NCBI GenBank assembly: GCA_964550065.1
Contig: CAZJWD010000003.1
Location: 93,403 to 157,402 of the forward strand
Source of the DNA: an uncultured Methanomassiliicoccales archaeon
GTDB taxonomy: Archaea > Thermoplasmatota > Thermoplasmata > Methanomassiliicoccales > Methanomethylophilaceae
Direction: 5' to 3'
DNA length: 64,000 nucleotides
A model generated the notes under the pieces. It ran no database searches. It was not told the DNA's origin and worked only from the letters and a program-made list of their open reading frames with translations. Positions 1-64,000 of the stretch are shown here, piece by piece; positions within the stretch are counted from its first letter, which is position 1, and every line of letters begins with the position of its first letter. The translations under genes were made by a program, and so were the position numbers.

Positions 1-372
1 CGATTTGCGGTCGTTGACGAAGAAATACGAGCTGTAGTCCGTACCGTTGTCGGACATCTTGACGTGACGGGTGAGCCTGACGATGTCATCATCCCAGGGC
101 ATGAGGCGGTCGGTATTGTCGAATACAAGGGACACTTTCGTGAAAGACGCTTTTCCCTTCCCTTTGCCGCCGTCGAAAATGAGGTCGGTGAGCTTCCCGG
201 CACGCACCGCCTTGGAACTCTTGGGGCCGAGGACGAACAGGATCGCATCAGTGATGTTCGATTTCCCGGAACCGTTGGGTCCCGTGACTGCAGTGTATCC
301 CTCCATCAGCGGGACCACTAGCTTCCCGCCGAAGGACTTGAAGTTCTCCATCTCGACCGCTTTCAAATACAA
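1..372 (-). CDS. smc: SMC chromosome segregation ATPase, N-terminal fragment (gene continues beyond window start)
   Basis: Reverse translation reads (TTG)YLKAVEMENFKSFGGKLVVPLMEGYTAVTGPNGSGKSNITDAILFVLG..., a canonical SMC N-terminus with Walker A GPNGSGKS. Absent from the ORF track because it has no stop in the window. Start is TTG at 372 or ATG at 351. Confidence 0.8.
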   Translation of the reverse strand, partial: MYLKAVEMENFKSFGGKLVVPLMEGYTAVTGPNGSGKSNITDAILFVLGPKSSKAVRAGKLTDLIFDGGKGKGKASFTKVSLVFDNTDRLMPWDDDIVRLTRHVKMSDNGTDYSSYFFVNDRKS

Positions 373-535
373 CTGTTGCACCCCTTCTAGGGCCTATCGG
401 GTGGAAACCCGCGCATCCCATCAACGTGCTGTCCGGTCGCTGACCGAGGACCCTTCATTCCTCGGGCGCGCGCACGTTATATAGGTAAGCACATGCGCGT
501 ATATAAAAAGACGCGTGAGAACCGAGAGGCCAGGC

Positions 536-1315
536 TCATTCGGAAGACCTGATCATGGAAGGGATGTCTGCCACTGAATCGACAATTGCCGTAGGGTTCT
601 TCCCCGATGATCTGACCAGCTCCATGTCCGTCTCCCCGGAAAGCACCAATATGGACTGCGTCCCCGCGCGGATGGCCATCTCGATGTCGGTGTACAGGCG
701 GTCGCCGACCATGACCGTGTCCTCGGGACTGACACCCATCTCGCCGGCAGCCATCTCCAACATCAGCCGATTTGGCTTCCCGATGACGGTGGCGATAGTC
801 TGGCACATCTGTTCGAACATTCTTATGAACGGCCCGATGTCTATGTCGTAGAAGTCCTCAGTAGGACACAGGTCATCGGGATGCGTGGCGATCAGCTCCG
901 ACCCGTTCTTCAGGAAATGGAACGCGTTATTGATCTTCTCGTAGGTGATGGTGGTGTCGAACGTGAGCACCACTATATCGGGATCCTCGTCGGTCAACGG
1001 GATTCCGGCAGTACGCATCTCATCGACCACATCCGGCACCGCCACTGGATAGACCGTCTTCCCAGGACGATTGGTCAGGATGAATCTGATTGTCGCGATT
1101 GTCGAAGTCAAGATGTTGTCCAACCCAACATCGAATCCCAGGCGCTTCAGCTTGGAATGGTAGAACTCCCTGCCGTGAGCGGAGTTGTTGGTCAGGAAGA
1201 CGAAAGGTATGTCCCTGTCCTTGAGACACCCGATGAAGTCCGTGGCCCCGGGAATGGGTACTCCGCCCTTGTAGACAGTGCCGTCCATATCGATCATGAA
1301 TGCTCCGAACCTCAT
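536..1315 (-). CDS. HAD-superfamily (subfamily IIA, NagD-like) sugar/nitrophenyl phosphatase
   Basis: MRFGAFMIDMDGTVYKG (DxDGT motif I), LTNNS, GDRLYTDI motifs. Internal ATG at 1315 chosen; the longer ORF to 1429 overlaps the upstream gene. Confidence 0.75.
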   Translation of the reverse strand: MRFGAFMIDMDGTVYKGGVPIPGATDFIGCLKDRDIPFVFLTNNSAHGREFYHSKLKRLGFDVGLDNILTSTIATIRFILTNRPGKTVYPVAVPDVVDEMRTAGIPLTDEDPDIVVLTFDTTITYEKINNAFHFLKNGSELIATHPDDLCPTEDFYDIDIGPFIRMFEQMCQTIATVIGKPNRLMLEMAAGEMGVSPEDTVMVGDRLYTDIEMAIRAGTQSILVLSGETDMELVRSSGKNPTAIVDSVADIPSMIRSSE

Positions 1316-1842
1316 CACATCATCCCCTTCACGATACGCATGGTCTCCCTCAGCGATTCCCTGGATTGTTTGTTGTATATGGTTGCCGCGGGATGGAACG
1401 CAGGCAGGAACCTGACCCTGCGGCCGCACACGTCGATCTCCGTGACCCGGTTGACGATCTCGGCCATCTTGCCCTCGTAACCCATCAGGTCACGGCATGC
1501 GGACTTCCCGAGGCCCACCACAAGCTTCGCGTCGACGATCTCGGATTCCAGGAAACCCCTGCACGCCGCCATCTCCTCCGGAGTTGGGTCGCGGTTGCCC
1601 GGAGGCCTGCATTTGACCGTGTTGGTTATCAGGACGTCCGCGCGCGTGAACCCTGCATCCTCCATCATATCGGAGAGGATCTTCCCGGACTTCCCCACGA
1701 AGGGCCTCCCCTCCAGGTCCTCGTTCTCCCCGGGACCCTCCCCGACGAACACTATCCCGGAATCGGGATTGCCGTCTGGCAGGACGATGTTGGTGCGCCC
1801 CTCACAGAGACCGCAGAGGTCGCAGCCCTCCGGAGGCCTCAT
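1315..1842 (-). CDS. Uracil-DNA glycosylase, family 4 (Fe-S type)
   Basis: CxxCxLC N-terminus, GEGPGENEDLEGRPFVGKSGKIL motif, AFHPAA near the C-terminus. Stop overlaps the next start by 1 nt. Confidence 0.85.
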   Translation of the reverse strand: MRPPEGCDLCGLCEGRTNIVLPDGNPDSGIVFVGEGPGENEDLEGRPFVGKSGKILSDMMEDAGFTRADVLITNTVKCRPPGNRDPTPEEMAACRGFLESEIVDAKLVVGLGKSACRDLMGYEGKMAEIVNRVTEIDVCGRRVRFLPAFHPAATIYNKQSRESLRETMRIVKGMM

Positions 1843-2366
1843 CCCTTCACCAGCTCTGAGGCCCTGACCAGTGGACGGAACTCCACCTCGGCCTCGGCGA
1901 GGTTCTCCGCACCTCCGCCCTCGCGGTCGATTACGGAGATCACATAGCCCACATCGGCCCCTGCCTGACGAAGGGTCTCGATGGCTTTGATGCTGGATCC
2001 CGCAGTGGTTATTACGTCCTCGACCACCAGGACCTTGTCTCCGGCGTTGAGGTCACCCTCGATGAGCTTCCCGGTTCCGTGGTCCTTCTTCTCCTTGCGG
2101 ATCATCACATACGGAATGCCGGTCTCCAGAGCCAACGCTGTGGCCAACGGAACGGATCCCAGAACGACCCCTGCGATCCTGTCGGCGACGATGCCCTCGG
2201 ACTTCATCTTCTCCGCCATGAGCCTGGCTATGAGCTTGAGAACCGAAGGGTTCGTGCTGGCCTTCTTGATGTCTATGTAGTAGTCGCTCTTGGCGCCGGA
2301 GGCGAGGATGAACTCGCCGAACTGAAGCGCCCCGCAGTCTTTCAATGCCTGAGAAAGTTCGCTCAT
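1839..2366 (-). CDS. pyrE: Orotate phosphoribosyltransferase
   Basis: LQFGEFILASGAKSDYYIDIK and the PRPP-binding loop VLVVEDVITTAGS. Confidence 0.9.
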   Translation of the reverse strand: MSELSQALKDCGALQFGEFILASGAKSDYYIDIKKASTNPSVLKLIARLMAEKMKSEGIVADRIAGVVLGSVPLATALALETGIPYVMIRKEKKDHGTGKLIEGDLNAGDKVLVVEDVITTAGSSIKAIETLRQAGADVGYVISVIDREGGGAENLAEAEVEFRPLVRASELVKG

Positions 2367-2372
2367 TTTGAA

Positions 2373-2945
2373 TCACCAGGGTTCCTTCTTGAGTCCCATC
2401 TTGTAACCGATTATGTTCACGCTCCTGTGGATGGCGAACATGATGACTATGATGAAGATCAGAGCGGTGATGTGCCACCCCTCGATGTACGTGGCATACA
2501 CCCAGTCGGGGAAGAACAGCGCCGTAACGAGGAATGCACCGATCACGAAGTCGTACTGGTCCAGAACAGGGGCCTTCTGACCCCTCTCCATCCCCAGACG
2601 CCTCTTGATGAAGGCTCCGCACAGATCGCCCAGGACGGCTCCGAACGACAGACACACAAGGATTCCTATGTTGCCGTAGAATCCTCCGTATCCCCAGTAG
2701 TCCTCGGACCCGAACAAAGCCGAGATCCCTATGAGGATCAAGCCCAACAGGATGCCGGAGAACGCCCCTCCGAAGAAGCCTCTCCAGGACTTCCCGTCAC
2801 CGAATATCCTCTTCCCCCTCCAGGACTTCCCGAAGTCCATCTTCGTGTTGCCGCCGAAAACCACAGCAGCGGAATTGGGGACCATTGCCGGCAGAAAGAG
2901 CCAGAGTCCCGTGAACATTATTGCGATGACTCCGAAAGCGTCCAT
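2373..2945 (-). CDS. carS: CDP-archaeol synthase (CDP-2,3-bis-O-geranylgeranyl-sn-glycerol synthase)
   Basis: Polytopic membrane protein with GDLCGAFIKRRLGMERG...PVLDQ, as in the DUF46/CarS family. Confidence 0.8.
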   Translation of the reverse strand: MDAFGVIAIMFTGLWLFLPAMVPNSAAVVFGGNTKMDFGKSWRGKRIFGDGKSWRGFFGGAFSGILLGLILIGISALFGSEDYWGYGGFYGNIGILVCLSFGAVLGDLCGAFIKRRLGMERGQKAPVLDQYDFVIGAFLVTALFFPDWVYATYIEGWHITALIFIIVIMFAIHRSVNIIGYKMGLKKEPW

Positions 2946-3017
2946 GGGTTACACCTGCCGACAGCTATGTTCGGAACGTGTATAACATTTTCTTTCGGCT
3001 TTCCGCCTATGCCCATT

Positions 3018-3506
3018 ATGTACGAAAACGGGAATCCGGAACGTATGTTGGTGCTCGACAGCTCTGCGTTCTTTTCGATGGACAACCTGCCCGAGGAGGA
3101 GCATGTATGCCCACCGGGAGTCATCAGAGAGCTGGAGAACCACGACGACCCCCGGCTTGCCCTCTGGGGGGACTTGGTGAGGGTCTCCGACTGCTCCGCG
3201 GAATCCTTGGAGAAGGTCAGGGAAGCCGCCGGAAGAAGCGGCGACATCGGAAGGCTCTCTCCAGTGGACCTGACTGTGCTGGCACTCGCACTCGACGTGA
3301 GCGGCACCATCTGGTCCGACGACTACTCCATACAGAACGTGGCGCGCATCCTGGGTGTGGATTTCAAGCCCGTGGGCATGGAAGGCATCAAGAAGGTTGT
3401 CAAGTGGAACTACCAGTGCATCGGATGCCGCAAATGGTACAAGGAGAAACTACCGGAATGTCCGATATGCGGCTCCGGCATGAAGGCCTGCAGAAGAAAG
3501 AGATGA
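3018..3506 (+). CDS. Nob1-like PIN-domain endonuclease with C-terminal zinc ribbon
   Basis: MLVLDSSAFF PIN start and CIGCRKWY...CPICGS ribbon. Only the last third of ORF 2079..3506 is plausible. ATGs at 3009, 3018 and 3045 are all possible starts. Confidence 0.7.
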   Translation: MYENGNPERMLVLDSSAFFSMDNLPEEEHVCPPGVIRELENHDDPRLALWGDLVRVSDCSAESLEKVREAAGRSGDIGRLSPVDLTVLALALDVSGTIWSDDYSIQNVARILGVDFKPVGMEGIKKVVKWNYQCIGCRKWYKEKLPECPICGSGMKACRRKR

Positions 3507-3509
3507 CCT

Positions 3510-4622
3510 TCACGGGAAGATACGCTTGCATCTGATAAGATTGCCGAGCCTGCGCTCACCGAGGATCCTCATGCAGAACTCAGTGCTCCACTCCGACCTG
3601 AATCCGAATGTGTCAGCCAGCTTCTTGCTGGATGCAGCGGTCTTGAGAGGCTTCTCCAGGACATGTCTCCACTGAGTCTCGTAATCCGACAGCGGAGATG
3701 AGGACTTCACATTGGCACCGGCCACCTTACCGCAGATCCTTCCGGCGATCATCGCCAACGGGATTCCTCCGCCGTTCACGGATATGACCTGTCCTGCGGC
3801 ATCACCGACGACCATCCCGTTGCCGGAGACGGTCTTGGCTATCGGACCCTCGCTGGGAACGTACTTCCCCTCCAACTTGTCGGAGATTATCTCGAAACCG
3901 TTCTTCTCGGAGAAGGTGTTGAAGAACGAGGAAAGGGAGCCGCTGGCGAACTTCGGTGAGAATCCGACGCCCACATTGGCACGGCCGTCCTTAGGTATGA
4001 TCCAACTGTAGGCTCCGGGCGCGATGTCCCCGAAGAACATGTAAAGATAAGGCTCGAAATCACCTTTGGCCTGAGCTGTCACCGCAGGATAGGGGTTCCG
4101 ATTCCTGTTGAGGCCCAGACTCTGGGCGACCCTGGAACCGGGACCGTCGGCACCGACGATGACCTTGTACTCGATCTCGCCCTGGCTGGTGACGGCAACT
4201 CCGTCGCGGATCTCCTTGAACTGGCACCTGTTGACAAGCTGGGCACCTTCCTCGCAGGCGAGTTTGGCGAGATACTGATCGAATCTGTCCCTATCGGTGG
4301 TATATCCTGTGTGCTCAAGGGTGGTAATCCTTCCCTTGGGGTCGACCAGCTTGATTCCCTGGGTCTCCATGCAATGAAGCTCCTCCGGGATGTCGAACAA
4401 AGACTCCCCGTCGACGATGTTGGGGAACATGAGCTTGATCTCCTCCAAGCTGGGCATGAACTCCCCGCATCTCACGGGGACCCCGACCTGAGGGCGCTTC
4501 TCGATCATCATGACGCTGGCGCCGGACATGGCGGCATATCTGGCAGCGGTGCTTCCGGCGGGACCGGAACCAACAACGAGGACATCGACCTTGGTCTTCT
4601 CAGTCACAGTATCACCTGTCAC
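3510..4622 (-). CDS. Geranylgeranyl reductase family flavoprotein (digeranylgeranylglycerophospholipid reductase-like)
   Basis: FAD fold DVLVVGSGPAGSTAARYAA..., RCGE, GDAAG motifs. Confidence 0.85.
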   Translation of the reverse strand: MTGDTVTEKTKVDVLVVGSGPAGSTAARYAAMSGASVMMIEKRPQVGVPVRCGEFMPSLEEIKLMFPNIVDGESLFDIPEELHCMETQGIKLVDPKGRITTLEHTGYTTDRDRFDQYLAKLACEEGAQLVNRCQFKEIRDGVAVTSQGEIEYKVIVGADGPGSRVAQSLGLNRNRNPYPAVTAQAKGDFEPYLYMFFGDIAPGAYSWIIPKDGRANVGVGFSPKFASGSLSSFFNTFSEKNGFEIISDKLEGKYVPSEGPIAKTVSGNGMVVGDAAGQVISVNGGGIPLAMIAGRICGKVAGANVKSSSPLSDYETQWRHVLEKPLKTAASSKKLADTFGFRSEWSTEFCMRILGERRLGNLIRCKRIFP

Positions 4623-5682
4623 GGCTCACCACATAGTCCGCGAGACCGATAAAGGCATCCTTGTATATGGAGTTAGGAAGGATGGTCAGATTGGCCTTGG
4701 CGGATTCTGCGATTTGTCTGGCACGCTTGATGCAACGGTCGACCGCATCGGTCTGGATTATCAGATCCAATGCCTCGCGGACATCGTCACATGTGACCGA
4801 CACCCTCTCGAATATCGCTTTGACCCTGTCGCCCACGGCGGCAGACTCCATAGCGTATATGACCGGCAGAGTGGGTTTACCCTCGATTAGATCGGTACCC
4901 ACCGCCTTCCCTGTGTTCTTGGAATTCCCGACCACATCAAGGGTGTCGTCCATGATCTGGAACGCGAGTCCGAGCTCGAACGCATACCTCCCCAAGGCAT
5001 CCATGACATCGGAATCCGCATTGGATATGGCCGCACCGGACTTGGCCGCCGCCTCGAAGAGTTTGGCTGTCTTCCCGGAGATGATGTTGAGATAATCCTT
5101 CTCGGTGACCTCTGACGCGTGCTCGAAATCCTTCTGAATGAACTCACCCGCGCCCATGGATGCGGATGCCTCAACCACGTACTCCACGATCTGAGGCGCG
5201 GCGTTGGCGAGCAGACGAAATCCCATGGCGAACATGAAATCCCCGGCGATGATGGCCTTGCTGACGGTGTACTCCTTGTGGAGGGCCTTCCTTCCGCGAC
5301 GTACCTCCGCCTGGTCGTTGATGTCATCATGGATCAGCGTGGCACTGTGGATGATCTCGAACGCCGACCCCACCTCTATGGCCTGCATGGGATCCTCCCC
5401 TCCGCAGACCTTGTAGGAAAGTATGCTCAGAATCGGCCTGAGCCTCTTGCCTCCGGAGGAGATTACATAGTGACACATCTCCTGCAACTCCGGATTGTCG
5501 GACTCCAGGTTGTCGAGCATAAGGGCCTCTACCCTCTCAAGCTCATCATCAACGCAAGAGTGCCATGGCTCAGACATTGCCAGTGTTATCGCGATAACGT
5601 ACTTAAAGATGGCTGGTAGGCCGTAATGAGATGTTTTACCTAGTGTTTCCAGCCATCCTAAAGAAGTGATGAAATGGGACAT
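4612..5682 (-). CDS. idsA: Polyprenyl (geranylgeranyl or longer) diphosphate synthase
   Basis: First and second aspartate-rich motifs LIHDDINDQ and FQIMDDTLD. The likely true start is the internal ATG at 5577 (MSEPWH...). Confidence 0.85.
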   Translation of the reverse strand: MSHFITSLGWLETLGKTSHYGLPAIFKYVIAITLAMSEPWHSCVDDELERVEALMLDNLESDNPELQEMCHYVISSGGKRLRPILSILSYKVCGGEDPMQAIEVGSAFEIIHSATLIHDDINDQAEVRRGRKALHKEYTVSKAIIAGDFMFAMGFRLLANAAPQIVEYVVEASASMGAGEFIQKDFEHASEVTEKDYLNIISGKTAKLFEAAAKSGAAISNADSDVMDALGRYAFELGLAFQIMDDTLDVVGNSKNTGKAVGTDLIEGKPTLPVIYAMESAAVGDRVKAIFERVSVTCDDVREALDLIIQTDAVDRCIKRARQIAESAKANLTILPNSIYKDAFIGLADYVVSRDR

Positions 5683-5746
5683 CCGGCCCGCGGAAAAGGT
5701 CCGCGGAACCGGGAAGATGTTTATGGAAATGGTTTCTGGATCGTGC

Positions 5747-7225
5747 TTATCCCAGCAGCGCGGCGGCCGCGGTCTCGCAGAAGTCGAAGATCAGGCTGGG
5801 GTAGACTCCCAGGACGATGACGAAGATCACGCAGATCGCGATTGCGATCAGGAAGATCTTGGGCACTGCGATCTTCTCGGTGCTGGTTCCCTTCTCGACA
5901 TACATTGCCTTGACGACCCTTGCGTAGTAGTACAGGGAGATCGCCGAGTTGAGGATGGCGATGAAGGCCAGCCAGACCCACTGGGAAGTGACCCCGTCCA
6001 CGCTTCCGATTGCGGAGGAGAACAGGAAGAACTTCGAGGTGAATCCTGCGAGAGGGGGGATTCCTGCCAACGAGAACAGGAACAGCATCATGGCGGCTGC
6101 GAGGAACGGAGCCCTCTTGGCCAGTCCCCTGTAGTCGGAGATCTTCTCACCGATTCCGGCGCAGATGAGCGCACCGACGATGAGGAAGGCTCCTCCCTTC
6201 ATGAACACGTGAGTGAACATGTGGAACAGACCTGCGCTGAGTGCGTACTCGCTCATGACCGCCATGACAATCAGGATGTAACCAGCCTGAGCGATGGAGG
6301 AGTATGCGAGCATCCTCTTGATGTTGTTCTGTGCGATGGCGACCACGTTTCCGACCGTCATGGTGAAGGCCGCGATGATGGCGAAGAGGTACTGGACCTC
6401 CTCTCCAGCGATCTCGGAGCAGGCGGAGCCTGCGACGAACATCACCAGGAAGATCTGGAAGAACACGGACAGTCCCATCTTCTTCGAGCCGGTTGCCAGG
6501 AACATGGAGACGGGGGAGGATGCTCCCTCGTACACATCGGGGGCCCACATGTGGAAGGGCACCGCGGCGATCTTGAATCCATATCCTGCGACCATGCTGA
6601 CGATTGCGATGGCGAACATCCAGTTCATTCCGGTCAGTTGGACGGTCTCCGCGATGGCGGAGATGTCGGTGGTACCTGTGAGACCGTAGAGCATGGAGAT
6701 TCCGTAGATGGTCAGGGCGGTGGACATTCCACCGATGATCACGTACTTCACTCCGGCCTCCGCGGCCCTGGGGTCCTTCCTCTTCATGGTGACCAGGGCG
6801 TAGGACGAGATACTGGTGAGCTCTACTCCGACGAAGATGGTCAGGAGGTCGGTGGAACCGGCCACGAACATCATTCCGGTGGTTGCGCCCATCAGCAGAG
6901 CGTAGTAGGCTCCGACATGGAGCCTGGTGGTCTCGACACTGGCGTTGGAGACCAGGACGCCCAGGAACAGGACAATCTGGAACAGCAGCACCATCAGACC
7001 GGTGTACGCGTTGTACTGGTAGCCCATGGATTCGCCGGTGAACCCGTCGGTCAGCATCATTGCGTTGACCAGCAGGGAAATGACGACCATCACGAGGGCG
7101 ACGGCCCAGGTAGCGGTGCGCCTCTTGGCGAGGAACTGCACCGCAGGCATGATGAGGGCACCCACAAGCAGTATGATTATGGGTGCGAAGGCTGTGAAAT
7201 CACCGAATATGGAAGTGAAATCCAT
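5747..7225 (-). CDS. nuoN: Fpo/Nuo-like complex subunit N (antiporter-like)
   Basis: 14-TM-type antiporter-like sequence with ...PFHMWAPDVYEGA... Last gene of the operon. Confidence 0.85.
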   Translation of the reverse strand: MDFTSIFGDFTAFAPIIILLVGALIMPAVQFLAKRRTATWAVALVMVVISLLVNAMMLTDGFTGESMGYQYNAYTGLMVLLFQIVLFLGVLVSNASVETTRLHVGAYYALLMGATTGMMFVAGSTDLLTIFVGVELTSISSYALVTMKRKDPRAAEAGVKYVIIGGMSTALTIYGISMLYGLTGTTDISAIAETVQLTGMNWMFAIAIVSMVAGYGFKIAAVPFHMWAPDVYEGASSPVSMFLATGSKKMGLSVFFQIFLVMFVAGSACSEIAGEEVQYLFAIIAAFTMTVGNVVAIAQNNIKRMLAYSSIAQAGYILIVMAVMSEYALSAGLFHMFTHVFMKGGAFLIVGALICAGIGEKISDYRGLAKRAPFLAAAMMLFLFSLAGIPPLAGFTSKFFLFSSAIGSVDGVTSQWVWLAFIAILNSAISLYYYARVVKAMYVEKGTSTEKIAVPKIFLIAIAICVIFVIVLGVYPSLIFDFCETAAAALLG

Positions 7226-8715
7226 CAGATCATCTCCATGAGGGTGTCGACGTAGGGGTCGATGAACGAGAGAGCGGCATCAGGCCAGACTCCGTACAGT
7301 GCGACCAGTACGACGAGGACCGCGAGAGCGGCGAATTCGGTCTTGCTGACATCGTGGACATGTCCGAGGTCGATCTTGGTGGTCTCGGGCCCGAACAGTG
7401 TCTTCTGCATGGCCCAGATGTAGTATCCTGCCGTCAGCATCAGCGTGAGCAGGCAGAACAGGATCAGCCACAGGACGTCGTTGGCCTGTACGAACTCGTA
7501 GAATCCGTAGACCAGAGGGAACTCTCCCCAGAATCCTACGAGTCCGGGAAGTCCGAGGGAGGCCATGAAGGCGATCATCATGAAGGTCGCGAACATGGGC
7601 ATCTTTCCGGCGATGCCGCCGAGAAGAGGCATCTCCCTTGTTCCGAGGGCATGTCCGGTGAATCCGCACACCATGAACAGCATGGCGCTGATCAGTCCGT
7701 GTGCGAACATCTGGAAGATGGCGAATGTTATTCCGATGTCGGAGAGGCATCCGATTCCGAGCATGACCATACCCATGTGGCTGATGGACGAGAATGCGAC
7801 CATCTTCTTCAGGTCGGTCTGCGCGATGCATGCGTAGGCTCCGTAGACCATCGAGATCAGTCCGATGGCGATGATGACCCACTGCCAGTACTCCGCTCCC
7901 AGAGGGAAGGCCTCGAGGCAGATCCTGATGATACCGTAGGATCCCATCTTCAGCATGACTCCCGCCAGGAGGACGGATCCTCCGGTGGGTGCCTCGACGT
8001 GTGCGTCGGGCAGCCATGTGTGGAAGGGTACAGAGGGCATCTTGACCATGAATCCGAAGAACAGCAGTGCGAAGACGACTGCCTGGAACATCTCGGATGT
8101 CTGGGGCATCAGGGCGTTGATGGTAGCGAATGAGAAGTCTGCGACTCCTGTCATCGAACCGGCCTGGAACGCCATTGCGAAGATTCCGATCAGCATCACA
8201 AGGGATGCGACGTGGGTGTAGATCAGGAACTTGATGGCAGCGTAGTGCCTCCTGGGTCCTCCGTACCATGAGATCATGAAGTACATCGGGATCAGGGTGA
8301 TCTCCCACATGACGTAGAACAGGAAGTAGTCCGCCGCCAGGTAGACACCCATCAGTCCGACCTCCATGGCCATGACCAGAGTGTGGAAGTAGTTGGGCCT
8401 GTCCTTCTCCTCGGCGGAGAAGATGACCACCAGCAGACTCAGCAGAGCGGTCAGGAAGACCATCAGTATGCTGAGGCCGTCGACTTCGAGTGCGAAGTTG
8501 ATGACGATCGAGCTGGTCTCTATCCATGTGTATGATTCGCCGAGGTCGCCCATCTCAGTGGCGAACATGATGTACAGCGAGATCACTAGGGTGATGGCGG
8601 AGAAGACTCCTGCCACGTATTTTGCGTATTTCTGCCTCTCTCCGCCCATGAGGAGCGTGAGGACGGCTCCGATCAGAGGAACGAGGATGAGCAGACTCAG
8701 TATGGGTACTTCCAT
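7225..8715 (-). CDS. nuoM: Fpo/Nuo-like complex subunit M (antiporter-like)
   Basis: VPFHTWLPDAHVEAPTGGSVLLAGVMLKMG signature. Confidence 0.85.
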   Translation of the reverse strand: MEVPILSLLILVPLIGAVLTLLMGGERQKYAKYVAGVFSAITLVISLYIMFATEMGDLGESYTWIETSSIVINFALEVDGLSILMVFLTALLSLLVVIFSAEEKDRPNYFHTLVMAMEVGLMGVYLAADYFLFYVMWEITLIPMYFMISWYGGPRRHYAAIKFLIYTHVASLVMLIGIFAMAFQAGSMTGVADFSFATINALMPQTSEMFQAVVFALLFFGFMVKMPSVPFHTWLPDAHVEAPTGGSVLLAGVMLKMGSYGIIRICLEAFPLGAEYWQWVIIAIGLISMVYGAYACIAQTDLKKMVAFSSISHMGMVMLGIGCLSDIGITFAIFQMFAHGLISAMLFMVCGFTGHALGTREMPLLGGIAGKMPMFATFMMIAFMASLGLPGLVGFWGEFPLVYGFYEFVQANDVLWLILFCLLTLMLTAGYYIWAMQKTLFGPETTKIDLGHVHDVSKTEFAALAVLVVLVALYGVWPDAALSFIDPYVDTLMEMI

Positions 8716-8716
8716 C

Positions 8717-10744
8717 TCACATACCTCCGAGAATCATAGCGATCACAACGAAGAGCACGGACAGCACCGCGACTCCGATGAGGACCATGGATGAATAGTC
8801 CTGGACGTGTCCGGTCTGCATCTTGCTCATGGCGTCTCCGCCTCCGACAACGGCTCCGGAGAGACCGTTGACGGTTCCGTCGATGATCTGTCTGTCGACG
8901 AAGTTCACACCGCGGGCGACTCCGTCTCCGAGCTTCCAGGAGACCTGGTTGTAGAACTCGGGGAAGAACCACCTGTTGGCGAGAAGCTTGTAGATACCGG
9001 ACTGTCCGTCCTTGTTGAACTTTCCGGGGTTGATGGTCTTCTTGGCGTACATGAGGTAAGCCAGACCGATTCCCAGCAGGGCGAGGACGATGGTCAGGTA
9101 GGTGTAGGGGTTGGTGAACAGCTCGCTGAAGTACTCGAAGCCTTCGCTGTGTCCGCCTCCGACGACGAATCCGGATCCGGTGACATCGAAGGAGATCATT
9201 CCGTCGAGTCCGAACATGATGAAGAATCCGCTCACGACTGCGAAGACGGAGAGGATCATCAGGGGGACGGTCATGGTCTTGGGGGACTCACCATGGCAGT
9301 GCTGCGTGGCGTGACCCTCCTCTCCCATGAATGTCATGAACCACATCCGGAACATGTAGAACGCGGTCATGAAAGCCGTGATGACTGCGAGTACCCAGAG
9401 GACGGTGAACCAGACGGTTCCGTCGTGGCCTGCCTCCATGGCGATCTCGAGGACGAGATCCTTGGACCAGAATCCACTGAACAGGGGGAATCCCGCGATG
9501 GACAGGGATCCGAGGAGCATGGTGATCGAGGTCACCTTCATGTGTTTGTGAAGGCCGCCCATCTCCCTCATGTCCTCTGTGCCGACGGCGTGGATGACGG
9601 ATCCGGAGCACATGAACAGCAGGGCCTTGAAGAAGGCGTGGTTCATCATGTGGAAGCATCCTGCCACGAATCCCGCGGTTCCGGCGGCGATAAGTCCGGC
9701 GTTGCCGTCCTGCATTCCGAGGGCCACGAGGTATCCTCCGGCTCCGAGGGCGAGGATCATGTATCCGAGCTGGGAGACGGTAGAGAAGGCCAGGACCTTC
9801 TTGATGTTCATGTTGTTCATCGCCATGGTCGCGGCGAAGAACGCGGTGACTCCTCCGATGATTCCGACGAAGAGCATGACCTCGGGGTTCTGGACGAACA
9901 GAGGGTAGCCCCTCGCGACGAGATAGACTCCGGCCTTGACCATGGTCGCGGCGTGGATCAGAGAGGAGACTGTTGTGGGACCGGCCATCGCATCGGGCAG
10001 CCAGTCGTGCAGAGGGAACTGAGCGCTCTTACCGATGACTCCTCCGAATACGAGGAGCATACCGAGCATCAGCATGTCGGAGTCGGCGTTCGCGATGTTC
10101 GCGGCGTCGAACAGTGTCGTGTAGTCCAGGCTCTGGAACTCGCCCAGGAGGATGAACAGACCCGCCATCAGACAGACATCACCCAGACGGGTGACGAGGA
10201 ACGCCTTCTTGGCTGCGGAGGCGGCGTTGGCGGAGGCCGCGTCGCCCTCGGGGTGCCTGAAGGACCAGAATCCGATCAGCAGGTAGGAGCACAGTCCCAT
10301 GACCTCCCAGAAGATGAACAGCTCCAGGAAGTTGCTGGAGACGATCAGTCCGAGCATACCGGTCAGGAACAGGGAGACCTCGGCGTAGTACCTCGTCTTC
10401 CTGGGTCCCTGGTCGCCCATGTATCCTATGGAGTACACGAAGATCAGGGTGGAGATGAACGAGGAGAACAGCATCATCATGCAGGTGAGGCCGTCCACGT
10501 AGTATCCGAGGTGCATTGTGATTCCGCCGATGCTGAACCACTCGATGGAAGAGGTCACTGCGGCGGGGTACTGGTCTCCCGTGAGGTACTCGTAGGAGAT
10601 CAGGCAGGCGACGATGAACGAGATCAGCGCGCCGGCGATTGCGATGTACCCTCCGTTCTGAGGGGTTTTCCTGCCAACGAGACCGATGATCAGGAAGCAC
10701 AGCATGGGGACGAGGGGCACGAGCCAAGTGTATTCTATGAACAT
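8717..10744 (-). CDS. nuoL: Fpo/Nuo-like complex subunit L (antiporter-like with lateral helix)
   Basis: GKSAQFPLHDWLPDAMAGPTTVSSLIHAATMVKAGVY signature. 675 aa. Confidence 0.9.
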   Translation of the reverse strand: MFIEYTWLVPLVPMLCFLIIGLVGRKTPQNGGYIAIAGALISFIVACLISYEYLTGDQYPAAVTSSIEWFSIGGITMHLGYYVDGLTCMMMLFSSFISTLIFVYSIGYMGDQGPRKTRYYAEVSLFLTGMLGLIVSSNFLELFIFWEVMGLCSYLLIGFWSFRHPEGDAASANAASAAKKAFLVTRLGDVCLMAGLFILLGEFQSLDYTTLFDAANIANADSDMLMLGMLLVFGGVIGKSAQFPLHDWLPDAMAGPTTVSSLIHAATMVKAGVYLVARGYPLFVQNPEVMLFVGIIGGVTAFFAATMAMNNMNIKKVLAFSTVSQLGYMILALGAGGYLVALGMQDGNAGLIAAGTAGFVAGCFHMMNHAFFKALLFMCSGSVIHAVGTEDMREMGGLHKHMKVTSITMLLGSLSIAGFPLFSGFWSKDLVLEIAMEAGHDGTVWFTVLWVLAVITAFMTAFYMFRMWFMTFMGEEGHATQHCHGESPKTMTVPLMILSVFAVVSGFFIMFGLDGMISFDVTGSGFVVGGGHSEGFEYFSELFTNPYTYLTIVLALLGIGLAYLMYAKKTINPGKFNKDGQSGIYKLLANRWFFPEFYNQVSWKLGDGVARGVNFVDRQIIDGTVNGLSGAVVGGGDAMSKMQTGHVQDYSSMVLIGVAVLSVLFVVIAMILGGM

Positions 10745-10745
10745 C

Positions 10746-11054
10746 TTACCACCTCATGGATGTGAGCTCAGCGTCGTCGAGGTCGCTTGTCTTCCTCAGT
10801 TTGTAGGCGTTGAGCAGGATAGCTATACCGACTGCCACTTCGGCAGCCGCTACGGAGATCGTCATGACGACGAAGGCCATTCCGACGGCGTCGCCGTTGA
10901 AGGCCCCGAATGCCACGAAGTTGATGTTGGCCGCATTGAGCATGAGCTCGATGCACATGAGCACGACGATTGCGTTGCTCTTGGTGAGCACTCCGTAGGC
11001 TCCGATGACGAACAGGATCGCTCCCAGAATCAGGAAGTACTCAATTGGAATCAT
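10746..11054 (-). CDS. nuoK: Fpo/Nuo-like complex subunit K
   Basis: 102-aa 3-TM protein, ...CIELMLNAANINFVAF...AAAEVAVGIAILL... Confidence 0.85.
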   Translation of the reverse strand: MIPIEYFLILGAILFVIGAYGVLTKSNAIVVLMCIELMLNAANINFVAFGAFNGDAVGMAFVVMTISVAAAEVAVGIAILLNAYKLRKTSDLDDAELTSMRW

Positions 11055-11352
11055 CTGATTCGACCTCCTCTCTGGAAATGCAGACTCCGCCGATCATGGC
11101 TCCGAACATGAGGAGCGCGAGAGGTATGAGCACGATGCCGTACTTCTCGAACACGACGTAGGCGAGGCTGTTCTCTTTCAGTTCACCGCTCTCATCGTAG
11201 ATCCCGTCGTCTCCGTCGGGATTGATCGAGGGGACGCTCTCGGGACTGTCGTTCTCGGTGTAGTCGCTCCAGTCGACGGTAGCGATACCGACGACCAGGA
11301 CGGCCAAGAGGACGACAGAGACTGCGGCTCCGATTACGAGTTTCTTACTCAT
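11041..11352 (-). CDS. Fpo/Nuo-like complex subunit J, C-terminal half (split J)
   Basis: N-terminal TM, acidic loop, then LAYVVFEKYGIVLIPLALLMFGAMIGG, which matches the C-terminal NuoJ helix. Overlaps its neighbours by 8 and 14 nt. Confidence 0.6.
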   Translation of the reverse strand: MSKKLVIGAAVSVVLLAVLVVGIATVDWSDYTENDSPESVPSINPDGDDGIYDESGELKENSLAYVVFEKYGIVLIPLALLMFGAMIGGVCISREEVESDDSN

Positions 11353-11686
11353 CGGACTCTCCCTCCGGTTTCATAATGTATCTTCTAGTCAACATGATGC
11401 TGAACGCGAACAAGATGGTGATAGCTCCGACGTAGACGAGGATCTGCACCACACCTATGAATTCCGCTTCGAGGAAGAAGTAGACGAACCCGACACAGAG
11501 GAACACGAGTGCGAGGTAGAACGCACTGTGGATGACCTCTTTCTCCGTCACCACGTAGAGCGCGGCGAGGACGGCGATGGCCGACAGTATCAGGAACGCC
11601 ACGAGATCGAGGTTGCCCAGCAGGTAGTTGCCGAAGTCCCCGAGTCCGTTCCAGAACGCGTTCCATAAATCCATGAGCGCTCCCAT
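11345..11686 (-). CDS. nuoJ: Fpo/Nuo-like complex subunit J, N-terminal half (split J)
   Basis: HSAFYLALVFLCVGFVYFFLEAEFIGVVQILVYVGAITILFAF, the NuoJ TM1-3 signature. Confidence 0.75.
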   Translation of the reverse strand: MGALMDLWNAFWNGLGDFGNYLLGNLDLVAFLILSAIAVLAALYVVTEKEVIHSAFYLALVFLCVGFVYFFLEAEFIGVVQILVYVGAITILFAFSIMLTRRYIMKPEGESDE

Positions 11687-12426
11687 CAGAGCACCTCCTT
11701 GATTTCAAGCGCATCTTTGGGACAGTCGTCCACGCAGTTGCTGCAGCAGATGCACTTGCTGTTATCGATGACCGGACGCAGGATGGGCTTGCCCTTGTCG
11801 TTGACCCCTTTCTCCACCATCTCGATGGCACTCACGGGGCAGACCTTGGCGCACTTCTTGCATCCGATGCACTTGCTGTCGATCAGCTCGGGCCTGTCCA
11901 AATCGAACAGGGAGACGCGCCTCTCGGGGTTCCCGTTCTCGATGTCGGAAGGCAGTGTGACCTCCAGCTTGACTTTCATTCCCTCGGTGGTTCCCTCGTA
12001 GTTGAGCCTCTTGGGACCGTAGATGAGGTCGTACCTGGTGTACTCGGAGAGCTCGTACTCGGGCGTGACGGTCATGGCGTCCACGGGGCAGTACTCGGCG
12101 CAGTATCCGCACATGGCGCACCTGCCGAGGTTGACCTGGGGCCTCCTGACGGTCTTCCCTTCGGAGTCCTCGCTGTCGACCAGCTTGATGCATGCCGTGG
12201 GGCACATGCGTGCGCACATCCCGCATCCGACGCACTGGTCGAATATGAGTCCGGGGCGTCCGCGGTAGTTCTCGGGCACCCACTCCTTCTCATAGGGGTA
12301 GAGCACGGTGACCGGCCTGTGGACGACGGTCTTGAAGAACAGCTTCAGGACTGCCCACTGGGGCTTCAGGACCCAAAGGCTCTTGGCCAGATTCTTGGGG
12401 TACTTGTCCAGATATTTCATTGCCAT
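11686..12426 (-). CDS. nuoI: Fpo/Nuo-like complex subunit I with an extra C-terminal 2x[4Fe-4S] ferredoxin domain
   Basis: Four CxxCxxCxxxCP motifs: CVGCGMCARMCP, CAMCGYCAEYCP, CIGCKKCAKVCP, CICCSNCVDDCP. The first two sit in a canonical NuoI context. Confidence 0.85.
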   Translation of the reverse strand: MAMKYLDKYPKNLAKSLWVLKPQWAVLKLFFKTVVHRPVTVLYPYEKEWVPENYRGRPGLIFDQCVGCGMCARMCPTACIKLVDSEDSEGKTVRRPQVNLGRCAMCGYCAEYCPVDAMTVTPEYELSEYTRYDLIYGPKRLNYEGTTEGMKVKLEVTLPSDIENGNPERRVSLFDLDRPELIDSKCIGCKKCAKVCPVSAIEMVEKGVNDKGKPILRPVIDNSKCICCSNCVDDCPKDALEIKEVL

Positions 12427-13604
12427 TACATCAGACCTCCCGCTTTGATTACCAGAACGATGGCCAGGTTAATCACGGACAGGGGCATGAAGACCTTCCA
12501 TCCGATGTTGAGGATCTGATCGGGCCTGACACGGGCCAGAGCGGCTCTGAACAGGATCATCAGGAAGAACACGAGCCAGGTCTTCAGCAGGAACACGATC
12601 TCGGGTATGGGTCCGTCTCCGATGATGGGGAGGGTCCATCCGCCGAGGTACATGATGGTGACCATGGCGCATGCGACGTAGCCTCTGAAATAGTCTGCGA
12701 GCATGATGAGACCCCACTTCATTCCGGCGTACTCGGTCTGCCATCCCTCGACCAGCTCTGCCTCTGCCTCCGCGATATCGAAGGGCAGACGCTCGGACTC
12801 GGCCACGGCGCAGAAGAAGAATGTGATGCATCCTACGATCTGCGGGATGATGTACCAGACGGTGTCGTTCTGTGCGTTGATGATGTCTCCGATGTTGAAG
12901 CTTCCAGCCAGAAGGGCTGTGGTAGCGATCATGATGAGCATCGGCACCTCGTAAGATACCATCAGCTCTGCCGCCCTCATTCCTCCAATAAGGGAGTATT
13001 TGTTGTTCTGTGCCCAACCGGACACGAGGATGAAGAACGGAGCCAGGGCGAAGAAGGCCATGACGATGAGGAGTCCGGTGTCGTAGTCGACGACATACCA
13101 CCTGGCGGACAGGGGTATCATGCATGCGACCAGGACGGACACCCCGATGACCAGGGACACAGTCCACATGTAGGTCATCCTGTCGACCTTTCCGGGTATG
13201 GTGTTCTCCTTCATGAAGGTCTTGAGACCGTCCGCGACGCACTGAAGGAATCCCTTCAGTCCGATCATGGTTCCTCTCCTGTCCATCATCCTACCGAGGC
13301 ATTTACGCTCCATCCATAGGGACAGCAACGTACATACGAACACCACGATGAAGATGATCAGCATGAAGATGATGAGTGCGAACAGGGTGCTAGCACCGTC
13401 TCCGACCAGCCACTCCGAGACGCAGTTGCCGGGGAAGATCAGGTTGATCAGCCAGGCAATCGCTCCGCCGATGAGCTCCCAGAGCCTGTACGCGATGGCG
13501 TAGGGCAGGTTGTAGCCCTCGAACGGGTAGTATGCGTTGTCCATCAGGGGTGTGCCGTAGCTGACGAAATCCAGTATGCTTGTGTACTCTACCAAACTCA
13601 TCAC
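12426..13604 (-). CDS. nuoH: Fpo/Nuo-like complex subunit H
   Basis: ...WMERKCLGRMMDRRG..., GWAQNNKYSLIGGMRAAELMVSYEVP, AESERLPFDIAEAEAELVEG. Confidence 0.85.
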   Translation of the reverse strand: MMSLVEYTSILDFVSYGTPLMDNAYYPFEGYNLPYAIAYRLWELIGGAIAWLINLIFPGNCVSEWLVGDGASTLFALIIFMLIIFIVVFVCTLLSLWMERKCLGRMMDRRGTMIGLKGFLQCVADGLKTFMKENTIPGKVDRMTYMWTVSLVIGVSVLVACMIPLSARWYVVDYDTGLLIVMAFFALAPFFILVSGWAQNNKYSLIGGMRAAELMVSYEVPMLIMIATTALLAGSFNIGDIINAQNDTVWYIIPQIVGCITFFFCAVAESERLPFDIAEAEAELVEGWQTEYAGMKWGLIMLADYFRGYVACAMVTIMYLGGWTLPIIGDGPIPEIVFLLKTWLVFFLMILFRAALARVRPDQILNIGWKVFMPLSVINLAIVLVIKAGGLM

Positions 13605-14746
13605 CTGTCGGTCTCACCCAGGCACATGTCGATCTGGGCGAGGATGGCGGGGACATCCGCGATCCTGCATCCCTGGCACATGGCTTTGGATGTGGATACG
13701 TTCACAAAGATGGGGCTGCGGACCTTGAGCCTGTAGGGCTTGTCGGTTCCGTCGGAGACAAGGTACATGAGGGACTCTCCGCGGGGGTCCTCCATTCTCA
13801 TGAAGTGGGTTCCTGCGGGGACCTTCGTGGGTGTCTTGATCCTGTAGGGCGCGTTCTTTCCGAGGGCCTGGATCTTCTTCACGGCCTGCCTGATGATCTC
13901 ACAGGACTGGAACATCTCCTCGATACGGATCATGTACCTGGCGTAGGAGTCACCCTCGGTCAGGACGGGGACCTCGAAGTCGACCTTGTCGTAATTGTCG
14001 TAGGGGTCGTCGCGGCGGATATCGAAATCCACTCCGCATCCCCTCATCGCGGGACCGGTCATTCCGAGGTTGGCGACCTGCTCGCGAGTGAGATAGCTGA
14101 CACCCTTCATCCTGGAGACGATGATGGAACTCTCGTCCATCAGGTCGATGATGTCCCACAGGGCCTTCTCGAACCTGTCGACGACACGGAGGACATCCCT
14201 GTCGAACAGTTCGGTGGTGTCGTTCCTGACTCCTCCGATACGGGGGTAGTTGGTGGTCATCCTGGCTCCGCAGAGCTTGACGTTCAGGTCGAGGAAATAC
14301 TCCCTCTCCCTCATGGCCCACAGGAAGACAGTCAGATTTCCGAGGTCGGTACCGACCGCGGCGAGCCACATGAGGTGGGAGTTGATCCTGCACACCTCGT
14401 CGGCGACGATCCTGATGTATTTCGCTTTCTCCGGGACATCGATGCCCAGGGCCTTCTCGACTGTCATACAGAAGAGGTGGGTGTAGGTCATGGATGCCGC
14501 ATAGCAGAGACGGTCCGCCATCGGGATGATCTTGGGGTAGGTCCTGTTCTCGGTCTCCTTCTCCCATCCGCGGTGGAGGTAACCGACGATAGGATCGGCG
14601 TCCACAACGATCTCTCCGTCGACCTGGACCTTGAGCGTCCAGAGTCCGTGGGAAAAGGGGTGCTGGGGACCCATGATGATCCACATCTTGTCGGTGTCCA
14701 TCTTCTCTTCGATCTCTTTCACGGGAACTATTGAGTCAGACATCAC
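13601..14746 (-). CDS. nuoD: Fpo/Nuo-like complex subunit D
   Basis: MGPQHPFSHGLWTLKVQVDGEIV...GYLHRGWEK and C-terminal DIDMCLGETDR. Confidence 0.9.
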   Translation of the reverse strand: MMSDSIVPVKEIEEKMDTDKMWIIMGPQHPFSHGLWTLKVQVDGEIVVDADPIVGYLHRGWEKETENRTYPKIIPMADRLCYAASMTYTHLFCMTVEKALGIDVPEKAKYIRIVADEVCRINSHLMWLAAVGTDLGNLTVFLWAMREREYFLDLNVKLCGARMTTNYPRIGGVRNDTTELFDRDVLRVVDRFEKALWDIIDLMDESSIIVSRMKGVSYLTREQVANLGMTGPAMRGCGVDFDIRRDDPYDNYDKVDFEVPVLTEGDSYARYMIRIEEMFQSCEIIRQAVKKIQALGKNAPYRIKTPTKVPAGTHFMRMEDPRGESLMYLVSDGTDKPYRLKVRSPIFVNVSTSKAMCQGCRIADVPAILAQIDMCLGETDR

Positions 14747-15213
14747 TCACTCCCCCTGAGCTTGTATGATTTCCTGAAGGGGAAGAACTCGTAGGTCTCC
14801 GGAGTCAGCAGCCTCTCCAGCCTGGGGTGGTTGTCGAAGACGATTCCGAAGAGCTCCCAGGTCTCCCTCTCGTGCCAGTTGGCACCCTCCCAGACGCAGG
14901 CGACGGACTCCACATGGGGGTCATCCGCGGGGAGGTCGGTGGAGAGCTCGATCATGAGCCCGTTGTAGTAGTTGGTCAGGTGGTAGACCACGGTGAGATG
15001 ATCGACGTAGTCGACTCCGATAACGGTCGAGCAGTGCTCGAACGTGAGGTTGTGCTGGATGTACTTGCACACCTCGAGGACATCCTCCCTAGGAAGCTTG
15101 GCGTAGACCCTGCGGGTCTCCGTGCCAGTGACCTCGACGGAGGGGAACTTCTCGGTGAGGAGGGCCTTGACCTCATCCTCGGTGGGTTTCTGATAGACGG
15201 CTTCGGTGTCCAT
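14743..15213 (-). CDS. nuoC: Fpo/Nuo-like complex subunit C
   Basis: ...WEGANWHERETWELFGIVFDNHP... Internal ATG at 15213 chosen because the longer ORF overlaps nuoB out of frame. Confidence 0.8.
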   Translation of the reverse strand: MDTEAVYQKPTEDEVKALLTEKFPSVEVTGTETRRVYAKLPREDVLEVCKYIQHNLTFEHCSTVIGVDYVDHLTVVYHLTNYYNGLMIELSTDLPADDPHVESVACVWEGANWHERETWELFGIVFDNHPRLERLLTPETYEFFPFRKSYKLRGSE

Positions 15214-15215
15214 CC

Positions 15216-15773
15216 TCAGTCCTCCATGAAGGCTCCTCTCCTGAAGTAGCTCTCGATCTTCTTCTGGAGGAGCATGAATCCGTCGATCATCGCGTCGGGA
15301 CGAGCGGGGCATCCGGGAATGTAGATATCCACGGGCACAATCTGGTCCAGTCCCTGGACCGTGTTGTAGGAGTCATACCAGGGTCCGCCGGAGATGGCGC
15401 ACTCGCCCATGGCGACGACCCACTTGGGGTTGGGAATCTGCTCGTAAAGACGCCTGAGGTCGGGACGGATCTTCTTGGTGATCCATCCGTTGACGAGCAG
15501 GATATCGGTCTGCCTGGGCGAGGAACGGTAGATCATACCGTAACGCTCGGCATCGTACCTGGGAGCGGAGGCGGCTGCCATCTCAAGGGCGCAGCATGCC
15601 AGACCCCAGTGCAGAGGGTGCATGGAGTTCTTCATCGCCCAGGACCAGATGGGTCCGGTGAGCTCGTCCACAGTCTTTTTCATTCCGGAGCTGAGGAGGT
15701 CGTTGATCATGGCGTCAGACCATGACATGAACTCGTCAGCACTCATGGCTACCGCATGGGGGTAGAGGCTCAT
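15216..15773 (-). CDS. nuoB: Fpo/Nuo-like complex subunit B
   Basis: HPLHWGLACCALEM...GECAISGGPW...IPGCPARP (N2 cluster ligands). The ATG at 15773 forms an ATGA overlap with the nuoA stop. Confidence 0.9.
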   Translation of the reverse strand: MSLYPHAVAMSADEFMSWSDAMINDLLSSGMKKTVDELTGPIWSWAMKNSMHPLHWGLACCALEMAAASAPRYDAERYGMIYRSSPRQTDILLVNGWITKKIRPDLRRLYEQIPNPKWVVAMGECAISGGPWYDSYNTVQGLDQIVPVDIYIPGCPARPDAMIDGFMLLQKKIESYFRRGAFMED

Positions 15774-16132
15774 ATCCATACGTATTCCTCCTTTTTCAAG
15801 GCGTATACCACACCAAGAATCAGAATACCGAAGAATGCCAGCATCATGAGCTGAGCGTTCATGGAAAGTCCAGAGAACGCGATTGCCCAAATCATAAGGA
15901 AGGTTGCAACCAGGTCAAAAACGACAAAAATCAATGCAAAAGTGTAGTATTGGAACCTGAACTGAACCTGAGCTTCTCCGATAGGCTCTGAACCGCACTC
16001 ATAGGTTGTCTCCATCCACTGAGTCGGTTTCTTGGGGCGAACTAACCTCGACACCCACCATGCCAGCGGTGCGAATCCGAGCGCGATAACGCTCACTATC
16101 GCTAATGGCATGTAGTACACTATTAGTGACAT
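15770..16132 (-). CDS. nuoA: Fpo/Nuo-like complex subunit A
   Basis: 120-aa 3-TM protein with YECGSEPIGEAQVQFRFQYYTFALIFVVFDL. Internal ATG at 16132. Confidence 0.8.
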   Translation of the reverse strand: MSLIVYYMPLAIVSVIALGFAPLAWWVSRLVRPKKPTQWMETTYECGSEPIGEAQVQFRFQYYTFALIFVVFDLVATFLMIWAIAFSGLSMNAQLMMLAFFGILILGVVYALKKEEYVWI

Positions 16133-16178
16133 TGGTTTTCGCGATGGAGTGGTAGTACATAAACTATCCTTCCGCGCG

Positions 16179-16186
16179 TTTATATA
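16179..16186. promoter_or_regulatory. TATA box (TTTATATA) in the divergent fpo/proC intergenic region
   Basis: cgcgcgTTTATATAgg lies 47 nt upstream of the nuoA ATG (reverse strand) and 64 nt upstream of proC. A second TTTATGAA sits about 26 nt before the proC ATG. Confidence 0.35.
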
Positions 16187-16249
16187 GGAGAAGGTATCCC
16201 AAGCAGGCCTTTCCCATAGTTTATGAAGGGCTAAATTCTTGCCCTGTCC

Positions 16250-17050
16250 ATGGACTCTGAAATCGGATTCATCGGAGCGGGAAAAATGGCCGAAGCCCTC
16301 ATCGGAGGACTCATCGCGAAAGGCGTGTTCGAAAACGGATCGATAGCCGCCTGCGCGCCGTCGGAGGCCACCCGCAAAAGGGTGTCCGAGCAATACGGGA
16401 TCTCCGTCTGCGGCACGGCGAAGGAGCTGTGCGCCGAATCGAGGATCGTGGTCCTCGCAGTCAAACCGAAGCAGGTCCCCGAGGTCTTCGCCGAGGGTCT
16501 CGACCTGGACGGGAAGATGCTCATAAGCATCGTCGCGGGACTGTCCGTGGACAAGCTGAAATCATATGTGCCAGCATCCAAGGTTATCAGAGTCATGCCC
16601 AACCACTGCTGCATGGTTCTTGAAGGTGCCATGGGATACTGCTGCGATGCCTCCGTGACCTCTGAGGAAAAGGAGCGCGTGGCCGAGATCCTCGGTGCCG
16701 TGGGACTGGCTGCTGAGGTGAAGGAGTCGGACATGGATGCGATCACCGGACTCGCCGGGAGCTCCCCTGCGTTCCTGTACCTCGTCATCGACGCCATGGC
16801 GGATGCGGGAGTGCTCAACGGACTGTCCAGAGCGGATTCCATAGAACTGGCGGCGCAGTCCATGCTCGGGGCGGCCAAGATGGTTCTGGAGACCGGGAAA
16901 CATCCCGATGTCCTCAGAGACGAGGTCTGTTCCCCCGGAGGGACGACGATCGAGGGAGTCCGTGCCGCGGAGGACCTGGGCCTCCGTTCGGCCATGATCG
17001 CGGCCATAGACGCCGCTGTGGAGAAGTCCCGCAGGATGAGCGGGAACTGA
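16250..17050 (+). CDS. proC: Pyrroline-5-carboxylate reductase
   Basis: IGFIGAGKMAEALIGGL Rossmann start, SSPAFLYLVIDAMADAGV, VCSPGGTTIEG. Confidence 0.9.
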   Translation: MDSEIGFIGAGKMAEALIGGLIAKGVFENGSIAACAPSEATRKRVSEQYGISVCGTAKELCAESRIVVLAVKPKQVPEVFAEGLDLDGKMLISIVAGLSVDKLKSYVPASKVIRVMPNHCCMVLEGAMGYCCDASVTSEEKERVAEILGAVGLAAEVKESDMDAITGLAGSSPAFLYLVIDAMADAGVLNGLSRADSIELAAQSMLGAAKMVLETGKHPDVLRDEVCSPGGTTIEGVRAAEDLGLRSAMIAAIDAAVEKSRRMSGN

Positions 17051-18775
17051 TCATCTCCTGAAGAAAGACTTGACCAGACCCATCGCGACGCGGGGGCCGT
17101 TGGACCATATGGACCCGGCCTCCCAGTCCAGGTCCTTCTTGTTGCACACCGTGGAGTTCATCATGCGGGTGCCTTCGTCCTTGGTCTCCCACAGACGTGC
17201 CTCCCTCTCCTCGGTATCGGCTATGAGCATTATCTCATCGACCTTGTGCATCAGCTCTCTGGCGAACTCCGTCCTCTCGACCCTGTCCCTGTAAGCGTCG
17301 TCGTCCGTCCTTCCGGCCTCATGCTCGCACCTGGCGAGCTCCAGGGCCGCATCGTACGATATCTCGGCCACGTCGTCCCTCGACATCCATTTGGTCTCGT
17401 AGGACAGAACGTGCTTCCATGACGGGTTGTCCAGGAGCTTCCTGTGATCCTCCAGTGTACGGGCCCTGAGTGTGTACCCCCACTTCTCCGGCTCCTCGAA
17501 GACCCTGCTCCCGGGATCCACGAATGGCGCGAAGGGGGCGTTGTAGATGAACAGGTTGTCATCGCGATTCACCAAGCCCCACAGCTTCTTCGATGCTCTG
17601 GCACTGTTCATGGCGGACTCCCTGTCCTGGAACGGGAGACCGTTCATGTAGAAGAGGTCGAAACGGGAGCATCCGTTGCGGAAAGCGGCGGGAATGGTCT
17701 TCTCGATGGCCTCATTAGTGTATCCCTTGCCGAGTGCCAGCCTGACCGCCTCGTCATGGGAGTCCGGCGAGAACTCGATGGACCATCCACCCTCGAAGCT
17801 CCTGTCGATGTTCTTGAAGTACTCAGGACCTGCGCCGTTGAACAGCTCCACCACCACATGGTTCCTGATCCTGCGGTCCCTGCATTCCCTCAGGAACCTG
17901 TCAGCGTAATCCTGGCTCTGCTGCCTCAGATCACCCACGATGAACACGGGCGTGTCCAGGTAGGACTGGATGATGTCGATGTCCTCCGCGAGCTTCTCCG
18001 GGCTACGGAACGCAGGCTTCCTCCTGCAGACGACCTTGCCGTTGGCGTAATGGGAACCCCCGCATTCGGCGCAGTTGATGCTGCATCCCCTGACGGTGAA
18101 AACGGATGTCAGAGGGAGCGCGTCCCACCCGAACCAGGGAAGGGCGCCCTTGATGTCCATGTTCCTCATGACGCACTTGATCATGGTTCCGTAGTCGAAC
18201 ATGACGTCATCCAACGATTCCAGGGAGTACGTCAGGCCGTTGTCGTGCACCTTGCCCTCCAGGTCCTTCCAGACCAGGTTGGGCACCTCGGAGAGGTCGC
18301 CCCCCTTCTGCAGGGTCTCCATGAGCTTCACGGTGGGGACCTCGGTCGTGTCCCCTCTCATCACCAGGTCGACCTCCGGCCTGCGTATCAGTTCGTCTGC
18401 GAAGTAAGACGAGGTCAGCCCTCCGAACTCCACCTTCGCATCCGGATGGTGCTTCTTCACGATCTTGGCCAGCTCGATCGCCCCATGGGCATGGGGCATC
18501 CAATGGAGATCTATCGCGAACACGTCCGCATCCAGCTTCCTGATCCTCTCCTCGACATCGAACCTCTCGCTCTGGAGCATCTGGACGGCGATGTTGACGA
18601 TCCTCGTCCTGAATCCGGCGGCTTCGAGGTGGGACGAGATGGTCATGAACCCCACCGGGTACATCTCGAACACCGGGGACGACGGTATCACATCGCTGAC
18701 CGGACCGTAGAATATGGGCTTCTTCCTGAAGTCGTACACGCTGGGCGCGTGCATGAAGATGATGTCAGACCTCAT
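17051..18775 (-). CDS. Cobalamin-binding-domain radical SAM protein (class B rSAM), substrate unknown
   Basis: N-terminal B12-binding-like Rossmann region followed by TVRGCSINCAECGG (CX3CX2C). 574 aa. Confidence 0.8.
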   Translation of the reverse strand: MRSDIIFMHAPSVYDFRKKPIFYGPVSDVIPSSPVFEMYPVGFMTISSHLEAAGFRTRIVNIAVQMLQSERFDVEERIRKLDADVFAIDLHWMPHAHGAIELAKIVKKHHPDAKVEFGGLTSSYFADELIRRPEVDLVMRGDTTEVPTVKLMETLQKGGDLSEVPNLVWKDLEGKVHDNGLTYSLESLDDVMFDYGTMIKCVMRNMDIKGALPWFGWDALPLTSVFTVRGCSINCAECGGSHYANGKVVCRRKPAFRSPEKLAEDIDIIQSYLDTPVFIVGDLRQQSQDYADRFLRECRDRRIRNHVVVELFNGAGPEYFKNIDRSFEGGWSIEFSPDSHDEAVRLALGKGYTNEAIEKTIPAAFRNGCSRFDLFYMNGLPFQDRESAMNSARASKKLWGLVNRDDNLFIYNAPFAPFVDPGSRVFEEPEKWGYTLRARTLEDHRKLLDNPSWKHVLSYETKWMSRDDVAEISYDAALELARCEHEAGRTDDDAYRDRVERTEFARELMHKVDEIMLIADTEEREARLWETKDEGTRMMNSTVCNKKDLDWEAGSIWSNGPRVAMGLVKSFFRR

Positions 18776-18779
18776 GGGA

Positions 18780-19559
18780 TCACTTCCCGTAGCGTCTCAT
18801 GCGCTGCTGGTACGTCCTGATCGCCCTGAGGAAGTCTATGCGCCTGAACCCCGGCCAGTACACGTCGGCGAAGTACAGTTCCGAATACGCCATCTGCCAC
18901 AGCAGGAAGTTGGATATCCTGACCTCCCCGGATGTGCGGAGCACCAGGTCCGGATCCGGGAGCCCGGTTGTGGAGATGTAGTTGGACACCATGGACTCGT
19001 CGATGTCGTCGACCGAGATCTTGCCCTCCGACACGTCCGCCGCGATGCTCCGGACCGCGTTGGCGATGTCCTGCCTGCCGCTGTATGCTATGGCCATGTT
19101 GAGGCAGTTGTCGGTGTAGCCGGATGTCTTGGATTCCGCGTACTCGGCCGCCTTCACCACGTTGTCGGGCAGCAGGCCCCTGTCGCCGATGACCTTGATT
19201 GACACCTTCTTGGCATGCACGTCCGGATCCTCGGCGAAATCGTACAGGGACTGCTCCAGCAGCTCCATCAGGTAGTCGACCTCGTCCTGGTCCCTCTGGA
19301 AGTTCTCGGTGGAGAATGCGTACACGGTCAGGACGTGGATGTCCATGTCCAGGCACCAGTGCAGCACCTCCTCCAGCTTCGCCCTGCCGAGCTTGTGGCC
19401 CTCCTTGGCCTCGGCACCCAGGACCTCCTCGGCGTACCTGCGGTTGCCGTCCATGATGATGGCGATGTGATGGGGCTTCTCGCAGGACGAAACCTCCTTC
19501 TCTATCATCGACTCGTATGTCGAGTAGGCGCGGTCGGTGATGATGCGGGGGGCTTCCAT
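18780..19559 (-). CDS. uppS: cis-prenyltransferase (undecaprenyl/di-trans,poly-cis-polyprenyl diphosphate synthase)
   Basis: HIAIIMDGNRRYA, VYAFSTENFQR, RTSGEVRISNFLLWQMAYSELYF. Confidence 0.9.
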   Translation of the reverse strand: MEAPRIITDRAYSTYESMIEKEVSSCEKPHHIAIIMDGNRRYAEEVLGAEAKEGHKLGRAKLEEVLHWCLDMDIHVLTVYAFSTENFQRDQDEVDYLMELLEQSLYDFAEDPDVHAKKVSIKVIGDRGLLPDNVVKAAEYAESKTSGYTDNCLNMAIAYSGRQDIANAVRSIAADVSEGKISVDDIDESMVSNYISTTGLPDPDLVLRTSGEVRISNFLLWQMAYSELYFADVYWPGFRRIDFLRAIRTYQQRMRRYGK

Positions 19560-19563
19560 CGGA

Positions 19564-20526
19564 TCACTCGAAATCCTCTGGTATCCCGGCGGACCTCTCG
19601 CCGAGATCGAAGCATCCGATTGCAGCCACCGCTCCGATGACCCCTTTCATGCCGGTGACGCTGAGGATCTGGACCCCGTTCTCCTCCGCGGCCCTGACCG
19701 CGTCGTCCGGCGTGTACAGGACTGATTTGCAGCTCCATCCGAAGTCCCTGAGGGCATCCGGGACCTTCAGCCCCTGGAACACGGTTATGACCGCGTCCTC
19801 GGAATAGGACTCCTTCCTGACGAAGTCCACGGCGAACTCGATGAGCCTCGGGATCTCCTCCTCCCTTATGGCGAATGAGACCGCCGTCGAACAGCAGTTC
19901 GTGGTCTTGTTGGGGACCTTCGGGTTCAGCTGTATGATCTTATGCTCGATGAAATGCCCGTACGGGCACTGGGTCCCCAGCTTCATGGCGGTGACCCATG
20001 ACGCGCCCTGTTCCTTGGTGTCGGTGTCGTCTATCCCGATGATCACCCTCACCAGCTTGGGTGTGATGATGTCCACGTGGGCGCGATGCGCCCCGCCTAT
20101 CCTGAAATCGTCAGGGTACTCCGTGCGGATCACGTCGCTGCACTGGGGGATGCAGGCCCCGATACCGACGGAAGCTCCGGCGATGCCGTACCAGGTGGTG
20201 CGGACCTCGTCCCCTTCCACCTTCACGGCGGACAGCCCCTGTCCGCCCACATCGGAGGTCACCGGCCCGAAATGGAGCTCCCTCTCACCGATGATCGTGT
20301 CCATAATCAGCATGTTGGACTCCATGCGGATGCTCTCGATGGCACCCTTCGTGCGGCGCCTGTTGACGATGTCCCACTCCCCGGGACCCTTGGCCACGCA
20401 CTTCTCTATGATCTGGGCCCTGCCGTTCTCCTCGTCCACAAGGGTGTAGAACCCTCTGCAGAACAGCTCACCGTACTTCTCGCGGACCTGGTCCGGCCTG
20501 AGGATCTGGACCATCCGATCACTCAT
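19564..20526 (-). CDS. TiaS-like (DUF1743-type IGIDDTD) domain protein; possibly methanogenesis marker protein 11
   Basis: A central RVIIGIDDTDTKEQGASW motif resembles the N-terminus of tRNA(Ile2) agmatidine synthetase, but it is preceded here by about 160 unrelated residues. Assignment is tentative. Confidence 0.4.
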   Translation of the reverse strand: MSDRMVQILRPDQVREKYGELFCRGFYTLVDEENGRAQIIEKCVAKGPGEWDIVNRRRTKGAIESIRMESNMLIMDTIIGERELHFGPVTSDVGGQGLSAVKVEGDEVRTTWYGIAGASVGIGACIPQCSDVIRTEYPDDFRIGGAHRAHVDIITPKLVRVIIGIDDTDTKEQGASWVTAMKLGTQCPYGHFIEHKIIQLNPKVPNKTTNCCSTAVSFAIREEEIPRLIEFAVDFVRKESYSEDAVITVFQGLKVPDALRDFGWSCKSVLYTPDDAVRAAEENGVQILSVTGMKGVIGAVAAIGCFDLGERSAGIPEDFE

Positions 20527-21172
20527 CCCCCTCGTCCCAATCCTCGGGATCGGCGATGTCTATGGCGTCGGCGGGGACGCTCCTGCACAAGTACACGGTC
20601 TTGGCGGCCCTGCCGATGTCGGAGCCGAGCTCCATGCAGACCCCCGTGTCGATGACCAGGATCGTCGGGTCCTCGGTCCTGACGGAACCTGCCCTGACGG
20701 CGTCCCTGTAGGACTTGGAGAGATGGACCATGGCGCGGTCGGAGGGGAAGATTCCTGATTCGAGGATCAGCTCAGCCTCCTCCGGTGTGGCCGGATAGAA
20801 CAGCTCCTCGGGTATGTTCTCACAGTCGAGCCTGATGTCCAGAGGTATCGTGTGGCCGTAAGTGGCGCGGATCTTGCCCCCGGATATGACATACCTTCCC
20901 TTGGGGTCCGTCTCGACGAGAGCCTCCACGTGCCTTCCCCTGAGCCAGTTCATACGGGGGTTGCGGTCGCGGATCTTGGCTGTGACGTCGCGGAGGTCCG
21001 CGTTGCCCATGTCGTCCATCTCCAGGCCGAACTTGCCGTGCCTGAGGATTCCGGCGAGGGTCCTTCCGATCTTCTCGACCTCGTAGTCGGACATGATGAA
21101 CTTGCCCTCGTCCCCGCATATGGGGCACCTCTCGTACCTGTGGTATCCGTGCTCCTCGCACTCCCTTATCAT
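20519..21172 (-). CDS. kptA: RNA 2'-phosphotransferase (Tpt1/KptA family) with N-terminal zinc ribbon
   Basis: GRTLAGILRHGKFGLEMDDMG, GGKIRATYGHT, RAMVHLS motifs. N-terminal CEEHGYHRYERCPICG. Confidence 0.7.
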   Translation of the reverse strand: MIRECEEHGYHRYERCPICGDEGKFIMSDYEVEKIGRTLAGILRHGKFGLEMDDMGNADLRDVTAKIRDRNPRMNWLRGRHVEALVETDPKGRYVISGGKIRATYGHTIPLDIRLDCENIPEELFYPATPEEAELILESGIFPSDRAMVHLSKSYRDAVRAGSVRTEDPTILVIDTGVCMELGSDIGRAAKTVYLCRSVPADAIDIADPEDWDEGDE

Positions 21173-22050
21173 TGAATCACCTTCTCGGCCGCCCTGACGG
21201 CGTTGGCCATTAACATGCAGATGGTCATCGGCCCCACTCCTCCCGGGACCGGTGTGATGTACGACGCCTTCTCGCTGACCGCGTCGAAGTCCACATCCCC
21301 AACGAGCCTGGAGCCCCTGGGATGCGTCGGGTCCTCGACCCTGTTGGTGCCCACGTCTATGACGACCGCTCCGTCCTTGACCATGTCGGCGGTGACGAAT
21401 CCCGGTTTGCCTATCGCGACCACCAGGATGTCCGCCTGCCTTGTTATGGACGGAAGGTCCCTGGTCCTGGAGTGGACCACGGTGACTGTGGAATCCGCGC
21501 CCATCCCCCTCTGCATCATGAGGGCGGCCATGGGCTTCCCGACGATGTTGCTCCTCCCGATGACGACCACGTGCTTGCCGGCGGTCTCGATGCCCGACCT
21601 GATCAGCATCTGCTGGACCCCTGCGGGGGTCGCCGGAAGGAAATCCGGTTCTCCGATGAGCATCCTGCCCACGTTGGAGGGATGGAAACAGTCGGCATCC
21701 TTCTCCGGGGATATGGCGTTGATGACGGATTCCTCGTCGATGTGCTTTGGAAGAGGCAGCTGGACCAGGAATCCGTGGATCTCCGGGTCTGCGTTCAGGT
21801 CCGCCACGACGCTCAGAAGCTCCTCCTGCGTGGTCTTCTCAGGCAGCACGATGGTCCTGGACCTCATGCCGAGGGATTCGCACATCTCCCCCTTCTTCCT
21901 GACGTAGACCTGAGACGCGGGGTCCTCCCCGACCAGGACCACAGCCAGTCCGGGGGTCACACCCTTGGACTTGAGGGCGGAGATCCTCTCTCTGAGTTCC
22001 CCGTATATCTCCTCGGAGACATCCTTGCCGAGAATGAGCTTCGCAGTCAT
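21169..22050 (-). CDS. folD: Bifunctional methylenetetrahydrofolate dehydrogenase/methenyl-THF cyclohydrolase
   Basis: PGLAVVLVGEDPASQVYVRKK, HGFLVQLPLP, VVVIGRSNIVGKP, TPVPGGVGPMT. Internal ATG at 22050 (MTAKLILGK). Confidence 0.9.
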   Translation of the reverse strand: MTAKLILGKDVSEEIYGELRERISALKSKGVTPGLAVVLVGEDPASQVYVRKKGEMCESLGMRSRTIVLPEKTTQEELLSVVADLNADPEIHGFLVQLPLPKHIDEESVINAISPEKDADCFHPSNVGRMLIGEPDFLPATPAGVQQMLIRSGIETAGKHVVVIGRSNIVGKPMAALMMQRGMGADSTVTVVHSRTRDLPSITRQADILVVAIGKPGFVTADMVKDGAVVIDVGTNRVEDPTHPRGSRLVGDVDFDAVSEKASYITPVPGGVGPMTICMLMANAVRAAEKVIQ

Positions 22051-22137
22051 TGTTGCACCGACGGCGGGATGTTGCCTGCCAGTATTATAATTATCGCGCG
22101 TGGGAACAGACATCCCGAAGCATCACAGGGTGGGGTG

Positions 22138-22908
22138 TCAGCCTATCGTCTCCGCGCGGAATCCCGAGTCCAGGATACCCACTATGACACTGCGGACGCG
22201 TTCCGCGTTGTCTTTCACCCAATCATCCGGCATCGGTCCGGAGGCACGGGTCTCAGCCATGTGCCAGGTGTGCGTGGCGAGGACGATGTGATCCAATCCG
22301 GAGGCCATGTCGATGTAGTCCTTCGGTGACCTCTTCCCCTCGTGCATCGGCCACAGGTAGGCTGCGATGACCTTCCCCTCGGGATCCCTGGATTTAGGCA
22401 CGGGATATTCCATCATGCCGTTGCGTTGGTACGGCTCCGTAGGGGCTCCAACCTCGGTGTACTCCGAGGAGTCCCTGGTTATGCCCAGACCCTTCACAAC
22501 ATCGAGGATCCCCTCGTCGACGGACATGTACGGCGCCCTGAAGCATGTCGGCCTGGATATGCTGTCAGACACCGCGAAGAATCCCTTCTCCAGAACCGAT
22601 CCGATATCCGGAACAACTCCGGTCTCCTTCCCCAGGAGGTCCTCGTGATCGTATCCGTGCAGACCTATGCAGTGTCCCACGAGGGGAGAACAGTCCGCCA
22701 CCTCTGCGGTGCGGCCCTCCACGAAGAAAGTCCCCTTTATGCCTAAATCGTCCAAGGTCTCGGACAGTATCCTCATCCCACGTTCGGAGGATGAGAATCT
22801 GGGTCCGCAACCGCTTCCGCGGTCGATGGACCCGGCCGCGACCTGTCCCGGGATTGGGAGGTTGGAATCGCGGTCGGCGTCCACCGTGAAATAGAGTTTT
22901 CCGCTCAT
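22138..22908 (-). CDS. Polysaccharide deacetylase (NodB-homology) family protein
   Basis: FTVDADRD, GTFFVEGR, GLHGYDHEDL motifs. The start forms an ATGA overlap with the upstream AMP phosphorylase stop. Confidence 0.6.
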   Translation of the reverse strand: MSGKLYFTVDADRDSNLPIPGQVAAGSIDRGSGCGPRFSSSERGMRILSETLDDLGIKGTFFVEGRTAEVADCSPLVGHCIGLHGYDHEDLLGKETGVVPDIGSVLEKGFFAVSDSISRPTCFRAPYMSVDEGILDVVKGLGITRDSSEYTEVGAPTEPYQRNGMMEYPVPKSRDPEGKVIAAYLWPMHEGKRSPKDYIDMASGLDHIVLATHTWHMAETRASGPMPDDWVKDNAERVRSVIVGILDSGFRAETIG

Positions 22909-24419
22909 TTCCCGAGCGTCAGCGAGGACACCCTCTTCAGGAGCATACCCTCGATCTCCATCGGAGGGTATTTGATGGCCGTCTCCCTGGCGCGCCTGAG
23001 CTTGGCCTCGTTGTCGGCGTAGATCGTGAACAGCTTCTCACCGGCCTCCACCCTCTGGCCCTTCTTCAAGTGGATCATCATCCCCGCACCCTTGTCGTTG
23101 GGCGCTCCGGCGGCCTTGGCGATGGCCACGATATCCTTGTTGTGGATTGCGTGGATGTATCCGGATTTGGTGGCCACGATGTCCTCGGAGAACCTTCCGG
23201 GCTCCAGGTCGGAGGATCTCAGGTCGGGGTTGCCTCCCTGCGCCGCCACGATCTCCTTGAACTTGGCGTACGCCTCCCCGGACTCCAGGATCTCCCTGGC
23301 CTTCTCGGACCCGTTGGGGATGCCTGCCATCTCCAGGATGATGCCCGCACAGTCGCATGCCTTCTCCACCACGCTGGCGGGATGCTTGGAACCCTCCAGG
23401 ATGCTGATGCACTCCCTGGCCTCCAGCTTGGGCCCGACGGCGTTTCCGACGGGCTGGTCGGCGTAAGTTATGGCGCACTCCACGTGCATTCCCAGCTTCT
23501 CACCCAGGTCCATCAGGTCCCTGGCGTAGGCCCTGGCCACCTCGATTGTGGGGACCTTGGTTCCCGCTCCGGTAGGGATGTCCACCAGCAGGTGGGTGGC
23601 GCTGATGGCCAGCTTCTTGCTCATGATGGATGCCAGCATCTGCGCCCTGGGGTTGATGCCCAGGGGATGCTCTATCTTGATGACCATGTCGTCCACGGGG
23701 GCCAAGTTCATGGACCCGCCCCAAGCGAACACACCGCCCACGTCCTCGGCGATGCGCTTCAGCCTGTCCGCGGACAGCTCCACGTCGCAGAAGGTCTCCA
23801 CGAAGTCGGAGGTCCCGCAAGCGCTGCTGATAGCGCGGGAGGACGTCTTGGGGATCATTATCCCGGCTGCGGCGGCGATGGACACCACGATGGGGGTGAT
23901 CTTGTTGCCGGGAACCCCTCCGAGGCTGTGGAAGTCGAACACGGGCTGCCTCTCGAACTGGATGATGTCGCCGGTCTCGGCCATGCTCTTGGTGAACGCG
24001 GCGATCTCGTCGATGTCCATCCCGTTGATGTAGAGGGCGGTGAGCCAGGCGGATATCTCGATCTTGGAGAGCTTGTTATGGAGGATGTCCTCCACGATGG
24101 CCACGATCTCCTCCCTGGACAGCTTCTCGCCGTCCATCTTCCTGCGGATAGACCTGACGGAATCGGGTTTCTGGCAGTAGGCGACGTTTACCTCCTCGCC
24201 CTCGCGGACGCCGCATGCGTCCATCATGGGCTGGGGCATCATTATGACCCCGCGCTCCACCAGGGTGTCGGAGCGGCTGACCAGCGCCACGGATGTCTTG
24301 ATTCCGGACACGGTCACGCGGTCGTTCTCCTTGACTCCGATCTCAAGGCAGTCATCGTCGTGGAGGAGCACGGTTGGCTCCGATGCGTCGATGTCGTAGT
24401 TGCTCGCCTTCAGCTTCAT
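22905..24419 (-). CDS. deoA: AMP phosphorylase (thymidine-phosphorylase family)
   Basis: N-terminal extra domain MKLKASNYDIDASEP..., then HSLGGVPGNKITPIV, SSRAISSACGTSD. Internal ATG at 24419 forms an ATGA overlap with the rbcL stop. Confidence 0.85.
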   Translation of the reverse strand: MKLKASNYDIDASEPTVLLHDDDCLEIGVKENDRVTVSGIKTSVALVSRSDTLVERGVIMMPQPMMDACGVREGEEVNVAYCQKPDSVRSIRRKMDGEKLSREEIVAIVEDILHNKLSKIEISAWLTALYINGMDIDEIAAFTKSMAETGDIIQFERQPVFDFHSLGGVPGNKITPIVVSIAAAAGIMIPKTSSRAISSACGTSDFVETFCDVELSADRLKRIAEDVGGVFAWGGSMNLAPVDDMVIKIEHPLGINPRAQMLASIMSKKLAISATHLLVDIPTGAGTKVPTIEVARAYARDLMDLGEKLGMHVECAITYADQPVGNAVGPKLEARECISILEGSKHPASVVEKACDCAGIILEMAGIPNGSEKAREILESGEAYAKFKEIVAAQGGNPDLRSSDLEPGRFSEDIVATKSGYIHAIHNKDIVAIAKAAGAPNDKGAGMMIHLKKGQRVEAGEKLFTIYADNEAKLRRARETAIKYPPMEIEGMLLKRVSSLTLGK

Positions 24420-25651
24420 ACGGATCCCCACTTGGCTATGGCGGCAGCGAGCTGCGGATGGTCCTTGGCGTACTCCTCCGCAGGTATTCCCAGGAATGCC
24501 GCATCGACCGCCTGGCTCATCGCCATGGCTCCTCCGCGGACGCCCTCTGGATGTCCTGCGACTCCGCCTCCGGCCTGCACCTGCACATCGGTTCCGGAGC
24601 GCCTGATTATCTCGCCCACCAGTCCGGGGTGGACCCCGCCGGAGCACACTGGCATGACCGTCTTGTAGGGAACATCATCGCCCAGGCAGGCCTGCAGGTT
24701 GTCCGTCTCCGACTTCCCTCCGGCCATCTTCCCGACTCCCAGTGTTCCGATGTGGAGGGCATCCCCTCCCACCATCCTGACCAGCTTGGTCAACGGGAGC
24801 ATGGCGACTCCGTGGTGCGGGTCCTTGGTGAACGCTCCGTGCATGGTCCTGTGCACATGGATGGGGACCTTGATCGACGGGTCCTCGGCCAGAGCCTGGA
24901 CTGCTCCGAATCCGCAGGTGATGACGTCGACCATCAGCTCCCTGGCACCCCATGACTGGACCTTCTCGGCCAGCTCCAGGATCTTGTCTCCGCGGGTGCT
25001 GACGTTGATGGCATGCATCATCCTGTGGCCCTCTGACTCCAGACGGTCCAGCGCCTCGGCGACCTTCACCGTCCTGTCCTCGATGGGACAGAACCTCTGA
25101 TCCACCAGGGTCTCGTCGTCCTTTGAGTTGGTAAGTCCTCCGGTTCCGGATTCGTAGACGTACTCGGCCGTCTTCTCCGGGGAGAGTCCGATCTTGGGCT
25201 TCACTATGGTTCCGACAAGGGGCTTCTCCGGGCGTCCCAGAGCATCCCTGATGCCCTTGGCCCCGAACTTGGGTCCCTTGAACTGCTCAAGGATGGATTT
25301 CGGGAAGGTCACGTCCTCCAGCCTGACCCCTTTCAGGGCCCCCAGGCCGAACAGGTTCCCGGAGATCACGCTGAGGATCTGCGGGACGGAACCCACCTCG
25401 ATGCTGAAGTCCTCCGCAGGGAACTCGGCGGTGACGATGTCCCCCTCGATGGATGTTATCCTGGCTCCCAGGCTGTCGAATATACTGCGGTCCAGAGTCG
25501 CGATGCCGGTCCAGGTTCCTGTGGACTGCTCGGCGGCTATGGCCTCCGCGGCCTTCTCCATCGGAAGGTCGGTGGAGACCCTGTACTTGCATACCACATA
25601 GTTGTCGGGGTCGCTGGGCTCCCCCAGATGCAGATAAGAGAAGTTTTCCAT
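24416..25651 (-). CDS. rbcL: Type III ribulose-1,5-bisphosphate carboxylase/oxygenase large subunit
   Basis: GTIVKPKIGLSPEKTAEYVYESGTGGLTNSKDDETL (carbamylated-Lys region), HVHRTMHGA, GGVHPG. Confidence 0.9.
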   Translation of the reverse strand: MENFSYLHLGEPSDPDNYVVCKYRVSTDLPMEKAAEAIAAEQSTGTWTGIATLDRSIFDSLGARITSIEGDIVTAEFPAEDFSIEVGSVPQILSVISGNLFGLGALKGVRLEDVTFPKSILEQFKGPKFGAKGIRDALGRPEKPLVGTIVKPKIGLSPEKTAEYVYESGTGGLTNSKDDETLVDQRFCPIEDRTVKVAEALDRLESEGHRMMHAINVSTRGDKILELAEKVQSWGARELMVDVITCGFGAVQALAEDPSIKVPIHVHRTMHGAFTKDPHHGVAMLPLTKLVRMVGGDALHIGTLGVGKMAGGKSETDNLQACLGDDVPYKTVMPVCSGGVHPGLVGEIIRRSGTDVQVQAGGGVAGHPEGVRGGAMAMSQAVDAAFLGIPAEEYAKDHPQLAAAIAKWGSV

Positions 25652-25654
25652 GAT

Positions 25655-26677
25655 TCATGCCTCCTTTTCGAAAATGGCGTCCCCAAGCTGGCGGACCATG
25701 ACATCGTACACCGATCCTGGGGAAATCATCCCCAGTTCGGTGATTATCGCGTCGATGTACTGGGCCGGCGTGCTGTCGAACACCGGGTTGAACACTTTCA
25801 CCGAGGACGGGATCTCCCCTGGCCTCACGACCTCGGACGTCTCCCTCTCCTCGATCTTCACCATGTCGCCGAACAGCGTCATGGGCGAGAACTTGTAGGT
25901 CTCCCCGCACACGTAGAACTGCGCGCGGGCCTCGTGGGCCGCCAGTGCCAGCTGGGACGTGCCCACCTTGTTGATCAGGGCTCCGTGGGATGTGATGGTG
26001 TCTGCTCCGACGAACACCTTGTCCACGTCCTTCATGACGTAGCGCACGGCGCTGTCGATTATCAGGGTCACGTCCACGCCGGCCTCGGCCAGTTCGGTGA
26101 CCGTGATTATCCCCTGCCTCCACGGACGGGACTCTGTGGCGAACACCTTGAACTCCTTACCCTGGCGGTGGGCCTCCTTGATGACTCCCACAGCAGCGCT
26201 GCTGTTGCAATGGGTCATGACGATGTCGCCGTCCTCTATCCTCTTAGCTCCGATCTCGGCGATGGTCTCCACCGCCTTGGCGGAACGTTCCGAGAACACC
26301 TTGGAATTTGTGATGACCAGATCCCTGGCCTCCTCCAGAGTCGATGCGTTCTCCAGCCCCCTAACGGATGCGTGGAGCGCGTTCCACAGCGACACCGCCG
26401 TGGGCCTTGATTCCAGGATCATCTTGGATGCAACGGAGATGTCCCGCCTAAAATCCTCCAAACCCGATCCGGAGTAACCGTCTGCGAATGCCCCCAGAGC
26501 ATCCGCCCCGGCACGGGCTATCCTTCCCGCGCCGCGGACCTTCATGTCGCGGATGTCCTGAACCGTTTGTGATATGATATCCTGCACGTGAGGCGGATTG
26601 ACGACATTGCTAATAAGGAGGGCGGAAGGATGCTTCCGAAAAACCGAAGCATCACTGCACAGGATCGTCCTCGGCAT
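25655..26677 (-). CDS. Ribose-1,5-bisphosphate isomerase (eIF2B-like family)
   Basis: MKVRGAGRIARAGADALG, THCNSSA, VGADTITSHGALINKVGTSQLAL. The start may be an alternative codon downstream of 26677, because the long form overlaps the RNase III gene by 26 nt. Confidence 0.85.
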   Translation of the reverse strand: MPRTILCSDASVFRKHPSALLISNVVNPPHVQDIISQTVQDIRDMKVRGAGRIARAGADALGAFADGYSGSGLEDFRRDISVASKMILESRPTAVSLWNALHASVRGLENASTLEEARDLVITNSKVFSERSAKAVETIAEIGAKRIEDGDIVMTHCNSSAAVGVIKEAHRQGKEFKVFATESRPWRQGIITVTELAEAGVDVTLIIDSAVRYVMKDVDKVFVGADTITSHGALINKVGTSQLALAAHEARAQFYVCGETYKFSPMTLFGDMVKIEERETSEVVRPGEIPSSVKVFNPVFDSTPAQYIDAIITELGMISPGSVYDVMVRQLGDAIFEKEA

Positions 26678-27149
26678 CCCTGAGGATAACCTCTGAGATC
26701 ACCCTGCGAGCCTCATCCATACCTTTGACCAGGTATGTGGCGGCTATCAACGCCTCAAAGGAATCGGCCCTCATGTTCTCCTCGATCACCGCGTTTCCGC
26801 TCTCGTCCCTGTGGCCTCCGCCCACTCTCATGATACCGTCTATGTCGGGACCATGGGCGAGTACCCTCTCGGAGATCCTCCTGTTGGCGACCTTGTCCTG
26901 CTTGAAGTCGGTCATGGCGCCCTCGGTGAGGTCGGTGTCCCTGTATACGCATTCGCACACGGCGAACTCCAGGATCGCATCCCCCAGGAATTCCAGGCGC
27001 TCGTAGCAGACCCCTCCCCTCTCGTTGGTGTAACTGTCGTGGGTGAGGGCCTGGCAGAACAGTGCCAGCTCCTCGGCGGAGAGTCCCCTGAAACCGAAGG
27101 GCGGACGTGCCAGGAACTGGCGGACATCCATCTCGAACTCCGACTCCAT
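26652..27149 (-). CDS. rnc: Short ribonuclease III (catalytic domain only, no dsRBD)
   Basis: ALTHDSYTNE...YERLEFLGDAILEFAV RNase III signature. Only about 165 aa. Start is ATG at 27149 or GTG at 27167. Confidence 0.75.
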   Translation of the reverse strand: MESEFEMDVRQFLARPPFGFRGLSAEELALFCQALTHDSYTNERGGVCYERLEFLGDAILEFAVCECVYRDTDLTEGAMTDFKQDKVANRRISERVLAHGPDIDGIMRVGGGHRDESGNAVIEENMRADSFEALIAATYLVKGMDEARRVISEVILRDAEDDPVQ

Positions 27150-27184
27150 GGGATAGTTCCTCTGCACCCCAATCTCGGAATACC

Positions 27185-27192
27185 TTTATAAT
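27185..27192. promoter_or_regulatory. Shared near-palindromic TATA box (TTTATAAT) between divergent RNase III and rpoL genes
   Basis: Centred about 27 nt upstream of the rpoL ATG at 27214, which suggests a near-leaderless transcript. Read on the other strand it gives ATTATAAA upstream of the RNase III gene. Confidence 0.4.
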
Positions 27193-27213
27193 CAATAAGG
27201 GATAGCCGTGGGT

Positions 27214-27459
27214 ATGAAGACCTACGTTGTCGAGAAGACCGACGATTCCGTTACCCTCGCGTTCAAAGACGCCAACCTCACACTCATCACACCTCTGATG
27301 AACGTGCTGTACGAGGACGACAACGTCGAACTGGTCAGATACATCGACAAGCACCCCGAGCTCGAGGACCGCAGGCTCTACGTCAAGGTCAAGAGCGGGA
27401 ACGCCATCGAGGCCGTGAAGAAAGCTTCCGACGCCGTGGCAGGCTACTACTCCAACTGA
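27214..27459 (+). CDS. rpoL: DNA-directed RNA polymerase subunit L (Rpo11)
   Basis: MKTYVVEKTDDSVTLAFKDANLTLITPLMNVLYEDDNVELVRYIDKHPELE, a typical Rpo11 fold sequence. Confidence 0.8.
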   Translation: MKTYVVEKTDDSVTLAFKDANLTLITPLMNVLYEDDNVELVRYIDKHPELEDRRLYVKVKSGNAIEAVKKASDAVAGYYSN

Positions 27460-27506
27460 GTGAGATTTTGTACAGGAGATGCTGCACCGCGGAAGCGGAA
27501 ATCGGG

Positions 27507-28766
27507 ATGAGGAACTACCTCTGCCCGGCAGACGGGACAGGGGGGCACCTCAAGACCCTTCCCGACGATTTCGTCGTCAGGGAGATCTCCGACCCTCCGA
27601 GGGCCAAGGACAACGGCGACTACACCATCGCCACCGTGACCAGCCGCAACTGGGAGACCAACCGTCTGGTCAGGATAATGGCCCGCAGCATGGGCATGTC
27701 CCGCGAGAGGATCGGATTCGCGGGAACCAAGGACAAGAGGGCAGTCACCACCCAGCTGATGTCCTTCAAATGTCATCCAGACGAGCTGTCCAAGATAGAC
27801 CTGAAGGACGTGGAGATATCCGGAGCCTACAGAGGCAGCAGGGCGATACAGATCGGGGATTTGTTCGGGAACGAGTTCGAGATCACCGTGAAGGACTGCA
27901 CCATGGACCCGGCGGAGATCCCCGGAACCGTGGAGGAGGACATATCCGTCATCAAGAAGAACGGCGGGTTCCCCAACTACTTCGGGGTCCAAAGGTTCGG
28001 AGTGGTCAGACCGGTCACCCATCTGGTGGGCGAGAGGCTCATCAGAGGGGACATCGAAGGTGCCGTCAGGACCTATGTGTGCTTCACCACCGACGAGGAA
28101 GAGGAGTCCGTCAGCGGGATCCGCAAGTCCCTCGAGGGAACCACCGACTGGGGCGCAGCGGCATCGGTCATGCCTGAGCAGATGTCCTACGAGAAGAGCA
28201 TGGCTCAGGTCCTGGCCGGGGGCGGGGATTGGACTTCCGCCATAGACGCGCTTCCCCCGAACCTCCAAATGATGTTCGTCCATGCCTATCAATCGTACAT
28301 CTTCAATGAGATCCTCAGCCTGAGGATGGACAGGGGACTCCCACTGAACATGCCCGTGGAGGGAGATGTGGTCATACCGCTGGACTCCAACAGGAACCCT
28401 CAGCACGAGAACCCCATCCTGGCCACCGGGAAGAACCTAGACCTGGTAGCCAGGCAGGTGCGCGCCGGAAGGGCGTTCGTCACCGGAGCGCTGTTCGGCT
28501 CGGACACGTTCATGCCCGAGGGAGAACCCGGCGAGATAGAGATGAAGGTCATAGAGGAGCACGACCTGAAGCCGGAGGACTTCGTCATCCCCGGACTGCC
28601 CAGGTGCAGCTCCAAGGGCGGAAGAAGGGAGCTCCTGTGCCCGGTGAAGGACATCGGCACGTCGTTCTCCGACGAGGGCTACACTCTGACGTTCTCCCTC
28701 CCCAAGGGCAACTACGCCACATGCCTGATGAGGGAGTTCATGAAGTCAGAGATGAGGGACTACTGA
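27507..28766 (+). CDS. truD: tRNA pseudouridine synthase D (TruD/Pus7)
   Basis: DDFVVREI, catalytic GTKDKRAVTTQ, NYFGVQRFG. Internal ATG at 27507. Confidence 0.9.
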   Translation: MRNYLCPADGTGGHLKTLPDDFVVREISDPPRAKDNGDYTIATVTSRNWETNRLVRIMARSMGMSRERIGFAGTKDKRAVTTQLMSFKCHPDELSKIDLKDVEISGAYRGSRAIQIGDLFGNEFEITVKDCTMDPAEIPGTVEEDISVIKKNGGFPNYFGVQRFGVVRPVTHLVGERLIRGDIEGAVRTYVCFTTDEEEESVSGIRKSLEGTTDWGAAASVMPEQMSYEKSMAQVLAGGGDWTSAIDALPPNLQMMFVHAYQSYIFNEILSLRMDRGLPLNMPVEGDVVIPLDSNRNPQHENPILATGKNLDLVARQVRAGRAFVTGALFGSDTFMPEGEPGEIEMKVIEEHDLKPEDFVIPGLPRCSSKGGRRELLCPVKDIGTSFSDEGYTLTFSLPKGNYATCLMREFMKSEMRDY

Positions 28767-31700
28767 TTAGATAATCTGGCTCTGGACCACTCTGGCCTCG
28801 TACACGCCGATGCTGCACTGGTCCATGATCTCGTAGACGGTCATCCCCTTCGGCAGGCTCATGGACATGTCGATTAGCCTCGGATCGGCTTTGCGCCCGA
28901 CATCGGTGAACATGGCACGGTGGATGTAGGCGATCAGCTTCTTGGCATCGTCCACGTCCCTGAATCCGCACTGGACGAAAACGGCGTCCAACGGGAGCCT
29001 GGGGCTGTTCTCCAGGTCCCTCCACTCCAGCTTCATAACCGCGTCCAGAGACTTGCGCTCCATCTCCCTGAAGTCATCGGTTCCCGGAACGATGGGTCCC
29101 GCCTCCGCCTTCTCGGCGATGTAGGCGGACACCTTCTCGGACATCTCCTTGTCCAGACCCAGGAATCCAAGAATCTCCGGGTCGTCGGGTGCCGATTTAA
29201 GGGTGTAGGCTCTGCGGAGTGCCTTCTCCGCATTGCGCTTGACCGGGTTGCCTGCAGGTTCCTCGTGTTTGACCGCGACGATGCTCCGTGCCTCTGCGGA
29301 ATGTCCGGTGTCCTCCAGGATACGGGTCATGCGGATGGTCGCATCCGGCCCCGGGTTGACGCATTTGACGAAATAACCATAGGCGGCCAGCACCCCTGCG
29401 TCATCCTTACGGGACTGGGCGATCTCCGCCTTCAGGATTATGGCGGACACCCTCTGCGGGTCCTTCTTCAGAACACGGTTCAACATGCCGTCGGCAGCCA
29501 TGGACTCCCTGCGGGAGAACATCATGCGTGCCAGCCTCTCACCAACATCCAGACGGCTCGGGTCCCTTGAGAACGCGGCGGAGTAGCACTCTATGGCCCG
29601 GTCGGTGGACCCAAGGGCCTCCAGCGACTCACCCCTGAGGACATGGAGTTCCGCGTCGTCCATTCCCAGCGATGCAGCTGCATCGTACTCCTGCAGAGCA
29701 CCCCGGTGGTCCTTCTTCACGGACCTCACACGACCCATACCCATATGGAGCTCCGGACTCTCCGGATTCTCCCTCAGTGCGGAACTCACCAGGAACGCGG
29801 CCCCGTCAGGATCACCGGATGCCAGGAGGATGTCGGTCTTGAGCAGTATGAAAGGCGGATATGCGGGGTCGATGGCCAGGGCTTCGTCTATGGCCCTGAC
29901 GGCACCCTTGGTGTCATCCGCCTCGAAGAGCGAAGCGGCCAAGGTGTAGAGCGAGCCGGCGTCCGCCTGCTGCACGGCAGGTTCGGGAGACGGCTCCGAC
30001 CCCCGAATCTCGGACTCCTCGGATTGTATCGTCGGATGTTCGGTCTCTGGCGGAGCATCCGTCTCGGGAGTCTCAGACCCCTGAGGGGCATCAGCGGCCC
30101 TGCACGTGGCACGGTAGCACTCTGACGCCAGCTCCGATATCCGGATATCGTTGCGGTACTCGTCCGAGTACAGACGGAGTGACTCTCCGTAGCGACCCTC
30201 CGAATTCAGTATCGTCATCTTCCCTGCGACCACCGCTGGATGTCCAGGACATCTCACGTCGGCCAGGTCCAGGAAGCCCATGGCCTCGTCGTTCCTCCCC
30301 TCGGCGGCGAAGATCGCCGCCTTGCGGACCAACGGATGGATGTCGCCCGGATCCAGCATCAACGCCCTGTTGAAGGCTTCCACCGCGGACGCGTTCTCCC
30401 CTCTGGCCTCCTGGACCGCCGCCAGAGAGACCCACGCCCCCGGGCAGTCAGGATTCAGAGCCAGAGCCCTGCGGTAAGACTCCTCGGCGGACTCCAAGTC
30501 GCCGCGGGCCTCGTCGGACATCCCCTTGGAATGCCACAGGACCGGATCTTCGGGATCCAGACGGATTGCGTCCGCATACGATGCGGAGGCCCTGACGTAG
30601 TCTTCGGATGCATACTCTGCGTTCCCCCTGAGCCTTTTGAGCATCGGGCTGTCGGGATGGATCTTCTCGGCATCCCTGCACATGTACAACGCGTCGGACA
30701 TCATGCCGGCGGAGATGAGCCCGGACACCGCACGGACGTAGGTCTGCACGGAGCCGTCGGAACGGACGGCCTTCCCGTACATGTCCATTGCCGCATCACC
30801 GGAACCGGTGCCGGCCAGCGCATCGGCCAGGTCGAGCATGGCGGGGACGCTGTCCGGGTCGGAGTCAAGCACCCTCCGGCAGAATCCGACCGCCTTCTCA
30901 CAGTCGCCAGAGGCGACTGCCATGTCCCTGGACAGAATCAGGGCCTCCCTGTTGTCCGAATCCGCCTCCAGGATGGCCGCCGCCTCCTTGGAGGCAGCCT
31001 GCAACCTGCCCATCATGAAGCGGACCCTGGCCCTCTGGACCCTGGCGGACAGGCTCTTCCTGTCGCGGATGCAAGCCTCCATGGCCAAGGCCAGAGCGGA
31101 GACGCAGTCCCCGGACCTGGCCTTCAGCACGGACTTCATGACCAGGGCCTCGGAATCCCAGCCCATGGCGTCGGTGTAGCTCTCCAGGAGGCTCTCGGCC
31201 TCCGCCTCCATGCCCATGTCCAGGAGCATCCTCAGCGACCCGGTCCATTCCTCGGAGCCGGCCCATTCGCTGTCCAGGTACGAGCGTAGGAGCTCCATCA
31301 GCCCCTCGCGACCCTCGGTCGCCGAAGCCGTGGATATCATGCCCTTCATCGTGTCGGGGTGGGTGATGTCCGCCTCGCGGAACATCTCCATGGCACCTCT
31401 GGGGTCCCCTCCTGCGAGGCGGGCGTACGCCGCCTCGCGTACCAGATACGGAGGCGCACCGTCCAGAATCTTGGAGAACATCATGTTGGCGGAATGCCAG
31501 TCCTTCTCGTCCACAGACATACGGGCGGACGCCAGCATGAACTCCGGGTCCTGCCGGGAGTAGCCGTCAGAGGATATCAGGAGGTCGGTCGCACCGTCCC
31601 TGTTGCCTCTGAACCACTCGTAATAGATCTGATAGAGGTGCTGGACCTCTCCGTCCCCGGCGGGGTTCTCCGGCCTGCGGCCGGACACGATGTCCATGAT

Positions 31701-32213
31701 GTTCCGCCTCTGGAGCCACCCTCCCCTGGGGTCGAGCTCGTCGAGAATCGGATACAGATCGGCGAACCCGGGGTCGGCACCATGGGCTGCCAATGCGCTC
31801 TCCAAGGCATTGGCCATGTCACCGTCCTCCTTGTAAATCCTCGCGGCCGTGAACGAACGGTGCAGGACCTCCCGGGAACCGGATGACATCGACAGCAGTT
31901 CCGCGGCGGACCGGACGTCGCCTTTGGAGAGCATGATCTCCGCGGCCTTCACCGATGGGAGACAGTCACGGGTACGGCTCTTGGAGACGACCTTGACCAG
32001 ATTCTCGGATGTGGCCAGACCGGCGCCGCCCATGTGCTCCATCAGGGACACCAGCAACGCGGAGGAGAGGCTGCCCTCGTGACCGTCCAACGAATCGAGG
32101 ACCGACTGAGCGGCACCGTTGGAAGCGGAGAACCTCCCGAGAAGGCCGCCTCCGTTGAGGCGCCTCCATGAACGGCTCTCGAACTGCGATTGGAACACGG
32201 GACGGCCTGACAT
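28767..32213 (-). CDS. Large tetratricopeptide-repeat protein with an acidic Pro/Glu linker and a non-TPR C-terminal domain
   Basis: Repeated A..Y..AL.LDP.. TPR consensus over most of its 1148 aa. No catalytic motif recognised. Confidence 0.7.
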   Translation of the reverse strand: MSGRPVFQSQFESRSWRRLNGGGLLGRFSASNGAAQSVLDSLDGHEGSLSSALLVSLMEHMGGAGLATSENLVKVVSKSRTRDCLPSVKAAEIMLSKGDVRSAAELLSMSSGSREVLHRSFTAARIYKEDGDMANALESALAAHGADPGFADLYPILDELDPRGGWLQRRNIMDIVSGRRPENPAGDGEVQHLYQIYYEWFRGNRDGATDLLISSDGYSRQDPEFMLASARMSVDEKDWHSANMMFSKILDGAPPYLVREAAYARLAGGDPRGAMEMFREADITHPDTMKGMISTASATEGREGLMELLRSYLDSEWAGSEEWTGSLRMLLDMGMEAEAESLLESYTDAMGWDSEALVMKSVLKARSGDCVSALALAMEACIRDRKSLSARVQRARVRFMMGRLQAASKEAAAILEADSDNREALILSRDMAVASGDCEKAVGFCRRVLDSDPDSVPAMLDLADALAGTGSGDAAMDMYGKAVRSDGSVQTYVRAVSGLISAGMMSDALYMCRDAEKIHPDSPMLKRLRGNAEYASEDYVRASASYADAIRLDPEDPVLWHSKGMSDEARGDLESAEESYRRALALNPDCPGAWVSLAAVQEARGENASAVEAFNRALMLDPGDIHPLVRKAAIFAAEGRNDEAMGFLDLADVRCPGHPAVVAGKMTILNSEGRYGESLRLYSDEYRNDIRISELASECYRATCRAADAPQGSETPETDAPPETEHPTIQSEESEIRGSEPSPEPAVQQADAGSLYTLAASLFEADDTKGAVRAIDEALAIDPAYPPFILLKTDILLASGDPDGAAFLVSSALRENPESPELHMGMGRVRSVKKDHRGALQEYDAAASLGMDDAELHVLRGESLEALGSTDRAIECYSAAFSRDPSRLDVGERLARMMFSRRESMAADGMLNRVLKKDPQRVSAIILKAEIAQSRKDDAGVLAAYGYFVKCVNPGPDATIRMTRILEDTGHSAEARSIVAVKHEEPAGNPVKRNAEKALRRAYTLKSAPDDPEILGFLGLDKEMSEKVSAYIAEKAEAGPIVPGTDDFREMERKSLDAVMKLEWRDLENSPRLPLDAVFVQCGFRDVDDAKKLIAYIHRAMFTDVGRKADPRLIDMSMSLPKGMTVYEIMDQCSIGVYEARVVQSQII

Positions 32214-32303
32214 AGCCAGTGTATCGTCGGGTAGCTAGTAATAATTGTGGATTGGGACATTCGCCTGACGACAGGGCCATCATTCGGGACTGTGTCATTA
32301 ATC

Positions 32304-32311
32304 TTATATAC
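32304..32311 (+). promoter_or_regulatory. TATA box (TTATATAC) for tRNA-Gly
   Basis: Centred about 29 nt upstream of tRNA position +1, the classical archaeal spacing. Confidence 0.45.
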
Positions 32312-32336
32312 AAGGTTAGTTTAACGGACTTTCAGT

Positions 32337-32409
32337 GCAGCTGTGATCTAGCTGGTTAGGATCTGAGCCTTCCAAGCTCATTGCCCGGGTTCGAATCCCG
32401 GCGGCTGCA
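32337..32409 (+). tRNA. tRNA-Gly (anticodon UCC), no encoded CCA
   Basis: Hand fold: acceptor GCAGCTG/CGGCTGC; D arm GATC...GATC; anticodon stem TGAGC/GCTCA with loop CTTCCAA; T arm CCGGG-TTCGAAT-CCCGG; discriminator A. Confidence 0.9.
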
Positions 32410-32496
32410 CTCATCTTCATTTTCAAAGACTAAATCGGACTGCTCCGAACAGCGTCAGCTCTGGTCGGTTTCGTCGAGCTCCCTGGAAATCAATTA

Positions 32497-32557
32497 CTCC
32501 CGCATTCTACCAGATTCTACCGAATGCTACCATGGTAGAACCAGAACACGGATTTCA
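32497..32557 (+). repeat. Direct repeat copy 1 (TTCTACC iterons plus CTACCATGGTAG palindrome)
   Basis: CTCCCGCATTCTACCAGATTCTACCGAATGCTACCATGGTAGAACCAGAAC...ATTTCA. Overlaps the stop codon of the 32555..33868 gene. Confidence 0.7.
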
Positions 32558-33868
32558 CCGATTCTGCAACCTATAACGGGTCTGCTTACCGTTGCCCACA
32601 CGCTCGAGAAGACCTTCATCGACCATTGATGAAAGCAACGACCCCGCCTTGGATCTTGATTCCCCGAGAATCCGTTCGGCATCGGATCTAGACAAAGAAC
32701 CATTGGATCTTGCATAATCCATTATCGCGTCAACGTCGGACTGACCGTTAACCGACGGACTGATTGCAGGAAGCTCCACCTTGAACACGTTGGTGCTCAA
32801 TTGTATGGAGGGCTTTACCAGTGCGTCCTTATAATCGCCCATCATACGTGGTATCCCGGTACCGTACGACTCTATGAATCCCAGCCTGTAAAACAAAGAA
32901 GCCATCATCGGATTCCTGGGAGAGGACATCCCCTGGATGATGTCATCTACACCGAGACCTTTGGTGAGGCCGCCGTATGACGCTACTGATATCCCGTCTC
33001 CGAAGACGGATACCAATGTGTCGGCGTTCACGGAGTAGTCACGATGAACAACTGCGTTGGTCAAAGCCTCTCTCAGAGCATAGTCCGGGTATGCCCTCCA
33101 ATCCGTACGTCTGATGCCGGATATGTTTGAACGCAATGGATTGTATCTGTTCAGAAACTCCATGGCATCGCGAACTTGAGTGAGAATGGAGCCCCTTACT
33201 TCCGCACGGTCCAAAAAACCGGTTTTATTCCTGTCGGAATAGGCGGCCAGCTTCATACCGACGGTGCATTGATCCGATACAAGATATGCCAGATTGGTGT
33301 ATGATCCGCCGGAGATCAGGCCGAGGGAGATCATCTGATTCTTTCCAAACTCCACACCGGCTTCGGCGAACACATGCTCTGCCGTGCTGAAGGTGAGGTC
33401 TTGATTGAACGAGATCAATGATTCGAATGATACGGAATTCTCCCTTACCATCTTGAGGATCTGCGCTTCCGTAGCCTGAACTGACGAAGGGCCCATGCGT
33501 ACGTAGACGCCTTCGGGGCGAAGACCTTTCTCACGCAGATAGTACGGCTTTGAGGTACCTTCACAAACCTCGACTTTTACCAAATCCTTACCGTCTATGG
33601 TGACATGGTCTACATCCGTGATCATCCTAGTATCTGGGCGGATGGTGTCTGATATCAGCTGTATCAATCTCAATGATGTAGAGTCGACATCGTTGACGCC
33701 GAATGGTGTACCGTCATCATCCATGCCGATGTATAGCGTACCACCAACCGTATTGGAAAAAGCCACCACGGTTTTCATACACTCATTGGTGAGCTGCCTT
33801 TTGAATTCGGTTCTGATGTCCTCCTCCATATCGTTGAGATGTCTTGGATGTATTAAAAATTCTCCCAC
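32555..33868 (-). CDS. AlbA_2 (Schlafen-like) / HATPase_c_4 / wHTH putative DNA-binding regulator
   Basis: EFKRQL...VVAFSNTVGGTLYIGMDDDG (AlbA_2), REALTNAVVHRDYS and GFIESYGTGIPRM (HATPase_c_4-like), C-terminal LLERVGNGKQTRYRL wHTH. Start is GTG at 33868 or ATG at 33829. Confidence 0.75.
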   Translation of the reverse strand: MGEFLIHPRHLNDMEEDIRTEFKRQLTNECMKTVVAFSNTVGGTLYIGMDDDGTPFGVNDVDSTSLRLIQLISDTIRPDTRMITDVDHVTIDGKDLVKVEVCEGTSKPYYLREKGLRPEGVYVRMGPSSVQATEAQILKMVRENSVSFESLISFNQDLTFSTAEHVFAEAGVEFGKNQMISLGLISGGSYTNLAYLVSDQCTVGMKLAAYSDRNKTGFLDRAEVRGSILTQVRDAMEFLNRYNPLRSNISGIRRTDWRAYPDYALREALTNAVVHRDYSVNADTLVSVFGDGISVASYGGLTKGLGVDDIIQGMSSPRNPMMASLFYRLGFIESYGTGIPRMMGDYKDALVKPSIQLSTNVFKVELPAISPSVNGQSDVDAIMDYARSNGSLSRSDAERILGESRSKAGSLLSSMVDEGLLERVGNGKQTRYRLQNR

Positions 33869-33924
33869 GTTCTACCAAATTCTACCAAACACTACCATGG
33901 TAGAACCGAACGGGCTGAATTTCA
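33862..33924 (+). repeat. Direct repeat copy 2
   Basis: CTCCCACGTTCTACCAAATTCTACCAAACACTACCATGGTAGAACCGAAC...ATTTCA. About 40 of the first 46 positions match copy 1 in my hand alignment. Overlaps or abuts the start of the same gene. Confidence 0.7.
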
Positions 33925-34010
33925 ATTTGTGGCGACAGTGTAATCACAATTGAATCAGGTTCCAGATGATGATGCCGGCACCAAGGTGCCGGCGAAGATG
34001 TTTGTGCCGA

Positions 34011-35449
34011 TCACTTCCTGCGGGTGTCGATGACCAGCAGGGCGGCCATCATGGCTGCTGCGCAGGCTGCCGCGACACAGGCGACGACTGAGTCATCCTT
34101 CTTCTCGACGGGGTCTGCAATGACCGTGGGCGGAACCATGGGGATGTACTCGCCCTCATCGTCATAGATCGGAAGCCTGATCTGCTCCTCCAGAGCGATG
34201 GTGATGTTCAGTCTACCATCATCTACCCTGAAGGGCCCTCCTGTGGAGATGTAGCCGTCGGCCGACGCTTCGAAAGTGTAAGTTCCTGAATACAGAATGA
34301 GGGAGCCACTCCCTGTGAACGTGCGGACGATTCCTTCGTCGGAATACACCGTCACTGTTGCGGTGACAGGGGAGACGGTGAACGTCACTGTGTACTTTTT
34401 CTCGACTGTGTTACTATCGTCTTTTACGATTGTATCTAGAACGTCGTCCACACCCTCGGTACCGCGAATGCCACCTGCAATAGGGTTCATAGTCACACCG
34501 GGATTATCGCTTTTGAGAACAACATCGGATGCTGTACAATCTTCAAGAGTTCCGGTTTGAATAGCATTCTGATGATTTGTATACAAGCCAATAAGTCCTC
34601 CGATCGCAGAAGTTGCGGGATTACTGTCGATACAGTCCTGGCTGGCGTTGCTTACGACTGTCACTGATGCAACACTGCAATTCTTGATAGTATTGTCGTT
34701 GAAAACAGAACCGATGAGTCCTCCGACCTTACGGGTACCTTCGACGTGAAGATTCTGGGCCTGGTAATCGTCGATTGTATTCTTACCCTCACCTCTGAAC
34801 CCCACCAGACCTCCGACGTTATCGCCTTCCTTTTTATCCATTATGTAGGTCCCAACGACTTTACTGCCATCTTCTGTCTCTACAGAACACCCATAGATAT
34901 TTGCGTAACCCTTGCCTGCGAGACCTCCCACTTTGTAATTTCCAGAGATCTCGATGAATCCAGTGACGTAACAGTTCGATACTGTACCTGTGAACGCACT
35001 TCCAAACATCGCCCCGACTTACTCACTGCCGGTGACAATAGCATTGCGAACAGTCAGATCTACATTGGCACCTGCCACCTTGCCGAACAGCCCTGCACAG
35101 ACCAACGCGGGTTCATTGATATAGACGTTGCTAATCGTCTTTTCATTACCTTTGAATGTTCCCTTGAAATGATTCGTCTCAGTTCCTATGGGTATCCAAT
35201 GAACGTTTTTCAAATCGATATCGTTGGACAGTGTGATAATCTTGTCATCGAAATTATTGCCATCGTTCACAAGCGAGACAAGACCCACCAGCTCCTAGGC
35301 AGTTCCGATTGTGAACTCAGTTCCCTCGTTGCTATACCAACATGTGTTACCACGATGCCCGGATCCTCTCCGTCCGCTGGAACGGCGACCGCACAGGCAG
35401 TCATCAGCATGGCGAGAACGATTCCCGCCGAAAACAATGCTTTTCTCAT
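34011..35449 (-). pseudogene. GLUG-motif cell-surface protein (signal peptide and C-terminal TM anchor), disrupted in three places
   Basis: Signal peptide MRKALFSAGIVLAMLMTACAVA, then a frameshift near 35335-35345, an in-frame TAG at 35295-35297 inside ...FTIGTA*ELVGLVSLVNDG..., and an in-frame TAA at 35019-35021 inside ...VTGSE*VGAMFGS... Repeated GGL(A/V/I)G motifs. C-terminal anchor VVACVAAACAAAMMAALLVIDTRRK. Confidence 0.65.
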
Positions 35450-35501
35450 CTGTCCCTCCTTTCGGAGAGATGGAGAAGAAGGGCCAGAAGGCCATAACCC
35501 T

Positions 35502-35513
35502 CCCCCCCCCCCC
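35502..35513. repeat. C12 (G12 on the coding strand) homopolymer upstream of the surface-protein gene
   Basis: Twelve consecutive C, located 53-64 nt upstream of the ATG at 35449. Confidence 0.9.
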
Positions 35514-35681
35514 GGCTTGGTTTTTGACTTGCAATTACATTATGTACTTAATATCATAGAATGAAAAATTGATAGTTGTTTCCTTTGAATAACCGAAATG
35601 GGATTGCATCAATTGTAAGTATTTCTTCAGCTGGAGTTCGACTTCTGAATTAAATCAACACTATCATAGACAATACCAAGT

Positions 35682-36461
35682 TTACATTTCTACACTAACC
35701 ATTTTCGATTTCGGATACTTGTTGCCTATAGGATGGTTTCTCCCGGACATGATGATTGCGGTGACGTATGGCACGGGATGTCCAGTTTGGCTAAGATAGA
35801 CCTTATACGGCGCATACCATATGATGTAATCTACCCTATCATCGTCAAAACATCTGAGCATCATCTCATCTGCATAATATTTGTGAATGCGTCCAGAAAG
35901 ATGTTGTCCGATCTTCGGATTATGTGTCGGCTTCTTGTTCACGATGTACGGTGTTGATTCATCGTAAATAAAGAAAATTAACTTCTTACAGTTCGGATGA
36001 TTGGTCGTGTAAAGATCAATTTTCCCCTTGTGCTTGTCAACAACACGATGCACATTTGATACATATCTGGAATAGTTATGGTCTTCATCGTATGGCAAAT
36101 CTGACGACCCGAGTACCGCCATCATAACATCATCATCCAATCTGAATGATTCCTCCAGTTTTTTGTACATCTGGGACTCTGCGGCCTTAGTCTTGTTAAT
36201 CACCTTGCCAGCATCCTCAAAAGCACGATCATCGACAGACATTACCTCCATCATGATACCCAATTCCTCTGAAAAGAAATCCGGTGGATAATCTGCCTTT
36301 CCAAAATTATGTGTCCATTTACACCAATTCCAATCATCTATGACTAATCCCAAAATTTGTTTTAGCTCGTCGTGTTCTCTCTGATTCCTTGAAATTATCA
36401 AAATGTCTGATTGTCTAAACCTCCCCAATACGCTATCCTCTGAATCGGCCCGCTTCAACAA
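35682..36461 (-). CDS. Hypothetical protein (orphan) in AT-rich insert
   Basis: 259-codon ORF with no recognisable family motif. The start would be TTG at 36461; the first ATG is at 36254 (codon 70). Divergent from the GHKL-nuclease gene. Confidence 0.45.
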   Translation of the reverse strand: MLKRADSEDSVLGRFRQSDILIISRNQREHDELKQILGLVIDDWNWCKWTHNFGKADYPPDFFSEELGIMMEVMSVDDRAFEDAGKVINKTKAAESQMYKKLEESFRLDDDVMMAVLGSSDLPYDEDHNYSRYVSNVHRVVDKHKGKIDLYTTNHPNCKKLIFFIYDESTPYIVNKKPTHNPKIGQHLSGRIHKYYADEMMLRCFDDDRVDYIIWYAPYKVYLSQTGHPVPYVTAIIMSGRNHPIGNKYPKSKMVSVEM

Positions 36462-36552
36462 CTCACCCCCGATAAATAATTGGATTGCTCAAATTATCGA
36501 ACAAAGTAAATTAACATTAATCATTAATAATACAAAAGAAACTCACACATGT

Positions 36553-38607
36553 ATGACAATGGATGTCGATTTTGAAAGTGCGGTTGACAATATGGTAGTC
36601 GCACATTCCAATGCTATTAAAACCGTACTGGAGGCTGTCACCAACTCCATACAATCTTGTCGTTACGACAACAATAGCCATCACATCTATGTCAGGCTAC
36701 TATCACAAACCAGGACGATTGACGGTAAAGAATCTACGATTATCGATGGATTTCAAATAATTGATGATGGAGAAGGATTCACGGATGAAAATTATTCATC
36801 ATTCAAAACAATTGGTTCAAGATTGAAAAAAGTGGAATTCGGCTGTAAAGGTATGGGCAGACTTACCTGGCTGAAAGTGTTTTCAAAAGTTAACATTAAG
36901 AGTACATATGCTGTAAATGAAGAATTATTTCTAAGAGAGTTTACATTCACAATGAAGGATAATGGTGTGAAGGGTGGAGAAACCCCAACCAAATCAGATG
37001 GCAAACCTAACTTGGAAACAATAATTACTATAAGTGGGTGTAAGCCGGATTACAAGAACGATATTCAAGTGACTGTAAAAGCACTTTCTTCAAAAATAGC
37101 CAATCATTGCATTAGCTTCTACTTAGACAAGAAAAATAATGTGCCGACAATCACCATCAGCAATGGCGAAGAAACAGAAAATGTCAATCAAATTTGGGAA
37201 TCTACAATATCTGATGAAGATTGTGGAACAGTATCAATCAAAGGTTATGATTTTGACTTAACTCATGTAAAATTTTACAAAAATTATGGGTTAGACAATG
37301 GGATATCATTATGTGCAGATGGTCTCGAAGTTCAACCTATAAAAAAATTCGATTATGACCTAGAAGATGAGACGCAACACAAATTCCGGTACAGATGTTT
37401 CTTGTCTGGAGAGCTGTTAAATTCAACTGTAAATCAATCGAGAGATGGTTTCAGCATAGGGATGTCCAACAGAACAATGGATAATTATGACAAACCCTCC
37501 ATCGATGAAATCCTAGACAAAGCCATCCCAATATGTGAGGATTATCTTAGAATATATTCCGACTCCCACAAAGACCGCTGTTTAAGCAGATTGAATCAAT
37601 TCATCAACACTGATGTGGGAAAATCATTCACATCTGTTCTAAAATATGATTCTGAAGTAATAACCGCAGTCAAACCCGACATGAAGGATTCAGAAATATA
37701 TAGACTAATGTCCGAACGTATGCAAAAATTAGAATCAGAATTGTTGTTTACGTCCAGTCTTGATAAAAATCCAAAAACTGATACATCTAAAGCGGTTGAA
37801 AGGCGGATGGAGCTCATAACTAGTGTTCAGAAAGATGAGTTAACAAAAATGTTTGTGCATAGGGGGCTTATCCTATCTGCGTTCGATGAACGCCTTGAAG
37901 CTCTCAATAGGATGTATCCTAAAAAGAATAATGAGTATAAGATGGAACTTGAGTCCGTAATACATGATCTCATTCTTCCGAGAGGTACGGATGCTAAAAA
38001 CCAACCTGTTCTTAGCAGTTGTAATTTGTGGATTTTAGACGAACGCCTCAATACATATGCATTTCAAGGTGCTTATTCCGATTTAAAAATCAAATCTATC
38101 TCTGATTCAGATTCTGAAGATCGCCCAGACATCTTCATTTTTGGTGATATTAAAGACAACATGGTTGCGGAAAGTATCAGCATTATTGAATTCAAAAGAC
38201 CTAATAGGAAAGATAAGAAGATAATCGATCAGATAAACCGGTATATTGATGAATTTATTGATCACGGAGTATACAACTACCGCAGAGAAAAGGTAACTAT
38301 TGATCGTAATACGACGACATTTTTCTGTTATGCGGTATGCGATACAAATTCTGATGATTTTAAAAGGGAATTACGTCACTATAATATGAATGAAAAATTT
38401 GGCGGCCGTGGTTATTATTCATGGAACGGTCAAACCCGCACGGCGTATGATGTCATCGACCACCATCAAGTATTTGCAGACGCTAAATGCAGATACAAAG
38501 TCTTTTTCACATTAATCGGATTAGAAGTAAATTCGGACTGTGTAACTGTCACCAAAGGACAAAATGGCGAAAAAACAATAATTAATTTGAATGAAAATGC
38601 TAAATGA
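36553..38607 (+). CDS. GHKL (Bergerat-fold) ATPase fused to a C-terminal PD-(D/E)xK nuclease-like domain
   Basis: N box LEAVTNSIQS, G1 box IIDDGEGF, G2 box GCKGMGRLTW. C-terminus has RPDIFIFGD...ISIIEFKRP (PD, about 19 residues, EFK). ATG at 36553 chosen; the upstream part of the ORF overlaps the divergent gene. Confidence 0.65.
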   Translation: MTMDVDFESAVDNMVVAHSNAIKTVLEAVTNSIQSCRYDNNSHHIYVRLLSQTRTIDGKESTIIDGFQIIDDGEGFTDENYSSFKTIGSRLKKVEFGCKGMGRLTWLKVFSKVNIKSTYAVNEELFLREFTFTMKDNGVKGGETPTKSDGKPNLETIITISGCKPDYKNDIQVTVKALSSKIANHCISFYLDKKNNVPTITISNGEETENVNQIWESTISDEDCGTVSIKGYDFDLTHVKFYKNYGLDNGISLCADGLEVQPIKKFDYDLEDETQHKFRYRCFLSGELLNSTVNQSRDGFSIGMSNRTMDNYDKPSIDEILDKAIPICEDYLRIYSDSHKDRCLSRLNQFINTDVGKSFTSVLKYDSEVITAVKPDMKDSEIYRLMSERMQKLESELLFTSSLDKNPKTDTSKAVERRMELITSVQKDELTKMFVHRGLILSAFDERLEALNRMYPKKNNEYKMELESVIHDLILPRGTDAKNQPVLSSCNLWILDERLNTYAFQGAYSDLKIKSISDSDSEDRPDIFIFGDIKDNMVAESISIIEFKRPNRKDKKIIDQINRYIDEFIDHGVYNYRREKVTIDRNTTTFFCYAVCDTNSDDFKRELRHYNMNEKFGGRGYYSWNGQTRTAYDVIDHHQVFADAKCRYKVFFTLIGLEVNSDCVTVTKGQNGEKTIINLNENAK

Positions 38608-39379
38608 CCTAATGAGTATATGCAACCCCAAGTCTGAAGCACCTGGATCGGCAACCATCGAGTCCCATTTAATAACAACAAATCAGTATTGAATAGTTTG
38701 CGTGAAACACCACCATAGGATATGACTCCCCTATGCCCGCATCTGCGTACTCCTGATTCTTTTGCTAAAGACGTTTTCAGAGGAAATCGCAACATAACGA
38801 GAGGAAATTAATCTTGCATCCTGGATTCCCGAGTTTATAATTTACATCCTGAGTTTGATATATACCTATTGGATTTTAAAACTCTGCGCGGAGACTGACC
38901 CCCTGCACAATCCGCGTACTGGACGAGATGAGAGTCGGCCCCTTGTTCTATTTCAATAACCAAACCAAAAACAGTCTGAAAGGCCAATAAACCATCGAAA
39001 TCCAACGTATTAGAGTTATAGCGTCCAACTCGCGCGTATCCATCCAAAACAGTCTTCACAAGCAGAAAACCCTAGTTTCAAAGAAGAAAAAGGACAACGT
39101 ACTGGCCGACCATCAATTCAATGATACAATCCTCGAACACCCTTATATTGATTCACAAAACCCAGCACAACAGACTCACACCAACATCAAGTTATATCTC
39201 GGCTACAGCCCCGGACTTCTACCACAGCAATGGAAACACATTAATCGTAAATTCAACGAACCGTCAGGCCAAGAAAACTTATGCACTGCCAGGATTAAAA
39301 TTCCGAATGCTATTTACATCCACAAGCACGTATCGATGCTACCTCTCATCGATTTAATACAAATATACTCATCTAAGGG

Positions 39380-41179
39380 TCATCCTTCGAGTACATCATT
39401 GCTTTCTTCCATCGTCGAACCATCTTGTTCAAAACAATCTATATTTAAATTCCAAAACTCCTTCATTTCTTTCCGAATCTCTTCCGATCTTGATTTGATG
39501 AACTCGGAATACGCTTCATCCCTGTACAAATTATAAGTATCTCCAGTGATGAAATGGTCCTCCAGTTTATCTTTAAATTTGTTCTCTCCACCCAGAGATT
39601 CAATAATTCTGTCCGTATATACTTTGACGGGATCATCGCTTATGGCCTCATTCGTTGAGTTTATAAGATAGGTAAGATTGAAAACAGAATCCACATCCTC
39701 GTAGTATGGCTTGTACCTATGTTCTGGGAACAGATGATGAAGATTCGAAACGTTGAGTTCCACAACATCGTCCCGATAAAAATCAGTCGGATTCTTCCGA
39801 TAGAGAATGCATCTGAGCGCCATGGCTATTGCGCCCTTATCGCTCTTCTTAAACTGTTTAAATCTATTATAGTCCCAATGTATGCAGCACTCGAAACCAG
39901 TACTTGGATCGGGTTCTGTATCAGACATTATCCACTCGCATAGGGCAGTGAAATCCTTACCCATCTTTCCTGGAGCTCCATCCGCATATCTTTCATTGAA
40001 TGCTGTGTAAAAGAAGTATTTCACCACCTTCTGATCCGCCTCTGTCTGATCAATCTGAGACATACGGGAGTACCCGGATTTCATTAACGCGGCCGAAATG
40101 ACGGGCAAAACCACGGAGTATGGCAATAATCCCATGGTTGACTTGGTTCTTGCTACTCCGTTAAGGATTTCTGCTGTTTTGACCAAAGCTTGTATCGCTT
40201 CATCCCAATTGGATTTGATGTCAGATGCGCTTAAGGATTTAGCCAGTGCATTCTTTTTGTGATCCACTCCATTTCTTAAAGCTATGGTTTGGAGAATAAC
40301 TTCACGGTTTCTGTATTCATCTTTGTTTTCGTCTTTTACAAACATGGGTCTGAGGGATGGATTTGCCTGAATTGCATAATCTAGCATCATCTTTATATCC
40401 ACATCAGCGTCTTCTGCCAAATACTTGGCAACACATATATCGAATGAATCCAATTTGATTCCTGTATTGTTCAGTGTTTCAAATATTCTGCATATTGCAG
40501 ACACGTCCATACCCTTTGATAGAGTTAAAGTTTGAAACGAGTATTGAGTAAAAGGTTGCAGAAGACTTCTAAACTGAACGTCTAGAAATTCCTTCTGTTC
40601 TTCGGTTTTATTTGCACTTTTTAGGTATTCTCTAAAAAAGTTATTGAATGTAACATCATCTTTGAGTAAATAAAATGGAATCAGATTGCCCTCAATAATG
40701 TTGTCTGGTTCTTTTTTCAGCTTTCTCGTTACTATTATCTTGTCACTATTGTTGTCAACAAGAGAGATGTTCGAAATATCATACTTCTTACCAGACATTC
40801 CCACTTCTAGACACTTACGATAAAGTGCGTCCATGTCTATGAAGAAATATTTTCTTGTTCCATCATTATATATACGCCCCTTGTTGTAAAATGCATTGTA
40901 ACACGAGGTAAGACGCTGTTGACCATCCAACACCAAGGCTTCTGATTCATTCGTGCCATTCGAATTTTTGAATAGTTGTTTCGCCAAGAATCCCTCGTCC
41001 GGCATTATTAGAAGTACGCCTGTTGGATAGTTATGGAATATTGAGTCTAAAAGAAGAATAATATCACTGTCTTTCCACACAAACGCTCTTTGGAAAGTTG
41101 GCAACCTCCATTCTCCATTATCGACTTTTTCTAAAGCCTCTTGAATGTTGTATTGCTCTGACTTGACATTATTCGACAT
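39380..41179 (-). CDS. GmrSD-family (DUF262 + DUF1524) type IV modification-dependent restriction endonuclease
   Basis: WRLPTFQRAFVWKDSDIILLLDSI and LVLDGQQRLTS (DUF262), C-terminal NLHHLFPEHRY...N (His-Me/DUF1524). ATG at 41179 is preceded by TTTAATATTATC about 20 nt upstream. Confidence 0.8.
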   Translation of the reverse strand: MSNNVKSEQYNIQEALEKVDNGEWRLPTFQRAFVWKDSDIILLLDSIFHNYPTGVLLIMPDEGFLAKQLFKNSNGTNESEALVLDGQQRLTSCYNAFYNKGRIYNDGTRKYFFIDMDALYRKCLEVGMSGKKYDISNISLVDNNSDKIIVTRKLKKEPDNIIEGNLIPFYLLKDDVTFNNFFREYLKSANKTEEQKEFLDVQFRSLLQPFTQYSFQTLTLSKGMDVSAICRIFETLNNTGIKLDSFDICVAKYLAEDADVDIKMMLDYAIQANPSLRPMFVKDENKDEYRNREVILQTIALRNGVDHKKNALAKSLSASDIKSNWDEAIQALVKTAEILNGVARTKSTMGLLPYSVVLPVISAALMKSGYSRMSQIDQTEADQKVVKYFFYTAFNERYADGAPGKMGKDFTALCEWIMSDTEPDPSTGFECCIHWDYNRFKQFKKSDKGAIAMALRCILYRKNPTDFYRDDVVELNVSNLHHLFPEHRYKPYYEDVDSVFNLTYLINSTNEAISDDPVKVYTDRIIESLGGENKFKDKLEDHFITGDTYNLYRDEAYSEFIKSRSEEIRKEMKEFWNLNIDCFEQDGSTMEESNDVLEG

Positions 41180-41517
41180 AGTTGATACTCGGTTTGATAA
41201 TATTAAATGATAATGAAGAACAGATTCTCGCATTTGCACCTGACTACCTCGCAATATAATATTCCAAACTAATTCAACCAAGGAATCAATAAGTAACATA
41301 CCCGAATCATCGAATAACACTTGCACGCTCGCCACTCTTGTATCCAGAATTTACGGGTTTTCGTTTTTAAATACACGACTGGGTATAACTGGGCACTCTT
41401 TGTACACATCTACCTAAATCTAATAGAATCTAGAAGCATACCGACGAACCAGATTTGACACTTACCTGACAAAAGAAGATTCAATATTGGTCGATGCAGT
41501 CCACCGGTTCTGTCAAA

Positions 41518-42735
41518 TCATCGTTGTGAATAAATTTCGTAAACCCTTTTCCCCATCCTCTCGACCAAGGGGACCACTAGCGCGTTTCCCATGGTGAAGT
41601 ATCTCTGACGCTCCGACATGCCTGTGTCGGTCCAATTGTCCGGGAACCCGTTGAGCCTCTCACACTCCACCGGCGTCAGGATTCTGAGCCTCCTGGTCTG
41701 AGGGTCCTCGATGAGATGACTGGAACGGTTCGTCGTGCCCTCGCTGGTCAGCATGGTGCGACCAGGGCGATCGAGTATGTCCGGGAAAGGTATGGCCCCC
41801 TCTGAATAGTAGTAAGTGGATCCATCCCTCCTCTCACGGAGCTCCCTCTTGGACCCCTTCATGTACTCCCATCTGGCGATGTCGATCGAGTAGTACCTCT
41901 CACCCACGTCATCCTGAAGCACGTCCCTGAGGTTTACCGTCCTGTCAGGGGTCACAGGTTCGACGTCCTCCGTGAAGACCATGTAGTCGACCATCACACC
42001 GGCATGATGGAAGTCCTGCTCGAACCGGTCGGACACATCGATGAGCGTCGGGTACTCTGACGGGGCGACGGAGAACTCCCCCTCCTTCCTGCGATTAAAG
42101 ACGGGATTGACGGGGAACGGTCCGGAGAAGAATCCGGAACGTTCGACGATGTCCCTCAAATCATGCACCCTGTATGTGTCCGCGAACTTCTCCGTGGCCT
42201 TGCATGCGAATATGAACGTCCTGCGACGCCTCTGGGGCAGACCGTAGTCCGCCGCATTGATCACGCGCCACTCGACATAGTACCCCTCGTCGGCCAGGCA
42301 GCGCAGGATTATGCCGAAGTCGCGTCCCCTCTGGCTCGCAGGGGACCTCACCAACCGGTCCACGTTCTCCAGGAGGATGAACCTTGGGGACCTGAGCTTG
42401 ATGATGTCATAGATGTTCCACCAGAGGACACCCTTCTTCCCCTCGATCCCCTTGGCCTGCGTCGCCGCCACGGAATAATCCTGACAGGGGAACCCGCCCA
42501 CCAGGAGATCGTGTTCAGGCACCTCCCTCCAGACCTCGGATATGTCCCGGTTTACGTTCACCGACCCTGTCTGGCCGAAGTGGGAGTCGTAGCATCTGAA
42601 GGCGAACTGGTCCTTCCTCCCCGGCTCCCATTGGTCGGCCCACACGGTGACGAAACGGTCCGATGCCCTCTCCAGCCCTATGCGGAATCCCCCAACTCCC
42701 GCAAACAGTTCCACGACTCTTATCTCGTCACTCAT
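41518..42735 (-). CDS. dcm: DNA (cytosine-5)-methyltransferase
   Basis: Motif I VVELFAGVGGF, IV GGFPCQDYS, VI LLENV, VIII QRRRR, X GNALVVPLV. Internal ATG at 42735. Confidence 0.9.
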   Translation of the reverse strand: MSDEIRVVELFAGVGGFRIGLERASDRFVTVWADQWEPGRKDQFAFRCYDSHFGQTGSVNVNRDISEVWREVPEHDLLVGGFPCQDYSVAATQAKGIEGKKGVLWWNIYDIIKLRSPRFILLENVDRLVRSPASQRGRDFGIILRCLADEGYYVEWRVINAADYGLPQRRRRTFIFACKATEKFADTYRVHDLRDIVERSGFFSGPFPVNPVFNRRKEGEFSVAPSEYPTLIDVSDRFEQDFHHAGVMVDYMVFTEDVEPVTPDRTVNLRDVLQDDVGERYYSIDIARWEYMKGSKRELRERRDGSTYYYSEGAIPFPDILDRPGRTMLTSEGTTNRSSHLIEDPQTRRLRILTPVECERLNGFPDNWTDTGMSERQRYFTMGNALVVPLVERMGKRVYEIYSQR

Positions 42736-42892
42736 CGACGGATGGGAGACCGTCCATCTAGATAAACCTGAGTTGGACAGTTGTGCCGATTCCAAAGGAC
42801 GACTTCAGGATTGACCGCATATACACAGATTAAGACGACCTCACAAAACGCATTTCTACTGTTTCGGATACTTATTCGGGGTAACCGATGGT

Positions 42893-42922
42893 GCTTTCCG
42901 GGGTCGCAGACCCCCGGAAAGC
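42893..42922. promoter_or_regulatory. Perfect 11-bp inverted repeat (hairpin/operator candidate) in the dcm / endonuclease divergent spacer
   Basis: GCTTTCCGGGG-(8 nt)-CCCCGGAAAGC. Confidence 0.45.
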
Positions 42923-43170
42923 CGTATAAAATACTGACTGTCCAATGACATCCAGATACCATATTTTTTCGAATGTCTGGCTATGCCCGTTGGACAGCAG
43001 GAATTCTTCATAAAAAAAATTCCATCCGGGTCTTAGATGTATAGTTCCTATTCGACAATCGATATCGGAGTGAAGTGTAATCAGAATAATGCCTCAAACT
43101 GGAAACTCAGCTGTCCAGTTCGAGATGAACATGGCGATCGAATTATCTTAGAGCACATGGATTGCCACCC

Positions 43171-44628
43171 ATGAAGGTCAGAAGAAGGGGTCCCGGCGAG
43201 ACGGCAGAGAAAGGATCGCTGCCGTACGACGAGCATGACCTGGAATCGATACTGCGCTACGCCGGCAGACTCACGGGCAGGACCCTCGGGGATTTCGTGG
43301 AGACCGAGGATCTGATCATCGGGGACGTCCGCTCGAAAGGTAAGTTCGGACAGATCGTGGAGAGCGAATTCTTCATGATACCCAACAACAACTTCGGGGA
43401 ACCTGACTTCCGCGAGGTCGGCCTGGAACTCAAGGTCGCACCGATGAAAGGGGGAAAGGATAGCCTGGTGTCCAAGGAGAGACTGGTCCTGGGCATCATC
43501 GACTACGACGAGATCCCGTCCAGGGGTTTCGACATGTTCCTACACAAGGGCTCGCACATCCTGATCGTGTTCTACCAGTGGAGTGAGGAGACGGACATAC
43601 TGTCATATCCCATCCTGAAGGTCGTCGATTGGAGGCCGACGGAGGAGGAACTCCGTCTGATCCGTGAGGATTGGGATGTCATCGAAGGTTATGTCCTCCG
43701 TGGGGAGGCGGAAAAACTCTCCGAGAGACATACAAAATATCTCGCGGCCAACACCAAAGGCACGGGACATGACTCCGACCTCCGCTCGCAACCGTTCTCG
43801 GATGTGCCCGCCAAACAAAGGTCGTTATCGTTCAAAGCACCGTTCATGACAGCCCTGTTCCACTCCCACCACGATGTCAACGAACTGTTCGTCGATGCGC
43901 CCCGTGACACAGACATCGAGTACATGCCGGATTCGGTCATCGACGGCACATGGACCGAAGGACAGACTTTCGAGGACTATGTGGAATCGAAACTGGAGAG
44001 GTTCGTCGGGAGGACCTGCATCGAGATAGAGAGGATGCTCGGGGTGGAAATCAATGAATCCAAACAGTACTACCACACCCTGACCCTCGCGATGTTCGGC
44101 GTACAGGGGAAGAAACGCATAAAGGAATTCGACCAGGCGAGAATACTGATCAAGACTGTCAGGATAAAGAAAAATGGGAGACCGAAAGAAAGCATGTCCT
44201 TCCCGACCTTCAGATACGGGGACATCGTCAATCAGACATGGGAGACCAGCGATTTCCACGATCAAATCGACCGTGAGTTCTTCATGCCCGTGTTCCAGTT
44301 CAATACAGACAACCCCCGTGACGAAGGACGCAAGGACCTCACCTTCATAGGAGCGTTCTTCTGGTATGTGCCGGATGGGGACTTCGATGTCATCCGGGAT
44401 GTCTGGGAGGAGACACGTGACCAGATAGACAGGATGGACTTCGACCATTTCATCGGATCGTCCCAGGGTCGCATAGCCCATGTCAGGCCTCATGGCAGGA
44501 ACAAGGACGACACGTATCCGTTCAGAGGCGGACGCTACACGAAACGGAGCTTCTGGTTCAACGATAACTACATACGGACCGTGGTCAGGGACGGACTGGA
44601 CAGGCTTAGGTCAGGAAAGAAGGGCTGA
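43171..44628 (+). CDS. Sau3AI/MutH-family type II restriction endonuclease
   Basis: LTGRTLGDF...SKGKFGQIVESEFF...EPDFREVGLELKVAP (D-x6-E-x-K, as in MutH). About 485 aa, like the two-domain Sau3AI. ATG at 43171 (TTG at 43162 also possible). Confidence 0.7.
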   Translation: MKVRRRGPGETAEKGSLPYDEHDLESILRYAGRLTGRTLGDFVETEDLIIGDVRSKGKFGQIVESEFFMIPNNNFGEPDFREVGLELKVAPMKGGKDSLVSKERLVLGIIDYDEIPSRGFDMFLHKGSHILIVFYQWSEETDILSYPILKVVDWRPTEEELRLIREDWDVIEGYVLRGEAEKLSERHTKYLAANTKGTGHDSDLRSQPFSDVPAKQRSLSFKAPFMTALFHSHHDVNELFVDAPRDTDIEYMPDSVIDGTWTEGQTFEDYVESKLERFVGRTCIEIERMLGVEINESKQYYHTLTLAMFGVQGKKRIKEFDQARILIKTVRIKKNGRPKESMSFPTFRYGDIVNQTWETSDFHDQIDREFFMPVFQFNTDNPRDEGRKDLTFIGAFFWYVPDGDFDVIRDVWEETRDQIDRMDFDHFIGSSQGRIAHVRPHGRNKDDTYPFRGGRYTKRSFWFNDNYIRTVVRDGLDRLRSGKKG

Positions 44629-45027
44629 CAGCATCGCCGCCACGGCCTCGGGATCCCTCCTGATCTCACATTCCCACACGACCACCACCGTCCATCCGAG
44701 TCCCTCGAGCTCCGATATATTCCTACGGTCACGCTCGACGTTCCTCTCGAACTTCCCCTGCCAGAACTCACGGTTATGCTCCGGCAGGGGGAGATCACAT
44801 GAAGGGCACCTGTGCCAGAAGCAGCCATTGACGAATATCGCCACCTTCCTGCCGGGATAGCATATGTCGGGCCTCCCGGGTACCTTCCACTGCAGTCTGT
44901 AACCTGGGAACCCCGCGTCGCGAAGTGCCTTCCTGACCATCAACTCGGGTTTGGTGTCCCTACGTTTGTTGGCCTTCATGGACCGGACTGTGTTCTCGTT
45001 CAACGGCTCACATGCGGACATGGTCAA
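44611..45027 (-). CDS. vsr: Very-short-patch repair endonuclease
   Basis: RRDTKPELMVRKALRDAGFPGYRLQWKVPGRPDICYPGRKVAIFVNGCFWHRCP. Confidence 0.9.
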   Translation of the reverse strand: MTMSACEPLNENTVRSMKANKRRDTKPELMVRKALRDAGFPGYRLQWKVPGRPDICYPGRKVAIFVNGCFWHRCPSCDLPLPEHNREFWQGKFERNVERDRRNISELEGLGWTVVVVWECEIRRDPEAVAAMLSALLS

Positions 45028-45034
45028 CCACCCG

Positions 45035-46531
45035 TCATCCTATGAACCCGACGGAATCGAGCATCTCGATCATCTTGGACCCCTTCACCCAGACATATTG
45101 CCGGTACATACGGACACCACAAAGTTCGACTGGTTTCCTTGTGGAATCGCTACCGCTGCCCCTGATGAACACATCATGGTCTACTGACTTCGGAAAGTTC
45201 GGGGAGGTCGTCGGAACCCCGGTCCTGTTGACCCTGGGGGCTCCGGTCCTGGAGATCACTGCCTCGTCCCGGAGGCCTCCGCTCCACACGAGTTGCCTAA
45301 CCTCGTTCCACGTGCGTCTGACGTCGTCGTACACGAATCCCTCAGGGAACATGAACCGTTTGAAACCTATGAAGACGTTGTCACGGAACCTCTTGTTACG
45401 GTCCGCCTCTTGGAACACGATGCAGATGAACCTACGACCCATGAAATACTGGAACACCGCCGAATCCTCGAAGGCCCTGTCAGGGTCTAAGAACTCGGTG
45501 AAATCCACAGGCATCATCTTTGTGTCTTCGGTGTGACCGCCCTTCGATGTCATGCACACTGTCTTGACGGCCAGGTCCATGACTCTGAACAGACCTATCT
45601 CAGACATCTTCCTGGCCTCACCTCCGAACATCCTGACGACTATGGACTCCCCTATCGACTTCGACATCCTGTCACGGTCCGGAACATCCAGTCCGAACTC
45701 GTCGATGAGCTGGTCCACAGTGTATCCAGAATACCTCCTGGTGATCTCCGTGCACCTACGGTCCATCTCGTCGAACTCCAACACTCCGTCCATCGTCATC
45801 TGGGATTCGTTCAACACCCTTCCATCGAAATACGCCTTGACAATCTCCGAGACCACGCTACGCCTCAGTCTGAACCTCGGGTTGTTCGGCCATTTCGGTG
45901 CCGTCTCGATCATCATCAGACGGTCCCTCAGCTCACTGGACAACCTTGGATACCCATCCTCCGGATGTTCATAGTCCCGTTTGATTGTGCGGATGAAATC
46001 CCTGATAAGCGTCCAATCCTTCTTGAGCATCCCCACGACATATTGGTCGAACCTATGCAGCTGATACCCGCACACGGGGAATCTGGCATACCCCGGTGCC
46101 GGAACGGTCTCCTGGGAGTTGTAATGGTAATACACCAGGAGCATCTGCTCAACCTTATGCCAGAAATTCGACGATTCAAACTCTTCCTCAACGATGGAAT
46201 CCACAGAGACCGCGGTGATGGTCATCGGTTCCTTGGCATCGTAACCTTTACCTGACGACCAGGACAGTCCCGTGACCTTGACCTCGGTCGGAACACCATC
46301 GACGACTATGTCCGGACTCTGACCAGGATTAGGCCGATATCCCAGGACCGATTGTTCGATGACATCCCCTGCTATCCCTGTGACCTTGACCTTGCCCGCA
46401 TTCCGCTCGAAAACCCCTGCCGTATCGATGTCGCCGAGCTTCCGACCAAGAATCCCATCCATCAACGATATGAGTTCGTCTGATGTGAACTCGAAACCCG
46501 ATGCGGAATGCTGCGAATCCACAGGCACCAT
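45035..46531 (-). CDS. Second Sau3AI/MutH-like endonuclease paralogue
   Basis: ILGRKLGDID...KVTGIAGDVIEQSVLGY...SPDIVVDGVPTEVKVTG...KEPMTITAV. 498 aa. Lies 7 nt upstream of vsr on the same strand. Confidence 0.6.
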   Translation of the reverse strand: MVPVDSQHSASGFEFTSDELISLMDGILGRKLGDIDTAGVFERNAGKVKVTGIAGDVIEQSVLGYRPNPGQSPDIVVDGVPTEVKVTGLSWSSGKGYDAKEPMTITAVSVDSIVEEEFESSNFWHKVEQMLLVYYHYNSQETVPAPGYARFPVCGYQLHRFDQYVVGMLKKDWTLIRDFIRTIKRDYEHPEDGYPRLSSELRDRLMMIETAPKWPNNPRFRLRRSVVSEIVKAYFDGRVLNESQMTMDGVLEFDEMDRRCTEITRRYSGYTVDQLIDEFGLDVPDRDRMSKSIGESIVVRMFGGEARKMSEIGLFRVMDLAVKTVCMTSKGGHTEDTKMMPVDFTEFLDPDRAFEDSAVFQYFMGRRFICIVFQEADRNKRFRDNVFIGFKRFMFPEGFVYDDVRRTWNEVRQLVWSGGLRDEAVISRTGAPRVNRTGVPTTSPNFPKSVDHDVFIRGSGSDSTRKPVELCGVRMYRQYVWVKGSKMIEMLDSVGFIG

Positions 46532-46585
46532 ACCAACCGATACCGAGTCGCACCCACATATTGGTTTCCACGGATTTGACTTGGT

Positions 46586-47344
46586 TCAGCACCTGTTCGT
46601 CCTGATCATCCACCTGCAGGCCAGGAAGAACACCACCAGATAGACCCCCAGGATCAGCACCGAGTCCCACGGCACCGCCGAATCCAGCATAACGCACCTC
46701 ATCAGCTCGCTCACGTGGGTCAGCGGGAGACAGTAGATCACCGCCGCGGCCGCATCCGGCAGCGCGGACACATCGAACAGCGTCCCGCACAGGAACGTCA
46801 TCGGCACGATGACGACGCTGGAGAACAGCGACAGTTTCTGGGTTTTGTTTGTAAGCATCCCCGCCAGCAGCCCGAACATGGAGAACATCAGCCCCGCTGC
46901 CAGGACGATCACCGGCACCCACAGCGAGACCGTCACGTCCGAGGATATCAGGTGGCCCACCAGCATGATCACGGTGCAGCTCAGCAGCGCTCTGATCACG
47001 CCCTGAAGCGTCTTCCCCAGGATGATGGATGACACGTGCACCGGACACAGCAGCAGCTCGTCGAAGCTCATGTAGAACAGCCTCTGCACCAGAACCTTCA
47101 TGGACACCGTGCTGAACGTCGCCGACAGCGTCGTCAGTGCGATTATACCCGGAATGATGAACGCCAGATAGCTGTCCGAGCCCTGGGACATGCTTCCTCC
47201 GAGACCGAACCCGAAGGCCAGGAGGTACAGCATCGGGCCGATAAGGCTCGTGGCCAGGACCTCCGGCAGATTCTCTTTGATGTACACCAGGTCGCCCCAG
47301 GCGACCCTGTACGCCTCATCCAGGATCGACAGGGGATTGCTCAT
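46586..47344 (-). CDS. ABC-2 type transporter permease
   Basis: Six-TM ABC-2 pattern, ...FIIPGIIALTTLSATFS... Overlaps the cognate ATPase stop. Confidence 0.8.
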   Translation of the reverse strand: MSNPLSILDEAYRVAWGDLVYIKENLPEVLATSLIGPMLYLLAFGFGLGGSMSQGSDSYLAFIIPGIIALTTLSATFSTVSMKVLVQRLFYMSFDELLLCPVHVSSIILGKTLQGVIRALLSCTVIMLVGHLISSDVTVSLWVPVIVLAAGLMFSMFGLLAGMLTNKTQKLSLFSSVVIVPMTFLCGTLFDVSALPDAAAAVIYCLPLTHVSELMRCVMLDSAVPWDSVLILGVYLVVFFLACRWMIRTNRC

Positions 47345-48207
47345 GCGAACCGCCCCCTGGTCCCGTCGGTCATCGTCAGGTACACATCCTCCAGGGTGGT
47401 CCTGCGCAGGTTGTAGAACCCCTCCGGCAGGGACTGGGCGAAGGCCTTCGCCTCATCCCTTGTGGGGAAGTAGGACGTGGTGGTCTTCCCGGACTCGTCG
47501 ACCATGTCGACGGCTATGCGTCCGATGCCGTCCCTCAGCTCGTCCGGGGTCCCGAGGGCCACGATCCTCCCGCGCTCCATCATGCCCACGCGGTCGCAGA
47601 GGGCCTCGGCCTCCTCGATGTAGTGGGTTGTCAGGAATATGGTAGTCCCGCGGGCGTTCAGCGCCCTCACCAGCTCCCACAGTGTGTGACGGGACCTGGT
47701 GTCCAGGCCTGCCGTGGGCTCGTCCAGGAACAGCACCTTGGGACGGTGGACTATGGCGCAGACTATCGCAGCCTTCCTCTTCCATCCTCCGGACAGGTCC
47801 TGTACCTTGCGGTCCATGTACTCGTCCAGCCCCAGAAGGTCGGCCGCCTCCCCCATCCTGCCCTCGATCTCCTGCTTTGGGATCTTGTGTAGCATCGCAT
47901 GCTGCTTTATATTCTGCCTGACGGTGAGGTCCTTGTCCAAGCTGATGTGCTGCTGCGCTATGCCGATGAGCTTCCTGGCCTCCAGGAATCCCGTGGAGAT
48001 GTCCGTCCCGCCTATGGAGACCCTCCCCGATGTGGGGCGCTGGATGGTGGTTATGGTACGGATGGTCGTGGTCTTCCCTGCGCCGTTGGGCCCCAGGAAG
48101 CCGAATATCTCCCCCTGGCGGACGCCGAAGGATATGCCGTCCACTGCGGTGAAACTGCCGAACTTCACGGTGAGGTCGGAGACCTCGACGATGAGGGATG
48201 GGTCCAC
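47341..48207 (-). CDS. ABC transporter ATP-binding protein (ABC-2/DrrA-like)
   Basis: Walker A GPNGAGKTTT, signature LSGGWKRK, Walker B LFLDEPTAGLD. Confidence 0.9.
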   Translation of the reverse strand: MDPSLIVEVSDLTVKFGSFTAVDGISFGVRQGEIFGFLGPNGAGKTTTIRTITTIQRPTSGRVSIGGTDISTGFLEARKLIGIAQQHISLDKDLTVRQNIKQHAMLHKIPKQEIEGRMGEAADLLGLDEYMDRKVQDLSGGWKRKAAIVCAIVHRPKVLFLDEPTAGLDTRSRHTLWELVRALNARGTTIFLTTHYIEEAEALCDRVGMMERGRIVALGTPDELRDGIGRIAVDMVDESGKTTTSYFPTRDEAKAFAQSLPEGFYNLRRTTLEDVYLTMTDGTRGRFA

Positions 48208-48326
48208 GGGATCACCCCTTCAGAAAGCGCCCCGGGGCGCAGAACCGGTTTATTCCTATACGGAGCATGATCTTTATCGGCGGTCGATGGGAAGGTCAGG
48301 ATATATAATTGGCGAATACTGCCAGC

Positions 48327-49073
48327 TCATCCTCTGCCCCTGACCATCAGGTGCCTGGAGACCAGGAAGAACACCGATGCATAGGCCAAGATTATGATCA
48401 ACGAGATCCACGGGAACTCGGTTCCGAGGACCGCAGACCTGATGCACTCGGTGGTGTGGGTCAGCGGCAGAAGGGAGATCCCCGCGCTGACGATGTCCGG
48501 CATGGAGTCCAGAGAGAATATTGTGCCGCACATGAACGTCATCGGCAATATTACCAAGCTGTTGAACAGGTTCAGCGTCAGATGGGAGTTTGCCAGCATT
48601 CCCGATACGACTCCCAGCAGGCCGTACATCAGACAGGAGAAGACGACGATCAGCACCGCCGGGACGGTCAGGTGCATGTCGTCGCTCAGCATCATCCCCA
48701 TGGCGTAGAGGACGGTGCAGCTGATCAGTCCGCGGACCATGCCCGCGTAGGCCTTCCCCAGGATTATCGCGGAAGGCGACATGGAGCACAGGAACAGCTC
48801 GTCGAAGCTCTGGTAGTAGTTGCGTTGGAGCATCACCTTGGTGGCCACGGTGCTGAAGCATGCGGTCAGCGTGGTCAGGGCTATGACTCCCGGGATCATG
48901 AACGAGATGTAGTCGAACCCCTCGGTGGTCAGCCCCTTGCCGAGCCCGTAACCGAAGGCCACCAGGTACAGCAGCGGCGCCACCAGGGATGTGACCAGCA
49001 CCGTTACGATGTTGCGCCTGATGAAGCACAGGTCGATCCATGCTATCCTGAACGAGTCCGCTAAGAAAGTCAT
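48327..49073 (-). CDS. ABC-2 type transporter permease (paralogue of 46586..47344)
   Basis: ...FMIPGVIALTTLTACFS... Internal ATG at 49073; the upstream ORF extension overlaps the ATPase gene out of frame. Confidence 0.8.
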   Translation of the reverse strand: MTFLADSFRIAWIDLCFIRRNIVTVLVTSLVAPLLYLVAFGYGLGKGLTTEGFDYISFMIPGVIALTTLTACFSTVATKVMLQRNYYQSFDELFLCSMSPSAIILGKAYAGMVRGLISCTVLYAMGMMLSDDMHLTVPAVLIVVFSCLMYGLLGVVSGMLANSHLTLNLFNSLVILPMTFMCGTIFSLDSMPDIVSAGISLLPLTHTTECIRSAVLGTEFPWISLIIILAYASVFFLVSRHLMVRGRG

Positions 49074-49951
49074 ATCCTGTACCTCACCTCCTCCATGGCC
49101 TTGGTGTCCCTTCCGGTGAGCTCCAGGAACACGTCCTCCAGGTTCGTGGGCCTTATCATGGCGCCGGACTCCCTCGGGAGCCCGTTGCGGTGGGATTCCG
49201 CCTCCTCCCAGTCGGAGAAGTAGCGGTACTCCTTGACACCGTCCGATGTGTGCTCCACGGCCCACTCGCCGATGGAGCCGCAGAGCTCCCTCGGGGTGCC
49301 GGACCTTATTATCCTGCCGTGGTCGATGATGGCGACCCTGTCGCACAGGGCCTCCGCCTCGTCCATGTAGTGGGTCGTGACGAATATGGTCTTCCCGGAT
49401 GCGTTGAGGCCGCGGATGAGGTTCCACAGCATGTGCCTGGACTGCGTGTCCAGGCCGGCGGTCGGCTCGTCCAGGAAGATGATGTCCGGGTCGTGTACCA
49501 TGGCGCAGACGATGGCCACCCTGCGCTTCCATCCCCCGGAGAGGTTGATGACCGTCTTGTCCATGTAGGGCTCCAGGCCCATGAGCTCCACCAGGGAGTC
49601 TATGCGCCGCCTGGCTATGTCCTTGGGGATGCGGTGGAGTATGGCATGGTACCTTATGTTCTCGGCCACGGAGACGTCCCTGTCCAGGGCGATGTGCTGC
49701 TGCACTATGCCGATGTGCTCCTTGACCCTGTCCGACAGCCCGTTTATCCTGCTTCCGTCGATCTCCACGGTGCCCTCGGTGAGCGGGGTGAGCATGGTGA
49801 CCATGCGGATGGTCGTGGTCTTCCCGGCCCCGTTGGGCCCCAGGAATCCGAAGATCTCCCCGCGGCGGATGTCCAGGTCGATCCCGTCTACCGCGGTGAG
49901 GTCCCCGAACCTCTTCACCAATCCCCTGGCCCTGACCGCTGTGTCCGTCAT
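49070..49951 (-). CDS. ABC transporter ATP-binding protein (paralogue of 47341..48207)
   Basis: GPNGAGKTTT, LSGGWKRR, IFLDEPTAGLD. The ATG at 49951 forms an ATGA overlap with the cobN stop. Confidence 0.9.
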   Translation of the reverse strand: MTDTAVRARGLVKRFGDLTAVDGIDLDIRRGEIFGFLGPNGAGKTTTIRMVTMLTPLTEGTVEIDGSRINGLSDRVKEHIGIVQQHIALDRDVSVAENIRYHAILHRIPKDIARRRIDSLVELMGLEPYMDKTVINLSGGWKRRVAIVCAMVHDPDIIFLDEPTAGLDTQSRHMLWNLIRGLNASGKTIFVTTHYMDEAEALCDRVAIIDHGRIIRSGTPRELCGSIGEWAVEHTSDGVKEYRYFSDWEEAESHRNGLPRESGAMIRPTNLEDVFLELTGRDTKAMEEVRYRI

Positions 49952-52900
49952 TGCTGCCCCTCCAACCCTGATTCCAGTTCCAGATATAACTCCTCCAGCT
50001 GCCTGCGGGTCTCCGGGTCGGGGGACCACATGCCCCTGCCTATGGCCTGGAGCAGCCATTCCGCCGTGTCGTGCATCGCATGCGGGTTGGCATCCCTGAA
50101 CCATTCCGCGTTCTCCTCGTCGAACAGGAACCGCTCGGCGATGGACTGATACATCCACGGGTCGATGATGTCCGATGTCGCATCCCAGGCGAACACGTAC
50201 TCGGCCATGGCGGAGATCTCCGCCGCGCCCCTGAACCCGTGCTCCTTCAGGCCGTCCAGCCACTTGGGGTTCATGATCTTGCTGCGGAACACGAACCTAC
50301 TCTCCTCGTCGACGGTCCTGGTGCGGAGGTTGGACGTGTCCGCGGAGCAGCCTATCACGGACATGGGCATCTCGCCCCTCACGGACCTGACGGCGGCGTT
50401 GAACCCGCCCAGGTCGTTGTAGACGTCGTCGTTGTCCAGCATGTCGTACTCCCTGCTGACGCTGTTCTTGACGGTGACGTCCATCCTGCCCAGGTTCCTG
50501 CGGAACGCCTCCGGCCTGCACTCCCCCTTCCGGCCCATGCCGTACGCGTACTGACCGTAGCTCCTGTAGATGTCCCCTATGTCGGAGACCTCCTTCCAGT
50601 CCCCTGTCCTGATCAGTATGTTGGTGCCGGACCCGTAGGTTCCGGGTGCGTCGCCGAAGATGCGTATGAGCGCATCCTCCCGGGCACGGTCCTCGGGGAT
50701 GCCGTCGCGGATCGCGTCGACCACGTCCGCACGGACATGCGCCCTTATGCGGTTCGCCGCATCGTCCTCGTCCAGCTCCGCCACGGTGCGGACCCCGCGG
50801 TCGATGAACTCGACCAGATTGGGGAATGTGTCGCGGAACAGACCGCTGATCCTCAGTGCGACATCCACCCTGGGCCTCCCGAGCTCCTCCAGAGGTATCA
50901 CCTCCAGGTCGACGACCCTCCCTCCGAAACCCGCCCAGACCGGACGGAGGCCCATCAGCCACAGGACGTAGGCGATGTCGTCGCCCCCTGTCTTCATGGT
51001 GTCCGTCGCCCATATGACGATCCCGACAGTGTCAGGGTACGCCCCGTGCTCCGACAGGTAGCGTTCGAGCATCTGGTCCGCCATCCTCCTGCCGATGTCC
51101 CAGCTGGATCTCCAGGGGACCGCGTCCGGATCGATAGAGTAGAAGTTCCTGCCGGTCGGGAGGAGCTGTGCCCTCCCCCTGGTGGGGCATCCCGCAGGAC
51201 CGGGTTCGATGTAACGGCCTTTCAGGGCATCGATCACCGAATCCGTCTCTTTGCCCATGGCCTTGAGATTCGGAACCAGGAAATCGCAGACGAAGCGGAC
51301 GCATGATTCCAGATCCCCGTCATCGGCCGGGTACATACTCTTCGCCGACGCGACGCATGCGCCTGTATCGAAACCCGTCTCGGCCATTAGATGTATCAGA
51401 TCCTCATCACGGACCTCCACGTCCTCGAGCACATCCCCTCTCAGCCTTCCGCTGACCGGATCGATGGATGATGGATTGTCCTGAAGCTCCGCCAGGTCAT
51501 ACCCCAACGCCCGGGCGATCGATGTTCTCATCGATGGCACGTCACCGTTGTCCAAACGTGTAAGGCTGTAGATGTCCTCTTCCAGCCTTCTCCCCTCAGG
51601 AACCTTGCCCAATACATGGAGTCCGTCCTTGATCAGGTTCTCCTTCAACTCGATGACGTAATCGTAAAGGTCGTCGACCGCCTCATCGAACTCCTCGTCC
51701 GAACACTCCAGAGGCAGCTTCATGTCGTTGTACACCTCCATGTCCGCGACGATCCCCCTCAGGCTCTCACGGATAACCGAAAGCCCCTCGGAATTGGCCT
51801 GGTTCCGGGCGGCCATGAAGGTCTGGATCGCCCCCTCCAGTTCCAACAGCTCGTCGTAACCTCCCGCGCGGACCATCGTCGGGATCATGTGGTCAACGAT
51901 CACCGCCGTTCCACGTCTCTTTGCCTGGATCCCCTCTCCGGGATTCCCGATAACATAGGGGTAGATGTCGGGCAGGGAATCCAAGACATAATCCGGACAG
52001 CAGTCGCCCGAGAGGGCCACCGATTTTCCGGGTAGCCACTCCAAAGTCCCATGGGTACCCATGTGGACCACGGCATCGGCCTTGAAGACGTTTCCAAGCC
52101 ACCGGTAGTATGCGATGTACTGATGCGGCATCACCGTGTCGGGGTCGTGGTAGTTGGCCTGCTTGTCTCTGCCCCTGTCGGGTTGGAATCCCACCAGCAC
52201 GTTACCGAACACGGCTCCGGGGATTGCGATCCTGCCTTTGCACACATGCACGTCCCCCGGCGGGGCACCCCATCCCTCTTCCACCTTTCCACGGGCATCA
52301 TCCGACAGGGCGGAGTACCATGAGAGGTACTCATCCGAATCCACCATGTCCAGTGCCCTAGCCTCCAGGTCCTCGTCCTGCACCCAATCGATGTCGTTTG
52401 TGAGACCGGATATGAGTATGTCCGCCAACTCTGCGGAGGACTCTGGTATCGAATCGCCGACATCGTACCCTTCATCCCTCATCCTGTGAAGGAGATCGAC
52501 GGTACTCTGAAGCGTGTCCAGTCCCGAAGCCGCACCTGCATTGGCGTTCTTGGGAGGATACATATAGAGGAGGATGGCCACCCTGCGGTCGGGATTGTGC
52601 TTCATCCTCAGGACTGCCCACCTGTAAGCGATATCCGCGATGCGGTCGGCGCGATCACGGATCGAACGGTAATAGCGGGAGCCGTCTGAACTTACCTCCG
52701 TGCTTGACGAAGGCACGGTGATTATCTGCCCGTCGAACTCCGGATGGACTATGTCATATGCAATCTCGGCAGGGGATAGCCCGCTCACCTCCGCCCTCCA
52801 TGTTGCCTCGTCCGACACCAGTGTCATGGCCTGTATGACCGGCACTCCGTAAGACAGGAAGAAGTTGTCATCGGAGACCTGTTCTCCGCACCCGGGTGAT

Positions 52901-53676
52901 GCGATGAGTGTCTGAGAGAAACTCATCGTCTCTATTATCGCATGCAGAAGCGGTTTGCCATCACAAGTCAGGATCTCTCTGAGAATCCTCTTCACACCCA
53001 TAGCACCGGAGATCTTCTCTTCATATGTGTGCAGAAACACGGCTACAGGATTGGCGCCTCTCTCCTCGACAGCCCTGATGAGTCCGTCTATGTTGTCAAG
53101 GTTACCGTTCAGCCACTGCTTCTGATAGAAGAATATCCCTATGTTGGGCTTGGACGGATCGAGATCGGCGAGATAGTCCTCAAACCCTATCTCCCCTCTG
53201 CCCGGGTAGTATATCCCCTGTGCGGGAGGAACCTGTGGCTCATCCACTTCGATGTCCAACCCGTCATATTTCCTCATCGACCAAAGCAGAAGGTTGCGAT
53301 AGTTCTCTCCCCCGAGAGACATGTATGTCAGAGCCAACCTGTAATCCTCGTCGGAACCTTTGAACAGATGCCTGAAATCACGTGTCACCTCATCATCGGT
53401 GCAGATCAGGATTGCGGACAGGCCAGATTCTTCCAGTACCGCTCTGAACCTTGGGAACTTCTTGAAGAATGATGTGTCTCCATGGACGATTATCGTCATG
53501 AACTCTGCTTCGGCAACATCGGCCATGAACTGACGGAAAATGGCCTCTTCACGATCCAAGTCCACGGAGTCGTAACCCCTGTAGGAGAGGCTGAATCCAT
53601 CAGATTCCATATCAGACACGGTTTTGTTTAGGATATAGCTGTCCTTCGTGCATATTGAAAGATGAACGTATTTCAT
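49948..53676 (-). CDS. cobN: CobN/ChlH-family large chelatase subunit
   Basis: 1242 aa. HMGTHGTLEWLPGK, AKRRGTAVIVDH, PTRGRAQLLPTGRNFYSIDP, MNPKWLDGLKEHGFRGAAE. Confidence 0.9.
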   Translation of the reverse strand: MKYVHLSICTKDSYILNKTVSDMESDGFSLSYRGYDSVDLDREEAIFRQFMADVAEAEFMTIIVHGDTSFFKKFPRFRAVLEESGLSAILICTDDEVTRDFRHLFKGSDEDYRLALTYMSLGGENYRNLLLWSMRKYDGLDIEVDEPQVPPAQGIYYPGRGEIGFEDYLADLDPSKPNIGIFFYQKQWLNGNLDNIDGLIRAVEERGANPVAVFLHTYEEKISGAMGVKRILREILTCDGKPLLHAIIETMSFSQTLIASPGCGEQVSDDNFFLSYGVPVIQAMTLVSDEATWRAEVSGLSPAEIAYDIVHPEFDGQIITVPSSSTEVSSDGSRYYRSIRDRADRIADIAYRWAVLRMKHNPDRRVAILLYMYPPKNANAGAASGLDTLQSTVDLLHRMRDEGYDVGDSIPESSAELADILISGLTNDIDWVQDEDLEARALDMVDSDEYLSWYSALSDDARGKVEEGWGAPPGDVHVCKGRIAIPGAVFGNVLVGFQPDRGRDKQANYHDPDTVMPHQYIAYYRWLGNVFKADAVVHMGTHGTLEWLPGKSVALSGDCCPDYVLDSLPDIYPYVIGNPGEGIQAKRRGTAVIVDHMIPTMVRAGGYDELLELEGAIQTFMAARNQANSEGLSVIRESLRGIVADMEVYNDMKLPLECSDEEFDEAVDDLYDYVIELKENLIKDGLHVLGKVPEGRRLEEDIYSLTRLDNGDVPSMRTSIARALGYDLAELQDNPSSIDPVSGRLRGDVLEDVEVRDEDLIHLMAETGFDTGACVASAKSMYPADDGDLESCVRFVCDFLVPNLKAMGKETDSVIDALKGRYIEPGPAGCPTRGRAQLLPTGRNFYSIDPDAVPWRSSWDIGRRMADQMLERYLSEHGAYPDTVGIVIWATDTMKTGGDDIAYVLWLMGLRPVWAGFGGRVVDLEVIPLEELGRPRVDVALRISGLFRDTFPNLVEFIDRGVRTVAELDEDDAANRIRAHVRADVVDAIRDGIPEDRAREDALIRIFGDAPGTYGSGTNILIRTGDWKEVSDIGDIYRSYGQYAYGMGRKGECRPEAFRRNLGRMDVTVKNSVSREYDMLDNDDVYNDLGGFNAAVRSVRGEMPMSVIGCSADTSNLRTRTVDEESRFVFRSKIMNPKWLDGLKEHGFRGAAEISAMAEYVFAWDATSDIIDPWMYQSIAERFLFDEENAEWFRDANPHAMHDTAEWLLQAIGRGMWSPDPETRRQLEELYLELESGLEGQQ

Positions 53677-53780
53677 GAAACCCGACTCCGTTGGAACTAT
53701 CGTCCAATATCCAGTCTCTGTACCTATATATTGTCGAAGAGTGTGTAAATACTAGTTGGATAATACAACCAATCGAGACA

Positions 53781-54934
53781 ATGAATTCAAAAATCATAGT
53801 CGCAGCAGTAGTAGTCGTCATCATCGTGGCAGCCGCAGGATCTGCCGTATTCCTGATGAATGACGATGAAAAAGATTACGAATACGACCCTGCGAAGGGG
53901 TGGTACTCTTGGGACCCCATTACACTCGAGACCAAGACTGCGTACTTCAGTATCACGCCCCTCCTCACTACCGGTACCGAGCTGATGTACAAATCCATCT
54001 ACGGAGGAGAGCCAAATTATGCGAAATACTCTCTCTCTCTGACATACCCGACGATTTCCTCGCGTATGACAGTCTTGTGAAGAGTGTTGACGAGAACACC
54101 GTTACCATCACCAGCACAATCAGGGAAACCTCCACATCCAGCGGAAAAGTCTCGATCGACACCGTTGTGGACAAATGTCCCGACAACCTTCTGTGCACCG
54201 CAGGATATGCGGCCATACTATACACGCTCCTCGAGATGAAATACGGCAGCCAGACCGCCGAGACAATGCTCTGGGATTACGTCTATGCGCTGGATAGTAG
54301 TGCTTTCCCCGGGAAATCCGCAGACATGTCCGCACTGTATGGACTCGACATTCCCGAAGGTGTCATCTCGGTCAAATCCACATATTACCTTATAGCCAAT
54401 CAGGAGCTTTACACCGAGTACATCGAGGAGGGAACCGCCAACGGAGAGTCCTTTATCATGATGGCTTCAGGTGCTCTCGGAAACAGCTATTCCGAACTCG
54501 GACCGTTCTACGACCTTCTGAAATCCGCAGACGGACCCGCCGCAGCGGTGTTCTACTTCTCCAACAACATCGGAGACGTCCTGGCAGCATTCGAGGCTGT
54601 CGGTGCCATATACGATCTGGCTGATGAGGCCCAGGAATACATCGACAATGCTCGCCTGATATTATACACGATGAACCAGGAATCCAAAGCTCAGAGCAAG
54701 AATTACAGCGTGTATCTTGAGACTAACTCTGGAACATCCTGCGGAAAGGGAACTATAACATCAGATGTCCTTGATCTCCTGGATCTTAGGAATATCAACA
54801 CTGGAGATCAGTGGCCGACACTCTCCGAAGAGGTAATCATCGATGAGACTCCAGACGTCATCATCTTCTACGACACCAACACCAAGAGCTGGGACGAGAG
54901 GATGAGGGTCGGAGTCACATCCTTGACCGCTTGA
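53781..54934 (+). pseudogene. Cluster-A (BtuF/FhuD-like) substrate-binding protein with signal anchor, frame broken at a (CT)6 tract
   Basis: N-terminal anchor MNSKIIVAAVVVVIIVAAAGSAV in frame 0 ends at 54080. The body (…DIPDDFLAYDSL… to 54934) is in frame +2. The two frames meet at 54029-54040. Confidence 0.6.
54029..54040. repeat. (CT)6 dinucleotide repeat at the frame junction of the binding-protein gene
   Basis: actCTCTCTCTCTCTgac. Deleting one CT unit gives the continuous reading ...NYAKYSLSDIPDDFLAY... Confidence 0.9.
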
Positions 54935-54971
54935 AACCATTGGGGGCCCAGCCCCCTTCTTTCGCATATCG

Positions 54972-56045
54972 GTGGTCATATTGATCGATGAACACAAAAC
55001 ATACGAATCGTCAGAAGAACTCGGCGAAACCCTGAAACGCAAGGAAGAAAGAGCTCAATGGATTATTTTAGGGCTGATCGTCTGCATCCTTGCGATATAT
55101 GTCGCCTGTCTGTTCATCGGACCATCGAGCATCACATACAAACAAGTGATTGACTCGCTCACGGGAAACGGGACCTGGGGTTCGGATTACATCGTCTTCC
55201 AACTGAGGATGTCCAGGACGGCATGCGCCGCACTGGTCGGTGCAGGTCTTTCCGTAGCAGGAATGGCCATGCAGGCGATGTTCAGGAACCCCATGGCATC
55301 TCCGTCAATACTCGGACTGTCATCCGGTGCCTCGTTCGGAGCCAGCATCGCCATAGCCTTCGGTCTCGGGGGATTCATCGGAACGTTCTCCGTACCCTTC
55401 ATGGCGTTCGTGTTCTGCTTCATAACGATGATCCTCGTCTACGGCCTGGCGATGACCCGTCATGGAACCCCCACCATCCTTCTCCTGCTGTCAGGTGTCG
55501 CGGTGGGGGCGTTCTTCAGCGGATTGACCTCTTTCATACAGTACATCGTCGAACCCGACATCCTTCAAGGAGTCGTCTATTGGACCATGGGCAGTTTCAA
55601 CCGCTGCACATGGGACTCGTTCATCATAGGTCTGATCGTGATCGGCGCAGGCATAGCCATGATTTGCCTCTGCATCCGCGAACTGAACCTGATCTCACTC
55701 GGCGAAGATCAAGCCGAATCCCTGGGAGTCAACATCAGACGCACCAGGGTACTGCTGCTGATCGGAACCGCCCTAACGGTGGGAGGATCGGTCGCGATAT
55801 CTGGAGTGATTGGATTTGTCGGACTGATCATACCACACATGTGCCGTGCGATGGGCGGACCCAACCACACATTGCTGACACCCCTGTGCATACTAACAGG
55901 AGCGATATTCATGATGCTCATGGATGCCGTTGCGAAGAGCATAGCATTCACCGGCGAACTCCCTGTGGGGATACTGACTTCTCTTCTTGGAGCACCGTTC
56001 TTCGTGTACATCATGAGGAAGAAAAAGAACGAACTCTGGGGATGA
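54972..56045 (+). CDS. FecCD/BtuC-family ABC importer permease
   Basis: ...RMSRTACAALVGAGLSVAGMAMQAMFRNPMASPSILGLSSGASFG..., ...GVIGFVGLIIPHMCRA... Confidence 0.85.
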   Translation: MVILIDEHKTYESSEELGETLKRKEERAQWIILGLIVCILAIYVACLFIGPSSITYKQVIDSLTGNGTWGSDYIVFQLRMSRTACAALVGAGLSVAGMAMQAMFRNPMASPSILGLSSGASFGASIAIAFGLGGFIGTFSVPFMAFVFCFITMILVYGLAMTRHGTPTILLLLSGVAVGAFFSGLTSFIQYIVEPDILQGVVYWTMGSFNRCTWDSFIIGLIVIGAGIAMICLCIRELNLISLGEDQAESLGVNIRRTRVLLLIGTALTVGGSVAISGVIGFVGLIIPHMCRAMGGPNHTLLTPLCILTGAIFMMLMDAVAKSIAFTGELPVGILTSLLGAPFFVYIMRKKKNELWG

Positions 56046-56049
56046 GAAT

Positions 56050-56865
56050 CTGATCCTGAACATCAACGAAGTTTGTTTCAGCTACGAATCGGCGGATATC
56101 CTCAATGATATCACGTTCCAGGCACATGAAGGCAAGATACTCGGCATAATAGGTCAGAACGGATGCGGGAAGACAACCCTGTTGAAGTGCATCGACAGGA
56201 TGCTGAAAGCCAGCGGGGGGTCGATAATGGTCGACGACCCCGACTCGGACATATTCGACAAGACTCGCTCCGAGCCTCCGGATTCCATCGATGTCAGGGA
56301 CCTCAGCCGTAAGGAGATGGCACGTTGCATCGCCGTGGTCTCCCAGAGCGCATTCATCTCGTTCCCTTACACCTCATATGACGCCGTGAAGATGGGACGC
56401 TATGCCCGCGGAGATAAAACGTGGGCGGAGATGAACAAGAACGTCTACAACGCCATGCAGGAAGCGGGCGCCTTGGAATTCGCCGAACGTCCCGTGAATG
56501 AGTTGAGCGGCGGAGAACTTAGAAGAGTCATGATAGCGCGTGCGCTCGCACAGGAGCCGAGCGTCCTCCTTCTGGATGAGCCCACCCTGCATCTGGACAT
56601 AAACCATCAGTTCGATTTGATGAATCTTATCACCAAGCTGAAGAACGAATCGAACATGATCATAATCATCGTCACCCATGACATGATGTTCGCGGCACGC
56701 TACTGCGACGAGATCCTGCTGATGGATAAAGGCAAGATTGTGGGTGCTGGCCCGACAAAGGATGTCCTCACAAGCGAGAATATCAAGAATATATTCCAGA
56801 TCGATGCTGTTGTGGAATATGACGATCGTGTCAAAGGCCTGAACGTCGTCATGATCGGCAAATGA
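56050..56865 (+). CDS. ABC importer ATP-binding protein (FepC/BtuD-like), 5' end anomalous
   Basis: Walker A GQNGCGKTTL, signature LSGGELRR, Walker B LLLDEPTLHLD. There is no in-frame ATG/GTG/TTG upstream of Walker A. CTG at 56050 is listed only as a placeholder start. Confidence 0.7.
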   Translation: MILNINEVCFSYESADILNDITFQAHEGKILGIIGQNGCGKTTLLKCIDRMLKASGGSIMVDDPDSDIFDKTRSEPPDSIDVRDLSRKEMARCIAVVSQSAFISFPYTSYDAVKMGRYARGDKTWAEMNKNVYNAMQEAGALEFAERPVNELSGGELRRVMIARALAQEPSVLLLDEPTLHLDINHQFDLMNLITKLKNESNMIIIIVTHDMMFAARYCDEILLMDKGKIVGAGPTKDVLTSENIKNIFQIDAVVEYDDRVKGLNVVMIGK

Positions 56866-56904
56866 CCGCATCAACTCTTTATCGAAAGAACCGTTCGACA
56901 TTGC

Positions 56905-57519
56905 ATGCTCGGCAAGAGGATTCTGATTGACAAGGAGAAGTGCGACGGGTGCGGACTCTGCGTGACAGCCTGCCACGAGGGCGTCATCGAACTCATCTTC
57001 GGCAAGGCCGAAGTGGTTAGGGAGAGCGCCTGCGACGGCATGGGCGACTGCCTTCCCGCATGTCCGAGAGATGCCATCTCATTTTCCGAAGAGCCGTCGG
57101 ATTCCATCCCCGTCGCCGGATCGGAGCCCCAGCCGCTGTGCCCCATGGCCAACCCAGGATACCAATGGCCGATCCAGCTGTCACTCGTCCCCATCAGGTC
57201 CCAGTTCTTCGGGGACACCCTCATCGTGGCCGCCGACTGCACCGCGTTCTCCGTGGACGGGTTCCGTGAGAGGTTCATCGGATCCAACCCCGTCCTCATC
57301 GGTTGTCCCAAGTTGGACGACCGCGCGGGATTCGACAAGCTGCCGGAGATACTCCGTCAGAACCCCGTGAAAAGGATCAAGGTCATCCGGATGGAAGTCC
57401 CGTGCTGCGGTGCCCTGACGAGGATCCTGAGATCGGCAGTGGAATCGTCCGGAAAAGACATCGAAATCTCCGAGACAGTTCTGTCCAGAAGCGGTTCCGT
57501 CATCCAATGGCCGCTCTGA
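56905..57519 (+). CDS. 4Fe-4S dicluster-domain protein with Cys-rich C-terminal domain
   Basis: CDGCGLCVTAC and CDGMGDCLPACP motifs, with a further CPKLDD...VPCCG downstream. Confidence 0.7.
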   Translation: MLGKRILIDKEKCDGCGLCVTACHEGVIELIFGKAEVVRESACDGMGDCLPACPRDAISFSEEPSDSIPVAGSEPQPLCPMANPGYQWPIQLSLVPIRSQFFGDTLIVAADCTAFSVDGFRERFIGSNPVLIGCPKLDDRAGFDKLPEILRQNPVKRIKVIRMEVPCCGALTRILRSAVESSGKDIEISETVLSRSGSVIQWPL

Positions 57520-59389
57520 CGGAGTCCGCGAGCCTGTCGGCATCCAGGTCCTCCAGCCTCAGGTAGGTTCCCCCGAGGCCCTTGGCGAGATTCTCGGCGT
57601 TGTCGAACCTTATGTACCCCGTGCTGGCGTCTATGACTATCCACCTCACCTGCGGGACAGATATCCCCTCGGCGAGCCTCCTGACCTCCTCGTTGGCATC
57701 GGCACCGTCTTTCATAGGAACGTTGGCCCTCCCGTCCGTGATGATAACCACATAGCATGACTCCCCCTGATGCGACCTGGAGTAGGATGTCATGTACTCG
57801 GAGACTGTCACAAGCGCCTCCCCGAGAGGGGTCTTCCCTCCCGTGGGCATTGTCTCCAGCATCCTGTAGCTGTACTCGACGGACTTGGTTGGCGGCAGGA
57901 TCATCTCGGCCGAATCCCTGCGGAACGCCATCAGACCTATCCTGTCCCTGCGGACATAGCTGTCGCGAAGCATTGACAGGACTGCCCCCTTCACGGTGGC
58001 CATCCTCCTGCGGACGCCCAGCGAACCGCTGGCATCCACCAGGAACAGTATCGTGCATCCGGACCTGCGCTCCCTCACCTTCCTGCGTATGTCCTGCTTC
58101 TCTATCGCCACGGCCATGCCGTCCCTGGATCTGGAGACCTGGTACGGCGCGGCGGCACGGACTGTGGCGTCGAACGCCACGTCAGAGACCCTGCCCTCCG
58201 GGATGCGGGACCTGACGTACCTGCCGGTGGAATCCCTGCTCTCGGCCATGGCCCTCCTGCCCTTGCGGCTGGATGTCGTGCAGATCGTCCTCCGTCCGTC
58301 ATCCAGATAGTCTATGACCCTGAACTGGTCTCCGATCTCGAACACCATCTCCTCCAGCATCTTGGAGAAATCCTCGTCAGGAGGAAGGTCCGGCATGTCC
58401 GGAGGAGGTCCGTCATCAGGACCGTCGTCCGAGGGCGTGTCCCTGTCATCGTCGTTGCGTTCCCGCTGTTCGGGAGACGTGTCGTCATGATCCTGCTGCT
58501 GGGGCTCCGGGGGCTGCTGCTGGGGCGGCTCTGGTGCGTAGTTCCTGCGATGTGCCAGACATATCATGGCGGCCTCCTCCACATCCTTCCTCATGACCTC
58601 GTCGCGACCGTTGATGGCCGCTATGGCACAGGAGGTGTTCACCATCGCTATGTCCCCGCGGAAACCGTCGGCGGCCACTTTGGCCGACAGCTCCACCGCC
58701 ACCCCCAGGAGGTCATCGGAGATCGTCACAAGAGGGAGGATGTCCGAAGCCCTCGCGATCTTCGCCCGGATATCCTCATCGTCAGGGGAGTGCCTCGAGA
58801 CGAAACCCGCGGGATCGTCTGCGAATTCGGCGTTCCTACGGAGGACCTCCTCCCTCTGACCCTCGTCCCCGTTCGGGAAATCTGAATAGGCGCAGAGGTC
58901 GAATCTGTCCAGCACATGACCGCTGATGTCGGAGTCCCCGGGGTTCATCGTCGCCACAAGGGTGCATTCGCACGGGAACTCCGCCGAGACCCCCTCCCTC
59001 TCCAGGATGACCCTTCCGGACAGAACGCAGTCCAGGACCGATGACAGGAGCCTCTGGTCCATCAGATTGACATCGTCCAGATAGAGGATCGCCCCGTCAT
59101 CCCTCGCCAACAATCCCTTGCGGACCGCCGGCCTGCCCTCGCGTATGGTGGCCTCCACGTCCATGCCGCCGAAGAGGCGCTCCTCGTCGGCGTTCATCGG
59201 GATGTTGATGACATGCTTGCCCAGAACATCCCCTGCGGACCTCGCCAGGACGGTCTTGGCGGACCCCGGGCCTCCCCTGATGAGGACCGTACGTATGCTG
59301 GGGTGCAGACCGGCGCACATCAGCGCACGTTTGGCATCGTCCATGCCGAGGACGGCTGAGAACGGGAAGCTCAGAGGTCCCCCAGACAT
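57500..59389 (-). CDS. Chelatase D-like subunit (AAA+ module, acidic/Pro linker, VWA domain)
   Basis: FPFSAVLGMDDAKRAL, GGPGSAKT. Pro/Asp-rich linker PEPPQQQPPEPQQQDHDD. VWA MIDAS motif LFLVDASGS. Confidence 0.85.
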   Translation of the reverse strand: MSGGPLSFPFSAVLGMDDAKRALMCAGLHPSIRTVLIRGGPGSAKTVLARSAGDVLGKHVINIPMNADEERLFGGMDVEATIREGRPAVRKGLLARDDGAILYLDDVNLMDQRLLSSVLDCVLSGRVILEREGVSAEFPCECTLVATMNPGDSDISGHVLDRFDLCAYSDFPNGDEGQREEVLRRNAEFADDPAGFVSRHSPDDEDIRAKIARASDILPLVTISDDLLGVAVELSAKVAADGFRGDIAMVNTSCAIAAINGRDEVMRKDVEEAAMICLAHRRNYAPEPPQQQPPEPQQQDHDDTSPEQRERNDDDRDTPSDDGPDDGPPPDMPDLPPDEDFSKMLEEMVFEIGDQFRVIDYLDDGRRTICTTSSRKGRRAMAESRDSTGRYVRSRIPEGRVSDVAFDATVRAAAPYQVSRSRDGMAVAIEKQDIRRKVRERRSGCTILFLVDASGSLGVRRRMATVKGAVLSMLRDSYVRRDRIGLMAFRRDSAEMILPPTKSVEYSYRMLETMPTGGKTPLGEALVTVSEYMTSYSRSHQGESCYVVIITDGRANVPMKDGADANEEVRRLAEGISVPQVRWIVIDASTGYIRFDNAENLAKGLGGTYLRLEDLDADRLADSVRAAIG

Positions 59390-60396
59390 CTGTCCAGCTC
59401 CGATGTGTCGAAAGCCTGCTCCTCGAACGGGCGTCTCCTCATACGGTGGGAGAGCACCAGGGCCGCGACCGCACGGATATCATCCTTGGTGACGGAATCA
59501 CGACCGTCCAGCGCCGCGTTAGCCTTCGCGGCCTTCATCATCGTGATGTCGGCACGGTGTCCGTCTATCCCGAAAGTGGTTGTGGTTTTCACAACCACTT
59601 CGAGGATGGCATCGTCGATCCTGACCTTGGGGAGCAGGGCGATGGCATCGGAGATGCGTTTCCGGAGCGCCTCGGTCTCCCCCACGACGGATTCCGTGTA
59701 ACCTGCGTTGTCCGAATCGAAGGCCAATCTCCTCCTGACCACCTCCATCCTGGATGCCGTGTCCCTGTCCCCCTTGACATCGACGGACAGACCGAACCTG
59801 TCCAGGAGCTGGGGCCTCAGGTCACCCTCCTCGGGATTCATGGTCCCCACGAGGACGAACCTGGAAGGATGGGAGAATGAGACCCCCTCCCTCTCGACGT
59901 AGTTGACACCCATGGCCGCGGAGTCCAGGAGAAGATCCACGATGTGGTCGTCCAGAAGGTTGACCTCGTCCACATAGAGGAGGTTGCCGTTGGCCTGAGC
60001 CAGAACCCCAGGCTCGAACCTCTTCTCCCCTGTCTTCAGGACATGTTCTATGTCCAGAGTACCGGCCACGCGGTCTTCGGTGGCACTCAGAGGAAGCTCG
60101 ACCACCCTCATGGGTTCGTCGGAACCCTGGAGCTGCTCTCCGCGGGCAAGCCTTGCGGCACAATCGGGACACAGCCTGCCGGGATCGGAGGGATTGCAGT
60201 TGAACCTGCACCCCGAGACGGTGAGCCTCAAGGGCAGGATCTGCGCAAGAGACCTCACGGCGGTGGATTTGGCCGTCCCCTTCTCGCCCTTGATCAGGGC
60301 TCCGCCGATGCCGGGGTCGACGATGTTCAGCAACAGGGCCTTCTTCATATCGTCCTGTCCGACGATTGACACGAAAGGAAACAGGGGCTTTTCCAT
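59371..60396 (-). CDS. Chelatase I-like AAA+ ATPase subunit
   Basis: FPFVSIVGQDDMKKALLLNIVDPGIGGALIKGEKGTAKST, LLYVDEVNLLDDHIVD, VLVGTMNPEEG. Internal ATG at 60396. Confidence 0.9.
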   Translation of the reverse strand: MEKPLFPFVSIVGQDDMKKALLLNIVDPGIGGALIKGEKGTAKSTAVRSLAQILPLRLTVSGCRFNCNPSDPGRLCPDCAARLARGEQLQGSDEPMRVVELPLSATEDRVAGTLDIEHVLKTGEKRFEPGVLAQANGNLLYVDEVNLLDDHIVDLLLDSAAMGVNYVEREGVSFSHPSRFVLVGTMNPEEGDLRPQLLDRFGLSVDVKGDRDTASRMEVVRRRLAFDSDNAGYTESVVGETEALRKRISDAIALLPKVRIDDAILEVVVKTTTTFGIDGHRADITMMKAAKANAALDGRDSVTKDDIRAVAALVLSHRMRRRPFEEQAFDTSELDRCLGDL

Positions 60397-60541
60397 GAGC
60401 GCACTTCCGATTGAATGGATGATATATCCAATATCTAGTAAATAAGCACCACAGACATCCAACGGAGACACTAAGCCAGCAACACTTAGATTCTTAAGAT
60501 TCCGTTGAAATACAACTGGAGCAATATTCCAATCGGATACT

Positions 60542-63500
60542 ATGAAAATCGTCTATGTCTCGATCCAGAGCACCGATGCATCCAGCATGAGGGCTCCCCT
60601 TGAGAAGCTAGCATCGGAGACAGGATGGAGGATCGACCTGTACTGCGCCAACGCCTCCGACATAGACTCCGACCCCCTGATCTACCACGAACTCTGCCTC
60701 AGGTCCAAGGAGGCCGACCTGGTGCTTATAAGATGCATGGCCGACCCCACGAGGATGTCAAGGTTCCAGCAGTACGAGAAGGTCCTCAGGGAATGCCCCG
60801 GATACGTCATGGTCTACTCGGGGAACATGGAGGTCAGCCTCCTCTACAGGGACCTGTTCAAGGGCGATGACGGGGAGTACATACGCCTCAGAGAGTACGT
60901 CCGTGGCAGGGGTGCCGAGAACGACAGGGGCATAGCCCTGTGGCTGAACAGAGCGGTCACCGGCGAAGGGGATCTCCCCGAGGTGGCAATACAGAGGGAG
61001 AACGGCATCCATCATCCTGACTGCGACCGCGACATCACGTTCGAGGAGTATGTGAAACGCCTGGATCCCTCCAAACCAACGGTCGGACTCCTGTACACAT
61101 CCAACCTGTGGATCTACGACAACCAGGACCACATAGACGCGTTCATAAAGGCACTGGAATCCAGAGGCCTGAACGTCATCCCCGTGTTCTTCAGCTCCAT
61201 AATCCGCTCCGACCCGGAGAACGAAGGTACCGTCGCCGTGGTGAAAAGGTACTTCATGGACGACGAGAGGCCCAGAGTTGATTCCCTGGTCATGGCCACA
61301 CCGTTCTCCCAGCTGAACAACTCCCGTGAGTGCTCGGGAATATACACCCCCGACGAGCAGAACTTCTATCACATGCTCACAGACGTGCCGGTGATCCAGG
61401 CGATGTCTGTGGCATCCCACTACCCAGACTACGAGGAGAGCGCATCCGGACTCTCCAAGGGCGACTTCAACATGAGCGTCATATGGCCGGAGGTGGACGG
61501 GCAGATCATCACCGTCCCGATCGGAAGCAACGAGTCCGGAGGCGGAGGAATGAAGAGATACACCCCTCTGCAGGACAGGATCGAACATCTGGCCGATGTT
61601 GTCAAAGGGTGGTCGGTGCTCTCCCACACACCAAGGTCCGAAAGGAGGATCGCCGTCCTCATGTACCAATCCCGGCCCGACTCCGGGAGGATAGGGAACG
61701 CCGCCGGTCTCGACACCATCCAGAGCGTCAGGGACATGTTGGAACGTTTCGACTCCGAGGGATACTCCGTGGACCATGTCCCGGAAACCTCAAGGGAGCT
61801 CATCGACGAGATACTGGACAACATCACCAACGACCTGGAATGGTCCTCCCCCGAGAGGATCAGGGAGAAGGCCGCGGACATGATCCCCGTCAGGGACTAC
61901 CTCGAGACCTACGACGCCCTGTCCGGATTCAACAGGGCCAGGATGGAGGAGTCCTGGGGTAAACCTCCCGGGAAGGTATGCGTGGAGGACGGGAAGTTCG
62001 TCATACCCGGGATCAGGAACGGGAACATCTTCATCGGATACCAGCCCCTCAGGTCCTGGACCGACCAGATGGAAGCGGTGTACCACGACCCCGTGATCCC
62101 GATGCCCCATCAGTACCTGACGTTCTACAGATGGCTCAGGGACTCATTCAAAGCCAACATAGTCTTCCATATCGGAACCCATGGAACACTGGAATGGCTT
62201 CCGGGAAGAAGCCTGGCGCTGTCCGGTAAATGCTTCCCGGACATAGCCCTCGGCGGAATCCCCCATGTGTACCCCTATGTAATAGACGATCCTGGGGAGG
62301 GCATACAGGCCAAGAGGAGGTCCGAGGCCGTTCTCATAGGCCACATGTGTCCAACAATGGCCCGCGCTGGGAGCTACGACGAGCTTGCAAGGATAGACAA
62401 TCCGCTCCAGGAGTACTTCAAGGCCAGGACCGCCAAGGGGGAAAGGAAGGACGCTCTGATAAGACAGGTCATGGATGCCGTGTCCGAATCCGGTATGGCC
62501 CGGGAGATGGGCATCCCGGAGGACGTCGGACCGGAAGGGTTCGAGCCGTACCTGGAGAGGATCCACGACTACATCACCGAGATCAAGGACTCCATCGTCC
62601 GCGACGGACTCCATGTGCTCGGAAGGATTCCCAAGGGAGACCTTCTGAAGGAGAACGTATACTCGCTGACTAGGCTGAGAAACGGAGACATCCCGTCGCT
62701 GAGGCAGTCTGTGGCGGATGCCATGGGATACGACCTGGACGTCCTCCTTGACGCCACCTCCGGTTGCACGGACGGCGAACTGAACAGCACGATCATCGAC
62801 AGGATCGATGATAAGGTCCAGGGGCTGATCTCCGAGATGCACGGATTCGATTACGACCTGGAGAAATGCCTGGAATGTGCATCCCGCCTCGGCGATTCCG
62901 ACAAGATATCAAAATGCATGGGATACATCTGCGGGACCCTTGTGCCGAACCTCCGCAGGATGAGCGACGAGATGGATAACATGATGCACGCCTGCGACGG
63001 CGGATACGTGCTCCCGGGACCCTCGGGCGCCCCCACCAGAGGCAACGCAGGCATACTTCCGATGGGTCGCAACTACTACGGCATCGACCCCGACATCGTC
63101 CCGACCCCCGCCGCATGGGATGTGGGCAGGAAGATGGCCGACCGCATGATCGAGAGATACTCCGACGAGAAGGGTGCCTACCCCCGCGAAGTGGGGTTCA
63201 TCATCTGGGCCACGGACACCATGAAGACCAACGGGGACGACGTGGCATATATCCTCTGGCTCATGGGCGTCAGGCCTGTGTGGTCCGGCGCAGGAGGTCA
63301 GGTCACCGGCCTTGAGGTCATCCCCTTGGAGGAACTCGGAAGGCCCAGGATAGATGTCACCGTCAGGATCACCGGACTGTTCAGGGATGCGTTCCCGAAC
63401 CTCATAGACCTGATAGACGACGCGGTCAACCTGGTGGCCTCCTTGGACGAGTCCGACGAGGACAACTGCCTTGCGGCCAACCTGCGGAGGGACATCATAG

Positions 63501-64000
63501 AGGCCATGGCAGACGGACTGACTGTGGACGAGGCCCGCAGAAAGAGCTCCGTCAGGGTGTTCGGATGTCCGCCCGGAGGGTACGGGCCGGGAGTCAACCA
63601 CGCCATCGAGACCGGGGAATGGGAGACCGTGAAGGATCTGGCGGACATCTACATCGCCTGGGGCAGCCATGCCTACGGCAGAGGACTGTCCGGGGAGAGC
63701 ATGAGGGACGAGTTCGTCAGGAGGTTCTCCAGAGTCGGCGTCACGGTCAAGAACATGCCTGACAGGGAGATCGATGTCCTGGACATCGACGACGTCTACG
63801 GGTACCTGGGAGGCCTGAACTCGTTCGTGAAGGCCTACGGAAACCAGGATGCGATGTCATTCGTGGGGGACGGCTCCGACCCTGACAGGGTGAAGGTCAG
63901 AGACACGAAGGAGGAGCTCGGGCTGGTCTTCCGTTCCAAGGTCCTGAACCCCAAGTTCATAGACGGTCTGAAACGTCACGGCTACCGCGGAGTGGCGGAG
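60542..64000 (+). CDS. cobN: Second CobN/ChlH-family large chelatase subunit (3' end beyond window)
   Basis: Open frame from ATG 60542 to the window end; not in the ORF track because it has no stop. MKIVYVSIQSTD..., HIGTHGTLEWLPGRS, AKRRSEAVLIGH, LPMGRNYYGIDP, VLNPKFIDGLKRHGYRGVAE. Collinear with the first cobN. Confidence 0.9.
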   Translation, partial: MKIVYVSIQSTDASSMRAPLEKLASETGWRIDLYCANASDIDSDPLIYHELCLRSKEADLVLIRCMADPTRMSRFQQYEKVLRECPGYVMVYSGNMEVSLLYRDLFKGDDGEYIRLREYVRGRGAENDRGIALWLNRAVTGEGDLPEVAIQRENGIHHPDCDRDITFEEYVKRLDPSKPTVGLLYTSNLWIYDNQDHIDAFIKALESRGLNVIPVFFSSIIRSDPENEGTVAVVKRYFMDDERPRVDSLVMATPFSQLNNSRECSGIYTPDEQNFYHMLTDVPVIQAMSVASHYPDYEESASGLSKGDFNMSVIWPEVDGQIITVPIGSNESGGGGMKRYTPLQDRIEHLADVVKGWSVLSHTPRSERRIAVLMYQSRPDSGRIGNAAGLDTIQSVRDMLERFDSEGYSVDHVPETSRELIDEILDNITNDLEWSSPERIREKAADMIPVRDYLETYDALSGFNRARMEESWGKPPGKVCVEDGKFVIPGIRNGNIFIGYQPLRSWTDQMEAVYHDPVIPMPHQYLTFYRWLRDSFKANIVFHIGTHGTLEWLPGRSLALSGKCFPDIALGGIPHVYPYVIDDPGEGIQAKRRSEAVLIGHMCPTMARAGSYDELARIDNPLQEYFKARTAKGERKDALIRQVMDAVSESGMAREMGIPEDVGPEGFEPYLERIHDYITEIKDSIVRDGLHVLGRIPKGDLLKENVYSLTRLRNGDIPSLRQSVADAMGYDLDVLLDATSGCTDGELNSTIIDRIDDKVQGLISEMHGFDYDLEKCLECASRLGDSDKISKCMGYICGTLVPNLRRMSDEMDNMMHACDGGYVLPGPSGAPTRGNAGILPMGRNYYGIDPDIVPTPAAWDVGRKMADRMIERYSDEKGAYPREVGFIIWATDTMKTNGDDVAYILWLMGVRPVWSGAGGQVTGLEVIPLEELGRPRIDVTVRITGLFRDAFPNLIDLIDDAVNLVASLDESDEDNCLAANLRRDIIEAMADGLTVDEARRKSSVRVFGCPPGGYGPGVNHAIETGEWETVKDLADIYIAWGSHAYGRGLSGESMRDEFVRRFSRVGVTVKNMPDREIDVLDIDDVYGYLGGLNSFVKAYGNQDAMSFVGDGSDPDRVKVRDTKEELGLVFRSKVLNPKFIDGLKRHGYRGVAE

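What the first reader, a model, noticed from the sequence alone, without database searches (positions are those of the whole stretch)
35682..38607. Orphan gene plus GHKL-ATPase/PD-(D/E)xK-nuclease fusion in an AT-rich insert: candidate uncharacterised defence module
Gene B (36553..38607) carries the three Bergerat-fold boxes in the correct order (LEAVTNSIQS, IIDDGEGF, GCKGMGRLTW). About 400 residues follow that have no motif I can place. The gene ends with RPDIFIFGD...ISIIEFKRP, a PD...ExK restriction-endonuclease-fold signature. That layout suggests an ATP-driven sensor or clamp coupled to a nuclease in one polypeptide.

Gene A (35682..36461) is transcribed divergently from a short AT-rich spacer. 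It has no ATG before codon 70 and no family motif I recognise.

The pair has no attached methyltransferase, helicase or integrase. It sits inside the most AT-rich part of an otherwise GC-rich window, between a decayed adhesin and a GmrSD enzyme. That is defence-island context with a foreign-looking composition.

I cannot match this architecture to a named system from memory. Shedu-type DUF4263 nucleases and MORC/paraMORC ATPases are the nearest concepts.
Basis: partly seen in the sequence, partly recalled or inferred. Interest (0 to 1): 0.8.

Follow-up and report, generated by a model that had tools for sequence, protein, structure and literature searches.

The report
Archaeal VcSduA-type GHKL-nuclease defence gene
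Gene B is an intact archaeal copy of an already described single-gene anti-phage enzyme (an ATPase fused to a DNA-cutting domain, known as paraMORC3 or VcSduA-type Shedu), and the neighbouring gene A is not its partner but a stray member of a separate unnamed family that normally sits inside type I restriction operons.

Summary
Gene B (36553..38607, +, 684 aa) carries all the Bergerat ATPase boxes and a C-terminal D…ExK nuclease motif, and these residues are invariant in 73 homologues. Both genes lie in a low-GC island that starts at a tRNA-Gly gene and is full of restriction genes.

The "uncharacterised two-gene module" reading does not hold.
- **Gene B is known.** It aligns collinearly with Vibrio cholerae VcSduA (BLASTP E 2e-40). 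Its nuclease half aligns with another VcSduA-model hit (E 2e-19).
- **The family is described.** It was described as paraMORC3 in 2008, classed as GHKL-type Shedu (type 1D) in 2023, and shown to protect against T1-like phages in 2025. In that study E27A and K557A abolished protection; B has E27 and K548.
- **The family is widespread.** It occurs in more than 578 species and on 48 plasmids, as a stand-alone gene often lodged in type I R-M operons.
- **Gene A is not a partner.** It appears next to none of 80 B-homologue loci, nor next to the closest relatives (79-82% identity).
- **Gene A has its own family.** It comprises about 490 clusters. In 61 of 67 loci it sits within 8 kb of hsd genes, usually wedged directly between them.

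Verdict: new member of a known kind, low interest. The gene A family is a modest side lead.

The parts
36553..38607 (+). Gene B, 684 aa: VcSduA/paraMORC3-type GHKL ATPase fused to a PD-(D/E)xK nuclease. Intact, with all catalytic residues present.
   Evidence: ORF and translation. 140 full-length homologues. BLASTP against V. cholerae VcSduA gives E 2e-40, 26% identity over 397 aa, collinear. The full-length model has mean pLDDT 84.9.
36553..37047 (+). GHKL (Bergerat) ATPase domain, about aa 1-165. Motif I is E27/N31, motif II is D71xGxG75, motif III is G97xKGxGR103, and motif IV is probably T156.
   Evidence: The residues are invariant or nearly so. 37 of 73 family members hit HATPase_c_3 and 29 of 73 hit HATPase_c. 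B itself scores only E 0.042. Foldseek top hits are SMCHD1, Hsp90/TRAP1, GyrB, Topo VI-B, MORC3 and MLH1, at E 1e-11 to 1e-8.
37060..37452 (+). Transducer (middle, S5-like) domain, about aa 170-300, with invariant R297. R297 is inferred to be the gamma-phosphate sensor, by analogy with Hsp90 R380 and GyrB K337.
   Evidence: The model shows a mixed beta/alpha block at aa 175-292. Foldseek alignments of 385-490 columns to ATPase-plus-transducer structures span it. R297 is conserved in 73 of 73. The sensor role is inference.
37480..37917 (+). Long helical linker or arm, about aa 310-455.
   Evidence: Helices at 317-351, 356-365, 379-399 and 411-454 in the model. It carries no catalytic motif. L430 and R437 are invariant.
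37930..38517 (+). RecB-like PD-(D/E)xK nuclease domain, about aa 460-655. Key residues are E467, H471, NLWILDERL (491-499), D526, E546xK548 and Q560xxxY564.
   Evidence: Conservation. The domain model has pLDDT 88.5 and an alpha-beta-beta-beta-alpha-beta order, with D just before strand 2 and ExK in strand 3. Weak Foldseek top hits are McrC, Can2 and HamA, all PD-(D/E)xK nucleases, best E 0.055. There is a weak HSDR_N hit. BLASTP against the nuclease half of a VcSduA-model hit gives E 2e-19.
36459..36552 (.). 94-bp AT-rich divergent spacer between the starts of A and B.
   Evidence: Sequence. No promoter analysis was attempted, because the host appears to be archaeal.
35682..36458 (-). Gene A, 258 aa with a TTG start. 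It belongs to an unannotated family linked to type I R-M operons and is not a partner of B.
   Evidence: Homologues. Invariant P59-D60 and H143. The only database match is a sub-threshold DpnII-MboI hit, 23.4 bits against a cut-off of 27. Genomic contexts.
32337..32410 (+). tRNA-Gly(TCC) at the left edge of the low-GC island.
   Evidence: ARAGORN and Rfam. GC drops immediately downstream. No repeat of the tRNA 3' end was found.
39380..41335 (-). GmrSD-type (DUF262) type IV restriction gene, an independent neighbour.
   Evidence: GmrSD_N at E 6e-28 and PADLOC HEC-05 models.
41518..46531 (.). Sau3AI-type R-M block: a C5 methyltransferase (41518..42795, -), a Sau3AI-family endonuclease (43162..44628, +), a Vsr (about 44611..45021, -) and a second MutH/Sau3AI-like gene (45035..46531, -).
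   Evidence: Pfam, PADLOC and NCBIfam hits. Gene calls on the identical contig.
32555..33868 (-). Schlafen AlbA_2 / HATPase_c_4 / winged-helix protein, another defence-type neighbour.
   Evidence: Pfam hits. It is flanked by a 51-nt direct repeat.

Best explanation
Gene B is a stand-alone, single-protein anti-virus nuclease of the VcSduA/paraMORC3 family, also classed as GHKL-type Shedu (type 1D).

Proposed mechanism, by homology:
- The protein dimerises through its N-terminal GHKL ATPase domains.
- ATP is bound and hydrolysed using E27 as general base, N31 for Mg2+, the D71xGxG75 and G97-G102 lid, and R297 from the transducer domain.
- This cycle drives a clamp-like movement of the middle domain and the helical arms.
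- That movement licenses the C-terminal RecB-like PD-(D/E)xK nuclease (E467, D526, E546, K548, QxxxY) to cut invading DNA directly, without killing the host.

What is shown here: homology to VcSduA, intactness of all catalytic residues, the domain order, and the stand-alone, mobile, defence-island distribution of the family.

What is shown for VcSduA in the literature: protection against T1-like phages, the need for E27 and K557, and a non-abortive phenotype.

What is inferred: dimerisation, the role of R297, the coupling of ATPase to nuclease, and activity in this archaeon. The trigger is unknown.

Gene A is an unrelated passenger gene. It lies next to B in this genome but in no other locus examined. 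Its family normally sits inside type I R-M operons.
For: Homology to VcSduA:
- BLASTP of B against V. cholerae A1552 VcSduA, using the sequence from Supplementary Table 5 of bioRxiv 10.1101/2024.11.23.624991, gives E 2e-40 and 26% identity over 397 collinear residues.
- B's C-terminal half against a Burkholderia VcSduA-model hit gives E 2e-19, with NLWxxDERL, PD and EFKRP aligned.
- The mutated residue E27 has the same number in B. VcSduA K557 corresponds by position to B's invariant K548; the C-terminal half of VcSduA was not available to align.

Structure and motifs:
- All GHKL and nuclease residues are invariant in 73 homologues.
- The model matches GHKL-plus-transducer structures at E 1e-11.
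- The nuclease-domain model has canonical topology.

Distribution:
- More than 578 species carry a relative, as do 48 plasmids, 27 of them conjugative.
- 30 of 81 loci have hsd genes within 10 kb.
- A V. fluvialis plasmid carries hsdR-AAA-hsdM-hsdS-Shedu followed by the B homologue.

No conserved partner:
- Gene A was not found in any of the 80 B-homologue loci from other genomes.
- It is absent beside the relatives at 79-82% identity.

Literature.
Against: - Pfam DUF4263, the Shedu signature, hits neither B, nor any of 73 homologues, nor three VcSduA-table sequences.
- No Shedu chain appears in the top 50 Foldseek hits for the nuclease domain, and no hit reaches E 0.001.
- A family profile finds no PDB sequence.
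- Identity to VcSduA is only 26%, and its C-terminal half was not available for direct alignment.
- Nothing is known about activity in an archaeal host or against archaeal viruses.
- PADLOC v2.0.0 has no model that hits B.
Confidence: 0.85

Rival explanations
1. A and B form a two-gene defence module specific to this lineage. A would be a sensor or second nuclease that works with the ATPase-nuclease B from a shared divergent promoter.
For: The two genes are divergent, separated by only 94 bp, and share the same low-GC composition. A has faint restriction-enzyme-like matches.
Against: No A homologue lies in any of 80 B-homologue loci. None of 86 A-family loci holds a B homologue. The closest B relatives, at 60-82% identity, lack A. 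The closest A relative, at 58% identity, lacks B. VcSduA works alone.
Confidence: 0.04
2. B is an accessory ATPase of a neighbouring restriction system. This is the general paraMORC role proposed by Iyer et al. 2008. It would remodel or load the GmrSD or Sau3AI-type enzymes encoded 1-6 kb downstream, rather than act alone.
For: Iyer et al. 2008 proposed that paraMORC families act within R-M systems. B homologues often lie in type I R-M operons. The island holds GmrSD and a Sau3AI-type system.
Against: The same paper notes that paraMORC3 proteins with the nuclease domain occur as stand-alone genes. 51 of 81 loci have no hsd gene nearby. VcSduA protects E. coli when expressed alone. B has its own intact nuclease. 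The neighbours here are on the opposite strand.
Confidence: 0.07
3. B is a silent leftover of a past transfer event and has no current function in this archaeon.
For: The composition is foreign. The island contains a short GLUG-motif ORF that may be a decayed gene. No expression data exist.
Against: The ORF is full length with every invariant residue intact. The identical protein is present on 4 contigs from separate sequencing runs.
Confidence: 0.04

Closest known systems
VcSduA of Vibrio cholerae WASA-lineage VSP-II (A1552VC_00276; PMC12137116)
   Same: - The length class and domain order match: GHKL, middle domain, helical region, PD-(D/E)xK nuclease.
- Direct homology over the N-terminal 400 residues (E 2e-40).
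- The same family motifs occur in the nuclease half.
- The catalytic E27 and the ExK lysine are conserved.
- It is a stand-alone gene sitting next to DUF262/GmrSD-type genes in a genomic island. In V. cholerae these are GrwAB; here it is a GmrSD homologue.
   Different: - Identity is only about 26%.
- The host here appears to be archaeal.
- B has a 25-residue C-terminal tail of low model confidence.
- No functional data exist for B.
paraMORC3 family (Iyer, Abhiman & Aravind 2008, PMC2292703)
   Same: It is defined as GHKL plus S5 domain plus a C-terminal RE-fold domain with E-D-ExK motifs related to RecB nucleases. It is sporadic in bacteria and archaea and often stand-alone. B fits every point.
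   Different: No paraMORC3 reference sequence was available for a direct test here. The link goes through the statement in PMC12137116 that VcSduA-like proteins were annotated as paraMORC3.
Canonical Shedu SduA (DUF4263; Bacillus cereus and E. coli structures)
   Same: It is a single-protein defence nuclease with a PD-(D/E)xK core and a variable N-terminal regulatory region. The GHKL-bearing forms are filed as type 1D.
   Different: The Pfam DUF4263 model does not detect B or its family. Foldseek does not place Shedu among the top matches. VcSduA is modelled as a dimer rather than a tetramer. NCBI annotates the B homologue as 'ATP-binding protein' right beside a gene it does call Shedu.
MutL, MORC, SMCHD1, Hsp90 and Topo VI-B GHKL clamps
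   Same: The N-terminal 300 residues share the ATPase-plus-transducer fold. MutL and type II topoisomerases also couple a GHKL ATPase to a nuclease.
   Different: The C-terminal nuclease type differs, and there is no mismatch-repair or topoisomerase context. Similarity is at the fold level only, at 9-14% identity.

Membership tests
VcSduA / paraMORC3 (GHKL-type Shedu, type 1D) | N-terminal GHKL ATPase with intact Bergerat motifs I-IV | tested here: met
   E27, N31, D71xGxG75, G97xKGxG102 and T156 are conserved. HATPase_c_3 or HATPase_c hits occur in family members. Foldseek reaches E 1e-11.
VcSduA / paraMORC3 (GHKL-type Shedu, type 1D) | GHKL-associated middle (S5 or transducer, 'N24') domain | tested here: met
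   Model. Foldseek alignments of 385-490 columns to ATPase-plus-transducer structures.
VcSduA / paraMORC3 (GHKL-type Shedu, type 1D) | C-terminal RE-fold nuclease with E-D-ExK motifs | tested here: met
   E467, D526, E546 and K548 are invariant, and Q560xxxY564 is present. The model has canonical topology. Structural matches are only weak: McrC, Can2 and HamA.
VcSduA / paraMORC3 (GHKL-type Shedu, type 1D) | Direct sequence homology to the validated protein VcSduA | tested here: met
   BLASTP E 2e-40 over VcSduA residues 3-391 of the RefSeq call. The nuclease half against another hit of the authors' VcSduA model gives E 2e-19. The C-terminal half of VcSduA itself was not available.
VcSduA / paraMORC3 (GHKL-type Shedu, type 1D) | Acts alone, with no conserved partner gene | tested here: met
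   Apart from type I R-M genes, present in 30 of 81 loci, no recurrent neighbour was found. Gene A is absent from all of them.
VcSduA / paraMORC3 (GHKL-type Shedu, type 1D) | Anti-phage protection that depends on both the ATPase and the nuclease | not testable with these tools
   Shown only for VcSduA (E27A, K557A).
Shedu in the strict sense (DUF4263 / PF14082) | Match to the DUF4263 profile | tested here: not met
   There was no hit at E<=10 for B. None at E<=0.01 for 73 homologues. None at E<=10 for three VcSduA-table sequences.
Shedu in the strict sense (DUF4263 / PF14082) | Nuclease domain structurally closest to solved SduA | tested here: inconclusive
DpnII/MboI restriction endonucleases (PF18742), for gene A | Score at or above Pfam's gathering threshold | tested here: not met
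   The score is 23.4 bits against a cut-off of 27, over a single stretch of about 30 residues. Only 10 of 24 and 7 of 104 family members give even weak hits.
   0 of 80 B loci hold A. 0 of 86 A loci hold B. The closest relatives of each lack the other.

The most novel reading that the evidence does not exclude
The more novel object is gene A rather than gene B.
- It belongs to a family of about 260-aa proteins (about 490 clusters) with no Pfam, NCBIfam, PADLOC or PHROG model.
- The family is almost always wedged, with gaps of -10 to +32 nt, between hsdS or hsdM and hsdR or hsdS of type I R-M operons.
- It could be an undescribed fourth component or embedded effector of type I systems, for example a nuclease-like factor with an invariant PD dipeptide.
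- In this archaeon it has been separated from any hsd genes.

A weaker variant is that here it has been recruited to work with the VcSduA-type enzyme encoded divergently beside it.
Probability: 0.4. Interest if true: 0.5.

Novelty: new member of a known kind. Interest (0 to 1): 0.25.

Why it matters
- **For gene B, little changes.** It adds an intact archaeal member to a defence family whose architecture was described in 2008 and whose anti-phage activity was shown in 2025.
- **There is an annotation gap.** Pfam DUF4263, NCBIfam and PADLOC v2.0.0 all miss the whole VcSduA family. Members are therefore labelled "ATP-binding protein" or "hypothetical" even when they sit beside a gene annotated as Shedu. 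A dedicated profile would recover hundreds of loci.
- **The family is highly mobile.** Its frequent lodging in type I R-M operons and on conjugative plasmids supports this view.
- **The side observation on gene A may matter more.** If the family is undescribed, it is a tractable lead on what travels inside type I restriction operons.

Tried and rejected
- **PDB sequence searches** with B, A and their family profiles returned only noise.
- **Foldseek of the nuclease-domain model against BFVD** was uninformative.
- **PADLOC, NCBIfam and PHROGs** gave no hit for B. For A there was only one weak PADLOC REase_II hit.
- **The published Supplementary Table 7** of PMC12137116 is truncated in the held copy. 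The preprint's Table 5 supplied the sequences instead.
- **Island boundary.** I looked for a repeat of the tRNA-Gly 3' end as an att site and found none. No integrase was seen.
- **hsd remnants.** I looked for decayed hsd genes in the window, which would explain A and B as leftovers of a type I operon, and found none.
- **GATC avoidance.** GATC counts show no clear avoidance. I therefore dropped the idea that A is an active MboI-like enzyme constrained by the Sau3AI-type methylase. It remains untested.
- **Naming the host.** Exact look-up of housekeeping proteins returned no source names. The host is called archaeal only from RpoL, IF-2B-family and TruD hits on the flanks and from Thermoplasmata and Methanomassiliicoccaceae being B's closest named relatives.
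- **A structure for gene A** could not be predicted, because both prediction jobs went to B.
Full report
**1. The observation**

Both ORFs exist at the stated coordinates.
- Gene B's translation contains the quoted strings in the stated order: LEAVTNSIQS, IIDDGEGF, GCKGMGRLTW, then RPDIFIFGD and ISIIEFKRP near the C-terminus.
- The supported start is the ATG at 36553, giving 684 aa. An identical database protein has this length, and homologues align from residue 1.
- Gene A has no Met before codon 70. It begins with two TTG codons, and the called 258-aa product starts at 36458.
- Gene A's homologues are 253-266 aa and align end to end, so it is not truncated.
- The two starts are 94 bp apart and divergent.
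- GC falls to 0.36-0.41 between 36 and 41 kb, against 0.56-0.64 in the flanks.
- The low-GC island starts directly after a tRNA-Gly(TCC) gene at 32337-32410.

**2. Surroundings**

The identical region occurs on contigs from separate sequencing runs. It is flanked by RpoL-, IF-2B- and TruD-type genes, so the host is probably an archaeon. The island genes, in order, are:
- a Schlafen AlbA_2/HATPase_c_4 protein;
- a GLUG-motif ORF;
- gene A (-) and gene B (+);
- a GmrSD_N protein (-);
- a C5 methyltransferase (-);
- a Sau3AI-family endonuclease (+);
- Vsr (-);
- a second MutH/Sau3AI-like gene (-).

**3. Gene B: anatomy**

Library models barely see B. There was no Pfam hit at E<=0.01, only HATPase_c_3 at E 0.042 and HSDR_N at E 0.21. 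PADLOC, NCBIfam and PHROG gave nothing.

A homologue search returned 140 full-length proteins of about 640-720 aa. In an alignment of 73 of them:
- The GHKL residues N31, D71, G73, G75, G97, G100 and G102 are invariant, and E27 is conserved in 71 of 73.
- R297 in the middle of the protein is invariant.
- The nuclease residues E467, H471, D526, E546 and K548 are invariant, followed by Q560xxxY564.
- Half of the members do hit HATPase_c_3 or HATPase_c.

A full-length AlphaFold model (mean pLDDT 84.9) shows four parts: an N-terminal alpha/beta ATPase, a second mixed domain, a 140-residue helical region, and a C-terminal alpha/beta domain. Foldseek matches the first roughly 400 residues to SMCHD1, Hsp90/TRAP1, GyrB, Topo VI-B, MORC3 and MLH1, at E 1e-11 to 1e-8. 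These are GHKL ATPases with their transducer domains.

The C-terminal 240 residues were modelled alone (pLDDT 88.5). They have the alpha-beta-beta-beta-alpha-beta order of the restriction-endonuclease fold, with D526 ahead of strand 2 and E546xK548 in strand 3. Foldseek gives only weak matches, none at E<=0.001. The leading ones are McrC, Can2 and HamA, all PD-(D/E)xK nucleases.

**4. Gene B: identity**

The literature already describes this architecture.
- Iyer, Abhiman and Aravind (2008) defined paraMORC3 as GHKL plus S5 plus a C-terminal RE-fold domain with E-D-ExK motifs related to RecB nucleases. They found it sporadic in bacteria and archaea and often stand-alone.
- Gu et al. (2023 preprint) list Shedu homologues with a GHKL fold and an Hsp90/MORC-like middle domain under type 1D.
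- Adams et al. (2025) showed that V. cholerae VcSduA protects E. coli against T1-like phages. E27A and K557A abolish protection, the phenotype is not abortive, and the protein is modelled as an entwined dimer. They found 543 homologues.

The preprint's Supplementary Table 5 holds sequences of those hits, including the first 399 residues shown for VcSduA.
- BLASTP of B against VcSduA gives E 2e-40 and 26% identity over 397 collinear residues.
- B's C-terminal half against a Burkholderia hit of the same model gives E 2e-19. NLWILDERL aligns with NLWVVDERL, RPD with EPD, and EFKRP with EFKRP.

One caveat concerns the label, not the homology. Pfam DUF4263 detects neither B, nor its 73 relatives, nor three sequences from the authors' table. 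No Shedu structure is among the top Foldseek hits. The "Shedu" assignment of this family therefore rests on remote-homology methods that I could not rerun.

**5. Gene B: distribution**

- A scan of one genome per species found at least 578 species with a relative, across many bacterial phyla. Thermoplasmata and Methanomassiliicoccaceae archaea are the closest named ones.
- 30 of 81 loci have at least one hsd gene within 10 kb, and 14 have all three, mostly upstream on the same strand.
- 48 plasmids carry a homologue, 27 of them conjugative, annotated "ATP-binding protein" or "hypothetical protein".
- One Vibrio fluvialis plasmid reads hsdR-AAA-hsdM-hsdS-"Shedu immune nuclease family protein" followed by the B homologue.
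- The relatives at 79-82% identity lie in resolvase-bearing elements full of small ORFs.

The gene is mobile and stands alone.

**6. Gene A**

- tblastn and a family HMM find A in none of the 80 B-homologue loci from other genomes; the only matches are the two contigs identical to the window.
- A is not an orphan. There were 24 hits in the word-indexed search and 490 clusters with a profile search.
- Of 67 metagenome and contig loci of at least 6 kb, 61 carry hsd genes and none carries a B homologue.
- The usual order is hsdM-hsdS-A-hsdR or hsdR-hsdM-A-hsdS on one strand. Gaps to the next hsd ORF run from -10 to +32 nt.
- Across 104 diverse members, only P59-D60 and H143 are invariant.
- The DpnII-MboI match is below threshold, short, and seen in a minority of members. 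No other library model fits.
- The window holds no hsd remnants.

A is thus an independent passenger whose function is unknown. Its pairing with B is particular to this genome.

**7. Mechanism and rivals**

The best explanation (confidence 0.85) is that B acts alone as an ATP-gated nuclease in the manner of VcSduA. The homology, the intact catalytic residues and the domain order are shown here. Dimerisation, the sensor role of R297, ATPase-to-nuclease coupling and activity in this host are inferred. The trigger is unknown.

The rivals are:
- an A+B module (0.04), contradicted by the lack of co-occurrence;
- an R-M accessory role (0.07), contradicted by stand-alone distribution and by VcSduA working alone;
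- a silent relic (0.04), contradicted by full conservation.

**8. Verdict**

Gene B is a new, probably archaeal member of a known and experimentally validated kind, so interest is low. Two by-products are worth keeping. Current profile libraries miss the VcSduA family entirely. The gene A family is an unannotated, near-obligate resident of type I R-M operons.

Noticed in passing
window 35682-36458 (-); loci L083-L168: Gene A's family (about 260 aa, about 490 clusters, no library model) is almost always embedded in type I R-M operons. 61 of 67 loci carry hsd genes, typically in the order hsdM-hsdS-A-hsdR with gaps of -10 to +32 nt. P59-D60 and H143 are invariant.
   Followed up: partly
window 32492-32542 and 33857-33907: A 51-nt direct repeat (84% identical) flanks the Schlafen AlbA_2/HATPase_c_4/wHTH gene. 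It contains TTCTACC repeats and the palindrome CTACCATGGTAG. It may be an operator set or the ends of an insertion.
   Followed up: no
window 32337-32410: tRNA-Gly(TCC) marks the left edge of the low-GC island. No repeat of its 3' end and no integrase were found.
   Followed up: partly
window 41518-46531: This Sau3AI-type R-M block has two MutH/Sau3AI-like endonuclease genes, one C5 methyltransferase and a Vsr. Why there are two endonuclease paralogues is unexplained.
   Followed up: no
L169 (6446-14401), L170, L171: The closest B homologues (79-82% identity) sit in resolvase-bearing elements. Beside them is a conserved convergent cluster: 130 aa, an AAA_23/SMC_N-like protein of 658 aa, 49 aa, a DEAD/ResIII helicase of 715 aa, and two proteins without Pfam hits (about 690-700 and about 410 aa). 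This may be another defence system.
   Followed up: no
L172 (Vibrio fluvialis plasmid NZ_AP028130.1, 333349-347355): This IncC plasmid carries hsdR, an AAA ATPase, hsdM, hsdS, a gene annotated 'Shedu immune nuclease family protein', and then the B homologue annotated only 'ATP-binding protein'. NCBI's Shedu model therefore does not cover the VcSduA family.
   Followed up: no
window 35019-35288 (-): This 89-aa ORF between the GLUG ORF and gene A matches PHROG 30905, of unknown function, at E 9e-6.
   Followed up: no
window 39380-41335 (-): The GmrSD homologue matches only the N-terminal DUF262 Pfam model and several PADLOC HEC-05/HEC-06 candidate models. No C-terminal DUF1524 hit was returned.
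   Followed up: no
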